From: a virus
Taxonomy: Duplodnaviria; Heunggongvirae; Uroviricota; Caudoviricetes
Virus record (IMG/VR): IMGVR_UViG_2695420792_000010
Coordinates: 1 to 13,579 of that record
Length of the DNA: 13,579 nt
Reading direction: 5' to 3' (one strand)
Shown: piece by piece, positions 1 through 13,579 of the stretch
Position numbering within the stretch: position 1 is the first letter of the stretch
How the letters are laid out: every line of letters starts with the position of its first letter
Translations under genes and position numbers: made by a program
Notes under the pieces: generated by a model
The model's input: the letters and a program-made list of their open reading frames with translations, nothing else
Databases searched by the model: none
Told to the model about the DNA's origin: nothing

Positions 1-708
1 CCGTTCGCCGGTTGCCCCGACAGGGCCGGTGTCACCGCGCTCTCCCTTATCACCCTTCGGCCCCTGAGGACCCGCGGGCCCCTGTTCCCCCTTTGGCCCG
101 GGAGGTCCCACCACGGTGGGGATTCTGTTTACGGCTTCTTCCGCCGCTATCCTGCTTTGTTCCGCTGACTGTGCGCTTTCTGCTGACTCCCGGGCTTTTT
201 CTGTTGCGGTCGTTGCATCCCTGGCTGCATTACCGGCTGCACTTTCTGCCGTCTTTCTTGACAATTCAGCTTCTGCTGCACTTTGTGATGACTCACTGGC
301 TTTTTGAGCGGCCGCAGAAGCCGAGGACGAGGACGCATCCTCTGACTGCTTTGCTGAGGCTGCACTTTCTGCCGCCTGCCGGGCTGACTCCGATGCCTCC
401 CCTGCTGAAGTGTCAGCATTTGCAGCGCTCTCTTCTGCCTGACTGGCTGATATGCCGGCATTCCTCGCTGACGTCTCCGCCTCTCCGGCATTCTTCTTCG
501 CCTCCTCAGCGTGACGCGCCACCTCTTCCACCATCAGTTCAAAACGGCGCAGTGCCTCCGGCCGGACGTCATCCTCCGACATGGCACCGAGAAAATCATT
601 CAGCGTACCGGGTTGAGAATCTTCATACACGGTGATGGTCCCGGCATGTGACGGCGGGAATCCCTCCACCAACAGAATAACGCTGTACTGACCGTACTCA
701 ACGTCCAT
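1..708 (-). CDS. Side tail fiber (Stf-like) protein, 5'-truncated fragment; the ORF runs off the window start
   Basis: Minus-strand frame is open from 783 to 1 with no stop (checked codon by codon). Translation MDVEYGQYSVILLVEGFPPSHAGTITVYEDSQPGTLNDFLGAMSEDDVRPEALRRFELMVEEVARHAEEAKK... matches the conserved N-terminal region of lambda-family Stf proteins as I recall them, but the first ~45 Stf residues are absent. Window-proximal part encodes Gly-X-Y collagen-like repeats (GPPGPKGEQGPAGPQGPKGDKGERGDTGPVGATGER). First in-frame ATG is at 708; an in-frame stop lies upstream at 784-786. Confidence 0.7.
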   Translation of the reverse strand, partial: MDVEYGQYSVILLVEGFPPSHAGTITVYEDSQPGTLNDFLGAMSEDDVRPEALRRFELMVEEVARHAEEAKKNAGEAETSARNAGISASQAEESAANADTSAGEASESARQAAESAASAKQSEDASSSSASAAAQKASESSQSAAEAELSRKTAESAAGNAARDATTATEKARESAESAQSAEQSRIAAEEAVNRIPTVVGPPGPKGEQGPAGPQGPKGDKGERGDTGPVGATGER

Positions 709-773
709 GCTGTAACGCCCGGCTTCATCCGGATTTACTGAGGGCAAAAATACAGAATCCGGTGTCAATAAGC

Positions 774-1676
774 TTACCTTCGGTTAGCGTATGTATTTTT
801 CCAGTAATACGTCGTGTCACCACAAATCCACGGCACATCTGCAGCACTGCCACCATGGCACTGCGCGTTAAACACGGAGAGGTCAGCACGAAACTGTGTC
901 AGCATGGCTGTAAACAGCGCAGGTTGCTGTGCGTGGGTGGCGGCGCTCATGTCAAACTCTCCCTGCATCCAGCACACCGCCAGCAACACATTTTTCGGGT
1001 TCTTCTGTAATGCAGCTTTAGTGCGCGCAATCAGGTCCTGATATAACGGTTTACCCACACCCCAGCGCGCCGAATCCTGGCTGGCCCCCGTGTCCGCACT
1101 GAATGTCCCCTCAGCGCCCTGGGTGAATGCAGAACCACCACGACAGCATGGTACCAGCAGGATCCCCGCGTTATTCGGGATATACGGAAGCAGTTTTTTG
1201 GCAATATGTAAGCCCTGGCCGACACAGCCGTACTGCCCTTTGCTCAGGTCTGCCTTCGGATGATTCAGCGTACTCATATCCTGCACATCATGCAGGCAGT
1301 GGTCGGCCGGAATAATATCGTTATATCTGCAGGCAGCCCCACCCGGCGTCACTGTACTGCGGCGCGCCAGCTGTTTAATGCGCGGATCCGGAGCATCGTA
1401 TGAATCCGGCAGCGGAAGCCCTTCACCGTAAGCCATGGCATTGGACTGCCCGGCCAGTACGATGACGTAGTACCAATCCGGCTCAGTTGCACCACTGACC
1501 ACCACATCACCTTCTGCTGTAATCGCCTGCATCAGAGTATAAGGGGTTATGGCCACCGGACTACCAAACGGCTGCCAGCCCTCTTTCAGTTTATGTGTCA
1601 GCTTTTCCGCAAGATCTGATGGCGACGCCGCCCTGACAACATCATAGTGTTTAAATTCCATGGTTCTTTCCACCAT
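774..1676 (-). CDS. Prophage NanS-p-like sialate O-acetylesterase (DUF1737-like N-terminus plus SASA/GDSL-like esterase domain), short relative to typical NanS-p
   Basis: 300-aa ORF. N-terminus MEFKHYDVVRAASPSDLAEKLTHKLKEGWQPFG resembles the DUF1737 domain of prophage NanS-p; VIVLAGQSNAMAYGEG carries the GQSN esterase motif. ATG at 1676 has no Shine-Dalgarno; the ATG at 1661 is preceded by GGTGGAAAG and may be the true start. Stop TAA at 774-776. The family's C-terminal domain appears to be missing (recollection of family architecture). Confidence 0.7.
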   Translation of the reverse strand: MVERTMEFKHYDVVRAASPSDLAEKLTHKLKEGWQPFGSPVAITPYTLMQAITAEGDVVVSGATEPDWYYVIVLAGQSNAMAYGEGLPLPDSYDAPDPRIKQLARRSTVTPGGAACRYNDIIPADHCLHDVQDMSTLNHPKADLSKGQYGCVGQGLHIAKKLLPYIPNNAGILLVPCCRGGSAFTQGAEGTFSADTGASQDSARWGVGKPLYQDLIARTKAALQKNPKNVLLAVCWMQGEFDMSAATHAQQPALFTAMLTQFRADLSVFNAQCHGGSAADVPWICGDTTYYWKNTYANRR

Positions 1677-1920
1677 CTGAAAAATAATTCTTTAAAATAC
1701 CTGACATGTAATACAGAAAAAACACAAAACCATACCTTAAATAAAAACCTGATTATCAAGCAGATATGCATGGATAAACTACAAGACGAGATATAAACCA
1801 CCCTGTATTTAAATAAACAATAAACAACATCAGAAAAATAATTCTGCTCTATGGTTTAATTCAAAAATATCATTTATACTTTTCAGAACATCACCAGCAA
1901 GGCATAAACAAGGAAAGTAA

Positions 1921-2256
1921 ATGAAGTGGATTGTGATTGATACAGTTATCCAGCCATCATGCGGAATATCTTTTTCAGTCATATGGAGTAAAATAAAATT
2001 AATAATCTGGTATCAATCGGATGCTTTCTTACCTCCTGAAAGTATATTTACACTGACTCACACAGGTATCATGCTCAATAACAAAGTGCTACCTGTAACC
2101 ATTTACAACATAGTACCATTCAATAAAACATTCTGGAATTTAATCAAAAACAGCCAGGAATGCCCTACAAATACAGATAACGTATTGAATGAATGCTTTA
2201 ATAACCGTTGCACTCTGCAAATATGTCCTTATGGGCTAAAACAACAAAATCCATAA
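1921..2256 (+). CDS. Hypothetical AT-rich ORF (111 aa), no recognisable family
   Basis: ATG preceded by AAGGAAAG Shine-Dalgarno-like sequence 4 nt upstream; AT-rich codon usage; Ile/Asn-rich product with 6 Cys. Could be chance translation of AT-rich DNA. Confidence 0.2.
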
Positions 2257-2280
2257 GGAGTTTACTCACATCTGACAAAA

Positions 2281-2311
2281 TCAATATAAACAGCCCCTCC
2301 GGAGAGGGGCT
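2281..2311. terminator. GC-rich hairpin (8-bp perfect stem AGCCCCTC / GAGGGGCT, loop CGGA); U-run follows on the minus strand
   Basis: Stem 2292-2299 pairs with 2304-2311. On the minus strand the hairpin is followed by TTTATATTGATTTT; on the plus strand there is no U-run. Lies 36 nt after the stop of the 1921..2256 ORF. Confidence 0.35.
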
Positions 2312-2703
2312 GGAGAGTGGCGCTATGTGCCATTGCATGGTGCCGAGTGCCTCCCGGTGAATTCAGTACCAGCACCTGAATCCGCGATTATCCCATATAC
2401 CTACTCGCTGATTGCCCCTCCGCACAGGGGGATTCACCATGCCAGTTTCTTTTAACAAACTCCCCGCAAACCAGACAACAGTCAACCGCCTGAATTGTGA
2501 AGTATTTAAAAATTTCTCCCGCTAACTGATACCCGGCTAACAGTCTGGCGTTTTCTTTTTCAGCAACGGGAAAGCAACAACCACCACACCCGCCACCAGC
2601 ACACCGTCAGCCAGCACTGACATTATCCGGCTGCTGCAATGCCATTCACAAAAACAGTAAGCAATCACTTTTTACCGTAACAGGTGATAATCCAGATATG
2701 TAT

Positions 2704-3030
2704 CTACCCCAGATGAGTAATCCGAAGTTCATCCATACCACAGGTCCTGGCTATTCTGTTGTACTCCTGAACAAGAGCAAATAATTCTGAATTAGCAACC
2801 ATGAACTCATCGCAAACCCTCTGTATAGCATCACTATTCAGAATAATAACGTCTCTTCCCGAAAGACGATCAGGAGTACAGAACAAAACTGTCAAACGGC
2901 TGAAGGCCTTTGCTCGTGCTGCATTGACTATATCAATACGCTGCCTAAGGATGAAACACCCCGACGCCTCATCAATATTCACTCTACCCACACCATATGA
3001 ATGATAAATATTTAATGCTGAAAAAACCAT
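2704..3030 (-). CDS. Hypothetical AT-rich ORF (about 108 aa from the first ATG; ORF track gives a TTG start at 3057)
   Basis: Open frame ending ...ELRITHLG with stop TAG at 2704; no Shine-Dalgarno identified; no family recognised. May be a gene fragment. Confidence 0.15.
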   Translation of the reverse strand: MVFSALNIYHSYGVGRVNIDEASGCFILRQRIDIVNAARAKAFSRLTVLFCTPDRLSGRDVIILNSDAIQRVCDEFMVANSELFALVQEYNRIARTCGMDELRITHLG

Positions 3031-3167
3031 TAGACCGTATAACAAATATTCAATCAATACTTAACAGAACTTTTATTTTTGACAAACATATAATATTTTC
3101 AACAATATCCTGAGCCAGGTATATTTCAGTATAAGGCTCTGCCGGAAGGAATCTGGAAGAATGAATA

Positions 3168-3244
3168 TGGCGCGCTGTACTGGATTCGAACCAGTGACCG
3201 ATTGCTTAGAAGGCAATTGCTCTGTCCGGCTGAGCTAACAACGC
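3168..3244 (-). tRNA. tRNA-Arg, anticodon UCU (reads AGA), phage-borne
   Basis: Reverse complement GCGTTGTTAGCTCAGCCGGACAGAGCAATTGCCTTCTAAGCAATCGGTCACTGGTTCGAATCCAGTACAGCGCGCCA. 7-bp acceptor stem (one G-U pair), anticodon stem ATTGC/GCAAT with loop CTTCTAA (anticodon TCT), T-arm GGTTCGAATCC, encoded CCA. Confidence 0.85.
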
Positions 3245-3345
3245 TGAATACCGATAATGGACCGCCATCGGGGACCCGCCCCCCGCACCAACAACCCTGT
3301 TATCGTGTCGTCTGCTCTTCCTGATAAGCTAATGGCGGTTTGTGA

Positions 3346-3421
3346 TGGTGGCCCTTGCTGGATTTGAACCAGCGACCTGGCGATTATGAGTCGCTCGCTC
3401 TCACCACTGAGCTAAAGGGCC
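3346..3421 (-). tRNA. tRNA with CAU anticodon (tRNA-Ile2 lysidine type or tRNA-Met), phage-borne
   Basis: Reverse complement GGCCCTTTAGCTCAGTGGTGAGAGCGAGCGACTCATAATCGCCAGGTCGCTGGTTCAAATCCAGCAAGGGCCACCA. Perfect 7-bp acceptor stem GGCCCTT/AAGGGCC, anticodon loop CTCATAA, T-arm GGTTCAAATCC, encoded CCA. Resembles E. coli ileX-type tRNA (recollection). Confidence 0.85.
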
Positions 3422-3454
3422 GGGAGCAGAATAATAACGATCCGTAATTAATTT

Positions 3455-3489
3455 CGCAATAAAAAACCCGCTCAGCGGCGGGTTGTAGA
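3455..3489 (-). terminator. Intrinsic terminator (tR'-like) downstream of the late promoter
   Basis: Stem CCCGC (3467-3471) / GCGGG (3478-3482), extendable by flanking pairs; followed on the minus strand by TTTTTT (complement of 3461-3466). Confidence 0.55.
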
Positions 3490-3531
3490 AACTCTTCTAA
3501 CGTCAGGCATAAAACGCCCATCGTTATGACG

Positions 3532-3559
3532 AATTTACCACAGATTCCGGAAAAATCAA
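3532..3559 (-). promoter_or_regulatory. pR'-like late promoter immediately downstream of the Q gene
   Basis: Minus strand reads TTGATT (-35, complement of 3554-3559), 16-nt spacer ending TGG (extended -10 TG), TAAATT (-10, complement of 3532-3537). Predicted start near 3525 gives a ~65-nt RNA ending at the terminator. Confidence 0.45.
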
Positions 3560-3564
3560 CCTTG

Positions 3565-4386
3565 TTACCTAGTTACCTTTTTTAACTGCCGCTCAGCCCA
3601 TGCTTCTTCAATATCAAACCGGGTCACCAGCGCATCATAAAATTTCTTAACTGTTTTTTCCCATGACGCGCGTGTTATCTGGTTTGTCACCTCGCATATA
3701 GCATTAAATGCCTCCGTTGATGGTAGTCTTTCATAGCCACGACCACCACAACGCTGGCAGTCTCTGATAACAGGCATACCACGTTTTACCGACTCTTCAC
3801 GATGAATGGCGACACCACGCCCACGGCAATCCTTACAGCCGGTGGAAACCTCACCCTTTCCGCCACACTCCGGACAGGCAACTTTTACCACCTCCCTGAC
3901 TTTTTTCCATTCTTCCCAGTAAGACGGATACACACCTTTCGTACACTTTGCCCATACCGGCGGCTTACCATCCGGATACTGGACCTTGTTTGTAAAAACT
4001 ATGCTTTCAATAAATTTTTCCCCATAGCAACAAGGGCACTGCTTTTTACTCGCTGCGCTGCGGGCATAATCCTCAAAAGCGTACGAAGCCATAATGCGCA
4101 TCACTACCGGTTTTATTTCTGCCGGAAGTTTTCTCAACGCCGCCACACGATCGCACCGACTGAGTGCATAATCTGCCAGTAATTCTGTTGCCCGCGCCCT
4201 GTCATTCATACTGATGCCCATTTTCCCCAGGAACGCAGAAAAACCCATCTCAGCCCGATTCTGTGTCATGCCCTGCGCGGCCATCACATCAGTGATACTC
4301 AGCGCATCTTTTGACGTTGAGGCCGATGCATCGGTCAGGCCAGGGGATTTTGGGGAGTAGTATTTCGGTAAATCTTCCAGTTTCAT
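3565..4386 (-). CDS. Late-gene antitermination protein Q (phage 82/Qin QuuQ-type)
   Basis: 273-aa ORF with ATG start. N-terminus LPKYYSPKSPGLTDASASTSKDALSITDVMAAQGM resembles the QuuQ-type Q family as recalled. Multiple CxxC motifs (CPCC, CPECGGKG, CKDCRGRG, CQRCGGRG) consistent with Zn-binding. Position just upstream of the late promoter, terminator and tRNAs fits. Confidence 0.75.
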   Translation of the reverse strand: MKLEDLPKYYSPKSPGLTDASASTSKDALSITDVMAAQGMTQNRAEMGFSAFLGKMGISMNDRARATELLADYALSRCDRVAALRKLPAEIKPVVMRIMASYAFEDYARSAASKKQCPCCYGEKFIESIVFTNKVQYPDGKPPVWAKCTKGVYPSYWEEWKKVREVVKVACPECGGKGEVSTGCKDCRGRGVAIHREESVKRGMPVIRDCQRCGGRGYERLPSTEAFNAICEVTNQITRASWEKTVKKFYDALVTRFDIEEAWAERQLKKVTR

Positions 4387-4400
4387 TTTTTGACCTGCTC

Positions 4401-4757
4401 TTAATGCATTATGGGGTAAATCTTCACCCCCAGACGTCCACCAGATACTGGCTGACCACGAACGATATTGATTTCATCAAACTGCTCATCGTCCATTAAC
4501 ACTCCCGCATGCGTCAGCGCATCCAGCGGTGCTTTCAGAATATTGTCCAGGTCACGACGGCGCTTATCCGGTGGCTCTGCAGTGATTCTGATTGCCAGCC
4601 TTCCGGACAGGTTTAATTTCAGTCGCTGCTGGCGAACAATAAGCGCCACATCCCGGCGATAACGCTCACCGGCTTTTGATACAAAATATGTGCTGCCACG
4701 ACGTCGCCAGTAGGTGTTCACCGTCGGCGGATAAGGCAAAACAAACTCTATACGCAT
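4401..4757 (-). CDS. rusA: Holliday junction resolvase RusA
   Basis: 118 aa; PPTVNTYWRRRGSTYFVSKAGERYRRDV and DKRRRDLDNILKAPLDALTHAGVLMDDEQ match the RusA family pattern (recollection of E. coli RusA). AAGAGG Shine-Dalgarno 6 nt before the ATG. Confidence 0.85.
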   Translation of the reverse strand: MRIEFVLPYPPTVNTYWRRRGSTYFVSKAGERYRRDVALIVRQQRLKLNLSGRLAIRITAEPPDKRRRDLDNILKAPLDALTHAGVLMDDEQFDEINIVRGQPVSGGRLGVKIYPIMH

Positions 4758-4769
4758 CAGTAACCTCTT

Positions 4770-5819
4770 TTACCCGAGCACGCCGGTTGCAAAGGCGTGC
4801 TCAAGAAAACGAAAAATTAAATCAACCTGAGAACCATGCTTTTCTTCGAACGCCAGCGGATCCGCATGAAGCTCGTTGTGATGCTCCCGACACAGCGGTA
4901 GCGTGAAAATATCGTGAGATTTTGTCCCCATTCCGCCCTGACCATGACCAATCAGGTGATGGGGATCGTCGGCTGGCTTACCACAACACGCACACGGCTG
5001 TGTCTTCACCCAGCGTGTGTATTTCTCGTTAACCCAGCGGCGACGTTTAGGTCGTTTCATGAAAGATTCCGGAGACTCAGGATCAACGGCAATACTGACC
5101 ACCGTCTTTTCCTGTGGTGGGTTCTGTTGCTGGTGGACGTGAGGCAATAACGCAATATTTTTTGTGCGCTGCTTCAGTATGCTGGTGGCTGTCTGCTCTC
5201 CCGGTATGATGTCGCTTTCACTGTACACAGAGCGAATTTTTTCCGCACGCAACCCCAGAGAACGACGTAATACTGCCTCCGGAAGCGCGTCCGCCACCTG
5301 ATTGCAGACCGCCCACCAGGATAATTCAGCCAGCGATAATTCCCGCTCCTGTGTGCCATTCATTGCGTGACGAATGACGTCAATCATCCATGCTGACAAG
5401 TTTTGGTGAGCAAGTTGCTCAAGTGATTCGGAGGTCTGGTCACGCAGCTGGTTGTCGCAGTGCCAGCATAACACCATTGCGCCGGTACCATAACGGTGAA
5501 TGACGGTTTCACTGTGGTGATAATCGCCGTGTGGCCACTGGCAGGATTTAACATGGCGCAGTAACCAGTCAGACAATGCGCCAGCGCCACCAGCAGCACG
5601 AATCACTCGTTCGTCGCTGAAAAATGGCAGTAATGATTTATCCTCCGCCAGCGGCTGGCGAACGGCAGGAACGACCCCGGACGACAGATTACGCATGCTT
5701 TTCGGTTCCGGCTCCACCAGTACCCGGGTATTGTGGAATACCGGCATGGATTCACGGCCCGGCTTAACGATCACCAGCCCGAGTTCCGGTACCAGAACAG
5801 GTCGAAGTAATACCCGCAC
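4770..5819 (-). CDS. DUF968-family phage protein (YdfU-like) with C-terminal HNH/Zn-finger-like motif
   Basis: 349-aa ORF, GTG start at 5819 one nt after the upstream stop. C-terminal CACCGKPADDPHHLIGHG...LCREHHNELH resembles an HNH-like motif. Same length as Qin YdfU as I recall. Confidence 0.65.
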   Translation of the reverse strand: MRVLLRPVLVPELGLVIVKPGRESMPVFHNTRVLVEPEPKSMRNLSSGVVPAVRQPLAEDKSLLPFFSDERVIRAAGGAGALSDWLLRHVKSCQWPHGDYHHSETVIHRYGTGAMVLCWHCDNQLRDQTSESLEQLAHQNLSAWMIDVIRHAMNGTQERELSLAELSWWAVCNQVADALPEAVLRRSLGLRAEKIRSVYSESDIIPGEQTATSILKQRTKNIALLPHVHQQQNPPQEKTVVSIAVDPESPESFMKRPKRRRWVNEKYTRWVKTQPCACCGKPADDPHHLIGHGQGGMGTKSHDIFTLPLCREHHNELHADPLAFEEKHGSQVDLIFRFLEHAFATGVLG

Positions 5820-5820
5820 G

Positions 5821-6099
5821 TTACCTCCAGATGCGTTGCTGGAATGTGCGGGACGGACGCGGTGGGCGTTCGGAGTAAGGAAGCCTGACGGAGATTATCC
5901 AGTGACGGTAGTCGAGGCTAAGGGCTTTTTTAACCTCGTATCCGCGCCTGCGGTAACACTGAATTATCCATTCAGCCTGCTCTTCAGTGCATGGCGGATG
6001 CTGGAACCAGTCCGATTTGAATGCATGAAAACGCCGTCCGCACCTGCTGGCAAAGAGGGCAGAATCATCAGAATTGTGTAATTTGGTATCGTGCGCCAT
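5821..6099 (-). CDS. Hypothetical phage early-region protein (92 aa from first ATG; ORF track extends to a TTG at 6210)
   Basis: ORF ending ...RTFQQRIWR with stop TAA at 5821-5823; first ATG at 6099 gives MAHDTKLHNSDD...; no family confidently recognised. Confidence 0.4.
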   Translation of the reverse strand: MAHDTKLHNSDDSALFASRCGRRFHAFKSDWFQHPPCTEEQAEWIIQCYRRRGYEVKKALSLDYRHWIISVRLPYSERPPRPSRTFQQRIWR

Positions 6100-6364
6100 C
6101 GGTTGTCTCTGCTGGCGCAGCAGGTGCCAGTTGTTCAGGCTGGCGTATAAAGTATAAATAAACTGGTTCCAGTGTAAAGCCCCTACATTAATGGAATAAA
6201 AGTCAAACAACAGATTGCTGGGATAAACACAACGCTTATTATTAAAAGCGATTAGATAAATTAAATTTTAATGTTATGCAATTTTACCAGATCACCATAA
6301 CATCTCGTTTGAAACCACCGAAACAACAACCATATCAATATTGATTATGTTAAAGTGAGTAAAT

Positions 6365-6451
6365 ATGGAAAACAACAAATCTGCACATTACGCTCCTTTT
6401 TTATCTGTGATACTTTTTGTTTTATGCTGTGTGTGGGCATTATTTTTATAA
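6365..6451 (+). CDS. Small hydrophobic ORF (28 aa: MENNKSAHYAPFLSVILFVLCCVWALFL), convergent with hok
   Basis: ATG at 6365 with weak GAG Shine-Dalgarno (AAGTGAGTAAAT ATG); stop TAA 6449-6451. Single predicted transmembrane-like segment. Not in the ORF track because it is under 60 aa. Confidence 0.2.
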   Translation: MENNKSAHYAPFLSVILFVLCCVWALFL

Positions 6452-6460
6452 AAATATTTA

Positions 6461-6489
6461 CAGATAAAATAAACCCGCCGAAGCGGGTT
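6461..6489 (-). terminator. Intrinsic terminator of the hok transcript
   Basis: Stem AACCCGC (6472-6478) / GCGGGTT (6483-6489), loop CGAA; followed on the minus strand by TATTTTAT (complement of 6461-6471). Confidence 0.5.
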
Positions 6490-6557
6490 AAGCGCGGGTG
6501 CGTTGAGGATGCCTGACACATCAGAGGCGGCGAGGGATTTCTCCCTCGCCAGGTCTC

Positions 6558-6713
6558 TTACTCCTCAGGTTCGTAAGCTGTGAAGACAGCGACCTCCGTC
6601 TGGCCGGTTCGGATTCGTACCTCGCAGAGGTCTTTCCTCGTTACCAGTGCCGTCACTATGACGGTTAAACAGATGACGATAAGGGCGATTAACATCGCCT
6701 TTTGCTGCTTCAT
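6558..6713 (-). CDS. hok: Hok/Gef-family type I toxin (HokD/RelF-like small membrane toxin)
   Basis: 51-aa product MKQQKAMLIALIVICLTVIVTALVTRKDLCEVRIRTGQTEVAVFTAYEPEE matches the Hok/Gef family and, as I recall, HokD (RelF) almost exactly. AAGGAGA Shine-Dalgarno 8 nt upstream. An in-frame upstream ATG at 6770 would add 19 codons (MSHKCRLASYVPKGKEKQA). Confidence 0.85.
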   Translation of the reverse strand: MKQQKAMLIALIVICLTVIVTALVTRKDLCEVRIRTGQTEVAVFTAYEPEE

Positions 6714-7270
6714 AGCCTGCTTCTCCTTGCCTTTCGGCACGTAAGAGGCTAACCTACATTTGTGAGACATAGATTGGGCCTCAGATTAATGTTAAGCGTC
6801 TTGCAGGACGCGTAATGTTAACTGGGGCTTTTCTCTATCTGCCTTTTGGTGTTCATGCCTGAGGCAGATAGCCTCAAGCACCCGCAGCAATTCTAACTAT
6901 CCAATAGATCAATGCCAACTTCTTTTCCTGCAACATCTCTCATCATAAGTGACCAAAATTCATCCAATCAGCACAAAAGAAACATTTAAAGCGTGAATGC
7001 TACCGAACGTTCATTTCAATTACATCGTTTTGATTTTTAACAGTTTTTACCTCAACAAATCAAATGGCATTAGCATTCATCATGGAAGAAAGACTGATAA
7101 AAATGATCATTTTCAATGACTTATGATCACACCGGGTATTGCCAAGTCATTCCTTTTACGCCAGGATACCCACAAGTGAGTAGTCGAGGAGAGTTTGCCA
7201 ATTTTTGCGATATAAATTTCAATGTCCGAAGAACCATTAATTGTTAATTGATTCTGTATAAGGTATTAAC

Positions 7271-8368
7271 ATGACAATTTCATATATTCCTATTCTGAAA
7301 GCGAAACGTTCTGAGTTATCAGCTTTATCGCAGCTATTCATTGAAAAGAAATCAAAAATTTTGCCATTACTCGAAATTGAACCAGTGCCAATTGACCCTG
7401 ATTCAGGTATTGCCTTAAAGAGTTATAACGAGACTCTTATAGAGTTCGGAAAGAAAGTCTCAAAATCTTGCTCAGATATGCAAGGTGTTTATATTGATGG
7501 ATTATTAATTGAAGAGCATTTTATTTCTCCTGAAGATCATTACCCTATAATAAATGCGGTTAATCAAGTTAGAGATATGGGGATAAGAGTTATTCCTGTC
7601 AGTTCACCAACTCGCCCATCTAACTATAAAAGAGCGATTGATGAATTAATGCAGAATGAAATATGCTTGAGATTAACCACGTTAGATCTGGTTAACCCAC
7701 AATTAATAACGCATTACATTAATCATCTGGGAATTCCTTTATCAAATATTGATATAATTATTGACTTAAGAGATGAGTTAACCGAGGATAAACTTAATTC
7801 CGGCGAACTATATACTTTGGCAATGGGATTGATAAACAATCTGGCGCACCTCAATGAATACAGAAAAGTGATTCTTTCTGGGGGTTCATTTCCTACAGAT
7901 CTCAGTGATATTTCTGTTGGTCTATATTCTCAACCTCGAATCGAGTGGATTTTATGGCAGAGTTTAATGAATAGAAAAGAACTTGCCAGAAATGTGATTT
8001 ATAGTGATTATGGAGTACAGCACCCCGACTTTAATAGGCTTTCGACGCGATTCCCTAGCGTATCTGCCAGCGTCAGATACTCTGGAGATAATGACTTTTG
8101 GGTATTTCGAGGAAGAGTAGCTAATCGCTTTGGTTATGAACAATATGGTAAACATAGTGAGGATATTCTTGCTCATCGAGAATATTCAGGGCCTACATTC
8201 TGTGCGGGAGATAGAGACATAGAATATTATGCAAACGAGTATCAAGCCTACAAAGCCAATCCCTCTGGTAACTATAAATTTGGTAGCCCAGAGGTATGGC
8301 GTAGGATTGGGCAAAACCATCACATAACTAAGGTTGTTGAGCAACTCGCCACTCTTTACGGGCTTTAA
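7271..8368 (+). CDS. Uncharacterised 365-aa protein, first gene of the AT-rich convergent cassette (possibly the database family annotated as 'beta protein / sce7725')
   Basis: Clean ATG at 7271 with AAGG 9 nt upstream; stop TAA 8366-8368; uninterrupted 365 codons; strongly AT-rich, unlike the flanking phage genes. The N-terminal pattern MTISYIPILKAKRSELSAL reminds me of the 'beta protein' family, but this is unverified. Confidence 0.7.
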   Translation: MTISYIPILKAKRSELSALSQLFIEKKSKILPLLEIEPVPIDPDSGIALKSYNETLIEFGKKVSKSCSDMQGVYIDGLLIEEHFISPEDHYPIINAVNQVRDMGIRVIPVSSPTRPSNYKRAIDELMQNEICLRLTTLDLVNPQLITHYINHLGIPLSNIDIIIDLRDELTEDKLNSGELYTLAMGLINNLAHLNEYRKVILSGGSFPTDLSDISVGLYSQPRIEWILWQSLMNRKELARNVIYSDYGVQHPDFNRLSTRFPSVSASVRYSGDNDFWVFRGRVANRFGYEQYGKHSEDILAHREYSGPTFCAGDRDIEYYANEYQAYKANPSGNYKFGSPEVWRRIGQNHHITKVVEQLATLYGL

Positions 8369-8906
8369 GTTTAACTCGAACAGCTTCACGAAGCTCGCCA
8401 ACATCCATACTATTGGCGAGTTTTGACCATAAGACGCGTTTAGGTTTATTTTTCAAATTCTGTAGCTCCCCTACATCACTTAATAGGGAAAGCAATTCAT
8501 CTTTCCAAAGAAGCATTGTTAAGGAAAGTTTGTCCACTTGTGGATTCAACTTGCTAGTTCGAATTGTTTTTAAATGGATACCTTGCCGTGCACCTTGCGT
8601 AACTTGCTTTATCCCCCACCATGATGGAACTATGCTTAAAGCATCATAAAGATGGCAATCAGAGACAACCAAAGTTACTTTATCCATCACTGATGAGTAA
8701 TGTTGCACCTGCGCTGGTAATCTGAGCAAGTTATCACTCTTGCTCTTCAACTCATAACCATGTATAAGCCCATTGATCACTGCTATATCAGCTCTGCTAG
8801 CCCCTAGATTCATCGTAAACTCATCAATGATTAGGGTGTCAGGATCTTTATGATGATCTCTCAGAATCTTGGCATGCACAGCCTTTCTTACATCAATGTC
8901 TCTCAT
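8328..8906 (-). CDS. Uncharacterised 192-aa protein with N-terminal PD-(D/E)xK nuclease-like motif (possibly 'sce7726 family'), second gene of the AT-rich cassette
   Basis: ATG at 8906, stop TAG at 8328-8330. Motif LIIDEF...RADIAVINGLIHGYELKS fits the restriction-endonuclease fold pattern (D40 ... E52-x-K54, preceded by D28/E29). AT-rich. Weak Shine-Dalgarno. Confidence 0.7.
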   Translation of the reverse strand: MRDIDVRKAVHAKILRDHHKDPDTLIIDEFTMNLGASRADIAVINGLIHGYELKSKSDNLLRLPAQVQHYSSVMDKVTLVVSDCHLYDALSIVPSWWGIKQVTQGARQGIHLKTIRTSKLNPQVDKLSLTMLLWKDELLSLLSDVGELQNLKNKPKRVLWSKLANSMDVGELREAVRVKLKARKEWRVAQQP

Positions 8907-9211
8907 ACCATAGTTGCGCTTTCATCGACTCTCTCAAGCCATGATTCTATATCATGGTTCGCATGAATGCCATTTGATATGACCAGTGGTTAAACATTGC
9001 ACAGAAAAGTGGATGTGTATTTTAACAAAAGCAATGACGGCTAACCATGTTGGTATGTCGATAAAATGTTTCAACGTAAGCATTATCTGTTCCGCCCTTT
9101 CAGACGGCCTCCTGATGTTCTGAGGGTGCAGAATCCCTCCGGTTAAGGATTTAATAAAAATCGTTTCTGATTTAAATCTTCAGTATTTAGTTGTTAGTCG
9201 GTTTATAGCCT

Positions 9212-9523
9212 TTATGCTTCGGCCTTATTTCTCAGCCATACACAAACCGGGCCATCTTCGGTGTCATGTATTGAACCAATAAACCATCCATTGCCCTCTG
9301 GTCGTTCCGGTTCCCATGCAGAAATATCAGCATCACACGCATCAAGGTCAGCACATCCTTCATCTCTGAAGCAGAGGACGTATTGAAGATTATTTTCCTC
9401 CATCCAGGCGTTAGACTCTTCCGTTGAAATATATTCCCGACCGTCACAGAATTTCTCATATTCAGGATGTGCCCAGCAGCCATATTCATCACGTTCTACT
9501 GGTATTTCTTTAATTTCATTCAT
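9212..9523 (-). CDS. Hypothetical acidic phage protein (103 aa)
   Basis: ATG at 9523 with GGGAGA Shine-Dalgarno; start overlaps the stop of the upstream ORF by 8 nt; Cys/Asp/Glu-rich; family not recognised. Confidence 0.5.
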   Translation of the reverse strand: MNEIKEIPVERDEYGCWAHPEYEKFCDGREYISTEESNAWMEENNLQYVLCFRDEGCADLDACDADISAWEPERPEGNGWFIGSIHDTEDGPVCVWLRNKAEA

Positions 9524-9770
9524 TTCTGTTCTCCCACGTTTTCAGACTTTCACCACAGAACGGACAAAATGAAACCCGAACTGGTAATTTAGAAAATTCA
9601 CCGGAACGCAACATCACAAAATCAGGACCGCGAGTTAAACTCTCATTCCAGATTTTGTATATCAGCAGACCTTTTCGCATCGTGTATTCAGCATCATGCT
9701 CAAGGGACTTTGCCAGTGCTGCGCATGGTTCTATCTTGTTGCCATTAACCTGGCATTTTGATTCACTCAC
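9516..9770 (-). CDS. Hypothetical phage protein (84 aa) with C-terminal CPFCG zinc-ribbon-like motif
   Basis: GTG start at 9770 overlapping the upstream stop as GTGA (translational coupling); no internal ATG near the 5' end. Confidence 0.45.
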   Translation of the reverse strand: MSESKCQVNGNKIEPCAALAKSLEHDAEYTMRKGLLIYKIWNESLTRGPDFVMLRSGEFSKLPVRVSFCPFCGESLKTWENRNE

Positions 9771-10189
9771 CGCACCTCCTCCTCAAAATTCCCCTGATAA
9801 AACGCCAGTACGCGCTGCATAGCTTCACTCTTCCGGCACTCGCGACAGATTATGTTTAGGCGCCTGTCGTAGCGGCGTATTTCGCCGTCTGGTAACGACC
9901 AGATAAGGTCCGGATCAACTACTGCAGGTTTCTTCACCTTTGTCCTTGAGAGTTTTTTGCGGGCATTTTGCCAGTCCTTACGAGCCTGTTCAGACGGGAA
10001 TAACCCGTAACCAGAGTTGTATACATCGCCACTTGCAACCAGCTCTCTGGCGAGAACGCTGATCAGATATCTTGTCGCACCTGTTTTAGCTTCCAGTTGT
10101 CGTAACGTCTCGCGACCGCTCTGGCGCACAAGTTCGACCACCTGCCCTTTAATTTTTTCCCGCTCTTCCTGTGTAAAAACTTTTACCAC
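9767..10189 (-). CDS. Hypothetical basic phage protein (140 aa) downstream of the replication initiator
   Basis: GTG start at 10189 preceded by a perfect AAGGAGG Shine-Dalgarno; Lys/Arg-rich; CRECRK motif; family not recognised. Confidence 0.5.
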   Translation of the reverse strand: MVKVFTQEEREKIKGQVVELVRQSGRETLRQLEAKTGATRYLISVLARELVASGDVYNSGYGLFPSEQARKDWQNARKKLSRTKVKKPAVVDPDLIWSLPDGEIRRYDRRLNIICRECRKSEAMQRVLAFYQGNFEEEVR

Positions 10190-10229
10190 AAGTCCTCCTT
10201 AAAATTACCTCATGACCTGAAATCAACAC

Positions 10230-11300
10230 TTATCCCCTGAAACCAAGCGGAATTTCTGTATCAGGTTCAGAAATATGATTCACACAACGCTGGTTGTTCG
10301 TGCCGCTTACCGGGAGCAACCAGGGGTTCTCAAAATTCCGGTCCGGTCCAAAAAACGTCGTCGCTCGCTGAACAAATTCCGTTCCCGTTTTCCCGGTAGC
10401 CGCCAGGTATCTTGCGTAACGCCTCACGCCATCCAGCATGGCCTCTGGTGGCACCCCCTCGCGTAATCTGGCCTTCCAGGCACTGAAAGCGGATTTCTTC
10501 GGATTTGCCCCGGCACGCAACGGGTACTCCCGCCAGACCTGTTCGAACACATCCGGATAATCCACTCGTCCCACAGACTGCCCGGTTTTTTCCGGGACTA
10601 CCCGATCGGCTTCCCGCTGAATGGCGGAATCGGCTTCAGGCTGCTGCAGTTGGTGTGATTGCTCCGGCCTTGCGGTCATCACCTGCTGCACAGCGCCCGA
10701 ATCGGCTTTCAGCGCATACGCTGAATCGGCTTCCGGTGTCGTGCCTGCTGGCTGACCAGGATTGACGGTCTGAACATCCCCTGCCTGGTTCGTGGCATTT
10801 TTTACGCCATGGACCATAGTGTTTTGATCTTCTTGATCTGTATCTTTATCTGTATCTTTATCTGTCGTGACTTGTCGTGACATGTGCGTGACATTTCGTG
10901 ACGCGCCGTGACAATCGCCATTTTGTTCCCGCTTTCTTTCCCTCTCTCGCTGCGCCCTCTTGCGCTCTGCAGGAGATTTTGCGGTTTGCGAAATATTGCC
11001 GTTGTCCTCTTTAAGCACCTGGCGTTTTTCCCATCCAGTGATTAAATCACCATCAAGTACCCGCCCCTGCATCGTCTGCAAAATTGAATCAATTACCTCT
11101 TCTGTCACGTCGAGCGCACTTGCCAAATCTTCTGTCGTGACATCAATGTGACCTCGCGTGACATTTCGTGACGCGCTTACCAATAGGTGGATATACACTG
11201 CCATCACTGTTGCAATTGGCTGCCCTGACACCCTGGCAATTGTTCGCCACTTAGGGTCATTTGGCATGTCATGCCATAATCTGAGCCAGGCGTTAGCCAT
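10230..11300 (-). CDS. Phage replication initiator / replisome-organizer (O-like) protein containing the origin iterons
   Basis: ATG at 11300 preceded by AGAGGTGAG (a GTG two codons upstream at 11306 is the ORF-track start). N-terminus ANAWLRLWHDMPNDPKWRTIARVSGQPIATVMAVYIHLL resembles the phage replisome-organizer N-terminal domain (recollection). Internal direct-repeat arrays typical of an origin inside an O gene. Confidence 0.65.
   Translation of the reverse strand: MANAWLRLWHDMPNDPKWRTIARVSGQPIATVMAVYIHLLVSASRNVTRGHIDVTTEDLASALDVTEEVIDSILQTMQGRVLDGDLITGWEKRQVLKEDNGNISQTAKSPAERKRAQRERERKREQNGDCHGASRNVTHMSRQVTTDKDTDKDTDQEDQNTMVHGVKNATNQAGDVQTVNPGQPAGTTPEADSAYALKADSGAVQQVMTARPEQSHQLQQPEADSAIQREADRVVPEKTGQSVGRVDYPDVFEQVWREYPLRAGANPKKSAFSAWKARLREGVPPEAMLDGVRRYARYLAATGKTGTEFVQRATTFFGPDRNFENPWLLPVSGTNNQRCVNHISEPDTEIPLGFRG
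10839..10862. repeat. Tandem 12-bp AT-rich repeat (TGTATCTTTATC x2) adjacent to the iteron array, encoding DKDTDKDT in the O-like linker
   Basis: Exact tandem duplication at 10839-10850 and 10851-10862, preceded by TGATCT-TCT-TGATCT. Confidence 0.6.
10862..10912. repeat. Iteron array 1: five direct CGTGAC repeats at 10-11-bp spacing (candidate origin)
   Basis: CGTGAC at 10866, 10876, 10887, 10897 and 10907, roughly one helical turn apart, next to an AT-rich tract. Confidence 0.55.
11104..11172. repeat. Iteron array 2: (C/T)GTGAC repeats at about 10-bp spacing plus one inverted copy
   Basis: CGTGAC at 11136, 11157 and 11167; TGTGAC at 11147; inverted GTCACG at 11104-11109. The 21-bp string GCGTGACATTTCGTGACGCGC is identical at 10886-10906 and 11156-11176. 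Confidence 0.5.
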
Positions 11301-11371
11301 ACTCACCTCTTTTGATACCGAATCTTTTTACTCACAAATTGCCGGAAGTGATCTGGTATGAATATCGCGAG

Positions 11372-11797
11372 TCAATGCACAGCCACAATATTTCCTGCAG
11401 GGCCACCACGATTCATCTGGTTGAAACCAGCGATCGCCACTGCGACAAAATCATCAGCGTCTCTCACCAGTCGTTCCCGCGTCTCCACTAGTTCCCGAAA
11501 ATAGGCTGAGCTATGGCTGCGCATTCGGGCCACCAGCAGAGGCGGCATTGCTTTTTCGATAGCTGGTAACAACGCCTGAATTTTTTTAACCGCATCAGGG
11601 GTGTCTTTCTCCACCCAGCGGAAAATTTTCTGAGTATTGCGAGCCAGGGCTTCCGGATGGCTGTCGTCATACAGTTCCGGGAACGTCATTCCCAGCTCGA
11701 AATACGCTTTGGTAATTTTCGCAGCCGGTACTTTTTCGCCGTCCGGATGCGCCCAGGCATTCATCGCCATGCGGATATGTTCATGCTTGATTTTCAT
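11372..11797 (-). CDS. ydaT: YdaT-like protein (CII-position regulator / toxin YdaT family)
   Basis: 141 aa starting MKIKHEHIRMAMNAWAHPDGEK and ending ...NIVAVH, resembling Rac YdaT as recalled. ATG at 11797 preceded by AAGGGGGG. ORF-track start at 11869 lacks a Shine-Dalgarno and overlaps the cro-like gene. Confidence 0.7.
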   Translation of the reverse strand: MKIKHEHIRMAMNAWAHPDGEKVPAAKITKAYFELGMTFPELYDDSHPEALARNTQKIFRWVEKDTPDAVKKIQALLPAIEKAMPPLLVARMRSHSSAYFRELVETRERLVRDADDFVAVAIAGFNQMNRGGPAGNIVAVH

Positions 11798-12023
11798 GAA
11801 TCCCCCCTTGGTTAGAAGGCGGATTATGATCAGAACCGGGAATGACAACCGTCGGTATGTGTAACTCATATTTGAGCGCCCCGGCAGTGACTGCCTGAAT
11901 TAGCAACGCCCATTTCCACGGAACCTCTTCCCCCCACATGCTGACTGTGGTTTTTGACGTTCCTAGAGCTGCGGCTGTTTTAACAACTCCGCCAAAATAG
12001 CCTAATACTTCTGATTTTTTCAT
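11781..12023 (-). CDS. Cro-like small HTH regulator (DicC/YdaS family)
   Basis: 80 aa MKKSEVLGYFGGVVKTAAALGTSKTTVSMWGEEVP...; HTH-like segment; ATG at 12023 preceded by GGAG; divergent from the CI-like gene across an operator-bearing intergenic region. Confidence 0.7.
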   Translation of the reverse strand: MKKSEVLGYFGGVVKTAAALGTSKTTVSMWGEEVPWKWALLIQAVTAGALKYELHIPTVVIPGSDHNPPSNQGGIHENQA

Positions 12024-12045
12024 GAGTCGCTCCATAAAACTGAAC

Positions 12046-12081
12046 GCCAAAAGTTTAATAATCAAAACCAAAGAAAGTCAA
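12046..12081 (-). promoter_or_regulatory. pR-like promoter for the cro-like/ydaT/O operon
   Basis: Minus strand shows TTGACT (-35, complement of 12076-12081) with candidate -10 hexamers TATTAA or TTAAAC at 15-17-nt spacing; overlaps operator-like site 12053-12068. The -10 assignment is uncertain. Confidence 0.35.
12053..12068. promoter_or_regulatory. Operator-like 16-bp site GTTTAATAATCAAAAC (OR region)
   Basis: One of three related 16-bp sites with inverted ends GTTT.../...AAAC; shares AATCAAAAC with the site at 12099-12114. Confidence 0.4.
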
Positions 12082-12098
12082 GAAACAAAACCATCTGT

Positions 12099-12114
12099 GT
12101 TTTAAAATCAAAAC
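12099..12114. promoter_or_regulatory. Operator-like 16-bp site GTTTTAAAATCAAAAC abutting the CI-like start codon
   Basis: Site ends 1 nt before the ATG at 12115; inverted ends GTTTT/AAAAC. Confidence 0.4.
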
Positions 12115-12753
12115 ATGAGCAAGCAAACAATATCTGAACGCATAACCCAACGTATGCATGCGCTAAACCTGAAAGGCAAAGACCTTGTCAATGCCACTGG
12201 CGCATCAAAAGGCTCCGTAAGTCAATGGATGAACGGTGGAGGAGCGCCGTCCTCGCGTTACATAAGTTCACTGGCAAAAATATTGAAAGTAAACGAAAAT
12301 TGGCTTCTTAATGGAGGAGAGTTAAATACAGGTGATTCGCTTGATCTATCTTTACCGCCGATAAAAACGGTTCCGCTACTATCACTTCAGCAGGCAGCAA
12401 GCTGGAGTGATTATATGAAAAATTCCTCAATAACCTCTTGTGTGCAGCTTGTCGGAGAAATCCCGGCCAATACCTTTGCAGTTGTTCTAGAGAGTGACAG
12501 TATGTCAACATCTGGTGGGGGAGTTTCCATCCCAAATGGTTCAACAGTTTTTGTTGATCCCGATCGAACCGTACAACCAGGAAATATTGTCCTTGCCTTA
12601 CCCAAAGGGACCACAACACCTGTCATTCGTAAACTGGAGATAGAAGGGCCGGATATTCTTTTAGTCCCCACGAATCCTCGCTACCCTTCAATTATGCTGG
12701 ATGATCTATCTTGCATATTGGGCGTATGCTTTAAAATTCAACAAGATATTTAA
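12115..12753 (+). CDS. CI-like phage repressor (N-terminal XRE-type HTH plus C-terminal S24 LexA-like autopeptidase domain)
   Basis: 212 aa. HTH region KGKDLVNATGASKGSVSQWMNGG; S24 motifs ESDSMS (Ser nucleophile) and VIRKL (Lys). Divergent from the cro-like gene. No Shine-Dalgarno before the ATG (possibly leaderless, as for lambda cI from pRM). Confidence 0.85.
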   Translation: MSKQTISERITQRMHALNLKGKDLVNATGASKGSVSQWMNGGGAPSSRYISSLAKILKVNENWLLNGGELNTGDSLDLSLPPIKTVPLLSLQQAASWSDYMKNSSITSCVQLVGEIPANTFAVVLESDSMSTSGGGVSIPNGSTVFVDPDRTVQPGNIVLALPKGTTTPVIRKLEIEGPDILLVPTNPRYPSIMLDDLSCILGVCFKIQQDI

Positions 12754-12820
12754 CCGACCTCATCTATTTGATTAACTGTATGCCATCGTGGTGATGGCTT
12801 AACAGCTGCCTGCTTAAAAT

Positions 12821-12836
12821 GTTTTGATAAAAAAAC
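12821..12836. promoter_or_regulatory. Operator-like 16-bp site GTTTTGATAAAAAAAC (OL region) immediately upstream of the pL-like -35
   Basis: Same GTTTT...AAAAC inverted-end architecture as the OR sites; a related palindrome GAAAAGTTCATTTTTC (12845-12860) lies in the promoter spacer. Confidence 0.35.
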
Positions 12837-12837
12837 A

Positions 12838-12866
12838 TTGACCTGAAAAGTTCATTTTTCTAAACT
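12838..12866 (+). promoter_or_regulatory. pL-like promoter for the ydfA/ydfB/ydfC-like operon
   Basis: TTGACC (12838-12843), 17-nt spacer, TAAACT (12861-12866). Confidence 0.45.
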
Positions 12867-13045
12867 TCATTCATTCCCTCTCCCCACCCCACAGAATGCA
12901 GGGCAATACTTCGAGTTACCAGGCAGTGGTCAGGGGTTAAGTAGCCAGCCCGAGGCGTAAGAACATGACGGCAGGGTTCAACTTTAATAACTATGCAGCA
13001 GGTTTTTGTTCCGCTACCCCGGCGTTAAGGGGAAATGAGGTCAGC

Positions 13046-13201
13046 ATGGATACTATCGATCTTGACAACAGCGAATCTCTGGTATGTGGCGTGTTCCCCA
13101 ACCAGGACGGTACGTTCACCGCGATGACGTATACCAAAAGCAAAACGTTTAAAACCGAAAATGGTGCCCGTCGCTGGCTGGAAAGAAACTCAGGTGAGTG
13201 A
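13046..13201 (+). CDS. ydfA: YdfA-like small protein (DUF1391-type), 51 aa
   Basis: MDTIDLDNSESLVCGVFPNQDGTFTAMTYTKSKTFKTENGARRWLERNSGE; ATG at 13046 with GAGGT Shine-Dalgarno; the ORF-track upstream extension (start 12965) has no Shine-Dalgarno. Resembles Qin YdfA as recalled. Confidence 0.65.
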   Translation: MDTIDLDNSESLVCGVFPNQDGTFTAMTYTKSKTFKTENGARRWLERNSGE

Positions 13202-13202
13202 T

Positions 13203-13331
13203 ATGGATTTCGACACAATCATGGAAAAGGCTTACGAAGAATACTTCGAAGGCCTTGCCGAAGGCGAAGAAGCTCTCAGCTTCAGTGAGTTTAAACAGGC
13301 GCTTTCCAGTTCGGCAAAATCTAACGGCTGA
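13203..13331 (+). CDS. ydfB: YdfB-like small acidic protein, 42 aa (not in the ORF track, under 60 aa)
   Basis: ATG at 13203 preceded by AGGTGAG; MDFDTIMEKAYEEYFEGLAEGEEALSFSEFKQALSSSAKSNG; stop TGA 13329-13331. Resembles Qin YdfB as recalled. Confidence 0.6.
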   Translation: MDFDTIMEKAYEEYFEGLAEGEEALSFSEFKQALSSSAKSNG

Positions 13332-13360
13332 TAAGCGAAACAGCACCGCGAGGAATCAGT

Positions 13361-13579
13361 ATGCAGAAACGAGAACCCGTCATCATCGCGCCAGACTATA
13401 CCGATGATGAACTTTATGAGTGGATGCACCAGAAAATTAATGCAGCGCAGGATCTGAAATGGGCCAATGAAGCCAGGGCTAAGCAGGCTGAAAATCTGTC
13501 CGCTCTGGAGCAGGATATCACTAATCTGGAAAAAGCAGCGGCATTAAGCATTGCCAGAATGATTACATACCCGCGTTAA
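13361..13579 (+). CDS. ydfC: YdfC-like protein, 72 aa
   Basis: ATG preceded by GAGGAA; MQKREPVIIAPDYTDDELYEWMHQKINAAQDLKWANEARAKQAENLSALEQDITNLEKAAALSIARMITYPR; stop TAA is the last codon of the window. Resembles Qin YdfC as recalled. Confidence 0.7.
   Translation: MQKREPVIIAPDYTDDELYEWMHQKINAAQDLKWANEARAKQAENLSALEQDITNLEKAAALSIARMITYPR

Follow-up and report, generated by a model that had tools for sequence, protein, structure and literature searches.

The defective lambdoid prophages of Escherichia coli K-12 include DLP12, Rac, and Qin. Among Sp1 to Sp18 of O157:H7 Sakai, most of the lambdoid prophages carry deletions, insertion sequence (IS) insertions, or frameshifts, and a disrupted nu1 gene is one of the recorded defects (Asadulghani et al. 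2009, PMC2669165). The NanS-p proteins of Stx phages are three-domain proteins of 636 to 657 amino acids, and block IV of the SGNH fold in NanS and NanS-p reads RSSH, RASH, or RPTH (PMC10462455).

The locus described here comes from an E. coli draft assembly of short-read style (GCA_001284685.2) and was analyzed as a window of 13,579 nucleotides. As in Sp1 to Sp18, DLP12, Rac, and Qin, the late functions are deleted while immunity, replication, Q, and cargo genes are kept, and truncated genes mark the breakpoints. The locus differs from these prophages in that it has no IS element, in that the late region was removed almost wholly rather than piecemeal, and in that its pair of junctions, with a 52-nt island of the terminase small-subunit gene (terS) between them, was found in no other sequence searched. 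We consider it highly probable that a compound internal deletion in an E. coli lambdoid prophage left its scar at window positions 735 to 786 and their borders. The event is ordinary lambdoid prophage decay and reveals no new system.

Three gene remnants collinear with an intact prophage

The scar and its flanks comprise the following features.

785 to 1661, minus strand: 5′ fragment (codons 1 to about 293-294) of a NanS-p-type SASA esterase gene (alignment, Pfam)
774 to 784, minus strand: new C-terminal end of the esterase, N-R-R-stop, read from the terS remnant out of frame (translation, three-way alignment)
782 to 786, minus strand: junction 1, esterase to terS, with the extended imperfect microhomology TA(A/C)CC (base-by-base three-way alignment)
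735 to 786, minus strand: terminase small-subunit (nu1-type) gene remnant, 52 nt, gene nucleotides 266 to 317 (100% match)
735 to 746, minus strand: junction 2, terS to stf, with a 12-nt imperfect microhomology, 10/12 (three-way alignment)
1 to 746, minus strand: 5′-truncated gene for a lambda Stf-type side tail fiber with collagen-like repeats (alignment, Pfam)

All of the relevant genes (the 5′ part of the esterase, the terS piece, and stf) lie on the minus strand, and in the alignment the three pieces follow the intact prophage of NZ_CP045827 (L005) in both order and orientation. Window positions 1 to 746 correspond to the stf gene of L005, 735 to 786 to its terS gene (100% identity), and 782 to 2400 to the 5′ half of its esterase gene together with IraM (99.6%). 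These pieces are 5.43 kb and 20.28 kb apart in L005 and 0 nt apart in the window. The 5.43-kb interval of L005 holds the 3′ half of the esterase gene, the holin, lysozyme, and Rz-type lysis genes, cos, and the 5′ end of terS, as well as one gene each of the PerC and YnfO families; this interval also includes the lambda cos core GGGCGGCGACCT, which was not found in the window. The 20.28-kb interval holds the rest of terS, terL, and the genes for the portal, protease, decoration protein, and major capsid protein, followed by tail genes, the tape measure gene, J, and lom. About 26 kb of lysis, packaging, head, and tail genes has been lost, the deletion sizes being estimates from a mosaic relative whose stf is only 92.6% identical; no single database prophage was at least 99% identical across all three pieces.

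The genes at the breakpoints are truncated at about codon 294 of 616 (esterase), reduced to nucleotides 266 to 317 (terS), and retained from about codon 38 to 42 (stf). Holin, endolysin, Rz-type lysis, terminase, head, and tail genes and cos are all absent from the prophage. The initial annotation, which had described a large internal deletion fusing a short esterase gene to a tail fiber gene, was correct that lysis, packaging, head, and tail genes are missing between the two, where intact relatives have them, and that both flanks are truncated. Its account was incomplete in that alignment to intact prophages maps two junctions, at 782 to 786 and 735 to 746, rather than one.

The esterase is a gene fragment

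The esterase open reading frame spans 774 to 1676, or 774 to 1661 if the start codon of the source annotation is taken, and its stop codon lies at 774 to 776 on the minus strand, as previously noted. At the DNA level, the stub and the 616-amino-acid gene of NZ_CP045827 are 99.6% identical up to window position 785/782 and unrelated past it, and homology with 616-amino-acid esterases in general breaks off at the same point, codon 293 to 294. Pfam assigns DUF1737, SASA, and DUF6645 to the 616-amino-acid relative and only DUF1737 (PF08410; E = 4.5e-16, full profile) and SASA to the stub, from which the lectin-like C-terminal domain DUF6645 (PF20350) is absent. DUF1737 has recently been reported to be the capsid-binding domain of phi24B gp84. 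Reference structures are PDB 6YP6 (the NanS-p C-terminal domain) and PDB 3PT5 (chromosomal NanS), and the alignment to the latter covers residues 59 to 379 of the full-length protein. The stub keeps the GQSN serine block and the SGNH blocks upstream of the break, but its catalytic domain is short of the final ~85 residues; block IV (RPTH, residues 356 to 359, with His359 in the 616-amino-acid relative) lies past the break at 294 and is missing. With neither the block IV histidine nor the lectin-like domain left, the stub is probably inactive.

The stub has DUF1737 and the serine block GQSN in common with the NanS-p sialate O-acetylesterases of 933W and phi24B (gp84), and its gene occupies the canonical site downstream of Q, but it is a fragment of such a gene and not a member of a short subfamily. 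The initial annotation had recognized the NanS-p type and called the gene short; the gene is truncated rather than naturally short. Nor does the stub's protein cluster give evidence of a short esterase subfamily: nearly all of its members that were read are named "partial," as fits contig-end fragments. An exact-protein look-up recorded the 295-amino-acid stub on one contig only and returned no match for the 300-amino-acid open reading frame that begins at the first ATG. The remnant carries 4 differences in 877 nt, with no stop and no frameshift.

The terS island and the two joins

The 35 to 52 nt between the two genes are no anonymous spacer but a piece of terS, which the initial annotation missed. 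A single clean deletion with 35 nt of anonymous filler was accordingly rejected: a blastn search with 55 nt identified the terS fragment between the esterase and stf genes, and the single-deletion model was dropped. The remnant is 100% identical to genes named "terminase small subunit" in many E. coli genomes, maps to positions 16052-16103 of L001 and 32562-32613 of L005, and has the orientation and order found in intact prophages, with at least 737 to 784 being terS specific. The match is not due to chance, with an E value of 2e-21 for the 52 nt against one 40-kb prophage and of 7e-16 for a 49-nt part against 28 Gb. The fragment has no start and no useful frame.

At junction 1, the TA at 786 to 785 is common to both parents. 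At junction 2, aligned against both the L002 and the L003 allele of stf, TGCCCTCAGTAA of terS faces TGGCCTCAGAAA of stf, combined as TG(C/G)CCTCAG(T/A)AA, and the crossover falls between 737 and 734. The very short, imperfect microhomologies at both joins fit illegitimate recombination rather than a site-specific, IS-mediated, or homologous process. IS-mediated recombination was rejected as no IS sequence is present, and site-specific (Pin-type) recombination as the invertible 3′ end of stf is distant from the joins. The joins resemble microhomology-mediated illegitimate deletions in E. coli in that both fall at imperfect repeats of 2 to 12 nt and here too no IS element, att-like site, or long homology is found at them, although the mechanism in this case is read from the junction sequence alone. 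No Rfam family matched at the junction, and a consensus scan of 700 to 790 found no junction-created promoter or terminator.

The truncated side tail fiber gene

The Stf frame reads ...R*PKVSLLTPDSVFLPSVNPDEAGRYSMDVEYGQYSV..., with an in-frame stop at 784 to 786, as the initial annotation had stated, and from 783 it meets no further stop up to the window end. It had been placed 10 nt beyond the esterase stop, whereas its opening lies 7 nt upstream of that stop, so that the frame overlaps the final codons of the esterase. True homology to Stf starts only at 746 to 734, at about codon 38 to 42, and the gene runs past the window edge. The fragment is 99.2 to 99.5% identical to intact genes named "prophage tail fiber N-terminal domain-containing protein," with 3 differences, all synonymous, in 733 nt and no stop or frameshift. 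It covers positions 39 to 133 of the 134 in the prophage tail fiber N-terminal profile (PF08400), of which the intact relative covers 1 to 133, and 38 positions of the N-terminal domain have therefore been lost. There is also a Collagen family match; the repeats begin at the window edge, and the rest of stf lies past the contig end. In relatives, tfa and type III effector genes are found downstream of stf.

The fragment resembles lambda Stf-type fibers in its near identity to intact fiber genes from codon ~42 on, its open frame, and its collagen repeats. It differs from them in that the first 37 to 41 codons (earlier put at ~45), the native start, and the ribosome-binding site are gone and that upstream genes for J, the tail, and assembly partners are lacking. 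A survey of start codons returned two sites.

766 to 780, minus strand: candidate reinitiation site, AAGG(T) at 780 to 776 and TTG at 768 to 766 (start-codon survey, inferred only)
706 to 708, minus strand: internal ATG, the Met of ...RYSMDVEY... (start-codon survey)

The TTG lies 5 nt past the esterase stop, with AAGG 7 nt upstream of it, and no Shine-Dalgarno-like sequence was seen upstream of the ATG in the same survey, so that TTG 768 would appear to be the better candidate start. The ATG from which the initial annotation had the fiber expressed does exist, but expression from it, while possible, is unsupported. A fiber made from either start would be missing part of the N-terminal domain, and the truncated gene may at best serve as a recombination reservoir for co-resident lambdoid prophages.

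Retained genes

Profile searches identified two genes on the far side of the esterase stub.

1921 to 2256, plus strand: IraM-family anti-adapter gene (NCBIfam NF007393, 161.8 bits, cut-off 121)
3565 to 4386, minus strand: late antiterminator Q (Pfam PF03589, E = 2.3e-54)

The IraM gene, which the RefSeq annotation of relatives also records, is cargo that immediately precedes the esterase gene and is encoded on the other strand. The window also encodes Cro, a cI-type repressor of the S24 family, and a protein of the YdaT family; a replication-organiser-like gene, RusA, and genes for DUF977 and DUF968; and two tRNAs, hok/sok, and a candidate defence gene pair in addition to Q and IraM. These findings bear out the earlier description of a defective prophage that keeps regulatory, replication, and cargo genes. 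The gene order in the window is collinear with that of prophages at mtfA/tRNA-Ser. The cI-type repressor protein is widespread (4,698 blocks).

Origin of the scar and alternative explanations

The ancestral prophage would have carried its late genes in the order Q, tRNAs, IraM, NanS-p-type esterase, holin/lysozyme/Rz, cos, terS, terL, portal, head, tail, J, lom, and stf. One loss would have joined esterase codon ~294 to terS, removing everything up to terS nucleotide 265 (about 5.4 kb in the intact relative), and another would have joined terS to stf, removing the stretch from terS nucleotide 318 to stf codon ~38-41 (about 20.3 kb) and leaving the 52-nt terS island in between. RecA-independent illegitimate recombination may have acted through slipped mispairing, microhomology-mediated end joining, or a replication template switch. 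There are two junctions, so the scar reflects either two successive deletions or one complex event.

Template-switch events typically leave short templated islands flanked by microhomology, and the scar may have formed in one step, the 52 nt of terS being a templated insertion made by template switching or filler-DNA end joining. The microhomology at both joins is in keeping with this origin, as is the count of genomes carrying only one of the two junctions (0 of 5,426 complete E. coli genomes). However, an island that is collinear and in the same orientation is equally explained by two simple deletions, and missing intermediates are weak evidence where an event is private to a strain. We regard formation in a single step as possible but rather unlikely.

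The junction was found only in its source assembly. It is covered in 0 of the 5,426 complete E. coli genomes, and the initial annotation's alternative of a gene order native to an intact phage family finds no example there; its other alternative, a full-length esterase, is at odds with the 294 of 616 codons that remain. The exact junction patterns had no match among GTDB representatives, in IMG/VR, or in JGI metagenomes, and no other carriers were found among GenBank phages. Because the remnants are nearly substitution free and the junction occurs in one assembly only, the deletion is probably recent and private to the strain.

A locus seen in one draft assembly of short-read style could also be an artifact, a contig chimeric for esterase, terS, and stf reads from different prophages of the same strain. 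The contig stops within the repetitive stf gene, 735 nt from the junction, and repeats are plentiful, with up to 16 to 26 copies of these modules per E. coli genome. Yet the sequence shared at the joins (2 to 5 nt and 10/12 nt) is far below the k-mer or overlap length of an assembler, the order and orientation match a real prophage as expected for a deletion and not for random chimerism, and the 52-nt island would need two independent misjoins inside one read length, all of which makes misassembly highly improbable. That the element is instead a phage satellite or compact island in which lysis and morphogenesis genes were never present, with a genuinely short esterase, has next to no likelihood and is refuted by the truncation points: structural-gene-less satellites do exist in E. 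coli and the early region looks complete, but both flanking genes are cut within conserved domains where near-identical full-length genes run on, a startless terS fragment lies between them, the lambda-type cos core is absent, and, unlike in a PICI-like satellite, remnants of three late genes are present in an arrangement seen in no other genome searched.

Expected consequences for the prophage and its host

Following the compound deletion, the element would no longer be able to lyse its host, form particles, or be packaged from cos, and it would persist as a cryptic prophage with immunity, replication, Q, tRNA, IraM, hok/sok, and candidate defence genes. Late transcription driven by Q would now enter the esterase stub and the truncated stf gene. 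Because the lysis and morphogenesis genes are gone and no terminator-like site is predicted at the junction, the locus might conceivably have been rewired, with Q-dependent transcription running through the stub into stf and downstream genes and with the stub or the fiber binding particles of a co-resident phage, although we consider this very unlikely. If true, cargo expression would be SOS/Q inducible without host lysis, and either the DUF1737-bearing stub or a restarted, N-terminally truncated Stf might interact with co-resident lambdoid phage particles.

The main value of the finding lies in correct annotation. The 295/300-amino-acid "YjhS/SASA esterase" and the tail fiber open reading frame should be treated as pseudogene fragments and the element scored as a nonlytic, nonpackageable cryptic prophage, and the junction can be used as a strain-specific marker. 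The 52-nt terS island offers a clean natural case in which lethal late functions were lost by illegitimate recombination while the cargo (IraM, tRNAs, hok/sok, and the defence-candidate pair) was kept.

Two deletion junctions flank a terminase remnant

The window corresponds to contig CYEH01000028.1 (68.7 kb) of the Escherichia coli draft assembly GCA_001284685.2 from position 3 onward, with identity over 11,661 comparable bases. The esterase gene, the remnant of the terminase small-subunit gene (terS), and the side tail fiber gene (stf) all lie on the minus strand, and transcription therefore runs from high to low coordinates.

When window 1-2400 was compared by megablast with 5,426 complete E. 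coli genomes, the matches (98.6-99.6% identity) all ended at window 782, and no single record covered at least 80% of the query. A 441-nt junction-centered query behaved in the same way. Intact fiber genes were 99.2-99.5% identical to the stf side, only from window 746/743 leftwards, and the interval between these end points (55-nt blastn) is 100% identical to "terminase small subunit" genes in many genomes, so the sequence between the two genes is a piece of terS. Base-by-base alignment and blastn against one intact prophage, that of NZ_CP045827 (L005), placed the breakpoints within a three-piece map.

Pieces of the window matched to L005
Window 782-2400 (L005 38046-39664): 5' half of the esterase gene, IraM gene and flanks, 99.6% identity
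Window 735-786 (L005 32562-32613), minus strand: terS nt 266-317, 100% identity
Window 1-746 (L005 11533-12278), minus strand: stf, 92.6% identity to this allele and 99.5% to others

The order and orientation of all three pieces match L005. No single database prophage at least 99% identical to all three was found, which implies that the actual ancestor was some other mosaic and that the gap sizes taken from the L005 annotation, 5.43 kb and 20.28 kb, are estimates. The first gap removes the 3' 970 nt of the esterase gene and the first 265 nt of terS, together with genes for a class II holin, a lysozyme, an Rz-type lysis protein, and one member each of the PerC and YnfO families. It also includes the lambda cohesive-end core GGGCGGCGACCT (L005 33094-33105), which was not found in the window. 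The second gap accounts for the remainder of terS, for terL, and for the genes of the head-tail joining protein, portal, S49 protease, decoration protein, major capsid protein, and FI; every tail gene is also gone (tape measure, L, K, I, and J among them), as are a sodC cargo gene, lom, and the 5' ~37-41 codons of stf. The initial annotation had proposed a single deletion junction at 700-790, where a short esterase gene abuts an stf lacking its 5' end; that observation is confirmed, and its deletion interpretation is supported by the collinear map once refined to two junctions.

Junction sequences and origin of the scar

At the esterase-to-terS join, the parental sequences are ACGCTA/CCCAG (esterase) and GGTA/ACCGAAGG (terS); TA (786-785) is common to both, and TA(A/C)CC forms an imperfect 5-nt microhomology. 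The terS-to-stf join brings together terS (TGCCCTCAGTAA/GCTGG) and stf (TGGCCTCAGAAA/ATCCGG in the L003 allele), which match at 10 of 12 positions over 746-735. The crossover is bounded by the T at 737, which is specific to terS, and by the base at 734, the first that is specific to stf. Neither junction carries an IS sequence, an att-like or invertase site, or long homology. RecA-independent illegitimate recombination predicts short-microhomology joins of this kind, lacking IS, att-like sites, and long homology. The scar (both junctions and the 52-nt terS remnant) may have arisen through slipped mispairing, microhomology-mediated end joining, or template switching, either as two successive deletions or as one complex event; no genome with one junction alone was found among the 5,426. 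A chimeric contig could in principle produce such joins, but this is unlikely, as the sequence shared at the joins is far shorter than the overlap any assembler works with, the three pieces keep the order of a real prophage, and the contig would have to contain two false joins only 52 nt apart. The truncated remnants refute a native, satellite-like architecture, as do the missing cos and the restriction of this arrangement to a single assembly among the collections searched.

A 54-aa open reading frame (ORF) (window 725-889, minus strand) starts inside the esterase gene and passes through the terS remnant in the frame native to terS (...TEGKLIDTGFCIFALSK...); it is almost certainly an accidental product of the join and no gene.

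The truncated esterase and fiber genes

The stop of the esterase-like ORF at 774-776 was correctly placed; the ORF spans 774-1676, or 774-1661 from the source-annotation start. Its product ends at residue ~294 plus N-R-R contributed by terS, compared with 616 aa in a full-length relative, which carries the Pfam domains DUF1737, SASA, and DUF6645; the stub has DUF1737 and SASA only. In alignments to solved structures, the full-length esterase matches NanS (3pt5) over residues 59-379 and the C-terminal domain of NanS-p (6yp6) over residues 421-613. The RPTH histidine (residue 359 of the relative) aligns with the RSSH histidine of NanS; SGNH block IV is RSSH, RASH, or RPTH, and Stx-phage NanS-p are three-domain proteins of 636-657 aa (PMC10462455). 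Ending where it does, the stub is without block IV and the lectin-like domain, from which we infer that it is inactive. A short esterase subfamily was considered and rejected, the stub being a gene fragment that lacks both elements. Among the cluster members read, nearly all others were named "partial," fitting fragments at contig ends.

The fiber frame does contain the reported stop at 784-786 (reading R, stop, PKVSLLTPDSVFLPSVNPDEAGRYSMDVEYGQYSV) and is open from there to the window edge; it overlaps the end of the esterase ORF and does not begin 10 nt beyond it. The fragment matches the prophage tail fiber N-terminal family (Pfam) at profile positions 39-133, compared with 1-133 in an intact relative, so that 38 of 134 positions of this domain are missing. 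The N terminus is thus absent as initially described, with a loss of about 37-41 codons in place of ~45. A carboxypeptidase-regulatory-like domain, matched below Pfam's threshold, spans residues 5-82 of the intact fiber, and the cut therefore probably falls within a folded unit. Expression of the truncated fiber is possible from one of three candidate starts, including the internal ATG noted earlier.

Candidate fiber starts
768-766, minus strand: TTG, with AAGG 7 nt upstream, 5 nt past the esterase stop
747-745, minus strand: TTG, from a start-codon survey
708-706, minus strand: ATG, without a Shine-Dalgarno-like sequence

The contig end (window 1-3) falls within the collagen-like repeat part of stf, which suggests that the source strain carries more near-identical stf copies that broke the assembly here and, with them, other lambdoid prophages. 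The stf segment has up to 16 matching places in E. coli genomes.

Retained genes

Outside these remnants, the window is an early and late-control region of normal lambdoid type, and the claim that regulatory, replication, and cargo genes are kept holds for this visible part.

Retained features
12115-12753, plus strand: cI-type S24 repressor
Early region: Cro; YdaT family protein
Also present: replication-organizer-like gene, DUF977, DUF968, RusA
8328-8906, minus strand: sce7726-family gene (NF033832, 191 bits; PADLOC model "cll")
7271-8368, plus strand: "Beta protein" gene (PF14350; PADLOC PD-Lambda-2_C, E = 6.5e-41)
6558-6883, minus strand: hok/sok type I toxin-antitoxin (Hok/Gef ORF 6558-6770; sok RNA match 6708-6883, 121.7 bits)
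3565-4386, minus strand: Q
3168-3244 and 3346-3421, minus strand: tRNA-Arg(tct) and CAT-anticodon tRNA, downstream of Q (ARAGORN)
2282-2471, minus strand: STnc100 sRNA match (Rfam, full-length, 129 bits; gathering score, 47)
1921-2256, plus strand: IraM-family anti-adapter gene (NF007393, 161.8 bits)

The CAT-anticodon tRNA is called Met by ARAGORN and tRNA-Ile in relatives by RefSeq; it is therefore probably a lysidine-modified Ile2. The STnc100 match occupies a late-leader position, following the tRNAs and preceding IraM and the esterase gene, and ends at a strong terminator-like hairpin (2312-2291). The IraM gene, on the opposite strand, is flanked by the Q/tRNA region on one side and the esterase gene on the other, as in many STEC prophages. 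The convergent, slightly overlapping "Beta protein" and sce7726 genes occupy a variable slot flanked by the DUF977 gene and hok. In related prophages this slot holds RES, FRG, a restriction-modification system, ParDE, or SMODS+SLATT, and hence looks like a defense/moron hotspot. Relatives of this prophage type adjoin mtfA and tRNA-Ser.

Distribution, age, and significance

The junction was found in none of the 5,426 complete E. coli genomes, nor in GenBank phages, so this gene order is not native as far as these collections extend; the exact junction patterns were likewise not found in GTDB species representatives, IMG/VR, or JGI metagenomes, and the exact 295-aa stub is on record on a single contig. 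Both remnants are almost undecayed: the esterase differs at 4 of 877 nt (3 synonymous) and the fiber at 3 of 733 nt, all synonymous, and neither carries a stop or frameshift. Collectively, confinement to one contig and the undecayed remnants point to a recent, strain-private event.

The deletion could bring stf, and cargo lying farther downstream beyond the visible sequence, under direct control of Q-dependent late transcription in the absence of lysis. The stub, or a re-started fiber, might also interact with particles of co-resident phages, since DUF1737 was reported in a 2026 preprint as the capsid-binding domain of phi24B gp84. This reading as a whole is improbable. Specific to this prophage are the breakpoint pair and the tidy terS island of 52 nt. 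Classical decayed lambdoid prophages include DLP12, Rac, and Qin of K-12. Most lambdoid prophages of O157 Sakai are affected by deletions, frameshifts, and IS insertions, and a disrupted nu1 gene is among the cases (PMC2669165). The scar resembles these cases of well-described prophage decay in E. coli and is an ordinary, further example of it.

Follow-up and report, generated by a model that had tools for sequence, protein, structure and literature searches.

Gene content of the interval between the tRNA genes and the esterase gene

The window analysed here, 13,579 nucleotides of the IMG/VR virus record IMGVR_UViG_2695420792_000010, is a defective lambdoid prophage of E. coli that is read on the minus strand. 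Its interval 1677-3167 is bounded by a tRNA-Arg(UCU) gene (3244..3168, minus) and a DUF1737/SASA esterase gene (1676..774, minus), lies downstream of the antiterminator gene Q (4386..3565, minus) on the strand of the late operon, and contains iraL, an STnc100-family small RNA (sRNA) gene and two small conserved phage genes, all of them previously described and ordinary content. The features of the interval and its flanks are as follows.

774..1676, minus strand: nanS-p type esterase gene, 5' half (Pfam DUF1737, 58.9 bits; SASA, 51.6 bits)
1852..1888, plus strand: iraL promoter, -10 TATACT at 1875-1880, transcription start at 1888 (matched to CFT073 5'-RACE)
1921..2256, plus strand: iraL, opposed to the late operon (NCBIfam NF007393; identity to CFT073 iraL)
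2282..2471, minus strand: STnc100-family sRNA gene (Rfam RF02076)
2291..2312, minus strand: Rho-independent terminator of STnc100, CAGCCCCTCTCCGGAGGGGCTG then TTTATATT (terminator scan and Rfam structure line)
2449..2478, minus strand: putative sRNA promoter, TTGTCT (2478..2473), 18 nt, TGT-TAAAAG (2457..2449)
2537..2668, minus strand: DUF3927 gene, 43 aa (Pfam PF13064; PHROG label 'TciB-like')
2704..3030, minus strand: orf92/108, core 2982..2704 (92 aa, GTG), alternative ATG at 3030 (108 aa) (phrog_2873)
3168..3244, minus strand: tRNA-Arg (UCU), upstream boundary of the cargo slot (ARAGORN; Rfam, 68 bits)
3346..3421, minus strand: tRNA with CAU anticodon (ARAGORN; Rfam tRNA, 72.5 bits; PGAP tRNA-Ile in JB2, ileZ type)
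3431..3484, minus strand: terminator-like hairpin (3484..3465) and promoter-like site (3459..3431) upstream of the tRNAs (consensus scan)
3565..4386, minus strand: Q antiterminator gene (Pfam Antiterm PF03589, 181.9 bits; the identical locus of JB2 carries the annotation antitermination protein)

The initial annotation had placed the interval correctly between the tRNAs and the esterase gene, and both ORFs that it named, 1921..2256 (plus) and 2704..3057 (minus), are present in the program-made ORF list. However, its description of a gene-poor stretch with no recognisable gene did not hold, as three conserved protein genes and an Rfam sRNA together account for 937 of the 1491 bases (63%), and one of these genes, DUF3927 (2668..2537, minus), had been overlooked when only two ORFs were counted. 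The interval was also called AT-rich, which is true overall (GC 0.389, compared to 0.469 for the whole window) but not throughout: low GC occurs only in the iraL cassette (0.28-0.34) and in the sequence upstream of orf92 (0.30), whereas STnc100 (0.55) and DUF3927 (0.51) are not AT-rich. Two further plus-strand ORFs (2327..2455 and 2801..3004) had no match in Pfam, NCBIfam or PHROG and lie antisense to STnc100 and orf92, respectively, and were therefore taken as artefacts; the "pseudogene" called by PGAP at 2327-2452, antisense inside the STnc100 gene, is the first of these artefacts again.

The plus-strand ORF is iraL

The product of the plus-strand ORF matched NF007393 (anti-adapter protein IraM subfamily) with 161.8 bits (cutoff 121) over residues 1-110 of 111, and 109 of its 111 amino acids were identical to CFT073 IraL, the coding sequence being intact and both substitutions conservative. 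At the nucleotide level, 332 of 336 positions agreed with CFT073 iraL (98.8%), compared to 233 of 337 aligned positions (69%) for K-12 iraM. The gene thus lies above the 95% nucleotide identity that Hryckowian et al. 2014 (PMC4045071) set as the minimum across the full coding region for iraL, and it is not iraM-like, as that assignment also demands. Judged by these matches, the product is an RssB anti-adaptor of the IraM/IraL/RssC family. The CFT073 gene was characterised in 2014 for RssB interaction, RpoS stabilisation and its transcription start (PMC4045071), and the 98% identity to the CFT073 protein suggests that the IraL of the window binds RssB and stabilises RpoS as well. In CFT073, loss of iraL shortened the RpoS half-life in log phase from about 5 min to 2.5 min.

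The K-12 relative IraM (b1160, adjoining e14) belongs to the same family (NF007393) and length class and shares the conserved cysteines and the C-terminal ICPYG motif, with 63% amino acid and about 69-72% nucleotide identity, but its inducing conditions are different and it makes contact with both domains of RssB (PMC4045071). Because the similarity is confined to the coding region, no regulation can be transferred from K-12 iraM, and a PhoP-type control of iraL, like that of K-12 iraM, was rejected on this ground.

The CFT073 5'-RACE end, ACATCACCAGCAAGGCATAAACAAGGAAA (PMC4045071), matches the window from 1888 on. Upstream of the gene (-100..+33), 129 of 134 positions were identical to CFT073 (96.3%), the same study having used an upstream identity of at least 96% as its measure of promoter conservation. 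The two sequences differ by a 1-nt deletion in the window at 1858/1859, in the -35/spacer region, and by 2 nt adjoining the start codon, so that iraL might be expressed differently or poorly here. An alternative explanation is that this copy is a silent allele that is carried passively, owing to the promoter deletion and possibly to H-NS silencing of the upstream region with its 28% GC; a second iraL copy in JJ1886 likewise has a point mutation in the -35 element, whose effect is unknown there (PMC4045071). We consider a silent allele possible but doubtful, since the coding sequence is intact with only the two conservative substitutions, the -10 and start-site sequences are unchanged from CFT073, and the same allele occurs with 99.9-100% identity in several unrelated complete genomes. 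In the reading that we prefer, iraL is an AT-rich moron cassette, inserted convergent to the late operon and equipped with its own sigma-70 promoter.

Two hairpins belong to one STnc100-family sRNA

Downstream of iraL, 35 nt after its stop codon, the opposite strand has a hairpin. It had been noted as a strong hairpin at 2292-2311, together with a second one near 2412-2428; we recovered the first at 2291-2312, with a 9-bp stem in which 7 pairs are G-C and with a run of T on the minus strand, and the second formed at 2409-2428 in the predicted fold. They are not separate features, both being helices of a single sRNA. The locus matched RF02076 with 129 bits (gathering score 47, E 1.2e-28) over model positions 1-206 of 206, not truncated, and its MFE fold had the consensus architecture of a long-range closing helix, three internal hairpins and a terminator. 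Compensatory double changes were found at 9 of 34 consensus pairs across six copies, while the z-score of the fold was modest (-1.85).

STnc100 copies are expressed and Northern-validated in EDL933 (PMC5331693), the element lies 75 nt downstream of stx2 (PMC12370729), it overlaps the Hfq-bound EcOnc27/sRNA103 (PMC12711010), and it is related to PasD (Zhu et al. 2026 preprint, bioRxiv 10.64898/2026.05.13.724894). For family members elsewhere, transcription in lysogens, Hfq binding and bands on Northern blots have been shown (PMC5331693, PMC12711010). STnc100 belongs to the backbone; in Stx2 phages it comes after stxB and goes by the names EcOnc27 or sRNA103, and by analogy it may act as an Hfq-dependent base-pairing regulator.

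The 5' end of PasD2 was mapped by RNA-seq and Northern blot (Table S6 of PMC8550237) and aligns to the G of GCATGGTG, window position 2442; by homology to PasD2 alone, transcription of STnc100 would start near this position. The transcript would use its own extended -10 promoter and end at the terminator at 2312..2291. Each of the two candidate hexamers in the window has 4 of 6 consensus matches, and the promoter block is conserved in 933W, PPwrbA_EH2201 and mEp460. A generic sigma-70 scan, which did no better than shuffled sequence (7 sites compared to 5.1 expected), reported neither this promoter nor the mapped iraL promoter.

The element might instead be a structured 3' UTR or terminator of the late-strand cargo, in which case any small RNA would simply arise by processing or termination of transcripts that read through from promoters upstream. 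Consistent with this, a late-strand gene comes immediately before the element (stxB in 933W; DUF3927 here and for PasD2 of E2348/69), and the generic scan passed over the 4/6 hexamers. However, in PPwrbA_EH2201 no protein gene separates the element from the tRNAs that precede it, and in EDL933 the copies are abundant even without induction, when the late operons are silent (PMC5331693). PasD1 and PasD2 have discrete 5' ends and Hfq-dependent bands (PMC8550237), the TGT-TAAAA block preceding the mapped 5' end does not vary among copies, and RpoD binding has been reported at Salmonella copies (PMC10794520). A 3' UTR origin is rather improbable on this evidence, and an sRNA with its own promoter is the reading that we keep.

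The PasD2 locus of prophage PP2 in E2348/69 (EPEC; Pearl Mizrahi et al. 2021, PMC8550237) consists, in this order, of Q, a cargo gene, DUF3927, the sRNA and a SASA esterase gene, and PP2 has no iraL. The promoter and 5' module are common to both sRNAs up to GCATGGTGAATCC, whereas the 3' two-thirds, including the PasD seed, differ, and PasD2 scores below the STnc100 gathering score. We rejected an identification of the sRNA as PasD itself: the seed/probe region CCTTGTGAGTTCTGGCTGCGCATG is absent from the window at up to 3 mismatches, the 3' part differs, and only the 5' module aligns. AsxR (Rfam RF02703) gave no hit in the window at the gathering threshold.

Two small late-strand genes, orf92 and DUF3927

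The minus-strand ORF had been dismissed as weak, with a TTG start. By profile and homologue comparisons, orf92 is a real conserved hypothetical gene of the late region. It matched phrog_2873 (phage protein of unknown function) with an E value of 3.8e-70 over residues 10-117 and profile positions 1-108 of 108, and it has homologues with 54-60% identity and further ones with 33-44% identity in proteins of 91-95 aa. The TTG at 3057 is probably not the real start, as the PHROG profile begins at residue 10 (ATG at 3030). The start is ambiguous between this ATG and the GTG at 2982, where the distant homologues begin, neither having a good Shine-Dalgarno sequence. In distant prophages, the homologue orf95 is followed by genes for a TerB-like protein, DUF3927, holin and endolysin.

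Compared to the B-type allele in locus L007, the 92 codons aligned without indels at 67% nucleotide identity, with dN 0.31, dS 1.13 and dN/dS 0.27; the differences fell 25/23/44 on the three codon positions, and every other frame contained stops. The AlphaFold2 model (pLDDT 88.9) consists of a helix, a beta-hairpin and a helix, that is, a predicted coiled-coil helical hairpin. Foldseek against the PDB returned prefoldin beta subunits at the top (E 0.03-0.1, best 0.033, rmsd 7-8 Angstrom), otherwise generic helical hairpins, and no match at E 0.001 or better, and a PDB sequence profile search reached 0.069 at best. Nothing significant was found in Pfam for the protein and eight homologues, or in NCBIfam and PADLOC for orf92.

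The DUF3927 product is a small single-pass membrane peptide with a hydrophobic segment followed by KKK. It matched PF13064 with 95.6 bits (cutoff 25; profile 7-53 of 53) and phrog_1470 with E 7.8e-13, and PGAP annotates WP_000562553.1 at the same place in JB2 and CFT073. A homologue lies directly upstream of PasD2 in E2348/69 PP2. DUF3927 is physically coupled to the STnc100/PasD sRNAs. The N-terminus of the window copy is shorter than the Pfam model and the E2348/69 copy. The copy in L007 looks degraded, and that of E2348/69 is too short for a meaningful dN/dS.

The interval could also be read as mostly non-coding spacer or the remains of decayed cargo, with the two ORFs as chance reading frames. 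PGAP leaves the ORF at 2704..3057 unannotated in both JB2 and CFT073 and calls the pseudogene fragment at 2327-2452, and parts of the interval are very AT-rich. However, iraL is a characterised gene, orf92 has retained its reading frame although its nucleotides have diverged by 33%, and its homologues reach as low as 33% identity, the PGAP "pseudogene" is antisense to STnc100, and nearly two-thirds of the bases lie in conserved elements. Spacer or decay is already refuted for iraL and STnc100, and for the interval as a whole we regard it as extremely unlikely. Non-coding spacer and unconserved ORFs had been named beforehand as the outcomes that would speak against cargo; what was found are conserved ORFs, with orf92 under purifying selection.

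Position in the stx slot of lambdoid prophages

Alignment to the stx2 locus of phage 933W showed that the interval occupies the stx slot, as the initial annotation had proposed from its position: orf92 and DUF3927 replace stxAB exactly, between tRNA-Arg and STnc100. Homology to 933W runs through the tRNA block (window 3160-3461, 86% identical), ends at 3160, is lost over 2501-3159 and returns in the sRNA that follows stxB. The order in Stx2 phages is Q, tRNAs, stxAB, STnc100 (EcOnc27/sRNA103), AsxR and nanS-p; the common backbone comprises the tRNA block, the STnc100 core and the esterase start (83% identical), and STnc100 marks the downstream edge of the cargo slot in both. Between these blocks, stxAB (881-2248 of the 933W locus, L004) is swapped for orf92 and DUF3927 (window 2501-3159), and the AsxR-containing spacer for the iraL cassette (window 1663-2333). 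In 933W, STnc100 (207.7 bits) lies 75 nt after stxB, and AsxR scores 88.1 bits. Module boundaries were also compared with those of the stx-less phage PPwrbA_EH2201. Window 3160-3461 aligns to positions 880-581 of L004, where the pT promoter is annotated at 583-611, and the hairpin and promoter-like site at 3431..3484 are equivalent to the terminator and pT annotated there.

We confirmed that no Shiga toxin A- or B-like sequence is present: tblastn of 933W Stx2A and Stx2B against the window gave only short, scattered matches (best E 1.1 for StxA and 0.41 for StxB), and blastn to the 933W stx region gave no match inside the interval. Exchangeable cargo or a non-coding RNA had been anticipated, and both are present (iraL and the small genes; STnc100). 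The suggestion that such cargo would be degraded or novel was not borne out, given a known iraL, an Rfam STnc100 and small genes in PF13064 and PHROG 2873.

Overall, we read the interval, with roughly 90% confidence, as a mosaic accessory ("moron") region in a defective lambdoid prophage, consisting of late-strand cargo in the stx slot, the STnc100 sRNA and the iraL cassette. We infer that orf92 and DUF3927 would belong to the late-operon transcript made under Q antitermination, with a possible low-level contribution from the tRNA promoter. Such a pair could act on the timing of lysis, on the integrity of the envelope or on superinfection. Transcripts of iraL that read through the shared hairpin, which is weak on its plus-strand side, could moreover yield an RNA antisense to STnc100 and so link RpoS control to the sRNA. 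That both apply, namely a late-expressed functional pair in the exact stxAB slot and iraL read-through antisense to STnc100, is a tentative combination that we would not expect to hold in full.

The esterase gene is, by comparison with its homologues (616-645 aa), truncated by a deletion: the similarity stops at 782, and window 1-746 consists of sequence from a tail-fibre gene. The prophage no longer has its genes for lysis and morphogenesis, and iraL and the sRNA, which persist in spite of this and would act in the lysogen, are thus the elements most likely still to matter to the host. The locus corrects the plausible view that stx-negative lambdoid prophages have an empty stx slot, and its content fits the view that the Q-to-S region is a hotspot of cargo that modulates the host. 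In this widespread type of prophage, the slot and its surroundings contain an anti-adaptor predicted to stabilise RpoS and a putative Hfq-binding sRNA, both of which would act in the lysogen.

The same arrangement is found in the CFT073 potB prophage ("potB genomic island"; PMC4045071), to which window 1600-3260 is colinear and 98% identical, in the order Q, tRNAs, orf92, DUF3927, STnc100, iraL (convergent) and the start of the DUF1737 esterase; PGAP annotates the tRNAs, DUF3927, an IraM-family protein and DUF1737 there. After Q, CFT073 carries three tRNAs and an IS200, compared to two tRNAs in the window, and the break in the esterase gene does not fall at the same point in the two. Of 5426 complete E. 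coli genomes, 863 contain at least 80% of the interval.

Organization of the interval

Each element between the tRNAs and the esterase gene belongs to a described family, and their arrangement is that of the published iraL locus of strain CFT073; the locus is already known, and the small novel remainder is the role of a conserved gene pair, orf92 and DUF3927. The late region of the lambdoid prophage lies on the window's minus strand, and the interval sits where the initial annotation had placed it, with tRNAs on one side and the esterase gene on the other:

4386..3565, minus strand: Q antiterminator gene
3421..3346, minus strand: tRNA with CAU anticodon (tRNA-Ile per PGAP)
3244..3168, minus strand: tRNA-Arg UCU
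3167..1677, minus strand (reading direction): interval studied, between tRNA-Arg and the esterase gene
2668..2537, minus strand: gene for a 43-aa DUF3927 peptide (Pfam DUF3927, 95.6 bits), unlisted in the initial annotation
1676..774, minus strand: gene with DUF1737 and SASA esterase domains

The interval had been described as AT-rich and apparently gene-poor. It is AT-rich overall (GC 0.389 vs 0.469 for the window), but unevenly so: GC is 0.34 in the iraL gene, 0.28 in the region upstream of it and 0.30 in the stretch upstream of orf92, and reaches 0.55 in the small RNA (sRNA) gene STnc100 and 0.51 in DUF3927. It is not gene-poor, as 937 of its 1491 bases fall in four conserved elements. Both ORFs noted initially are present as mechanical ORFs. 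PGAP also calls an "incomplete hypothetical protein" pseudogene at the position of window 2327-2452 (plus strand) in CFT073 and in strain JB2. This call is probably an annotation artefact, because it lies wholly antisense inside the STnc100 gene and a protein family search gave no match.

Of 5426 complete E. coli genomes, 863 carry at least 80% of the interval, and the copy in JB2 is 100% identical. The iraL part also occurs in induced phages such as vB_EcoS-640R1, while mEp460 carries the part from orf92 to the sRNA.

The plus-strand ORF is iraL

The product of 1921..2256 (plus strand) matched NCBIfam NF007393, "anti-adapter protein IraM" (161.8 bits vs a cutoff of 121), and is 63% identical to K-12 IraM; the likeness of K-12 iraM to the window is confined to the coding region. 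The potB prophage of CFT073 aligned colinearly with window 1600-3260 at 98% identity, and its elements follow in matching order: Q, tRNAs, DUF3927, an IraM-family gene in the reverse orientation and DUF1737. Its counterpart of 1921..2256 is identical at 109 of 111 protein positions and 332 of 336 gene positions, and is iraL (Hryckowian et al. 2014, PMC4045071), located in what was termed the "potB genomic island" (PMC4045071). There, iraL raised the log-phase level and half-life of RpoS in CFT073 and Shigella sonnei, and likewise after transfer into K-12 (PMC4045071). Given the near-identity, the window's IraL would be expected to act as shown elsewhere, sequestering RssB and so stabilising RpoS in growing cells.

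The 5'-RACE end reported for CFT073 (ACATCACCAGCAAGG...; PMC4045071) maps to window 1888, with TATACT upstream of it at 1875-1880. The region from -100 to +33 is identical to CFT073 at 129 of 134 positions; differences include a 1-nt deletion in the -35/spacer of the promoter (window 1857-1860, TTTA-ATTC vs TTTACATTC in CFT073) and GT for CC at 1916-1917, two bases before the ATG. On iraL's own strand no T-run follows the hairpin shared with STnc100, and iraL transcripts may therefore extend antisense into the STnc100 gene.

The hairpins belong to an STnc100 sRNA

The strong hairpin (2291-2312; 9-bp stem with 7 G-C pairs, then a T-run on the minus strand) was confirmed, and the second, near 2409-2428, formed in the minimum-energy fold. 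They had been listed as separate features, but both are helices of a full-length STnc100 sRNA (Rfam RF02076; 2471..2282, minus strand; 129 bits vs a gathering score of 47), the strong one being its terminator. The single-sequence fold recovered the consensus architecture, and 9 of its 34 pairs persist among six diverged copies by changes in both partners.

EDL933 has 11 copies; RNA-seq reads numbered in the hundreds to thousands for all but one of them, and a Northern blot confirmed one (PMC5331693). The copy that follows stx2 overlaps EcOnc27/sRNA103, which is bound by Hfq and, when overexpressed, increased fimZ and espA transcripts (PMC12711010); this copy was also detected in outer membrane vesicles (PMC12370729). 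By analogy with its family, the window copy would be a transcribed, Hfq-associated sRNA.

The PasD sRNAs of EPEC are relatives of STnc100 (bioRxiv 10.64898/2026.05.13.724894). The window copy was ruled out as a PasD itself, the PasD probe sequence being absent from the window, and its alignment to PasD2 of EPEC strain E2348/69 covers the 5' module only. The mapped PasD2 5' end (Table S6, PMC8550237) aligns to window 2442. This position is preceded by TGT-TAAAAG and, at a further 18 nt, by TTGTCT; the block is conserved in every copy examined and is likely the sRNA promoter, with 2442 as the start site, so that the sRNA would be driven from a promoter of its own.

In phage mEp460_ev081, the STnc100 copy (3948-4138) departs from the window just after the closing helix (CACCATGCA) and is without the G+C-rich terminator, which suggests a recombination breakpoint within that sRNA gene.

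Comparison with the stx position of 933W

The initial statement that Shiga toxin is absent was borne out, tblastn of Stx2A and Stx2B from the Stx2 phage 933W against the window giving noise (best E 0.41). Pairwise BLAST found homology to 933W at window 3160-3461 (tRNA block, 86%), 2334-2500 (sRNA core) and 1554-1662 (start of the esterase gene). It breaks at 2501-3159, where 933W has stxAB in place of orf92 and DUF3927, and at 1663-2333, where it has the AsxR spacer in place of iraL and the variable terminator; two exchange sites thus flank the sRNA, one per side. The STnc100 copy of 933W (207.7 bits) begins 75 nt beyond the stop codon of stxB, with AsxR next on the opposite strand; PPwrbA_EH2201, a phage without stx, has its copy immediately after the tRNAs.

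The orf92 and DUF3927 genes

The minus-strand ORF had been called weak; it matched phrog_2873 at E 3.8e-70, starting at its tenth residue. Its homologues are of two kinds, one near-identical and the other at 54-60% identity, and an exhaustive search added others of 91-95 aa at 33-44% identity. These distant homologues begin at the position of GTG 2982, and orf92 is therefore placed at 2982..2704; ATG 3030 is possibly an alternative start. Compared with a diverged allele in a contig of GCA_045757245.1 (L007), its 92 codons show no indels, 67% nucleotide identity, dN 0.31 and dS 1.13 (ratio 0.27), with 44 differences at third codon positions vs 25 and 23 at the others; both alleles have stops in all five other frames. 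As judged from these sequence patterns, orf92 is a real gene. Pfam, NCBIfam, PADLOC and PDB sequence searches gave no match. The AlphaFold2 model was confident (pLDDT 88.9; helix, beta-hairpin, helix), and prefoldin beta subunits topped a Foldseek search of the PDB at a non-significant E of 0.03 (rmsd ~8 Angstrom).

Two other settings show conserved synteny. The diverged L007 allele, too, lies immediately ahead of an STnc100 copy and the esterase gene, and a prophage of another type carries a 39-44% identical homologue in the order orf95, TerB-like, DUF3927, holin, endolysin. L007 has two STnc100 copies (1344-1556 and 4650-4839) in one Q-to-esterase region, separated by a TolA-like gene, an AraC-type regulator and an IS3-family element. 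The IS3-family insertion lies directly ahead of the orf92 homologue and accounts for the aberrant N-terminus of that homologue.

The DUF3927 ORF also matches phrog_1470 ("TciB-like") and is annotated by PGAP in JB2 and CFT073; its peptide has one hydrophobic segment followed by KKK. In prophage PP2 of E2348/69 a DUF3927 gene ends 41 nt before PasD2, and thus peptide gene and sRNA recur together. Transcription of both orf92 and DUF3927 would come from the late promoter under Q control, with perhaps a weak contribution from a putative tRNA promoter (3459..3431), the counterpart of 933W pT.

Other loci in the window

Window 782-1700 is the 5' half of an esterase gene of nanS-p type that stops after 300 aa here vs 616-645 aa elsewhere, and window 1-746 comes from within a prophage tail-fibre gene (99.2% identity to O145 strains). 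Among complete E. coli genomes none joins the two; the genes for lysis and morphogenesis are therefore missing, and the prophage is deleted. In its early region, a 365-aa ORF (7271-8368, plus strand; Pfam Beta_protein, 175.7 bits; PADLOC PD-Lambda-2_C, E 6.5e-41) and an overlapping 192-aa ORF (8328-8906, minus strand; PADLOC model cll, E 2.4e-28) may form an anti-phage defence component. A sok antisense RNA (Rfam RF01794, 121.7 bits) lies at 6708-6883 (minus strand); the corresponding match in JB2 is overlapped by a PGAP hokD toxin gene, which identifies a type I toxin-antitoxin locus.

What the first reader, a model, noticed from the sequence alone, without database searches (positions are those of the whole stretch)
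6461..6900. Hok/Gef type I toxin locus with structured flanks and an in-frame upstream ORF, but without the relBE genes I recall next to hokD in K-12
Seen: a 51-aa Hok-family toxin with a strong Shine-Dalgarno; a perfect 9-bp hairpin immediately 3' of the stop (6529-6550, GGCGAGGGA/TCCCTCGCC, GAAA loop on the minus strand) followed by an intrinsic terminator (6472-6489); a 9-bp inverted repeat in the 5' leader (6835-6843 / 6863-6871); and an in-frame upstream ATG (6770) adding 19 codons. Established knowledge: hok mRNAs are controlled by long-range 5'-3' pairing, a leader ORF (mok) and an antisense Sok RNA transcribed from the opposite strand over the leader. Inference: this copy may keep an autonomous hok/sok-type control region, and a Sok-like antisense RNA would be expected on the plus strand around 6740-6840, though I could not assign its promoter. 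The toxin sits directly beside the AT-rich candidate defence cassette.
Basis: partly seen in the sequence, partly recalled or inferred. Interest (0 to 1): 0.5.

Follow-up and report, generated by a model that had tools for sequence, protein, structure and literature searches.

The report
Intact prophage hok/mok/sok toxin-antitoxin cassette
This is an ordinary, complete copy of the well-known hok/sok RNA-controlled toxin-antitoxin module, the same type already annotated and tested as hokW/sokW in Shiga-toxin phages, sitting in a lambda-like E. coli prophage; the K-12 'hokD next to relBE' arrangement is the truncated version.

Summary
The 51-aa ORF (6713-6558, minus) is 100% identical to K-12 HokD. 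The in-frame ATG at 6770 is mok, with the same 19-codon extension as R1 mok and K-12 mokC. The leader matches Rfam RF01794 (121.7 bits). The cassette runs from its own promoter (6918-6890) to its terminator (6489-6472). A Sok antisense gene maps to the plus strand at 6762 to about 6836, with a homologous promoter (TTGCCT, 17 nt, TAACCT; 6727-6755). Folding reproduces the published hok pathway: a 5'-3' tac/fbi lock, ucb occluding the mok SD, and a tac/ucb alternative after 3' trimming. Across 62 Enterobacterales loci, tac covaries with fbi. K-12 hokD keeps only 6471-6727; relBE replaces the control region there, and the window has no relBE. The locus is 93% identical to hokW/mokW/sokW of phage 933W/Sp5, shown experimentally to be a working type I TA, and matches occur in 4,727 of 5,426 complete E. 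coli genomes. Verdict: already known, low interest. Minor extras are an 18-nt structured cap on the Sok hairpin and a hypervariable patch at the Sok 5' tail.

The parts
6890..6918 (-). hok/mok mRNA promoter: -35 TTGGCA (6918-6913), 17-nt spacer, -10 TAGAAT (6895-6890); start site about 6883
   Evidence: 10 of 12 consensus matches. It sits 7 nt upstream of the first position of the Rfam model. It aligns with the -10 regions of hokC and R1. Sequence conservation among 59 phage relatives begins here.
6464..6883 (-). Full-length hok mRNA (about 420 nt); ends inferred, not mapped
   Evidence: Rfam model start and terminator. MFE -174 kcal/mol, z=-8.1.
6872..6883 (-). tac (translational activator) element, GGGUGCUUGAGG, the 5' end of the mRNA
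   Evidence: Pairs with fbi in the full-length MFE and with ucb in the 60-nt nascent fold and the constrained truncated fold. Near-invariant among relatives (entropy 0.02).
6856..6865 (-). Partner of tac in the metastable 5' hairpin of the nascent transcript
   Evidence: I7 (6856-6865 / 6871-6880). Fold of the first 38 nt gives -19.8 kcal/mol. Concept taken from PMC9841398.
6835..6871 (-). Inner leader hairpin, arms 6871-6862 and 6844-6835.
   Evidence: I1; Rfam consensus structure; folds.
6824..6830 (-). ucb / anti-SD box, AAGCCCC. It pairs with the mok SD in the full-length mRNA and with tac after 3' processing.
   Evidence: Folds; Rfam consensus; definition from PMC9841398.
6778..6828 (-). 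Long hairpin of the leader. On the opposite strand it is the Sok stem-loop and terminator.
   Evidence: Entropy 0.044 among relatives.
6797..6814 (-). 18-nt lineage-specific insertion forming a GCGUC-CUGCAA-GACGC cap on that hairpin
   Evidence: Shown as an insertion against the Rfam consensus and against hokC, hokB and R1. Present in all 80 IMG/VR relatives. Restricted to a subclade, with a compensatory change GCGUC/GACGC to ACGUC/GACGU.
6779..6782 (-). mok Shine-Dalgarno, GAGG
   Evidence: Read, 8 nt before ATG 6770. Paired in the full-length fold.
6558..6770 (-). mok ORF (70 aa), in frame with hok and sharing its stop codon
   Evidence: Same 19-codon extension as K-12 mokC and R1 and as in 20 of 62 family loci. 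Annotated mokW in 933W.
6745..6749 (-). dcb candidate, GCCUC, which pairs with the mok SD in the tac/ucb conformer. It lies between the Sok promoter hexamers, just upstream of the -10.
   Evidence: Constrained fold; the definition and its location within the Sok promoter come from PMC9841398. Assigned by inference.
6723..6728 (-). hok Shine-Dalgarno, AAGGAG
   Evidence: Read. Invariant CAAGGAGAA across the five-locus alignment.
6558..6713 (-). hok toxin ORF, 51 aa
   Evidence: RefSeq WP_000813254.1, annotated HokD.
6529..6550 (-). Perfect 9-bp hairpin after the stop codon. It is probably the 3' stem-loop that protects the processed mRNA.
   Evidence: I5; fold. The role is inferred from R1 (PMC9841398).
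6496..6509 (-). fbi (fold-back inhibitory) element, UCCUCAACGCACCC
   Evidence: Duplex with tac of -17.3 kcal/mol at UTR position 49. Perfect 8-nt core (I8). Covaries with tac across 62 loci.
6464..6489 (-). Intrinsic terminator of hok mRNA: stem 6489-6472 plus a T-tract
   Evidence: I10. Homology among relatives ends here.
6727..6755 (+). Sok promoter: -35 TTGCCT (6727-6732), 17-nt spacer, -10 TAACCT (6750-6755)
   Evidence: Placed by homology with R1, hokC, hokB and 933W. Hexamer and spacing statistics across 62 loci. Entropy 0.016. Mutating the sokW promoter abolishes antitoxin activity (PMC8621323).
6762..6836 (+). Predicted Sok antisense RNA, about 71-77 nt: a roughly 14-nt 5' tail over the mok start, a long stem-loop, then a U-rich tail
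   Evidence: K-12 sokC and sokB map to 6762-6838. 933W sokW maps to 6762-6832. Fold -30.7 kcal/mol; z=-4.8.

Best explanation
The region 6464-6918 is a complete, self-contained hok/mok/sok type I toxin-antitoxin cassette of the HokD/HokW lineage. It is carried as a moron in the early-right region of a lambdoid E. coli prophage, between the replication genes and the DUF968-RusA-Q genes.

Proposed mechanism:
1. A weak sigma-70 promoter makes a roughly 420-nt mRNA.
2. While the mRNA is nascent, its 5' end (tac) is held in a metastable hairpin.
3. In the finished transcript, tac pairs with fbi near the 3' end. The ucb box occludes the mok Shine-Dalgarno. The RNA is therefore neither translated nor bound by Sok.
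4. Slow 3' trimming removes fbi. tac then captures ucb, the mok SD is released, and mok translation allows coupled translation of the 51-aa membrane toxin Hok.
5. While the cassette is transcribed, the short-lived antisense Sok RNA (plus strand, 6762 to about 6836) pairs over the mok start and triggers decay of the activated mRNA.
6. When Sok synthesis stops, the stable mRNA pool is translated and Hok damages the inner membrane.

Shown here: sequence identity, presence and intactness of all elements, the predicted alternative folds, and tac/fbi covariation. Inferred from homologues: transcription of both RNAs, 3' processing, toxicity and Sok control. These were shown experimentally for the 93%-identical hokW-sokW and for R1.

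The most likely physiological trigger in this context is prophage induction, with Hok assisting lysis and phage release as reported for Sp5. Prophage stabilisation or abortive infection remain possible.
For: - Identity: Pfam HOK_GEF 3e-23. Hok is 100% identical to K-12 HokD. Rfam RF01794 scores 121.7 bits over 6883-6708.
- Promoter and terminator.
- Full-length MFE closes nt 1-12 onto 6509-6496, z=-8.1.
- ViennaRNA reproduces four states: the metastable hairpin; the tac/ucb stem; the mok SD paired to ucb in the full-length form; and the mok SD paired to dcb in the tac/ucb conformer, only 0.8 kcal/mol above the truncated MFE.
- tac/fbi test on 62 unique Enterobacterales loci: cognate -17.35 against non-cognate -15.05 kcal/mol. 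Five of six multi-member tac classes pair best with their own class. fbi sits at a fixed distance, with its 5' edge about 46-56 nt after the stop.
- sokC, sokB and sokW annotations all map to 6762 to about 6832-6838 on the plus strand. The Sok promoter hexamers are conserved.
- The cassette is 93.4% identical to hokW/mokW/sokW of 933W and VT2-Sakai. Takada 2021 (PMC8621323) showed for that locus: HokW toxicity, rescue by sokW from its own promoter, loss of rescue in a promoter-less mutant, Northern detection of both RNAs, and a twofold effect on Sp5 release.
- Conservation among 59 phage relatives starts at the -35 and ends at the terminator. CDS entropy is 0.039.
Against: - There are no expression or toxicity data for this exact copy.
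- The Sok -10 (TAACCT) matches consensus at only 3 of 6 positions, and the consensus scan did not find it.
- The unconstrained MFE of the hypothetical truncated RNA shows the metastable hairpin, not the tac/ucb stem. The tac/ucb form is 0.8 kcal/mol less stable, and the true 3' processing site is unknown.
- Chromosomal hok loci tested earlier (hokA, hokB, hokC) did not mediate post-segregational killing, as summarised in preprint 10.1101/2025.08.07.668861.
- The cognate versus non-cognate comparison is not corrected for phylogeny.
Confidence: 0.9

Rival explanations
1. It is an inactive relic. Like most K-12 chromosomal hok loci, this copy is no longer expressed or no longer regulated, and is carried passively by the prophage.
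For: K-12 hokD is truncated. K-12 hokC has IS186 just downstream of the toxin gene. The preprint summarises that tested chromosomal hok loci did not mediate post-segregational killing. No expression data exist for this copy.
Against: Every element is intact: promoter, tac, ucb, mok SD, mok, dcb, hok SD, hok ORF, fbi, terminator, Sok promoter and Sok stem-loop. All are near-invariant in 59 distinct phage contigs, while the flanks diverge. The 93%-identical hokW-sokW is functional (PMC8621323). HokD peptide is toxic when expressed.
Confidence: 0.06
2. It is a relBE-hokD type arrangement, as in K-12 Qin. In that case hok would be the distal gene of a type II TA operon, without its own antisense control.
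For: The Hok protein is identical to K-12 HokD. The position in the prophage is syntenic: hok, then DUF968, then Q.
Against: There is no relB or relE similarity at DNA level or protein level (best E=2.8). Homology with K-12 stops at 6727, inside the hok SD. Upstream lies a full hok leader, RF01794 at 121.7 bits, which K-12 Qin lacks.
Confidence: 0.01
3. The molecular module is the same, but its main role is abortive-infection defence against superinfecting phages. It would act alongside the adjacent Beta-protein/sce7726 cassette as a small defence island. Shut-off of host transcription by an invader depletes Sok and releases Hok.
For: R1 hok/sok on a high-copy plasmid reduces T4 plating (cited in PMC8621323). 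The neighbours hit PADLOC models: PD-Lambda-2_C at 6.5e-41 and 'cll' at 2.4e-28. The cassette has the autonomous moron architecture.
Against: The preprint found no enrichment of hok next to defence systems. The hok cassette occurs with many different left flanks, so the adjacency is not fixed. The only direct data for this lineage point to a pro-phage role at induction (PMC8621323).
Confidence: 0.2

Closest known systems
hokW / mokW / sokW of Stx2 phage 933W and Sakai prophage Sp5 (AF125520.1; Takada et al. 2021, PMC8621323)
   Same: Identity is 93.4% over 88% of the query. The layout is the same: a 70-aa Mok, a 51-aa Hok, and a Sok 5' end 8 nt inside mok. The tac, ucb, fbi and Sok promoter sequences are identical, and the 18-nt hairpin cap differs at a single loop base. 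It is phage-borne.
   Different: mok codons 2-4 and the Sok 5' tail differ (TCTCAC against CTGAAC). There are a few C-terminal Hok substitutions. The sequence downstream of fbi differs, including the terminator. In the 933W record the locus lies near the far end of the genome, with different neighbours, instead of between the replication genes and Q.
hokD (relF) of the E. coli K-12 Qin prophage
   Same: The Hok protein is identical. Identity is 97.7% over window 6471-6727, covering the hok ORF, 3' hairpin, fbi and terminator. The position is syntenic, upstream of DUF968 (ydfU) and Q (ydfT).
   Different: K-12 lacks everything upstream of 6727: promoter, tac, ucb, mok start and sok. It has relBE there instead and gives no RF01794 hit.
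hokC (gef) / mokC / sokC of the E. coli chromosome
   Same: It is a close paralogue. The leader aligns throughout, mok has the same 19-codon in-frame extension, and sokC maps onto window 6762-6838.
   Different: It has no 18-nt cap. Its Sok -35 is TTGACC with an 18-nt spacer. It sits at a chromosomal site next to nhaA, and in K-12 IS186 interrupts the 3' UTR.
hok/sok (parB) of plasmid R1, the reference system
   Same: All named elements and the order of conformers are shared: metastable hairpin, tac/fbi, ucb/mok SD, tac/ucb and mok SD/dcb. mok is in frame with 19 extra codons, and the Sok promoter overlaps the hok SD.
   Different: The toxin and leader are diverged: RF01794 scores 87 bits in R1 against 122 here, and HokW is reported as 44% identical to R1 Hok (PMC8621323). 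tac is GGCGC paired with fbi GCGCC, against GGGUGC with GCACCC here. R1 has a long insertion in the inner leader hairpin instead of the Sok-hairpin cap. It is plasmid-borne with a proven post-segregational killing role.

Membership tests
[quoted passage not shown] | Hok/Gef-family toxin ORF of about 50 aa with an N-terminal transmembrane helix | tested here: met
   Pfam HOK_GEF E=3e-23, 81.6 bits against a cutoff of 22. 100% identical to K-12 HokD.
[quoted passage not shown] | Overlapping leader ORF (mok) that starts upstream with its own SD and is the target of Sok | tested here: met
   ATG 6770 gives a 70-aa ORF, preceded by GAGG 8 nt upstream. The register matches mokC, R1 mok and mokW.
[quoted passage not shown] | Conserved structured 5' leader of the toxin mRNA | tested here: met
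   RF01794 scores 121.7 bits against a gathering score of 59, full-length model match 1-157.
[quoted passage not shown] | Long-range tac/fbi pairing between the 5' and 3' ends of the full-length mRNA | tested here: met
   MFE pairs nt 1-12 with 6509-6496, z=-8.1. Perfect 8-nt core (I8). Covariation across 62 loci.
[quoted passage not shown] | Alternative pairings: ucb with the mok SD (closed form), tac with ucb plus mok SD with dcb (open form), and a metastable 5' hairpin | tested here: met
   All are obtained with ViennaRNA. The open form lies 0.8 kcal/mol above the truncated MFE. This is thermodynamic prediction only.
[quoted passage not shown] | cis-encoded antisense Sok gene, with promoter and stem-loop terminator, overlapping the mok start | tested here: met
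   Promoter TTGCCT-17-TAACCT at the homologous position. The stem-loop folds at -30.7 kcal/mol and is followed by UUUUCUCU. sokC, sokB and sokW map here. Transcription itself was not tested.
[quoted passage not shown] | Toxicity of Hok, neutralisation by Sok, and 3' processing of the mRNA | not testable with these tools
   Shown for the 93%-identical hokW-sokW (PMC8621323). HokD is listed among toxic controls. 3' processing is shown only for R1.
relBE-hokD operon arrangement (K-12 Qin) | relB and relE genes immediately upstream of hok, replacing the hok leader | tested here: not met
   No DNA similarity to the K-12 relBE segment. tblastn with RelE gives a best E of 2.8, and RelB gives no hit.

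The most novel reading that the evidence does not exclude
Among otherwise near-identical phage-borne hok/sok cassettes, the only hypervariable patch is window 6767-6764 (plus 6760). This is Sok nt 3-6 and the apical part of the hok target hairpin. There are at least 13 alleles in 120 loci. Sok and its target are encoded on opposite strands, so any change alters both together. The patch could therefore be a specificity code that keeps the several hok/sok copies in poly-lysogens from cross-neutralising each other, so that each prophage's Sok protects only against its own Hok.
Probability: 0.15. Interest if true: 0.4.

Novelty: already known. Interest (0 to 1): 0.1.

Why it matters
It matters little as a discovery. 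It mainly makes the annotation cleaner:
- RefSeq labels only a 'HokD' CDS here, but the locus is a full hok/mok/sok cassette with a predicted Sok RNA and an autonomous promoter and terminator.
- It shows that the textbook K-12 relBE-hokD arrangement is the degenerate form of a module that is intact in many lambdoid prophages.
- It warns that Rfam's 'sok' model matches the hok-sense leader strand, so the hit's strand is not the strand of Sok.

If the Sok-tail hypervariability reflects selected orthogonality, it would bear on how poly-lysogens keep multiple type I TA copies independent. That is unproven.

Tried and rejected
1. relBE-like sequence: searched at DNA level and protein level. None found.
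2. Consensus promoter scan for Sok: found nothing on the plus strand because the -10 matches only 3 of 6 positions. The promoter was assigned by homology instead.
3. The repeat is the inner hairpin.
4. Covariation within the 80 closest IMG/VR relatives: tac and fbi are invariant there, so this was uninformative. It was replaced by the cross-genus scan.
5. Unconstrained MFE of a hypothetical truncated mRNA: gave the metastable hairpin, not the tac/ucb stem. The tac/ucb form had to be enforced and is 0.8 kcal/mol less stable.
6. Test of Sok-tail orthogonality using same-genome prophage pairs: 5 of 6 pairs differ, against about 5.1 of 6 expected by chance. No support, and too few pairs.
7. PADLOC on Hok itself: no model hit.
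8. About a third of the genome contigs pattern matches lay in unrelated MAGs and had no Hok ORF. They were discarded as chance matches.

Full report
**1. Observation**

Reading the minus strand and the ORF list confirms each item.
- The 51-aa ORF runs from 6713 to 6558.
- AAGGAG sits at 6728-6723, 9 nt before the ATG.
- An in-frame ATG at 6770 gives a 70-aa ORF, 19 extra codons.
- A perfect 9-bp hairpin (GGCGAGGGA-GAAA-TCCCTCGCC) lies at 6550-6529 (I5).
- A terminator (AACCCGC-TTCG-GCGGGTT plus a T-tract) lies at 6489-6472 (I10).
- The 9-bp leader repeat at 6863-6871 / 6835-6843 is the core of a longer hairpin (I1).

The protein hits Pfam HOK_GEF at 3e-23. The leader hits Rfam RF01794 'sok' at 121.7 bits, E=6.6e-28, over 6883-6708. 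The hit is on the hok-sense strand. An R1-type control locus is also hit on the hok-sense strand. The model therefore describes the hok mRNA leader, and its strand must not be read as the strand of Sok.

**2. Context**

The locus matches in 4,727 of 5,426 complete E. coli genomes. There is a median of 2 and up to 10 places per genome, and 592 genomes cover at least 80% of the query. RefSeq annotates only a 'HokD' CDS (WP_000813254.1).

The surrounding genes are a lambdoid prophage early region. In order they are:
- cI-like repressor, Cro and YdaT;
- replication genes and DUF977;
- sce7726 and Beta_protein;
- hok;
- DUF968, RusA and Q;
- two tRNAs and STnc100;
- a NanS-p-like esterase.

**3. 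Comparison with K-12**

In K-12 Qin the gene order is relB-relE-hokD-rem-ydfU(DUF968)-ydfT(Q). The window matches K-12 only at 6471-6727 (97.7%) and again in DUF968. The break falls inside the hok SD.

K-12 has therefore lost the hok promoter, tac, ucb, the mok start and sok, with relBE in their place. K-12 Qin gives no RF01794 hit. The window has no RelB or RelE similarity, and its Hok is 100% identical to HokD.

**4. Anatomy**

A sigma-70-like promoter (TTGGCA, 17 nt, TAGAAT; 6918-6890) is placed to start transcription at about 6883, the first position of the Rfam model. Alignment with K-12 hokC/sokC, K-12 hokB/sokB and R1-type hok puts the annotated sokC and sokB on window plus strand 6762-6838. 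The sokW feature of phage 933W starts 8 nt inside mokW, the same register, and is 71 nt long, which maps to 6762-6832.

Immediately upstream on the plus strand lies TTGCCT (6727-6732), 17 nt, TAACCT (6750-6755). In 62 unique family loci the -35 always begins with TTG, derived from the hok SD on the other strand. The spacer is 17 or 18 nt. TAACCT is the commonest -10 (17 of 62), and nearly all variants keep TA...T.

The predicted Sok has a 5' tail of about 14 nt over the mok start, a long stem-loop, and UUUUCUCU. It folds at -30.7 kcal/mol, with z=-4.8.

**5. Mechanism**

Element names follow the definitions in PMC9841398.
- Full-length transcript (6883-6464): the MFE is -174 kcal/mol, z=-8.1. 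Nucleotides 1-12 (GGGUGCUUGAGG, tac) close onto CCUCAA-C-GCACCC at 6509-6496 (fbi). The mok SD is paired to GCCCC (ucb).
- Nascent transcript: the first 38 nt form the metastable tac hairpin (-19.8).
- Truncated RNA: in an RNA cut hypothetically at 6512, the tac/ucb conformer lies only 0.8 kcal/mol above the MFE. In it the mok SD GAGGC pairs with GCCUC at 6749-6745 (dcb), inside the Sok promoter region as described for R1.

These are predictions, not measurements, and the real processing site is unknown.

**6. Comparative test**

A motif scan of one genome per species yielded 62 unique Hok loci from Escherichia, Shigella, Citrobacter, Kluyvera, Atlantibacter, Pantoea, Serratia, Erwinia and other genera. 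Seven tac variants occur among them.

Each locus's tac pairs better with its own 3' UTR (-17.35 +/- 2.39 kcal/mol) than with the UTRs of loci that have a different tac (-15.05 +/- 2.28). Five of the six multi-member tac classes are most stable with their own class, and the 5' edge of the site lies about 46-56 nt after the stop. Examples are GGUGC with GCACC, GGCGC with GCGCC, and GAGAC with UUCUC.

This is covariation of the kind long described for the family. It is not corrected for phylogeny.

**7. Already known**

Seventy-nine phage records carry the cassette. Phage 933W and VT2-Sakai annotate it as mokW, hokW and sokW, and phage Rac-SA53 annotates mok and hok next to the same 'beta' / 'CII-like' pair as here. 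Window and 933W are nearly identical across tac, the inner hairpin, ucb, the Sok hairpin, the Sok promoter, hok and fbi.

Takada et al. 2021 (PMC8621323) reported the following for hokW-sokW:
- HokW is toxic.
- sokW expressed from its own promoter neutralises it, and a promoter-less mutant does not.
- Both RNAs are detectable on Northern blots.
- After mitomycin C, sokW disappears and HokW accumulates in the inner membrane in a RecA-dependent manner.
- Deleting the locus halves Sp5 release.

A 2025-26 preprint documents enrichment of hok in prophages.

**8. Cassette boundaries and variation**

Among 59 unique IMG/VR relatives, similarity starts at the hok -35 and ends just after the terminator, and the flanks are unrelated. 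This is moron-like behaviour.

Mean column entropies within the transcript are:

| Region | Entropy |
|---|---|
| tac | 0.02 |
| Sok promoter | 0.016 |
| hok CDS | 0.039 |
| whole transcript | 0.107 |
| 6767-6759 | 0.77 |

The variable patch at 6767-6759 corresponds to mok codons 2-4, the first nucleotides of the Sok 5' tail (the variable sites are Sok nt 3-6), and the top of the target hairpin. There are 13 alleles among 120 loci. I tested whether co-resident prophages avoid sharing an allele. Five of six pairs differ, and 5.1 of 6 would be expected by chance, so there is no support at this sample size.

The 18-nt cap (6814-6797) on the Sok/target hairpin is specific to the HokD/W subclade and a few Pseudocitrobacter and Pantoea loci. 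It shows a compensatory G-C to A-U change.

**9. Verdict**

The locus is a standard, apparently intact member of a thoroughly characterised family, with a near-identical and experimentally studied homologue. Interest is low. The only open thread is the meaning of the Sok-tail hypervariability.

Noticed in passing
window 7271-8368 (+) and 8328-8906 (-): A convergent, overlapping, AT-rich gene pair (32-43% GC). One gene is a Beta_protein (PF14350, 2.3e-51; PADLOC PD-Lambda-2_C, 6.5e-41). The other is an sce7726-family protein (PADLOC 'cll', 2.4e-28). The same pair sits next to hok in E. coli 2013C-3264 and in phage Rac-SA53. It is a candidate phage-borne defence cassette.
   Followed up: partly
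window 6760-6767: A hypervariable patch at mok codons 2-3, Sok nt 3-6 and the loop of the Sok-target hairpin, within otherwise near-invariant phage hok/sok cassettes. There are 13 alleles in 120 loci, and the window's allele TCTCACAAA occurs in 18 of 120. The co-residence test was uninformative.
   Followed up: partly
window 6797-6814: An 18-nt insertion forms a GCGUC-CUGCAA-GACGC cap on the Sok/target hairpin. This would make Sok about 71-77 nt, against 57-59 nt for the annotated K-12 sokB and sokC. It is restricted to the HokD/W subclade and shows a compensatory change in Pseudocitrobacter.
   Followed up: yes
window 6572-6575 (hok codon 47, TAC followed by G): The Tyr47 codon lies in a UACG context, the motif of TadA A-to-I editing. 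According to preprint 10.1101/2025.08.07.668861, this editing recodes Tyr to Cys in hokB and also occurs in hokC, hokD and hokE. A second TACG at hok nt 95 is out of frame.
   Followed up: no
window 6708-6883: Rfam RF01794 is named 'sok antitoxin' but matches the hok-sense strand, both here and in an R1-type control. Automated annotation from this model would place Sok on the wrong strand and with the wrong extent.
   Followed up: yes
window 774-3421: Downstream of Q lie tRNA-Met(CAT) at 3346-3421 and tRNA-Arg(TCT) at 3168-3244. These are followed by an STnc100 sRNA match (2282-2471, 129 bits) and a NanS-p-like esterase (DUF1737+SASA, 774-1676). This is the layout of Stx-type lambdoid phages, but no ORF of StxA size lies between the tRNAs and the esterase.
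   Followed up: no
phage record PP818812.1 (hit H49): The best phage-database match (98.6% identity) is a record named Actinobacillus phage vB_Apl-pPE4. That is an unexpected host for an E. coli-type lambdoid hok cassette, and suggests a mis-assigned host or contamination.
   Followed up: no
L195 and L189 (genome contigs): Short contigs binned into non-enterobacterial MAGs (Ferruginibacter sp., 'Proteobacteria bacterium CTSoil') carry enterobacterial Hok loci. L195 begins with the same residues as R1 Hok (MKLPRSSLVWCV). These are probably mis-binned plasmid or phage contigs.
   Followed up: no

Follow-up and report, generated by a model that had tools for sequence, protein, structure and literature searches.

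The locus described here raises the question of what two AT-rich, convergent genes contribute to the prophage that carries them. The window, by which we mean the whole stretch of 13,579 nucleotides that was analysed, corresponds to a Rac/Qin-like lambdoid prophage read on the minus strand. An earlier note on this DNA had proposed that the pair forms an uncharacterised anti-phage module. The word "uncharacterised" has to be given up, since the cassette is homologous to the validated P4 gop-beta-cII system and to component C of PD-lambda-2. With moderate confidence, we propose that the cassette represents a minimal, gop-less beta-cII anti-phage module that is carried as exchangeable prophage cargo and most likely excludes competing phages. 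The observations made here comprise homology to P4, the folds of both proteins, their invariant residues, a near-obligate convergent linkage and the location of the pair on mobile elements.

Architecture and setting of the cassette

The cassette consists of a gene for a 365-aa protein of the beta family and a gene for a 192-aa protein related to P4 cII (Table 1). Annotation of the genes and RNAs of the window agrees with the position claimed previously, between hok and replication-side genes. On the hok side, the order of features before the cassette is SASA esterase, tRNA-Arg, tRNA-Met, antiterminator Q, RusA, DUF968 and hok/sok. The far side carries DUF977, a replication-type gene, YdaT, a P22-Cro-like gene and an S24 repressor. 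The two ORFs are long and convergent, as had been described, and their 3′ ends overlap. Computed GC values also confirmed that the cassette is poorer in GC than its neighbours (0.372 for the beta gene and 0.409 for the cII-like gene, versus 0.513 and 0.483 for flanking phage genes). Because the longest stop-free run in the cargo segment (368 codons) exceeds the maximum found in 1000 shuffles (180 codons), and because both products match family HMMs over their full length, we consider both ORFs to be real genes.

Table 1. Coordinates of the cassette, its sequence features and the adjoining hok/sok locus in the window.
Feature	Coordinates	Strand	Description
hok	6558-6770		one side of the cargo segment
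sok RNA	6708-6883		Rfam match; same side as hok
AT-rich cargo segment	6896-9091		2.2 kb, GC 0.377; blastn breakpoints versus sister phage
beta-family gene	7271-8368	+	365 aa; divergent TIM-barrel protein; homologue of P4 beta and PD-lambda-2 component C
3′ end overlap of the convergent beta and cII-like genes	8328-8368		41 nt
cII-like / sce7726 gene	8328-8906	-	192 aa; PD-(D/E)xK nuclease domain followed by basic helical C-terminal region
Codons for nuclease catalytic signature E29 ... D40 ... E52-x-K54	8745-8822	-	invariant residues
Promoter-like site ATGGCA-18-TAGAAT, 5′ of nuclease gene	8944-8973	-	consensus scan 9/12; weak

A scan of the region identified no terminator-like site between the beta and cII-like genes, and, with no terminator present, expression of the two might be coupled through their convergent transcription. 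The total number of promoter-like sites in the region was no higher than in shuffles, and the site upstream of the nuclease gene is therefore regarded as a candidate promoter only. No hidden third gene was found, as the small ORFs at 6997-7247 and 8952-9123 showed neither conservation nor a PADLOC match.

The limits of the cargo segment were defined by blastn comparison with the sister phage vB_EcoS-640R1, in which homology ends at window position 6895 and restarts at 9092. The slot in this phage holds ~1.1 kb with four unrelated small genes instead of the cassette. In K-12 Qin, the equivalent slot adjoining hokD is occupied by relE-relB-ydfV-flxA, in line with the relBE content given for this neighbourhood in the earlier note. 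The sister-phage swap and the content of K-12 Qin together bear out the idea that prophage cargo is exchanged at this slot.

With 99.7-99.8% identity, the cassette is also found in 93 of 5,426 complete genomes of E. coli, annotated by PGAP as "beta family protein" next to "sce7726 family protein". It also resides on another prophage backbone, with only window positions 6117-10198 common to both. A second E. coli variant occupies the Rz-Nu1 moron slot of a lambdoid prophage, between the lysis genes and terminase. Further enterobacterial copies are found on P4-like primase islands, next to Abi_2, Fic or HNH cargo, a type II R-M system is located ~3.5 kb from an Acinetobacter copy, and a Vibrio copy adjoins an Ogr/Delta gene. 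In strain SA53-3 (phage Rac-SA53), an IS1 element located 5′ of the nuclease gene leaves both genes intact, and we treated this allele as uninformative.

This distribution bears on an explanation in which the genes serve the life cycle of the element itself, through lysogeny control or through DNA repair or processing for the prophage or satellite, rather than immunity. What suggests such a role is the historical cII name and a structural neighbour of the nuclease, SPO1766/3dnx, which we take to be MmcB-like. P4 cII reportedly received its name from a clear-plaque (lysogeny) phenotype described by Ghisotti in 1990, and this naming hints at a regulatory rather than an effector role. Against a life-cycle function, unrelated cargo takes the place of these non-essential genes in sister phages, and copies of the pair are found away from recognisable phages too, on a plasmid and at chromosomal loci. 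Moreover, homologous three-gene systems gave anti-phage phenotypes (PMC9519451, PMC9122126), and we consider a function confined to the life cycle of the element improbable.

Folds and conserved residues of the two proteins

The 192-aa protein is a member of the sce7726 family (NCBIfam NF033832; 191.1 bits versus a cut-off of 70), with residues 1-184 aligned to profile positions 1-183 of 184, and the family name suggested for it in the earlier note was therefore correct. It also matches the PADLOC "cll" model (2.4e-28), and all of its listed homologues carry the precomputed Pfam assignment PF26915, named Phage_P4_cII. PDB sequence and profile searches detected no sequence similarity between the 192-aa protein and any solved structure. 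The protein has a restriction-endonuclease-like alpha/beta core fold, and the D40...E52-L-K54 motif, on which the proposal of a small PD-(D/E)xK nuclease had been built, is present. Five residues (E29, D40, E52, K54 and Q66) show no variation among 38 cII-like sequences, nor among 99 non-redundant homologues, P4 cII included. The fold and the conserved catalytic residues thus uphold the assignment to PD-(D/E)xK nucleases. Compared with others of this class, namely SPO1766/3dnx, Can2, NucS and type II restriction endonucleases, the basic helical C-terminal extension of the cII-like protein is specific to its family, and the protein lacks a fused sensor domain such as CARF or SAVED. We infer that the cII-like protein is catalytically active as a DNase, and it would be the sole candidate effector in the two-gene form.

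The 365-aa protein is a full-length member of the Beta_protein family (Pfam PF14350; 2.3e-51; 175.7 bits versus a gathering cut-off of 27), with residues 5-356 aligned to profile positions 1-341 of 342. This match substantiates the name "beta protein" suggested in the earlier note. The partner family named there, sce7725, was not recovered: NCBIfam returned no match to the window protein at E <= 0.1, and none at E <= 0.01 to six other beta proteins, among them the sce7726-adjacent ones of Sorangium and Nannocystis. Among PADLOC models, two for PD-Lambda-2_C matched over the full length (PDLC03983, 6.5e-41; PDLC03984, 1.3e-37) and the "beta" model matched weakly, at the N-terminus only (1e-3), so that the window protein is nearer to PD-Lambda-2_C than to the P4 "beta" model. 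At 50% identity, the family falls into 5,112 clusters, of which the top 150 consist solely of single-domain proteins with lengths of 348-421 aa.

The earlier note had assigned no motif to this protein. We found that it forms an eight-fold beta/alpha (TIM) barrel with an invariant constellation of acidic and basic residues. Y5, P7, P32, D165 and D246 are invariant among homologues, and E15, D76, P109, W343 and H351 are conserved at 97-99%. Sequence and profile searches of PDB sequences gave no significant solved structure among the relatives of beta. Foldseek against the PDB returned generic TIM barrels only, for the most part phosphate-binding barrel enzymes. The eight-stranded beta/alpha barrel is common to beta, phosphate-binding TIM-barrel enzymes and TGT/DpdA transglycosylases, and, as in phosphate-binding and TGT-type barrels, beta features conserved acidic residues at strand ends and a G-G-S-F-P loop after strand 7. 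The conserved constellation resembles an active site, and beta would accordingly be an enzyme or a ligand sensor more probably than a passive antitoxin.

An enzyme-like barrel next to a nuclease could also be arranged in the manner of restriction-modification. In this case, beta would be a nucleic-acid-modifying TIM-barrel enzyme, comparable to the TGT-like DNA transglycosylase DpdA, that marks self DNA, and the nuclease would cut DNA lacking or carrying the mark. We regard this arrangement as rather unlikely.

Under the preferred explanation, that of a minimal beta-cII anti-phage module, the division of labour would be between a nuclease effector and a larger sensor or regulator. The PD-(D/E)xK cII-like protein would act as a DNase effector, and the TIM barrel of beta would serve as an enzyme-like sensor or regulator that possibly binds a phosphorylated ligand.

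Linkage of the beta and cII-like genes and their published relatives

Two validated anti-phage systems include a beta homologue. The three-gene P4 locus gop-beta-cII (Rousset et al. 2022), cloned together with the promoter that natively drives it, confers protection against lambda and P1, and Gop is reported to be toxic without beta (PMC9122126). The gop-beta-cII locus of ECOR59 becomes toxic in response to orf184, an accessory gene of a phage (bioRxiv 10.1101/2023.04.06.535777). In PD-lambda-2, where the beta homologue is component C (Vassallo et al. 2022, PMC9519451), an Xre-peptidase is toxic and is neutralised by the HigB-like component A (PMC9519451). Since these homologous systems gave defence phenotypes, a counter-defence role of the window cassette is ranked low. 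By analogy with orf184 and gop-beta-cII, beta might keep the system inactive or activate it in response to a phage factor. Our literature search found no mechanistic study of either protein family, of gop-beta, of PD-lambda-2C or of the two-gene form. The toxins demonstrated in the published relatives are Gop and the Xre-peptidase; the nuclease is not among them.

The association of the two genes was analysed in a genome scan with the sce7726 alignment, with one genome per species. The scan yielded at least 450 relatives, and 80 loci were examined, sampled from Proteobacteria, Firmicutes, Acidobacteriota, Chloroflexota, Myxococcota, Actinomycetota, candidate-phyla-radiation (CPR) lineages and others. 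Among these 80 sce7726-centred loci, 77 have a beta gene as the next gene downstream, in the opposite orientation. Of the remaining three loci, two are truncated by the end of the contig, and the third carries kinase-like and PP2C-like ORFs instead. The 3′ ends overlap in 75 of the 77 genome pairs, with a median overlap of 53 nt. Viral contigs were found with a closer beta alignment, and this beta-centred sample is biased to the subfamily of the window protein; across its 58 viral loci, every intact beta gene has a convergent, overlapping cII-like gene. The two genes thus co-occur near-obligately in both samples, which together cover about 130 loci from many phyla. Pairwise identities of beta and cII-like proteins also correlate (Pearson 0.85, Spearman 0.34).

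Most loci contain no co-directional gene adjoining either partner, and because such a third operonic gene is lacking, the beta-cII pair appears self-sufficient. In 14 of the 77 genome loci, an Xre/IrrE-peptidase gene is positioned directly 5′ of beta, accompanied in nine of these 14 by a HigB-like gene; the add-ons of one such locus match PADLOC PD-Lambda-2_A (1.5e-32) and PD-Lambda-2_B (1.5e-130). A Sinorhizobium plasmid is annotated with the order XRE regulator, beta and convergent sce7726. A 449-aa neighbour in Stenotrophomonas loci resembles, by inspection, the housekeeping GTPase MnmE and was not counted as part of the system. The beta-cII pair is a conserved core common to P4 gop-beta-cII and PD-lambda-2. 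Because the upstream add-ons vary between gop and HigB plus Xre-peptidase, we consider the published toxins to be accessories to this core.

The tight linkage of the two genes, and a position adjoining hok/sok in a slot that holds relBE in K-12, would also be expected of a toxin-antitoxin or addiction pair. The nuclease would then be the toxin and the beta protein its antitoxin, the prophage would be stabilised, and any anti-phage effect would be secondary. In P4, beta neutralises Gop, and both gop-beta-cII and PD-lambda-2 have been described as TA-like (PMC9519451, PMC9122126, bioRxiv 10.1101/2023.04.06.535777). Several observations nevertheless make an addiction function unlikely. One prophage contig (L117) carries a beta gene broken near residue 231 by an inversion due to IS1, and the nuclease gene is intact and keeps 495 nt of native upstream sequence. 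Because the nuclease gene is intact next to a split beta, this single natural allele suggests that loss of beta may be tolerated. In addition, beta is a protein of 365 aa with an active-site-like constellation, unlike typical antitoxins, and the genes are convergent rather than organised as a co-transcribed, autoregulated operon. Finally, component C of PD-lambda-2 is dispensable for neutralising the toxin of that system and is required for defence (PMC9519451).

The preferred reading of the window cassette as a minimal anti-phage module can be extended, tentatively, to the family as a whole. Beta-cII could be an ancient, self-contained immune core present in many phyla, in which the nuclease is gated by a phosphorylated small molecule or a mark on nucleic acid that the TIM-barrel enzyme produces, degrades or detects, with Gop and HigB/Xre-peptidase as add-on effectors joined to this one sensor. 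If this is true, gop-beta-cII and PD-lambda-2 would be one family, and the convergent nuclease gene would have been overlooked in the definition of PD-lambda-2.

Comparison with P4 gop-beta-cII and PD-lambda-2

In the P4 record, gop (247-648) and beta (651-1718) lie on the plus strand and cII (1746-2540) on the minus strand. P4 Gop is small, with TM segments predicted at two places (PADLOC gop model, 4.8e-70), P4 beta scores 191 bits on PF14350, and P4 cII matches NF033832 sce7726 at 2.5e-44. By BLASTP, the P4 and window beta proteins share 22% identity (E 6e-8), and P4 cII and the window cII-like protein 28% (E 2e-17). P4 and the window have in common the convergent layout of beta and cII, and in both cases the pair is non-essential cargo of a mobile element.

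The main difference concerns gop, which in P4 is located 5′ of beta and is absent from the window. Upstream of the window beta gene we found no ORF of at least 50 aa and no PADLOC match to gop. The plus strand at 6771-7270 contains only ORFs of 40 and 43 aa, neither conserved in related cassettes nor matched by PADLOC. In terms of the DefenseFinder/PADLOC system Rst_gop_beta_cll, the window thus has the convergent beta and cII genes and lacks gop. The cII-like protein is also shorter than P4 cII (192 versus 264 aa). The 3′ ends overlap in the window, whereas in P4 they are 27 nt apart, with an annotated terminator in the gap. The window cassette occupies a lambdoid prophage slot adjoining hok, and the P4 system resides in the P4 hotspot.

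With respect to PD-lambda-2, the ORF list and PADLOC identified neither component A (HigB-like) nor component B (the Xre-peptidase, the toxic part) in the window. With these components and gop absent, PADLOC would call no complete system there. PD-lambda-2 as published is defined without a nuclease gene, whereas natural loci of this type (HigB, Xre/IrrE peptidase and beta) also carry a convergent sce7726 gene. The published PD-lambda-2 clone ends 396 nt past gene C. A complete cII-like gene measures at least 561 nt and overlaps its partner by at most 158 nt, and because the clone is therefore too short to contain one, PD-lambda-2 probably defends without the nuclease.

These comparisons suggest that the PADLOC and DefenseFinder rules miss the commonest form of the beta-cII module. 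The cassette falls within known, named families and within the lineage of validated defence systems, whose defining toxin genes it lacks. The window contains the simplest natural form of the beta-cII core, a 2.2-kb segment of an E. coli prophage that comprises the two genes and their own regulatory DNA. It provides a handle on the function of beta, on a possible effector role of the nuclease and on the reason for the conserved convergent overlap, in a core pair that is widespread and shared by two separately named anti-phage systems.

Natural variants of the cassette

A second E. coli cassette of the beta and cII-like genes, diverged from that of the window, was identified at L084:3134-4763, and also at L085 and L086; it encodes proteins of 206 aa and 355 aa. 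Identity between its cII-like protein and that of the window is 54%, and the cassette lies in a lambdoid prophage between an Rz-type lysis gene and terminase Nu1.

Among 80 genome loci examined, an evaluable sce7726 gene lacked an accompanying beta gene in only one case (L012:5001-6810). This gene occupies a lysis-region slot of a prophage and is followed by two co-directional ORFs, of 165 aa and 241 aa, which were judged by eye to be protein-kinase-like and PP2C-phosphatase-like, respectively.

Disruption was found on the beta side of the pair. At L117:4001-7661, an IS1-flanked inversion breaks the beta gene at approximately residue 231; the cII-like nuclease gene is intact and retains its native upstream DNA, and this locus thus represents a natural beta-null allele. 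The beta gene of L119 is truncated by IS1, and no cII-like gene was found within 4 kb of it. A truncated beta protein of 215 aa (P0155) represents 123 member sequences. In the Acinetobacter NDM-1 plasmid pAC1633-1 (L153:4232-5502), the position after the ImmA/IrrE peptidase gene where beta is expected holds only a 66-aa ORF, followed by an IS30-family element of the blaNDM-1 transposon; in our interpretation, this insertion interrupted beta.

Other features of the window

Positions 2282–2471 on the minus strand match the STnc100 sRNA (129 bits) and adjoin a second AT-rich stretch (1600–2260, GC approximately 0.32). Proteins combining DUF1737 and SASA domains, as in the 300-aa product listed below, are carried by Stx-type prophages. 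The region spanning 1–640 is GC-rich (~0.6) with strong AT skew (-0.46), and both of its strands contain long ORFs with proline-rich or basic products; it is probably part of a gene extending beyond the window edge. The 358-aa ORF had no match in a Pfam search and contains an acidic TDKDTDKDTD run.

Features of the window and PD-lambda-2-type loci carrying a sce7726/cII-like gene
Feature	Location	Strand	Remark
300-aa protein, DUF1737 + sialate O-acetylesterase (SASA) domain	window 774-1676	-	
111-aa ORF, unassigned	window 1921-2256	+	inside AT-rich stretch
358-aa ORF	window 10230-11306	-	replication protein O position
YdaT_toxin-domain gene	window 11372-11869	-	next to 358-aa ORF
PD-lambda-2-type locus	L042:4890-8171		
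PD-lambda-2-type locus	L154:2606-5909		
Further PD-lambda-2-type loci	L021, L038, L044, L048, L058, L059, L074		
Further PD-lambda-2-type loci	L076, L077, L080, L082, L083		

The Vassallo screen and PD-lambda-2-type loci

In the Vassallo screen, a lambda-selected fosmid peak was listed as "Qin cryptic prophage genes", and the candidates cloned from it gave no protection (PMC9519451 supplementary file 2). The convergent sce7726/cII-like nuclease gene is the fourth gene of natural PD-lambda-2-type loci, alongside those for the HigB-like, Xre/IrrE-peptidase and beta proteins. PD-lambda-2 as published is defined by three genes, the sce7726/cII-like gene not among them, and the published clone is of insufficient length for it.

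Follow-up and report, generated by a model that had tools for sequence, protein, structure and literature searches.

A probable replication origin inside the initiator gene of a lambdoid Escherichia coli prophage, and a second array of its iterons in the codons of the N-terminal domain

Several phages carry iteron origins within the gene of their own initiator: lambda O, gene 18 of P22, gene 18 of phage L, SPP1 gene 38 and orf13 of TP901-1 (PMC8022706, PMC6316719, PMC8965321). The repeats of phage L are short, at about 11 bp, as in the locus described here (PMC8022706). In SPP1, the origin-binding protein G38P binds direct repeats in its own gene beside an AT-rich unwinding element (PMC6316719), and the same layout of repeats within the gene plus an AT-rich element is found for lactococcal TP901-1 ORF13 and Tuc2009 Rep2009 (PMC8965321). 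The locus considered here lies in the window, that is, the whole stretch of 13,579 nucleotides that was analysed, whose neighbouring genes mark it as part of an integrated lambdoid prophage. An array of five iterons and the AT-rich tract beside it very probably form the core origin of this E. coli prophage, inside its own initiator gene. A second array of the same iterons is written into the codons of the protein's N-terminal domain, and the reading as a whole, with the core origin at the first array and the second as an accessory or regulatory cognate cluster, is one that we consider probable. The gene and its two domains are placed as follows:

10230..11300, minus strand: replication initiator gene ("phage replisome organizer", 356 aa), from the open reading frame and its translation
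11016..11300, minus strand: N-terminal domain (N-domain), codons 1-95, predicted to be winged-helix-like and presumed to bind the iterons, from an AlphaFold2 model
10233..10619, minus strand: C-terminal domain (C-domain), aa ~228-356, presumed recruiter of the host helicase/primosome, from phrog matches

The gene sits in an early-right operon that reads cI, cro, a cII-like gene, the initiator and DUF977. Its product matches phrog_3729 ("replication initiation protein") over the full length (E=1e-255), and PGAP names it "phage replisome organizer"; genes 97-99.6% identical to it in E. coli phages and prophages are named replication protein O, primosomal protein I or replisome organizer. The full protein matches no Pfam family at E<=0.01, and searches of Pfam, NCBIfam and PDB sequences with the protein and with a 38-sequence profile returned no significant family or solved relative. 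The 25 Pfam families listed for the N-domain and its homologues (E<=1) include PF09681 (Phage_rep_org_N) and generic helix-turn-helix families; lambda O is not represented among them. With PF09681 the N-domain scores 15.9 bits (E=0.013), below the gathering threshold of 23.3, but the alignment runs from end to end (protein residues 5-123 on positions 1-119 of the 121 in the model), which points to a distant relative and not to a demonstrated member; eight of the 38 homologues match the family, the best at E=1e-4. The initiator is a functional analogue of lambda O and not its homologue. Of the label "O-like" given in the first-pass annotation, the analogous role in replication initiation stands, and the kinship does not.

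The AlphaFold2 model of the N-domain (mean pLDDT 81.8) has helices at residues 4-14, 16-25, 29-45, 56-63 and 67-77, followed by a beta wing at 78-89. Foldseek comparison with the PDB gave only weak matches (E>0.1), to the winged-helix proteins CAP, MarR and GntR, so that the domain is called winged-helix by resemblance only; since it has no significant structural or Pfam match, its role in DNA binding is assigned by analogy. The C-domain matches phrog_1701 ("DnaD-like helicase loader") and phrog_9327 ("primosomal protein"), and the last 24 residues of the protein (333-356), with weak DnaT matches, resemble the C-terminus of DnaT. Stx phage 75/02 shares the C-terminal half of the initiator alone. 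The next gene downstream in the window is DUF977/Ren-like, and dedicated helicase loader and helicase genes are missing there. In an Aeromonas relative, the downstream helicase gene is annotated "replicative helicase", in a Ralstonia relative it is dnaB, and in a Pseudomonas phage relative the downstream 1.8-kb ORF is annotated as hypothetical only. The repeats and the tract within the gene are the following:

10866..10912, minus strand: linker array (L-array), five GTCACG iterons at 10/11-bp spacing, codons ~130-145
11136..11172, minus strand: N-domain array (N-array), four GTCAC(G/A) iterons at 10/11-bp spacing, codons 43-55 (ASRNVTRGHIDVT)
11104..11109, plus strand: inverted iteron copy (GACGTGACA on the coding strand), codons 64-66, in the turn of the helix-turn-helix
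10886..10906, identical at 11156-11176: 21-bp segment GCGTGACATTTCGTGACGCGC, two iterons and their spacer, common to both arrays
10820..10865: AT-rich tract, a candidate DNA-unwinding element, purine-rich on the coding strand, with three GATAAAGATACA units

As the initiator gene is on the minus strand, the repeat seen as CGTGAC on the plus strand is GTCACG on the coding strand, where the first array is followed by the AT-rich tract. In plus-strand terms, the five CGTGAC units of the L-array start at 10866, 10876, 10887, 10897 and 10907 (spacings of 10, 11, 10 and 10 bp), while the N-array has CGTGAC at 11136, 11157 and 11167, and TGTGAC at 11147. The L-array falls between the predicted end of the N-domain (~aa 95) and the start of the C-domain (~aa 228). 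The N-array codons map on the model to the end of helix 3 and the loop preceding the helix-turn-helix, and transcription reaches the inverted copy 27 bp after the N-array. By Tandem Repeats Finder, the array at 10863-10913 has a period of 10, and the iteron itself is an asymmetric core, TGTCACG (6-7 bp), repeated every 10-11 bp, rather than a ~18-20-bp unit with internal dyad symmetry. The hexamer CGTGAC occurs 13 times in the 13.6-kb window, where ~4.4 are expected; dinucleotide-preserving shuffles contain 4.36 on average and 10 at most, and none of 200 reaches 13. Nine of the 13 sites are found within 307 bp (10866-11172), while the remaining four (510, 4551, 5366 and 5439) are isolated, and the window has no further origin-like cluster. 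The first-pass annotation had described five repeats 10-11 bp apart, a second array of four (C/T)GTGAC units with an inverted copy (11104-11172), and a 21-bp segment common to both arrays, and all three are present, at the positions it gave.

It had also placed an AT-rich tract with a 12-bp tandem repeat directly beside the first array, and this is borne out by base composition and repeat analysis. GC content is 27.5% at 10820-10859 versus ~53% over the rest of the initiator gene, and Tandem Repeats Finder detects a period-12 repeat at 10831-10865 (2.9 copies, 95% matches). The tract holds two GATC sites, at 10826 and 10835. An array is found at the linker position in 43 of 59 surveyed homologous loci. 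In the homologues, the 45 nt past the last linker iteron have a GC fraction of 0.36 versus 0.54 and a purine fraction of 0.73 versus 0.58; the AT-rich tract is kept in 36-40 of 43 loci, and a AGATAAAGA-like motif follows the linker array in 36 of 43, whatever the iteron class. The N-array has no AT-rich tract beside it. Together, the AGATAAAGA tract and the iterons provide a simple signature for annotating origins in many prophages.

This layout resembles that of lambda, P22 gene 18 and phage L gene 18: the iterons occupy a central part of the gene that encodes their initiator, in the linker between domains, the AT-rich tract comes directly downstream of them in the direction of early-right transcription, and the operon context is lambdoid (cI/cro/cII). 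It departs from lambda in that O has no sequence homology with the window initiator, in that the iterons of lambda ori are ~19-20 bp long instead of 6-7-bp asymmetric cores with a 10-11-bp period, and in that no P or DnaC-like partner gene follows the initiator. In accessible descriptions of lambda, P22 and L, a co-varying second array in the codons of the DNA-binding domain is unreported. With the SPP1 G38P type, the locus shares a gene that holds its own origin repeats and a candidate AT-rich unwinding element, and a protein that aligns over the whole PF09681 model, although with a score below threshold. SPP1 oriR, however, is a second origin ~13 kb away with an unwinding element of its own, whereas the second array in the window is ~260 bp from the first, lacks an AT-rich partner and is set in codons of the domain itself. 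The proposal of a lambda-style intragenic origin, with iterons and an AT-rich tract in the initiator gene, is thus supported by this layout and by the DNA-level selection described below. In such an origin, the N-terminal winged-helix-like domain would bind the five helical-turn-spaced iterons on one face of the DNA, the strand-asymmetric GATAAAGATACA tract (10820-10865) would melt, and the C-terminal DnaT/DnaD-like domain would bring in the host helicase.

Since the arrays are coding sequence, they could be the by-product of a repeated or conserved peptide motif (SRNVT...) maintained by protein-level selection alone. Indeed, ASRNVTRGHxDVT is conserved within the GTCACG class, and SRNVT is present in both protein regions. 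But the hexamers are translated in all three frames, giving SR, VT, CH and GH, and where six- or four-fold degeneracy would leave the codon free, one choice is fixed, in GC-rich hosts as in AT-rich ones. Among 24 GTCACG-class homologues, the N-array codons are S44 TCA in 23, V47 GTC, T48 ACG, G50 GGT and V54 GTC in all 24, H51 CAC in 23 of 23, and T55 ACG in 23 of 24; spacer codon R49 is written in four ways, and other four- to six-fold degenerate codons have pairwise identities of 0.2-0.4. In a subset of 23 of these homologues, averaging 70% nucleotide identity, synonymous-site conservation is 0.96 within the N-array hexamers versus 0.39 elsewhere (Mann-Whitney p=1.9e-6); as the sequences are phylogenetically related, this p-value, like the counts given here and below, overstates the number of independent events. 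Codon 65, in the inverted copy, is GTG in all 21 of the 24 homologues of this class that carry Val at that position, and inverted copies are also found in the GTAACG, CGAACG and GCAACG classes. The N-array stays in register (gene nt 128-165) across Entero-, Pseudomonas-, Aeromonas-, Bordetella- and Chromobacterium-associated relatives, and where arrays have expanded, in E. albertii, Erwinia and Pseudomonas relatives, whole iterons are inserted as in-frame codons. Homologues devoid of the array carry an unrelated loop (AS..EERG....), and in the linker the DNA hexamers persist while the peptides vary among homologues. These sequence comparisons show that the N-array cluster is under selection at the DNA level. 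The by-product reading, to which we give almost no credence, is already contradicted by the codon data. The first-pass annotation had named amino-acid repeats lacking DNA-level conservation in homologues as the explanation that would count against it; instead, the repeats are read in three frames, their synonymous sites are near-invariant at 70% identity, and the hexamers change jointly. Here the demands of a DNA element, probably a regulatory one, prevail over codon choice, and even over the protein sequence, in a presumed DNA-binding domain, a natural and unusually clear example of overlapping constraints.

This joint change is seen in relatives whose arrays are built on other hexamers, namely CGAACG, GTAACG, GCAACG and GTGACG. 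There are at least five specificity classes, and both arrays switch together. When the top NNNACG hexamer is picked for each locus independently in the N and L regions, the two are identical in 36 of 39 loci (GTCACG in 22, CGAACG in 7, GTAACG in 6 and GCAACG in 1), and in locus L139 GTGACG is found in both regions. Choosing the core by its longest run sometimes landed on a GATAAA repeat rather than on the iteron. The N region holds 2.91 hexamers of its own class per locus and 0.18 of other classes, with 125 own-class hexamers observed versus 3.7 expected. In the close relatives L111 and L112, a single base distinguishes each iteron copy, in both arrays, and between L111 and L112/L108 a His to Asn replacement, where the predicted recognition helix starts, coincides with the C to A change. 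Across homologues, the iterons are spaced by 10 bp 124 times and by 11 bp 33 times. Independent iteron switches, as judged from these sequences, number about four to six. Such natural one-base switches (GTCACG, GTAACG, GTGACG, GCAACG, CGAACG) offer a ready system for following the evolution of initiator-origin specificity, and they also bear on the replicon compatibility of co-resident prophages.

The same observations bear on whether the second array does anything at all. It could be a duplicated piece of the linker array without function, kept similar by gene conversion and tolerated in a permissive loop. The exact 21-bp segment common to both arrays would fit a recent conversion, the array is located in a predicted loop, and it is missing from some lineages. 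We nevertheless hold this to be very unlikely: conservation is in register and near-absolute at synonymous sites across relatives averaging 70% nucleotide identity, and the array survives in genes where a linker array, as a source for conversion, is missing. Furthermore, the N and L spacers differ in most homologues, so that conversion tracts would need to be the size of a hexamer. That the same N-domain binds the N-array is quite likely.

As for what this binding would do, the first-pass annotation had offered two readings of the second array, part of a bipartite origin or a regulatory site; a regulatory or accessory role is now favoured by comparison of the homologues, and an obligatory half-origin less so. 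In an obligate bipartite origin, both arrays would be needed in cis, and bound initiators would loop or wrap the ~260 bp between them, melting the AT tract, on the model of P4 (ori and crr) or of the two SPP1 regions that G38P binds. The arrays are alike in hexamer, orientation and spacing and co-vary across classes, initiator genes of the DUF1376 type and others resembling Phage_rep_org_N show the two-site layout again, and the distances between array starts cluster at 250-282 bp in most loci. Over all loci, however, this distance varies from 178 to 350 bp (median 260), and the N-array is absent from L124, L130, L140 and L007, all of which keep a full linker array, with the AGATAAAGA-type tract demonstrably kept in L124 only. 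Conversely, the N-array persists in HNH-fusion genes without linker array or AT tract. We thus consider an obligate bipartite origin unlikely, and the comparative evidence leans toward an accessory or regulatory N-array, which most likely has no part in unwinding.

The form of this role can be proposed by comparison with other replicons. P1 and F have control iteron arrays (incC/incA and incB/incC, respectively), with Rep dimers on inverted repeats. As there, the window has one iteron clustered at two places close to the initiator gene; the candidate unwinding element borders one cluster only, and the other is joined by an inverted copy. Unlike there, the second cluster is placed within coding DNA and neither flanks the gene nor overlaps its promoter, and the module belongs to a lytic/prophage replicon with no evident role in copy number. 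It is rare on plasmids, with 11 PLSDB records, of which most are chromosome-sized or large replicons of E. coli and two are Pseudomonas records of ~51 kb; given this rarity and the integrated lambdoid prophage context, a plasmid lifestyle or copy control was rejected. In P4, ori and crr are separated clusters of one initiator-binding repeat, kilobases apart and both required, and the initiator is a primase-helicase. The window likewise has two separated clusters of one short repeat on one replicon, but the P4 initiator is unrelated to the window protein, and in some window-type lineages the second cluster is dispensable.

Our tentative preference, held at somewhat less than even confidence, is that the N-array acts through transcription-roadblock feedback, or by pairing with the core array or titrating initiator off it, or both. 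The initiator would bind within its own coding region and act back on its own synthesis as a roadblock to transcription, and the N-array might pair with, or draw initiator from, the core array, as control iterons do in P1 and F. The chief alternative, which we rate as somewhat less likely, is cooperative activation through looping. A promoter and terminator scan of 10200-12200 gave three sigma-70-like matches versus 1.7 expected, two of them outside the initiator gene; the sole match inside it is weak (9/12), on the plus strand and antisense (10888-10915), and is built of linker-array iteron hexamers. As the one intragenic match is weak and made of iterons, classical promoter-operator autoregulation is unsupported.

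The HNH-fusion genes consist of the N-domain joined to an HNH domain. They occur in early operons of temperate phages, with a different initiator gene immediately downstream, and they keep the N-array with the same codon choices, without the linker array and AT tract. This retention could be due to recombination with bona fide initiator genes and not to selection. ICP1 Odn is a documented origin-directed nuclease with a borrowed initiator domain (PMC8263062). The fusions resemble it in joining a nuclease domain to a copy of an initiator's origin-binding domain; they differ in that Odn combines RepA_N with a T5orf172 nuclease and acts against a satellite (PMC8263062), whereas here an unrelated N-domain is joined to an HNH domain, a putative nuclease. 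If the fusions are origin-directed nucleases, they would extend the Odn principle to temperate phages of many hosts. The N-array might have been shaped mainly by conflict between phages and less by replication control of the phage itself; origin-directed nucleases built on the N-domain could, for instance, meet it as a decoy or as their recognition site. The occurrence of such fusions in other phages beside a different initiator gene, and the precedent of Odn, speak for this; yet a decoy drawing a nuclease onto the phage's own essential gene is hard to rationalise, and the fusions carry the N-array themselves. We regard it as most improbable.

The preferred accessory or regulatory reading can be widened into one in which iteron sites are written into the codons of the very domain that reads them. 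The N-domain, nascent or just made, would be caught by the gene that encodes it, leading to cis-action and feedback, and specificity would evolve by concerted iteron change at both sites and in the encoded loop and helix residues. HNH nucleases would have captured this module, being inserted exactly at the position of the linker array and AT tract, and the resulting origin-directed, possibly homing, nucleases would attack rival phages of the same iteron class and spare their own gene. The two-site layout might then be a general rule for several replisome-organizer families, DUF1376 included. Taken jointly, these steps are speculative, and we think it unlikely that all of them hold.

The searchable literature, which does not extend to the primary papers on TP901-1 and r1t, contains no description of the module or of a second intragenic array, and the origin within this gene has apparently never been mapped. 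The gene is widespread: of 5426 complete E. coli genomes, 1647 have a near-full-length copy, and relatives are found across Proteobacteria. Among viral contigs, the best 80 loci are all 100% identical E. coli copies.

The hexamer CGTGAC occurs 13 times in the window against 4.36 expected, a count reached in none of 200 shuffles, and nine of the 13 sites are packed into 307 bp. The five repeats at 10866-10912 described by the first-pass annotation are all in place, as are its second array with an inverted copy (11104-11172) and the 21-bp segment common to both arrays (an exact match at 10886 and 11156). The AT-rich tract with a 12-bp tandem repeat beside the first array is also present, GC content dropping to 27.5% at 10820-10859. 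On the coding strand, the frame in which that annotation needs correcting, the iteron reads GTCACG, and along transcription the AT tract comes after the first array. The first array occupies the linker between the two protein domains ("linker array") and the second lies in N-terminal domain codons ("N-array").

Repeats and genes of the initiator region
10230-11300, minus strand: initiator ORF, 356 aa, start codon ATG at 11300, containing both arrays
10866, 10876, 10887, 10897 and 10907, plus-strand reading: CGTGAC copies of the linker array
11136, 11157 and 11167 (CGTGAC) and 11147 (TGTGAC), plus-strand reading: copies of the N-array
11104-11109: inverted iteron copy
10863-10913: period-10 array (Tandem Repeats Finder)
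10831-10865: period-12 array (Tandem Repeats Finder)
9767-10189, minus strand: DUF977/Ren-like gene
11372-11869, minus strand: cII/YdaT-like gene
11781-12071, minus strand: P22-Cro-like gene
12115-12753, plus strand: cI-like repressor gene

RusA, a Q-like antiterminator and other nin-region genes lie farther along. The 356-aa protein gives a full-length match to phrog_3729 "replication initiation protein" (E=1e-255), and its C-terminal part matches the PHROGs "DnaD-like helicase loader" and "primosomal protein". It matches no Pfam family at E<=0.01, its N-terminal 125 aa aligning across the whole of PF09681 (Phage_rep_org_N) below threshold (15.9 versus 23.3 bits). Genes 97-99.6% identical are found in seven E. 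coli phage records, labelled protein O, primosomal protein I or replisome organizer, and near-full-length copies in 1647 of 5426 complete E. coli genomes. The gene had been called O-like: the phrog_3729 match upholds its replication role but not homology to lambda O, of which the protein is, judging from these matches, a functional analogue and not a homologue.

Spacings of 10 and 11 bp put the hexamer in all three frames, where it is translated as SR, VT, CH or GH. Pseudomonas phage phita81A and Aeromonas phage pAEv1818, at about 70% nucleotide identity, have linker peptides that differ, yet each preserves the two arrays together with the inverted copy and the GATAAAGAT tract. Codons were compared in 24 homologues using GTCACG, from Enterobacterales, Pseudomonas, Aeromonas, Bordetella, Chromobacterium, Acidovorax and others (mean nucleotide identity 70% in a 23-sequence subset). 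Those with the third base inside a hexamer are near-fixed: S44 TCA (23/24), V47 GTC (24/24), T48 ACG (24/24), G50 GGT (24/24), H51 CAC (23/23), V54 GTC (24/24) and T55 ACG (23/24). Codon 65, in the inverted copy, is GTG in all 21 sequences with Val there. Four codons are in use at the spacer residue R49, and other degenerate codons show pairwise identities of 0.2-0.4; synonymous conservation averages 0.96 in hexamers versus 0.39 elsewhere (Mann-Whitney p=1.9e-6, uncorrected for phylogeny). The alternative named at the outset, that the repeats follow from repetitive amino-acid sequence with no DNA-level conservation, met with the opposite outcome, and the three-frame reading and near-fixed synonymous codons contradict it. 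By this codon evidence, the hexamers are elements of the DNA and not the trace of a repeated peptide.

Scanning one genome per species gave 57 loci, or 59 genes with the phage loci, aligned to residue 1, and the commonest NNNACG hexamer was picked for each of two regions on its own, N (nt 100-250) and linker (nt 280-640). The linker holds at least three copies in 43 of the 59 loci, 39 of which have at least two copies in the N region. The two regions use the same hexamer in 36 of these 39 (GTCACG in 22, CGAACG in seven, GTAACG in six and GCAACG in one, Ralstonia phage Hennie); GTGACG is found in both regions of L139. N regions contain on average 2.91 hexamers of their own class versus 0.18 of other classes, giving 125 own-class copies against 3.7 expected. 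Across homologues, iterons are spaced by 10 bp (124 cases) or 11 bp (33 cases). The locus of Erwinia phyllosphaerae (L111, GTCACG) and its close relatives from Enterobacter hormaechei (L112) and Pantoea (L108), both GTAACG, differ by one base in every iteron, direct and inverted, of both arrays (gene nt 90-460). Homologues without arrays have an unrelated loop, AS..EERG...., in place of the N-array. Taken together, the hexamer match across loci, the one-base switch and the unrelated loop indicate that both arrays follow one DNA-binding specificity. In the same three loci, the predicted recognition helix is overlapped at its start by an additional iteron; there ERHV (GAA CGT CAC GTT) becomes ERNV or VSNV (CGT/AGT AAC GTT), so that the iteron switch goes along with an amino-acid substitution.

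For aa 1-125, an AlphaFold2 model (pLDDT 81.8) predicts helices over 4-14, 16-25, 29-45, 56-63 and 67-77, with residues 78-89 forming a beta wing. In it, N-array codons 43-55 fall at the end of helix 3 and in the loop preceding the helix-turn-helix, and codons 64-66 of the inverted copy in its turn; the linker array encodes a low-complexity linker. Loop, turn and linker are segments that can tolerate DNA-dictated sequence, and both arrays therefore fall where such sequence is accommodated. Foldseek returned only weak winged-helix matches for the N-domain model, and no solved relative of the initiator was found. The N-array has grown by whole in-frame iterons in L089 (Escherichia albertii), L111, L112 and L121; the L089 loop (ASRNVTTCHGVSLRGHIDVT) exceeds that of E. 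coli by 7 aa, the length of two iterons. Read from these alignments, such expansions show that the loop tolerates DNA-driven insertions.

The 45 nt past the last linker iteron are AT-richer than the upstream sequence in 40 of the 43 linker-array loci, and their coding strand is more purine-rich, also in 40 of 43 (mean GC 0.36 versus 0.54; purine 0.73 versus 0.58). A AGATAAAGA/GATACAGA-type motif occurs within this segment in 36 of the 43, whatever the iteron class. The AT tract is thus a class-independent partner of a class-specific array, inside the initiator gene and transcriptionally downstream; besides being easy to melt, it may serve as the recognition site of a conserved factor. We infer that the linker array and AT tract form the origin proper; the proposed intragenic origin gains support from this invariant AT- and purine-rich tract. 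The intragenic origins of lambda, P22, L, SPP1 and TP901-1 have the same anatomy, an array with an AT-rich tract downstream of it in the initiator gene (PMC8022706; PMC6316719; PMC8965321). By this likeness the core is a further case of a known class, intragenic iteron origins, and is itself ordinary. A fuller motif form, (C/T)AGATAAAGA(T/A), directly follows the last linker iteron and is conserved in all iteron classes (36 of 43 loci). Two GATC sites lie in the window tract (10820-10865), at 10826 and 10835, and there is a loose likeness between its T-rich strand and oriC 13-mers.

The N-array is missing from four loci that keep the linker array (L124, L130, L140 and L007), L124 also keeping a AGATAAAGA-type tract. 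It has no AT-rich partner, and it is kept, with the same codon choices, in genes encoding N-domain::HNH fusions that have no linker array, AT tract or C-domain and lie in both GC-rich and AT-rich contexts. For these three reasons, the N-array is argued to play an accessory part and not to form one half of an obligate origin. The second array had been read as part of a bipartite origin or as an autoregulatory site; the N-array-less lineages and the HNH fusions speak against an obligate half-origin and favour the accessory or regulatory side. Operator-type Rep sites of iteron plasmids contain inverted copies, as does the N-array. A promoter scan gave nothing persuasive, the sole in-gene match being weak, antisense and built of iteron hexamers, so any feedback would have to act by roadblock, titration or pairing with the core array. 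A regulatory self-binding site is our leading, though tentative, reading; a part in cooperative looping or enhancement is possible but rather unlikely, and an array without function is improbable at best. The analogy with P1 and F control loci is functional only, since the module is rare on plasmids. The descriptions of lambda, P22, L and SPP1 that were consulted include no co-varying second array in DNA-binding-domain codons. No description of the module was found in the searchable literature, with partial precedent possible in lactococcal phages (TP901-1, r1t). The conserved second array is a real feature, and apparently an undescribed one.

The HNH fusions, of about 180 aa, number eight among the 120 homologues listed.

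N-domain::HNH fusions
Proteins: P0040, P0058, P0060, P0071, P0092, P0095, P0099, P0118
Loci: L145 (4001-4546), L146 (399-935), L147 (2100-2660), L148, L149 (3786-4322), L152, L153

In several, HNH begins right past the AERxR(E)R motif, which in initiators stands before the linker array. N-array iterons are kept in the fusion genes of L145, L146, L147/L148, L152 and L153 and absent in L149. At every locus with a readable downstream gene, the fusion lies directly upstream of an initiator of another family or class, DUF1376-type in L146, L147, L148, L152 and L153 and Phage_rep_org_N-like in L149. The fusions resemble ICP1 Odn, an origin-directed nuclease (PMC8263062), and are candidate origin-directed or homing nucleases. 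A methyltransferase-like gene lies just upstream of two of them, one being a faint Pfam match only. The DUF1376 initiator genes of L146 (935-1639) and L147 (2660-3487) have their own two-site layout, with ACGTT(G/C)AAC at gene nt ~140-165 and ~335-395 and GATACA repeats (GATACAGATACA) after the second site. Since two-site layouts occur in such unrelated or distant initiators, initiators of the replisome-organizer type may have two arrays as a general design. In L149, the gene at 4322-4702 has GTAAC copies in its N-terminal codons, and its truncated product ends in QQCNVTETKSNVLDTDTDT.

The last 24 residues of the window initiator (aa 333-356, window 10233-10304) resemble, with weak E-values, the C-terminal end of DnaT, the E. 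coli primosomal protein I (NF002770 positions 156-179; PDB 6aep, 2ru8). This tail is the probable source of the annotations "primosomal protein I" and "DnaT-like", and it hints at how a module without a helicase-loader gene might recruit the host primosome or helicase. With Shigella phage 75/02 Stx and phiSTEC1589-Stx1c (H8-H11), the initiator gene shares only its C-terminal half (window 10230-10708), at 82% nucleotide identity. Judged by this match, these Stx phages must have another N-domain, and the half-gene sharing is evidence that modules are exchanged at the linker/origin.

Between the replication and nin regions, a 365-aa gene in opposite orientation (7271-8368, plus strand) matches Pfam Beta_protein (PF14350) and PADLOC PD-Lambda-2_C (E=6.5e-41), and is possibly a prophage-borne defence gene; other PD-Lambda-2 components are apparently lacking in the window. 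The adjoining 192-aa ORF (8328-8906, minus strand) matches the PADLOC "cll" model. The nin region also has a hok/mok-type toxin locus, a small ORF (6558-6770, minus strand) with a match to phrog_251 (MokW-like host killing).
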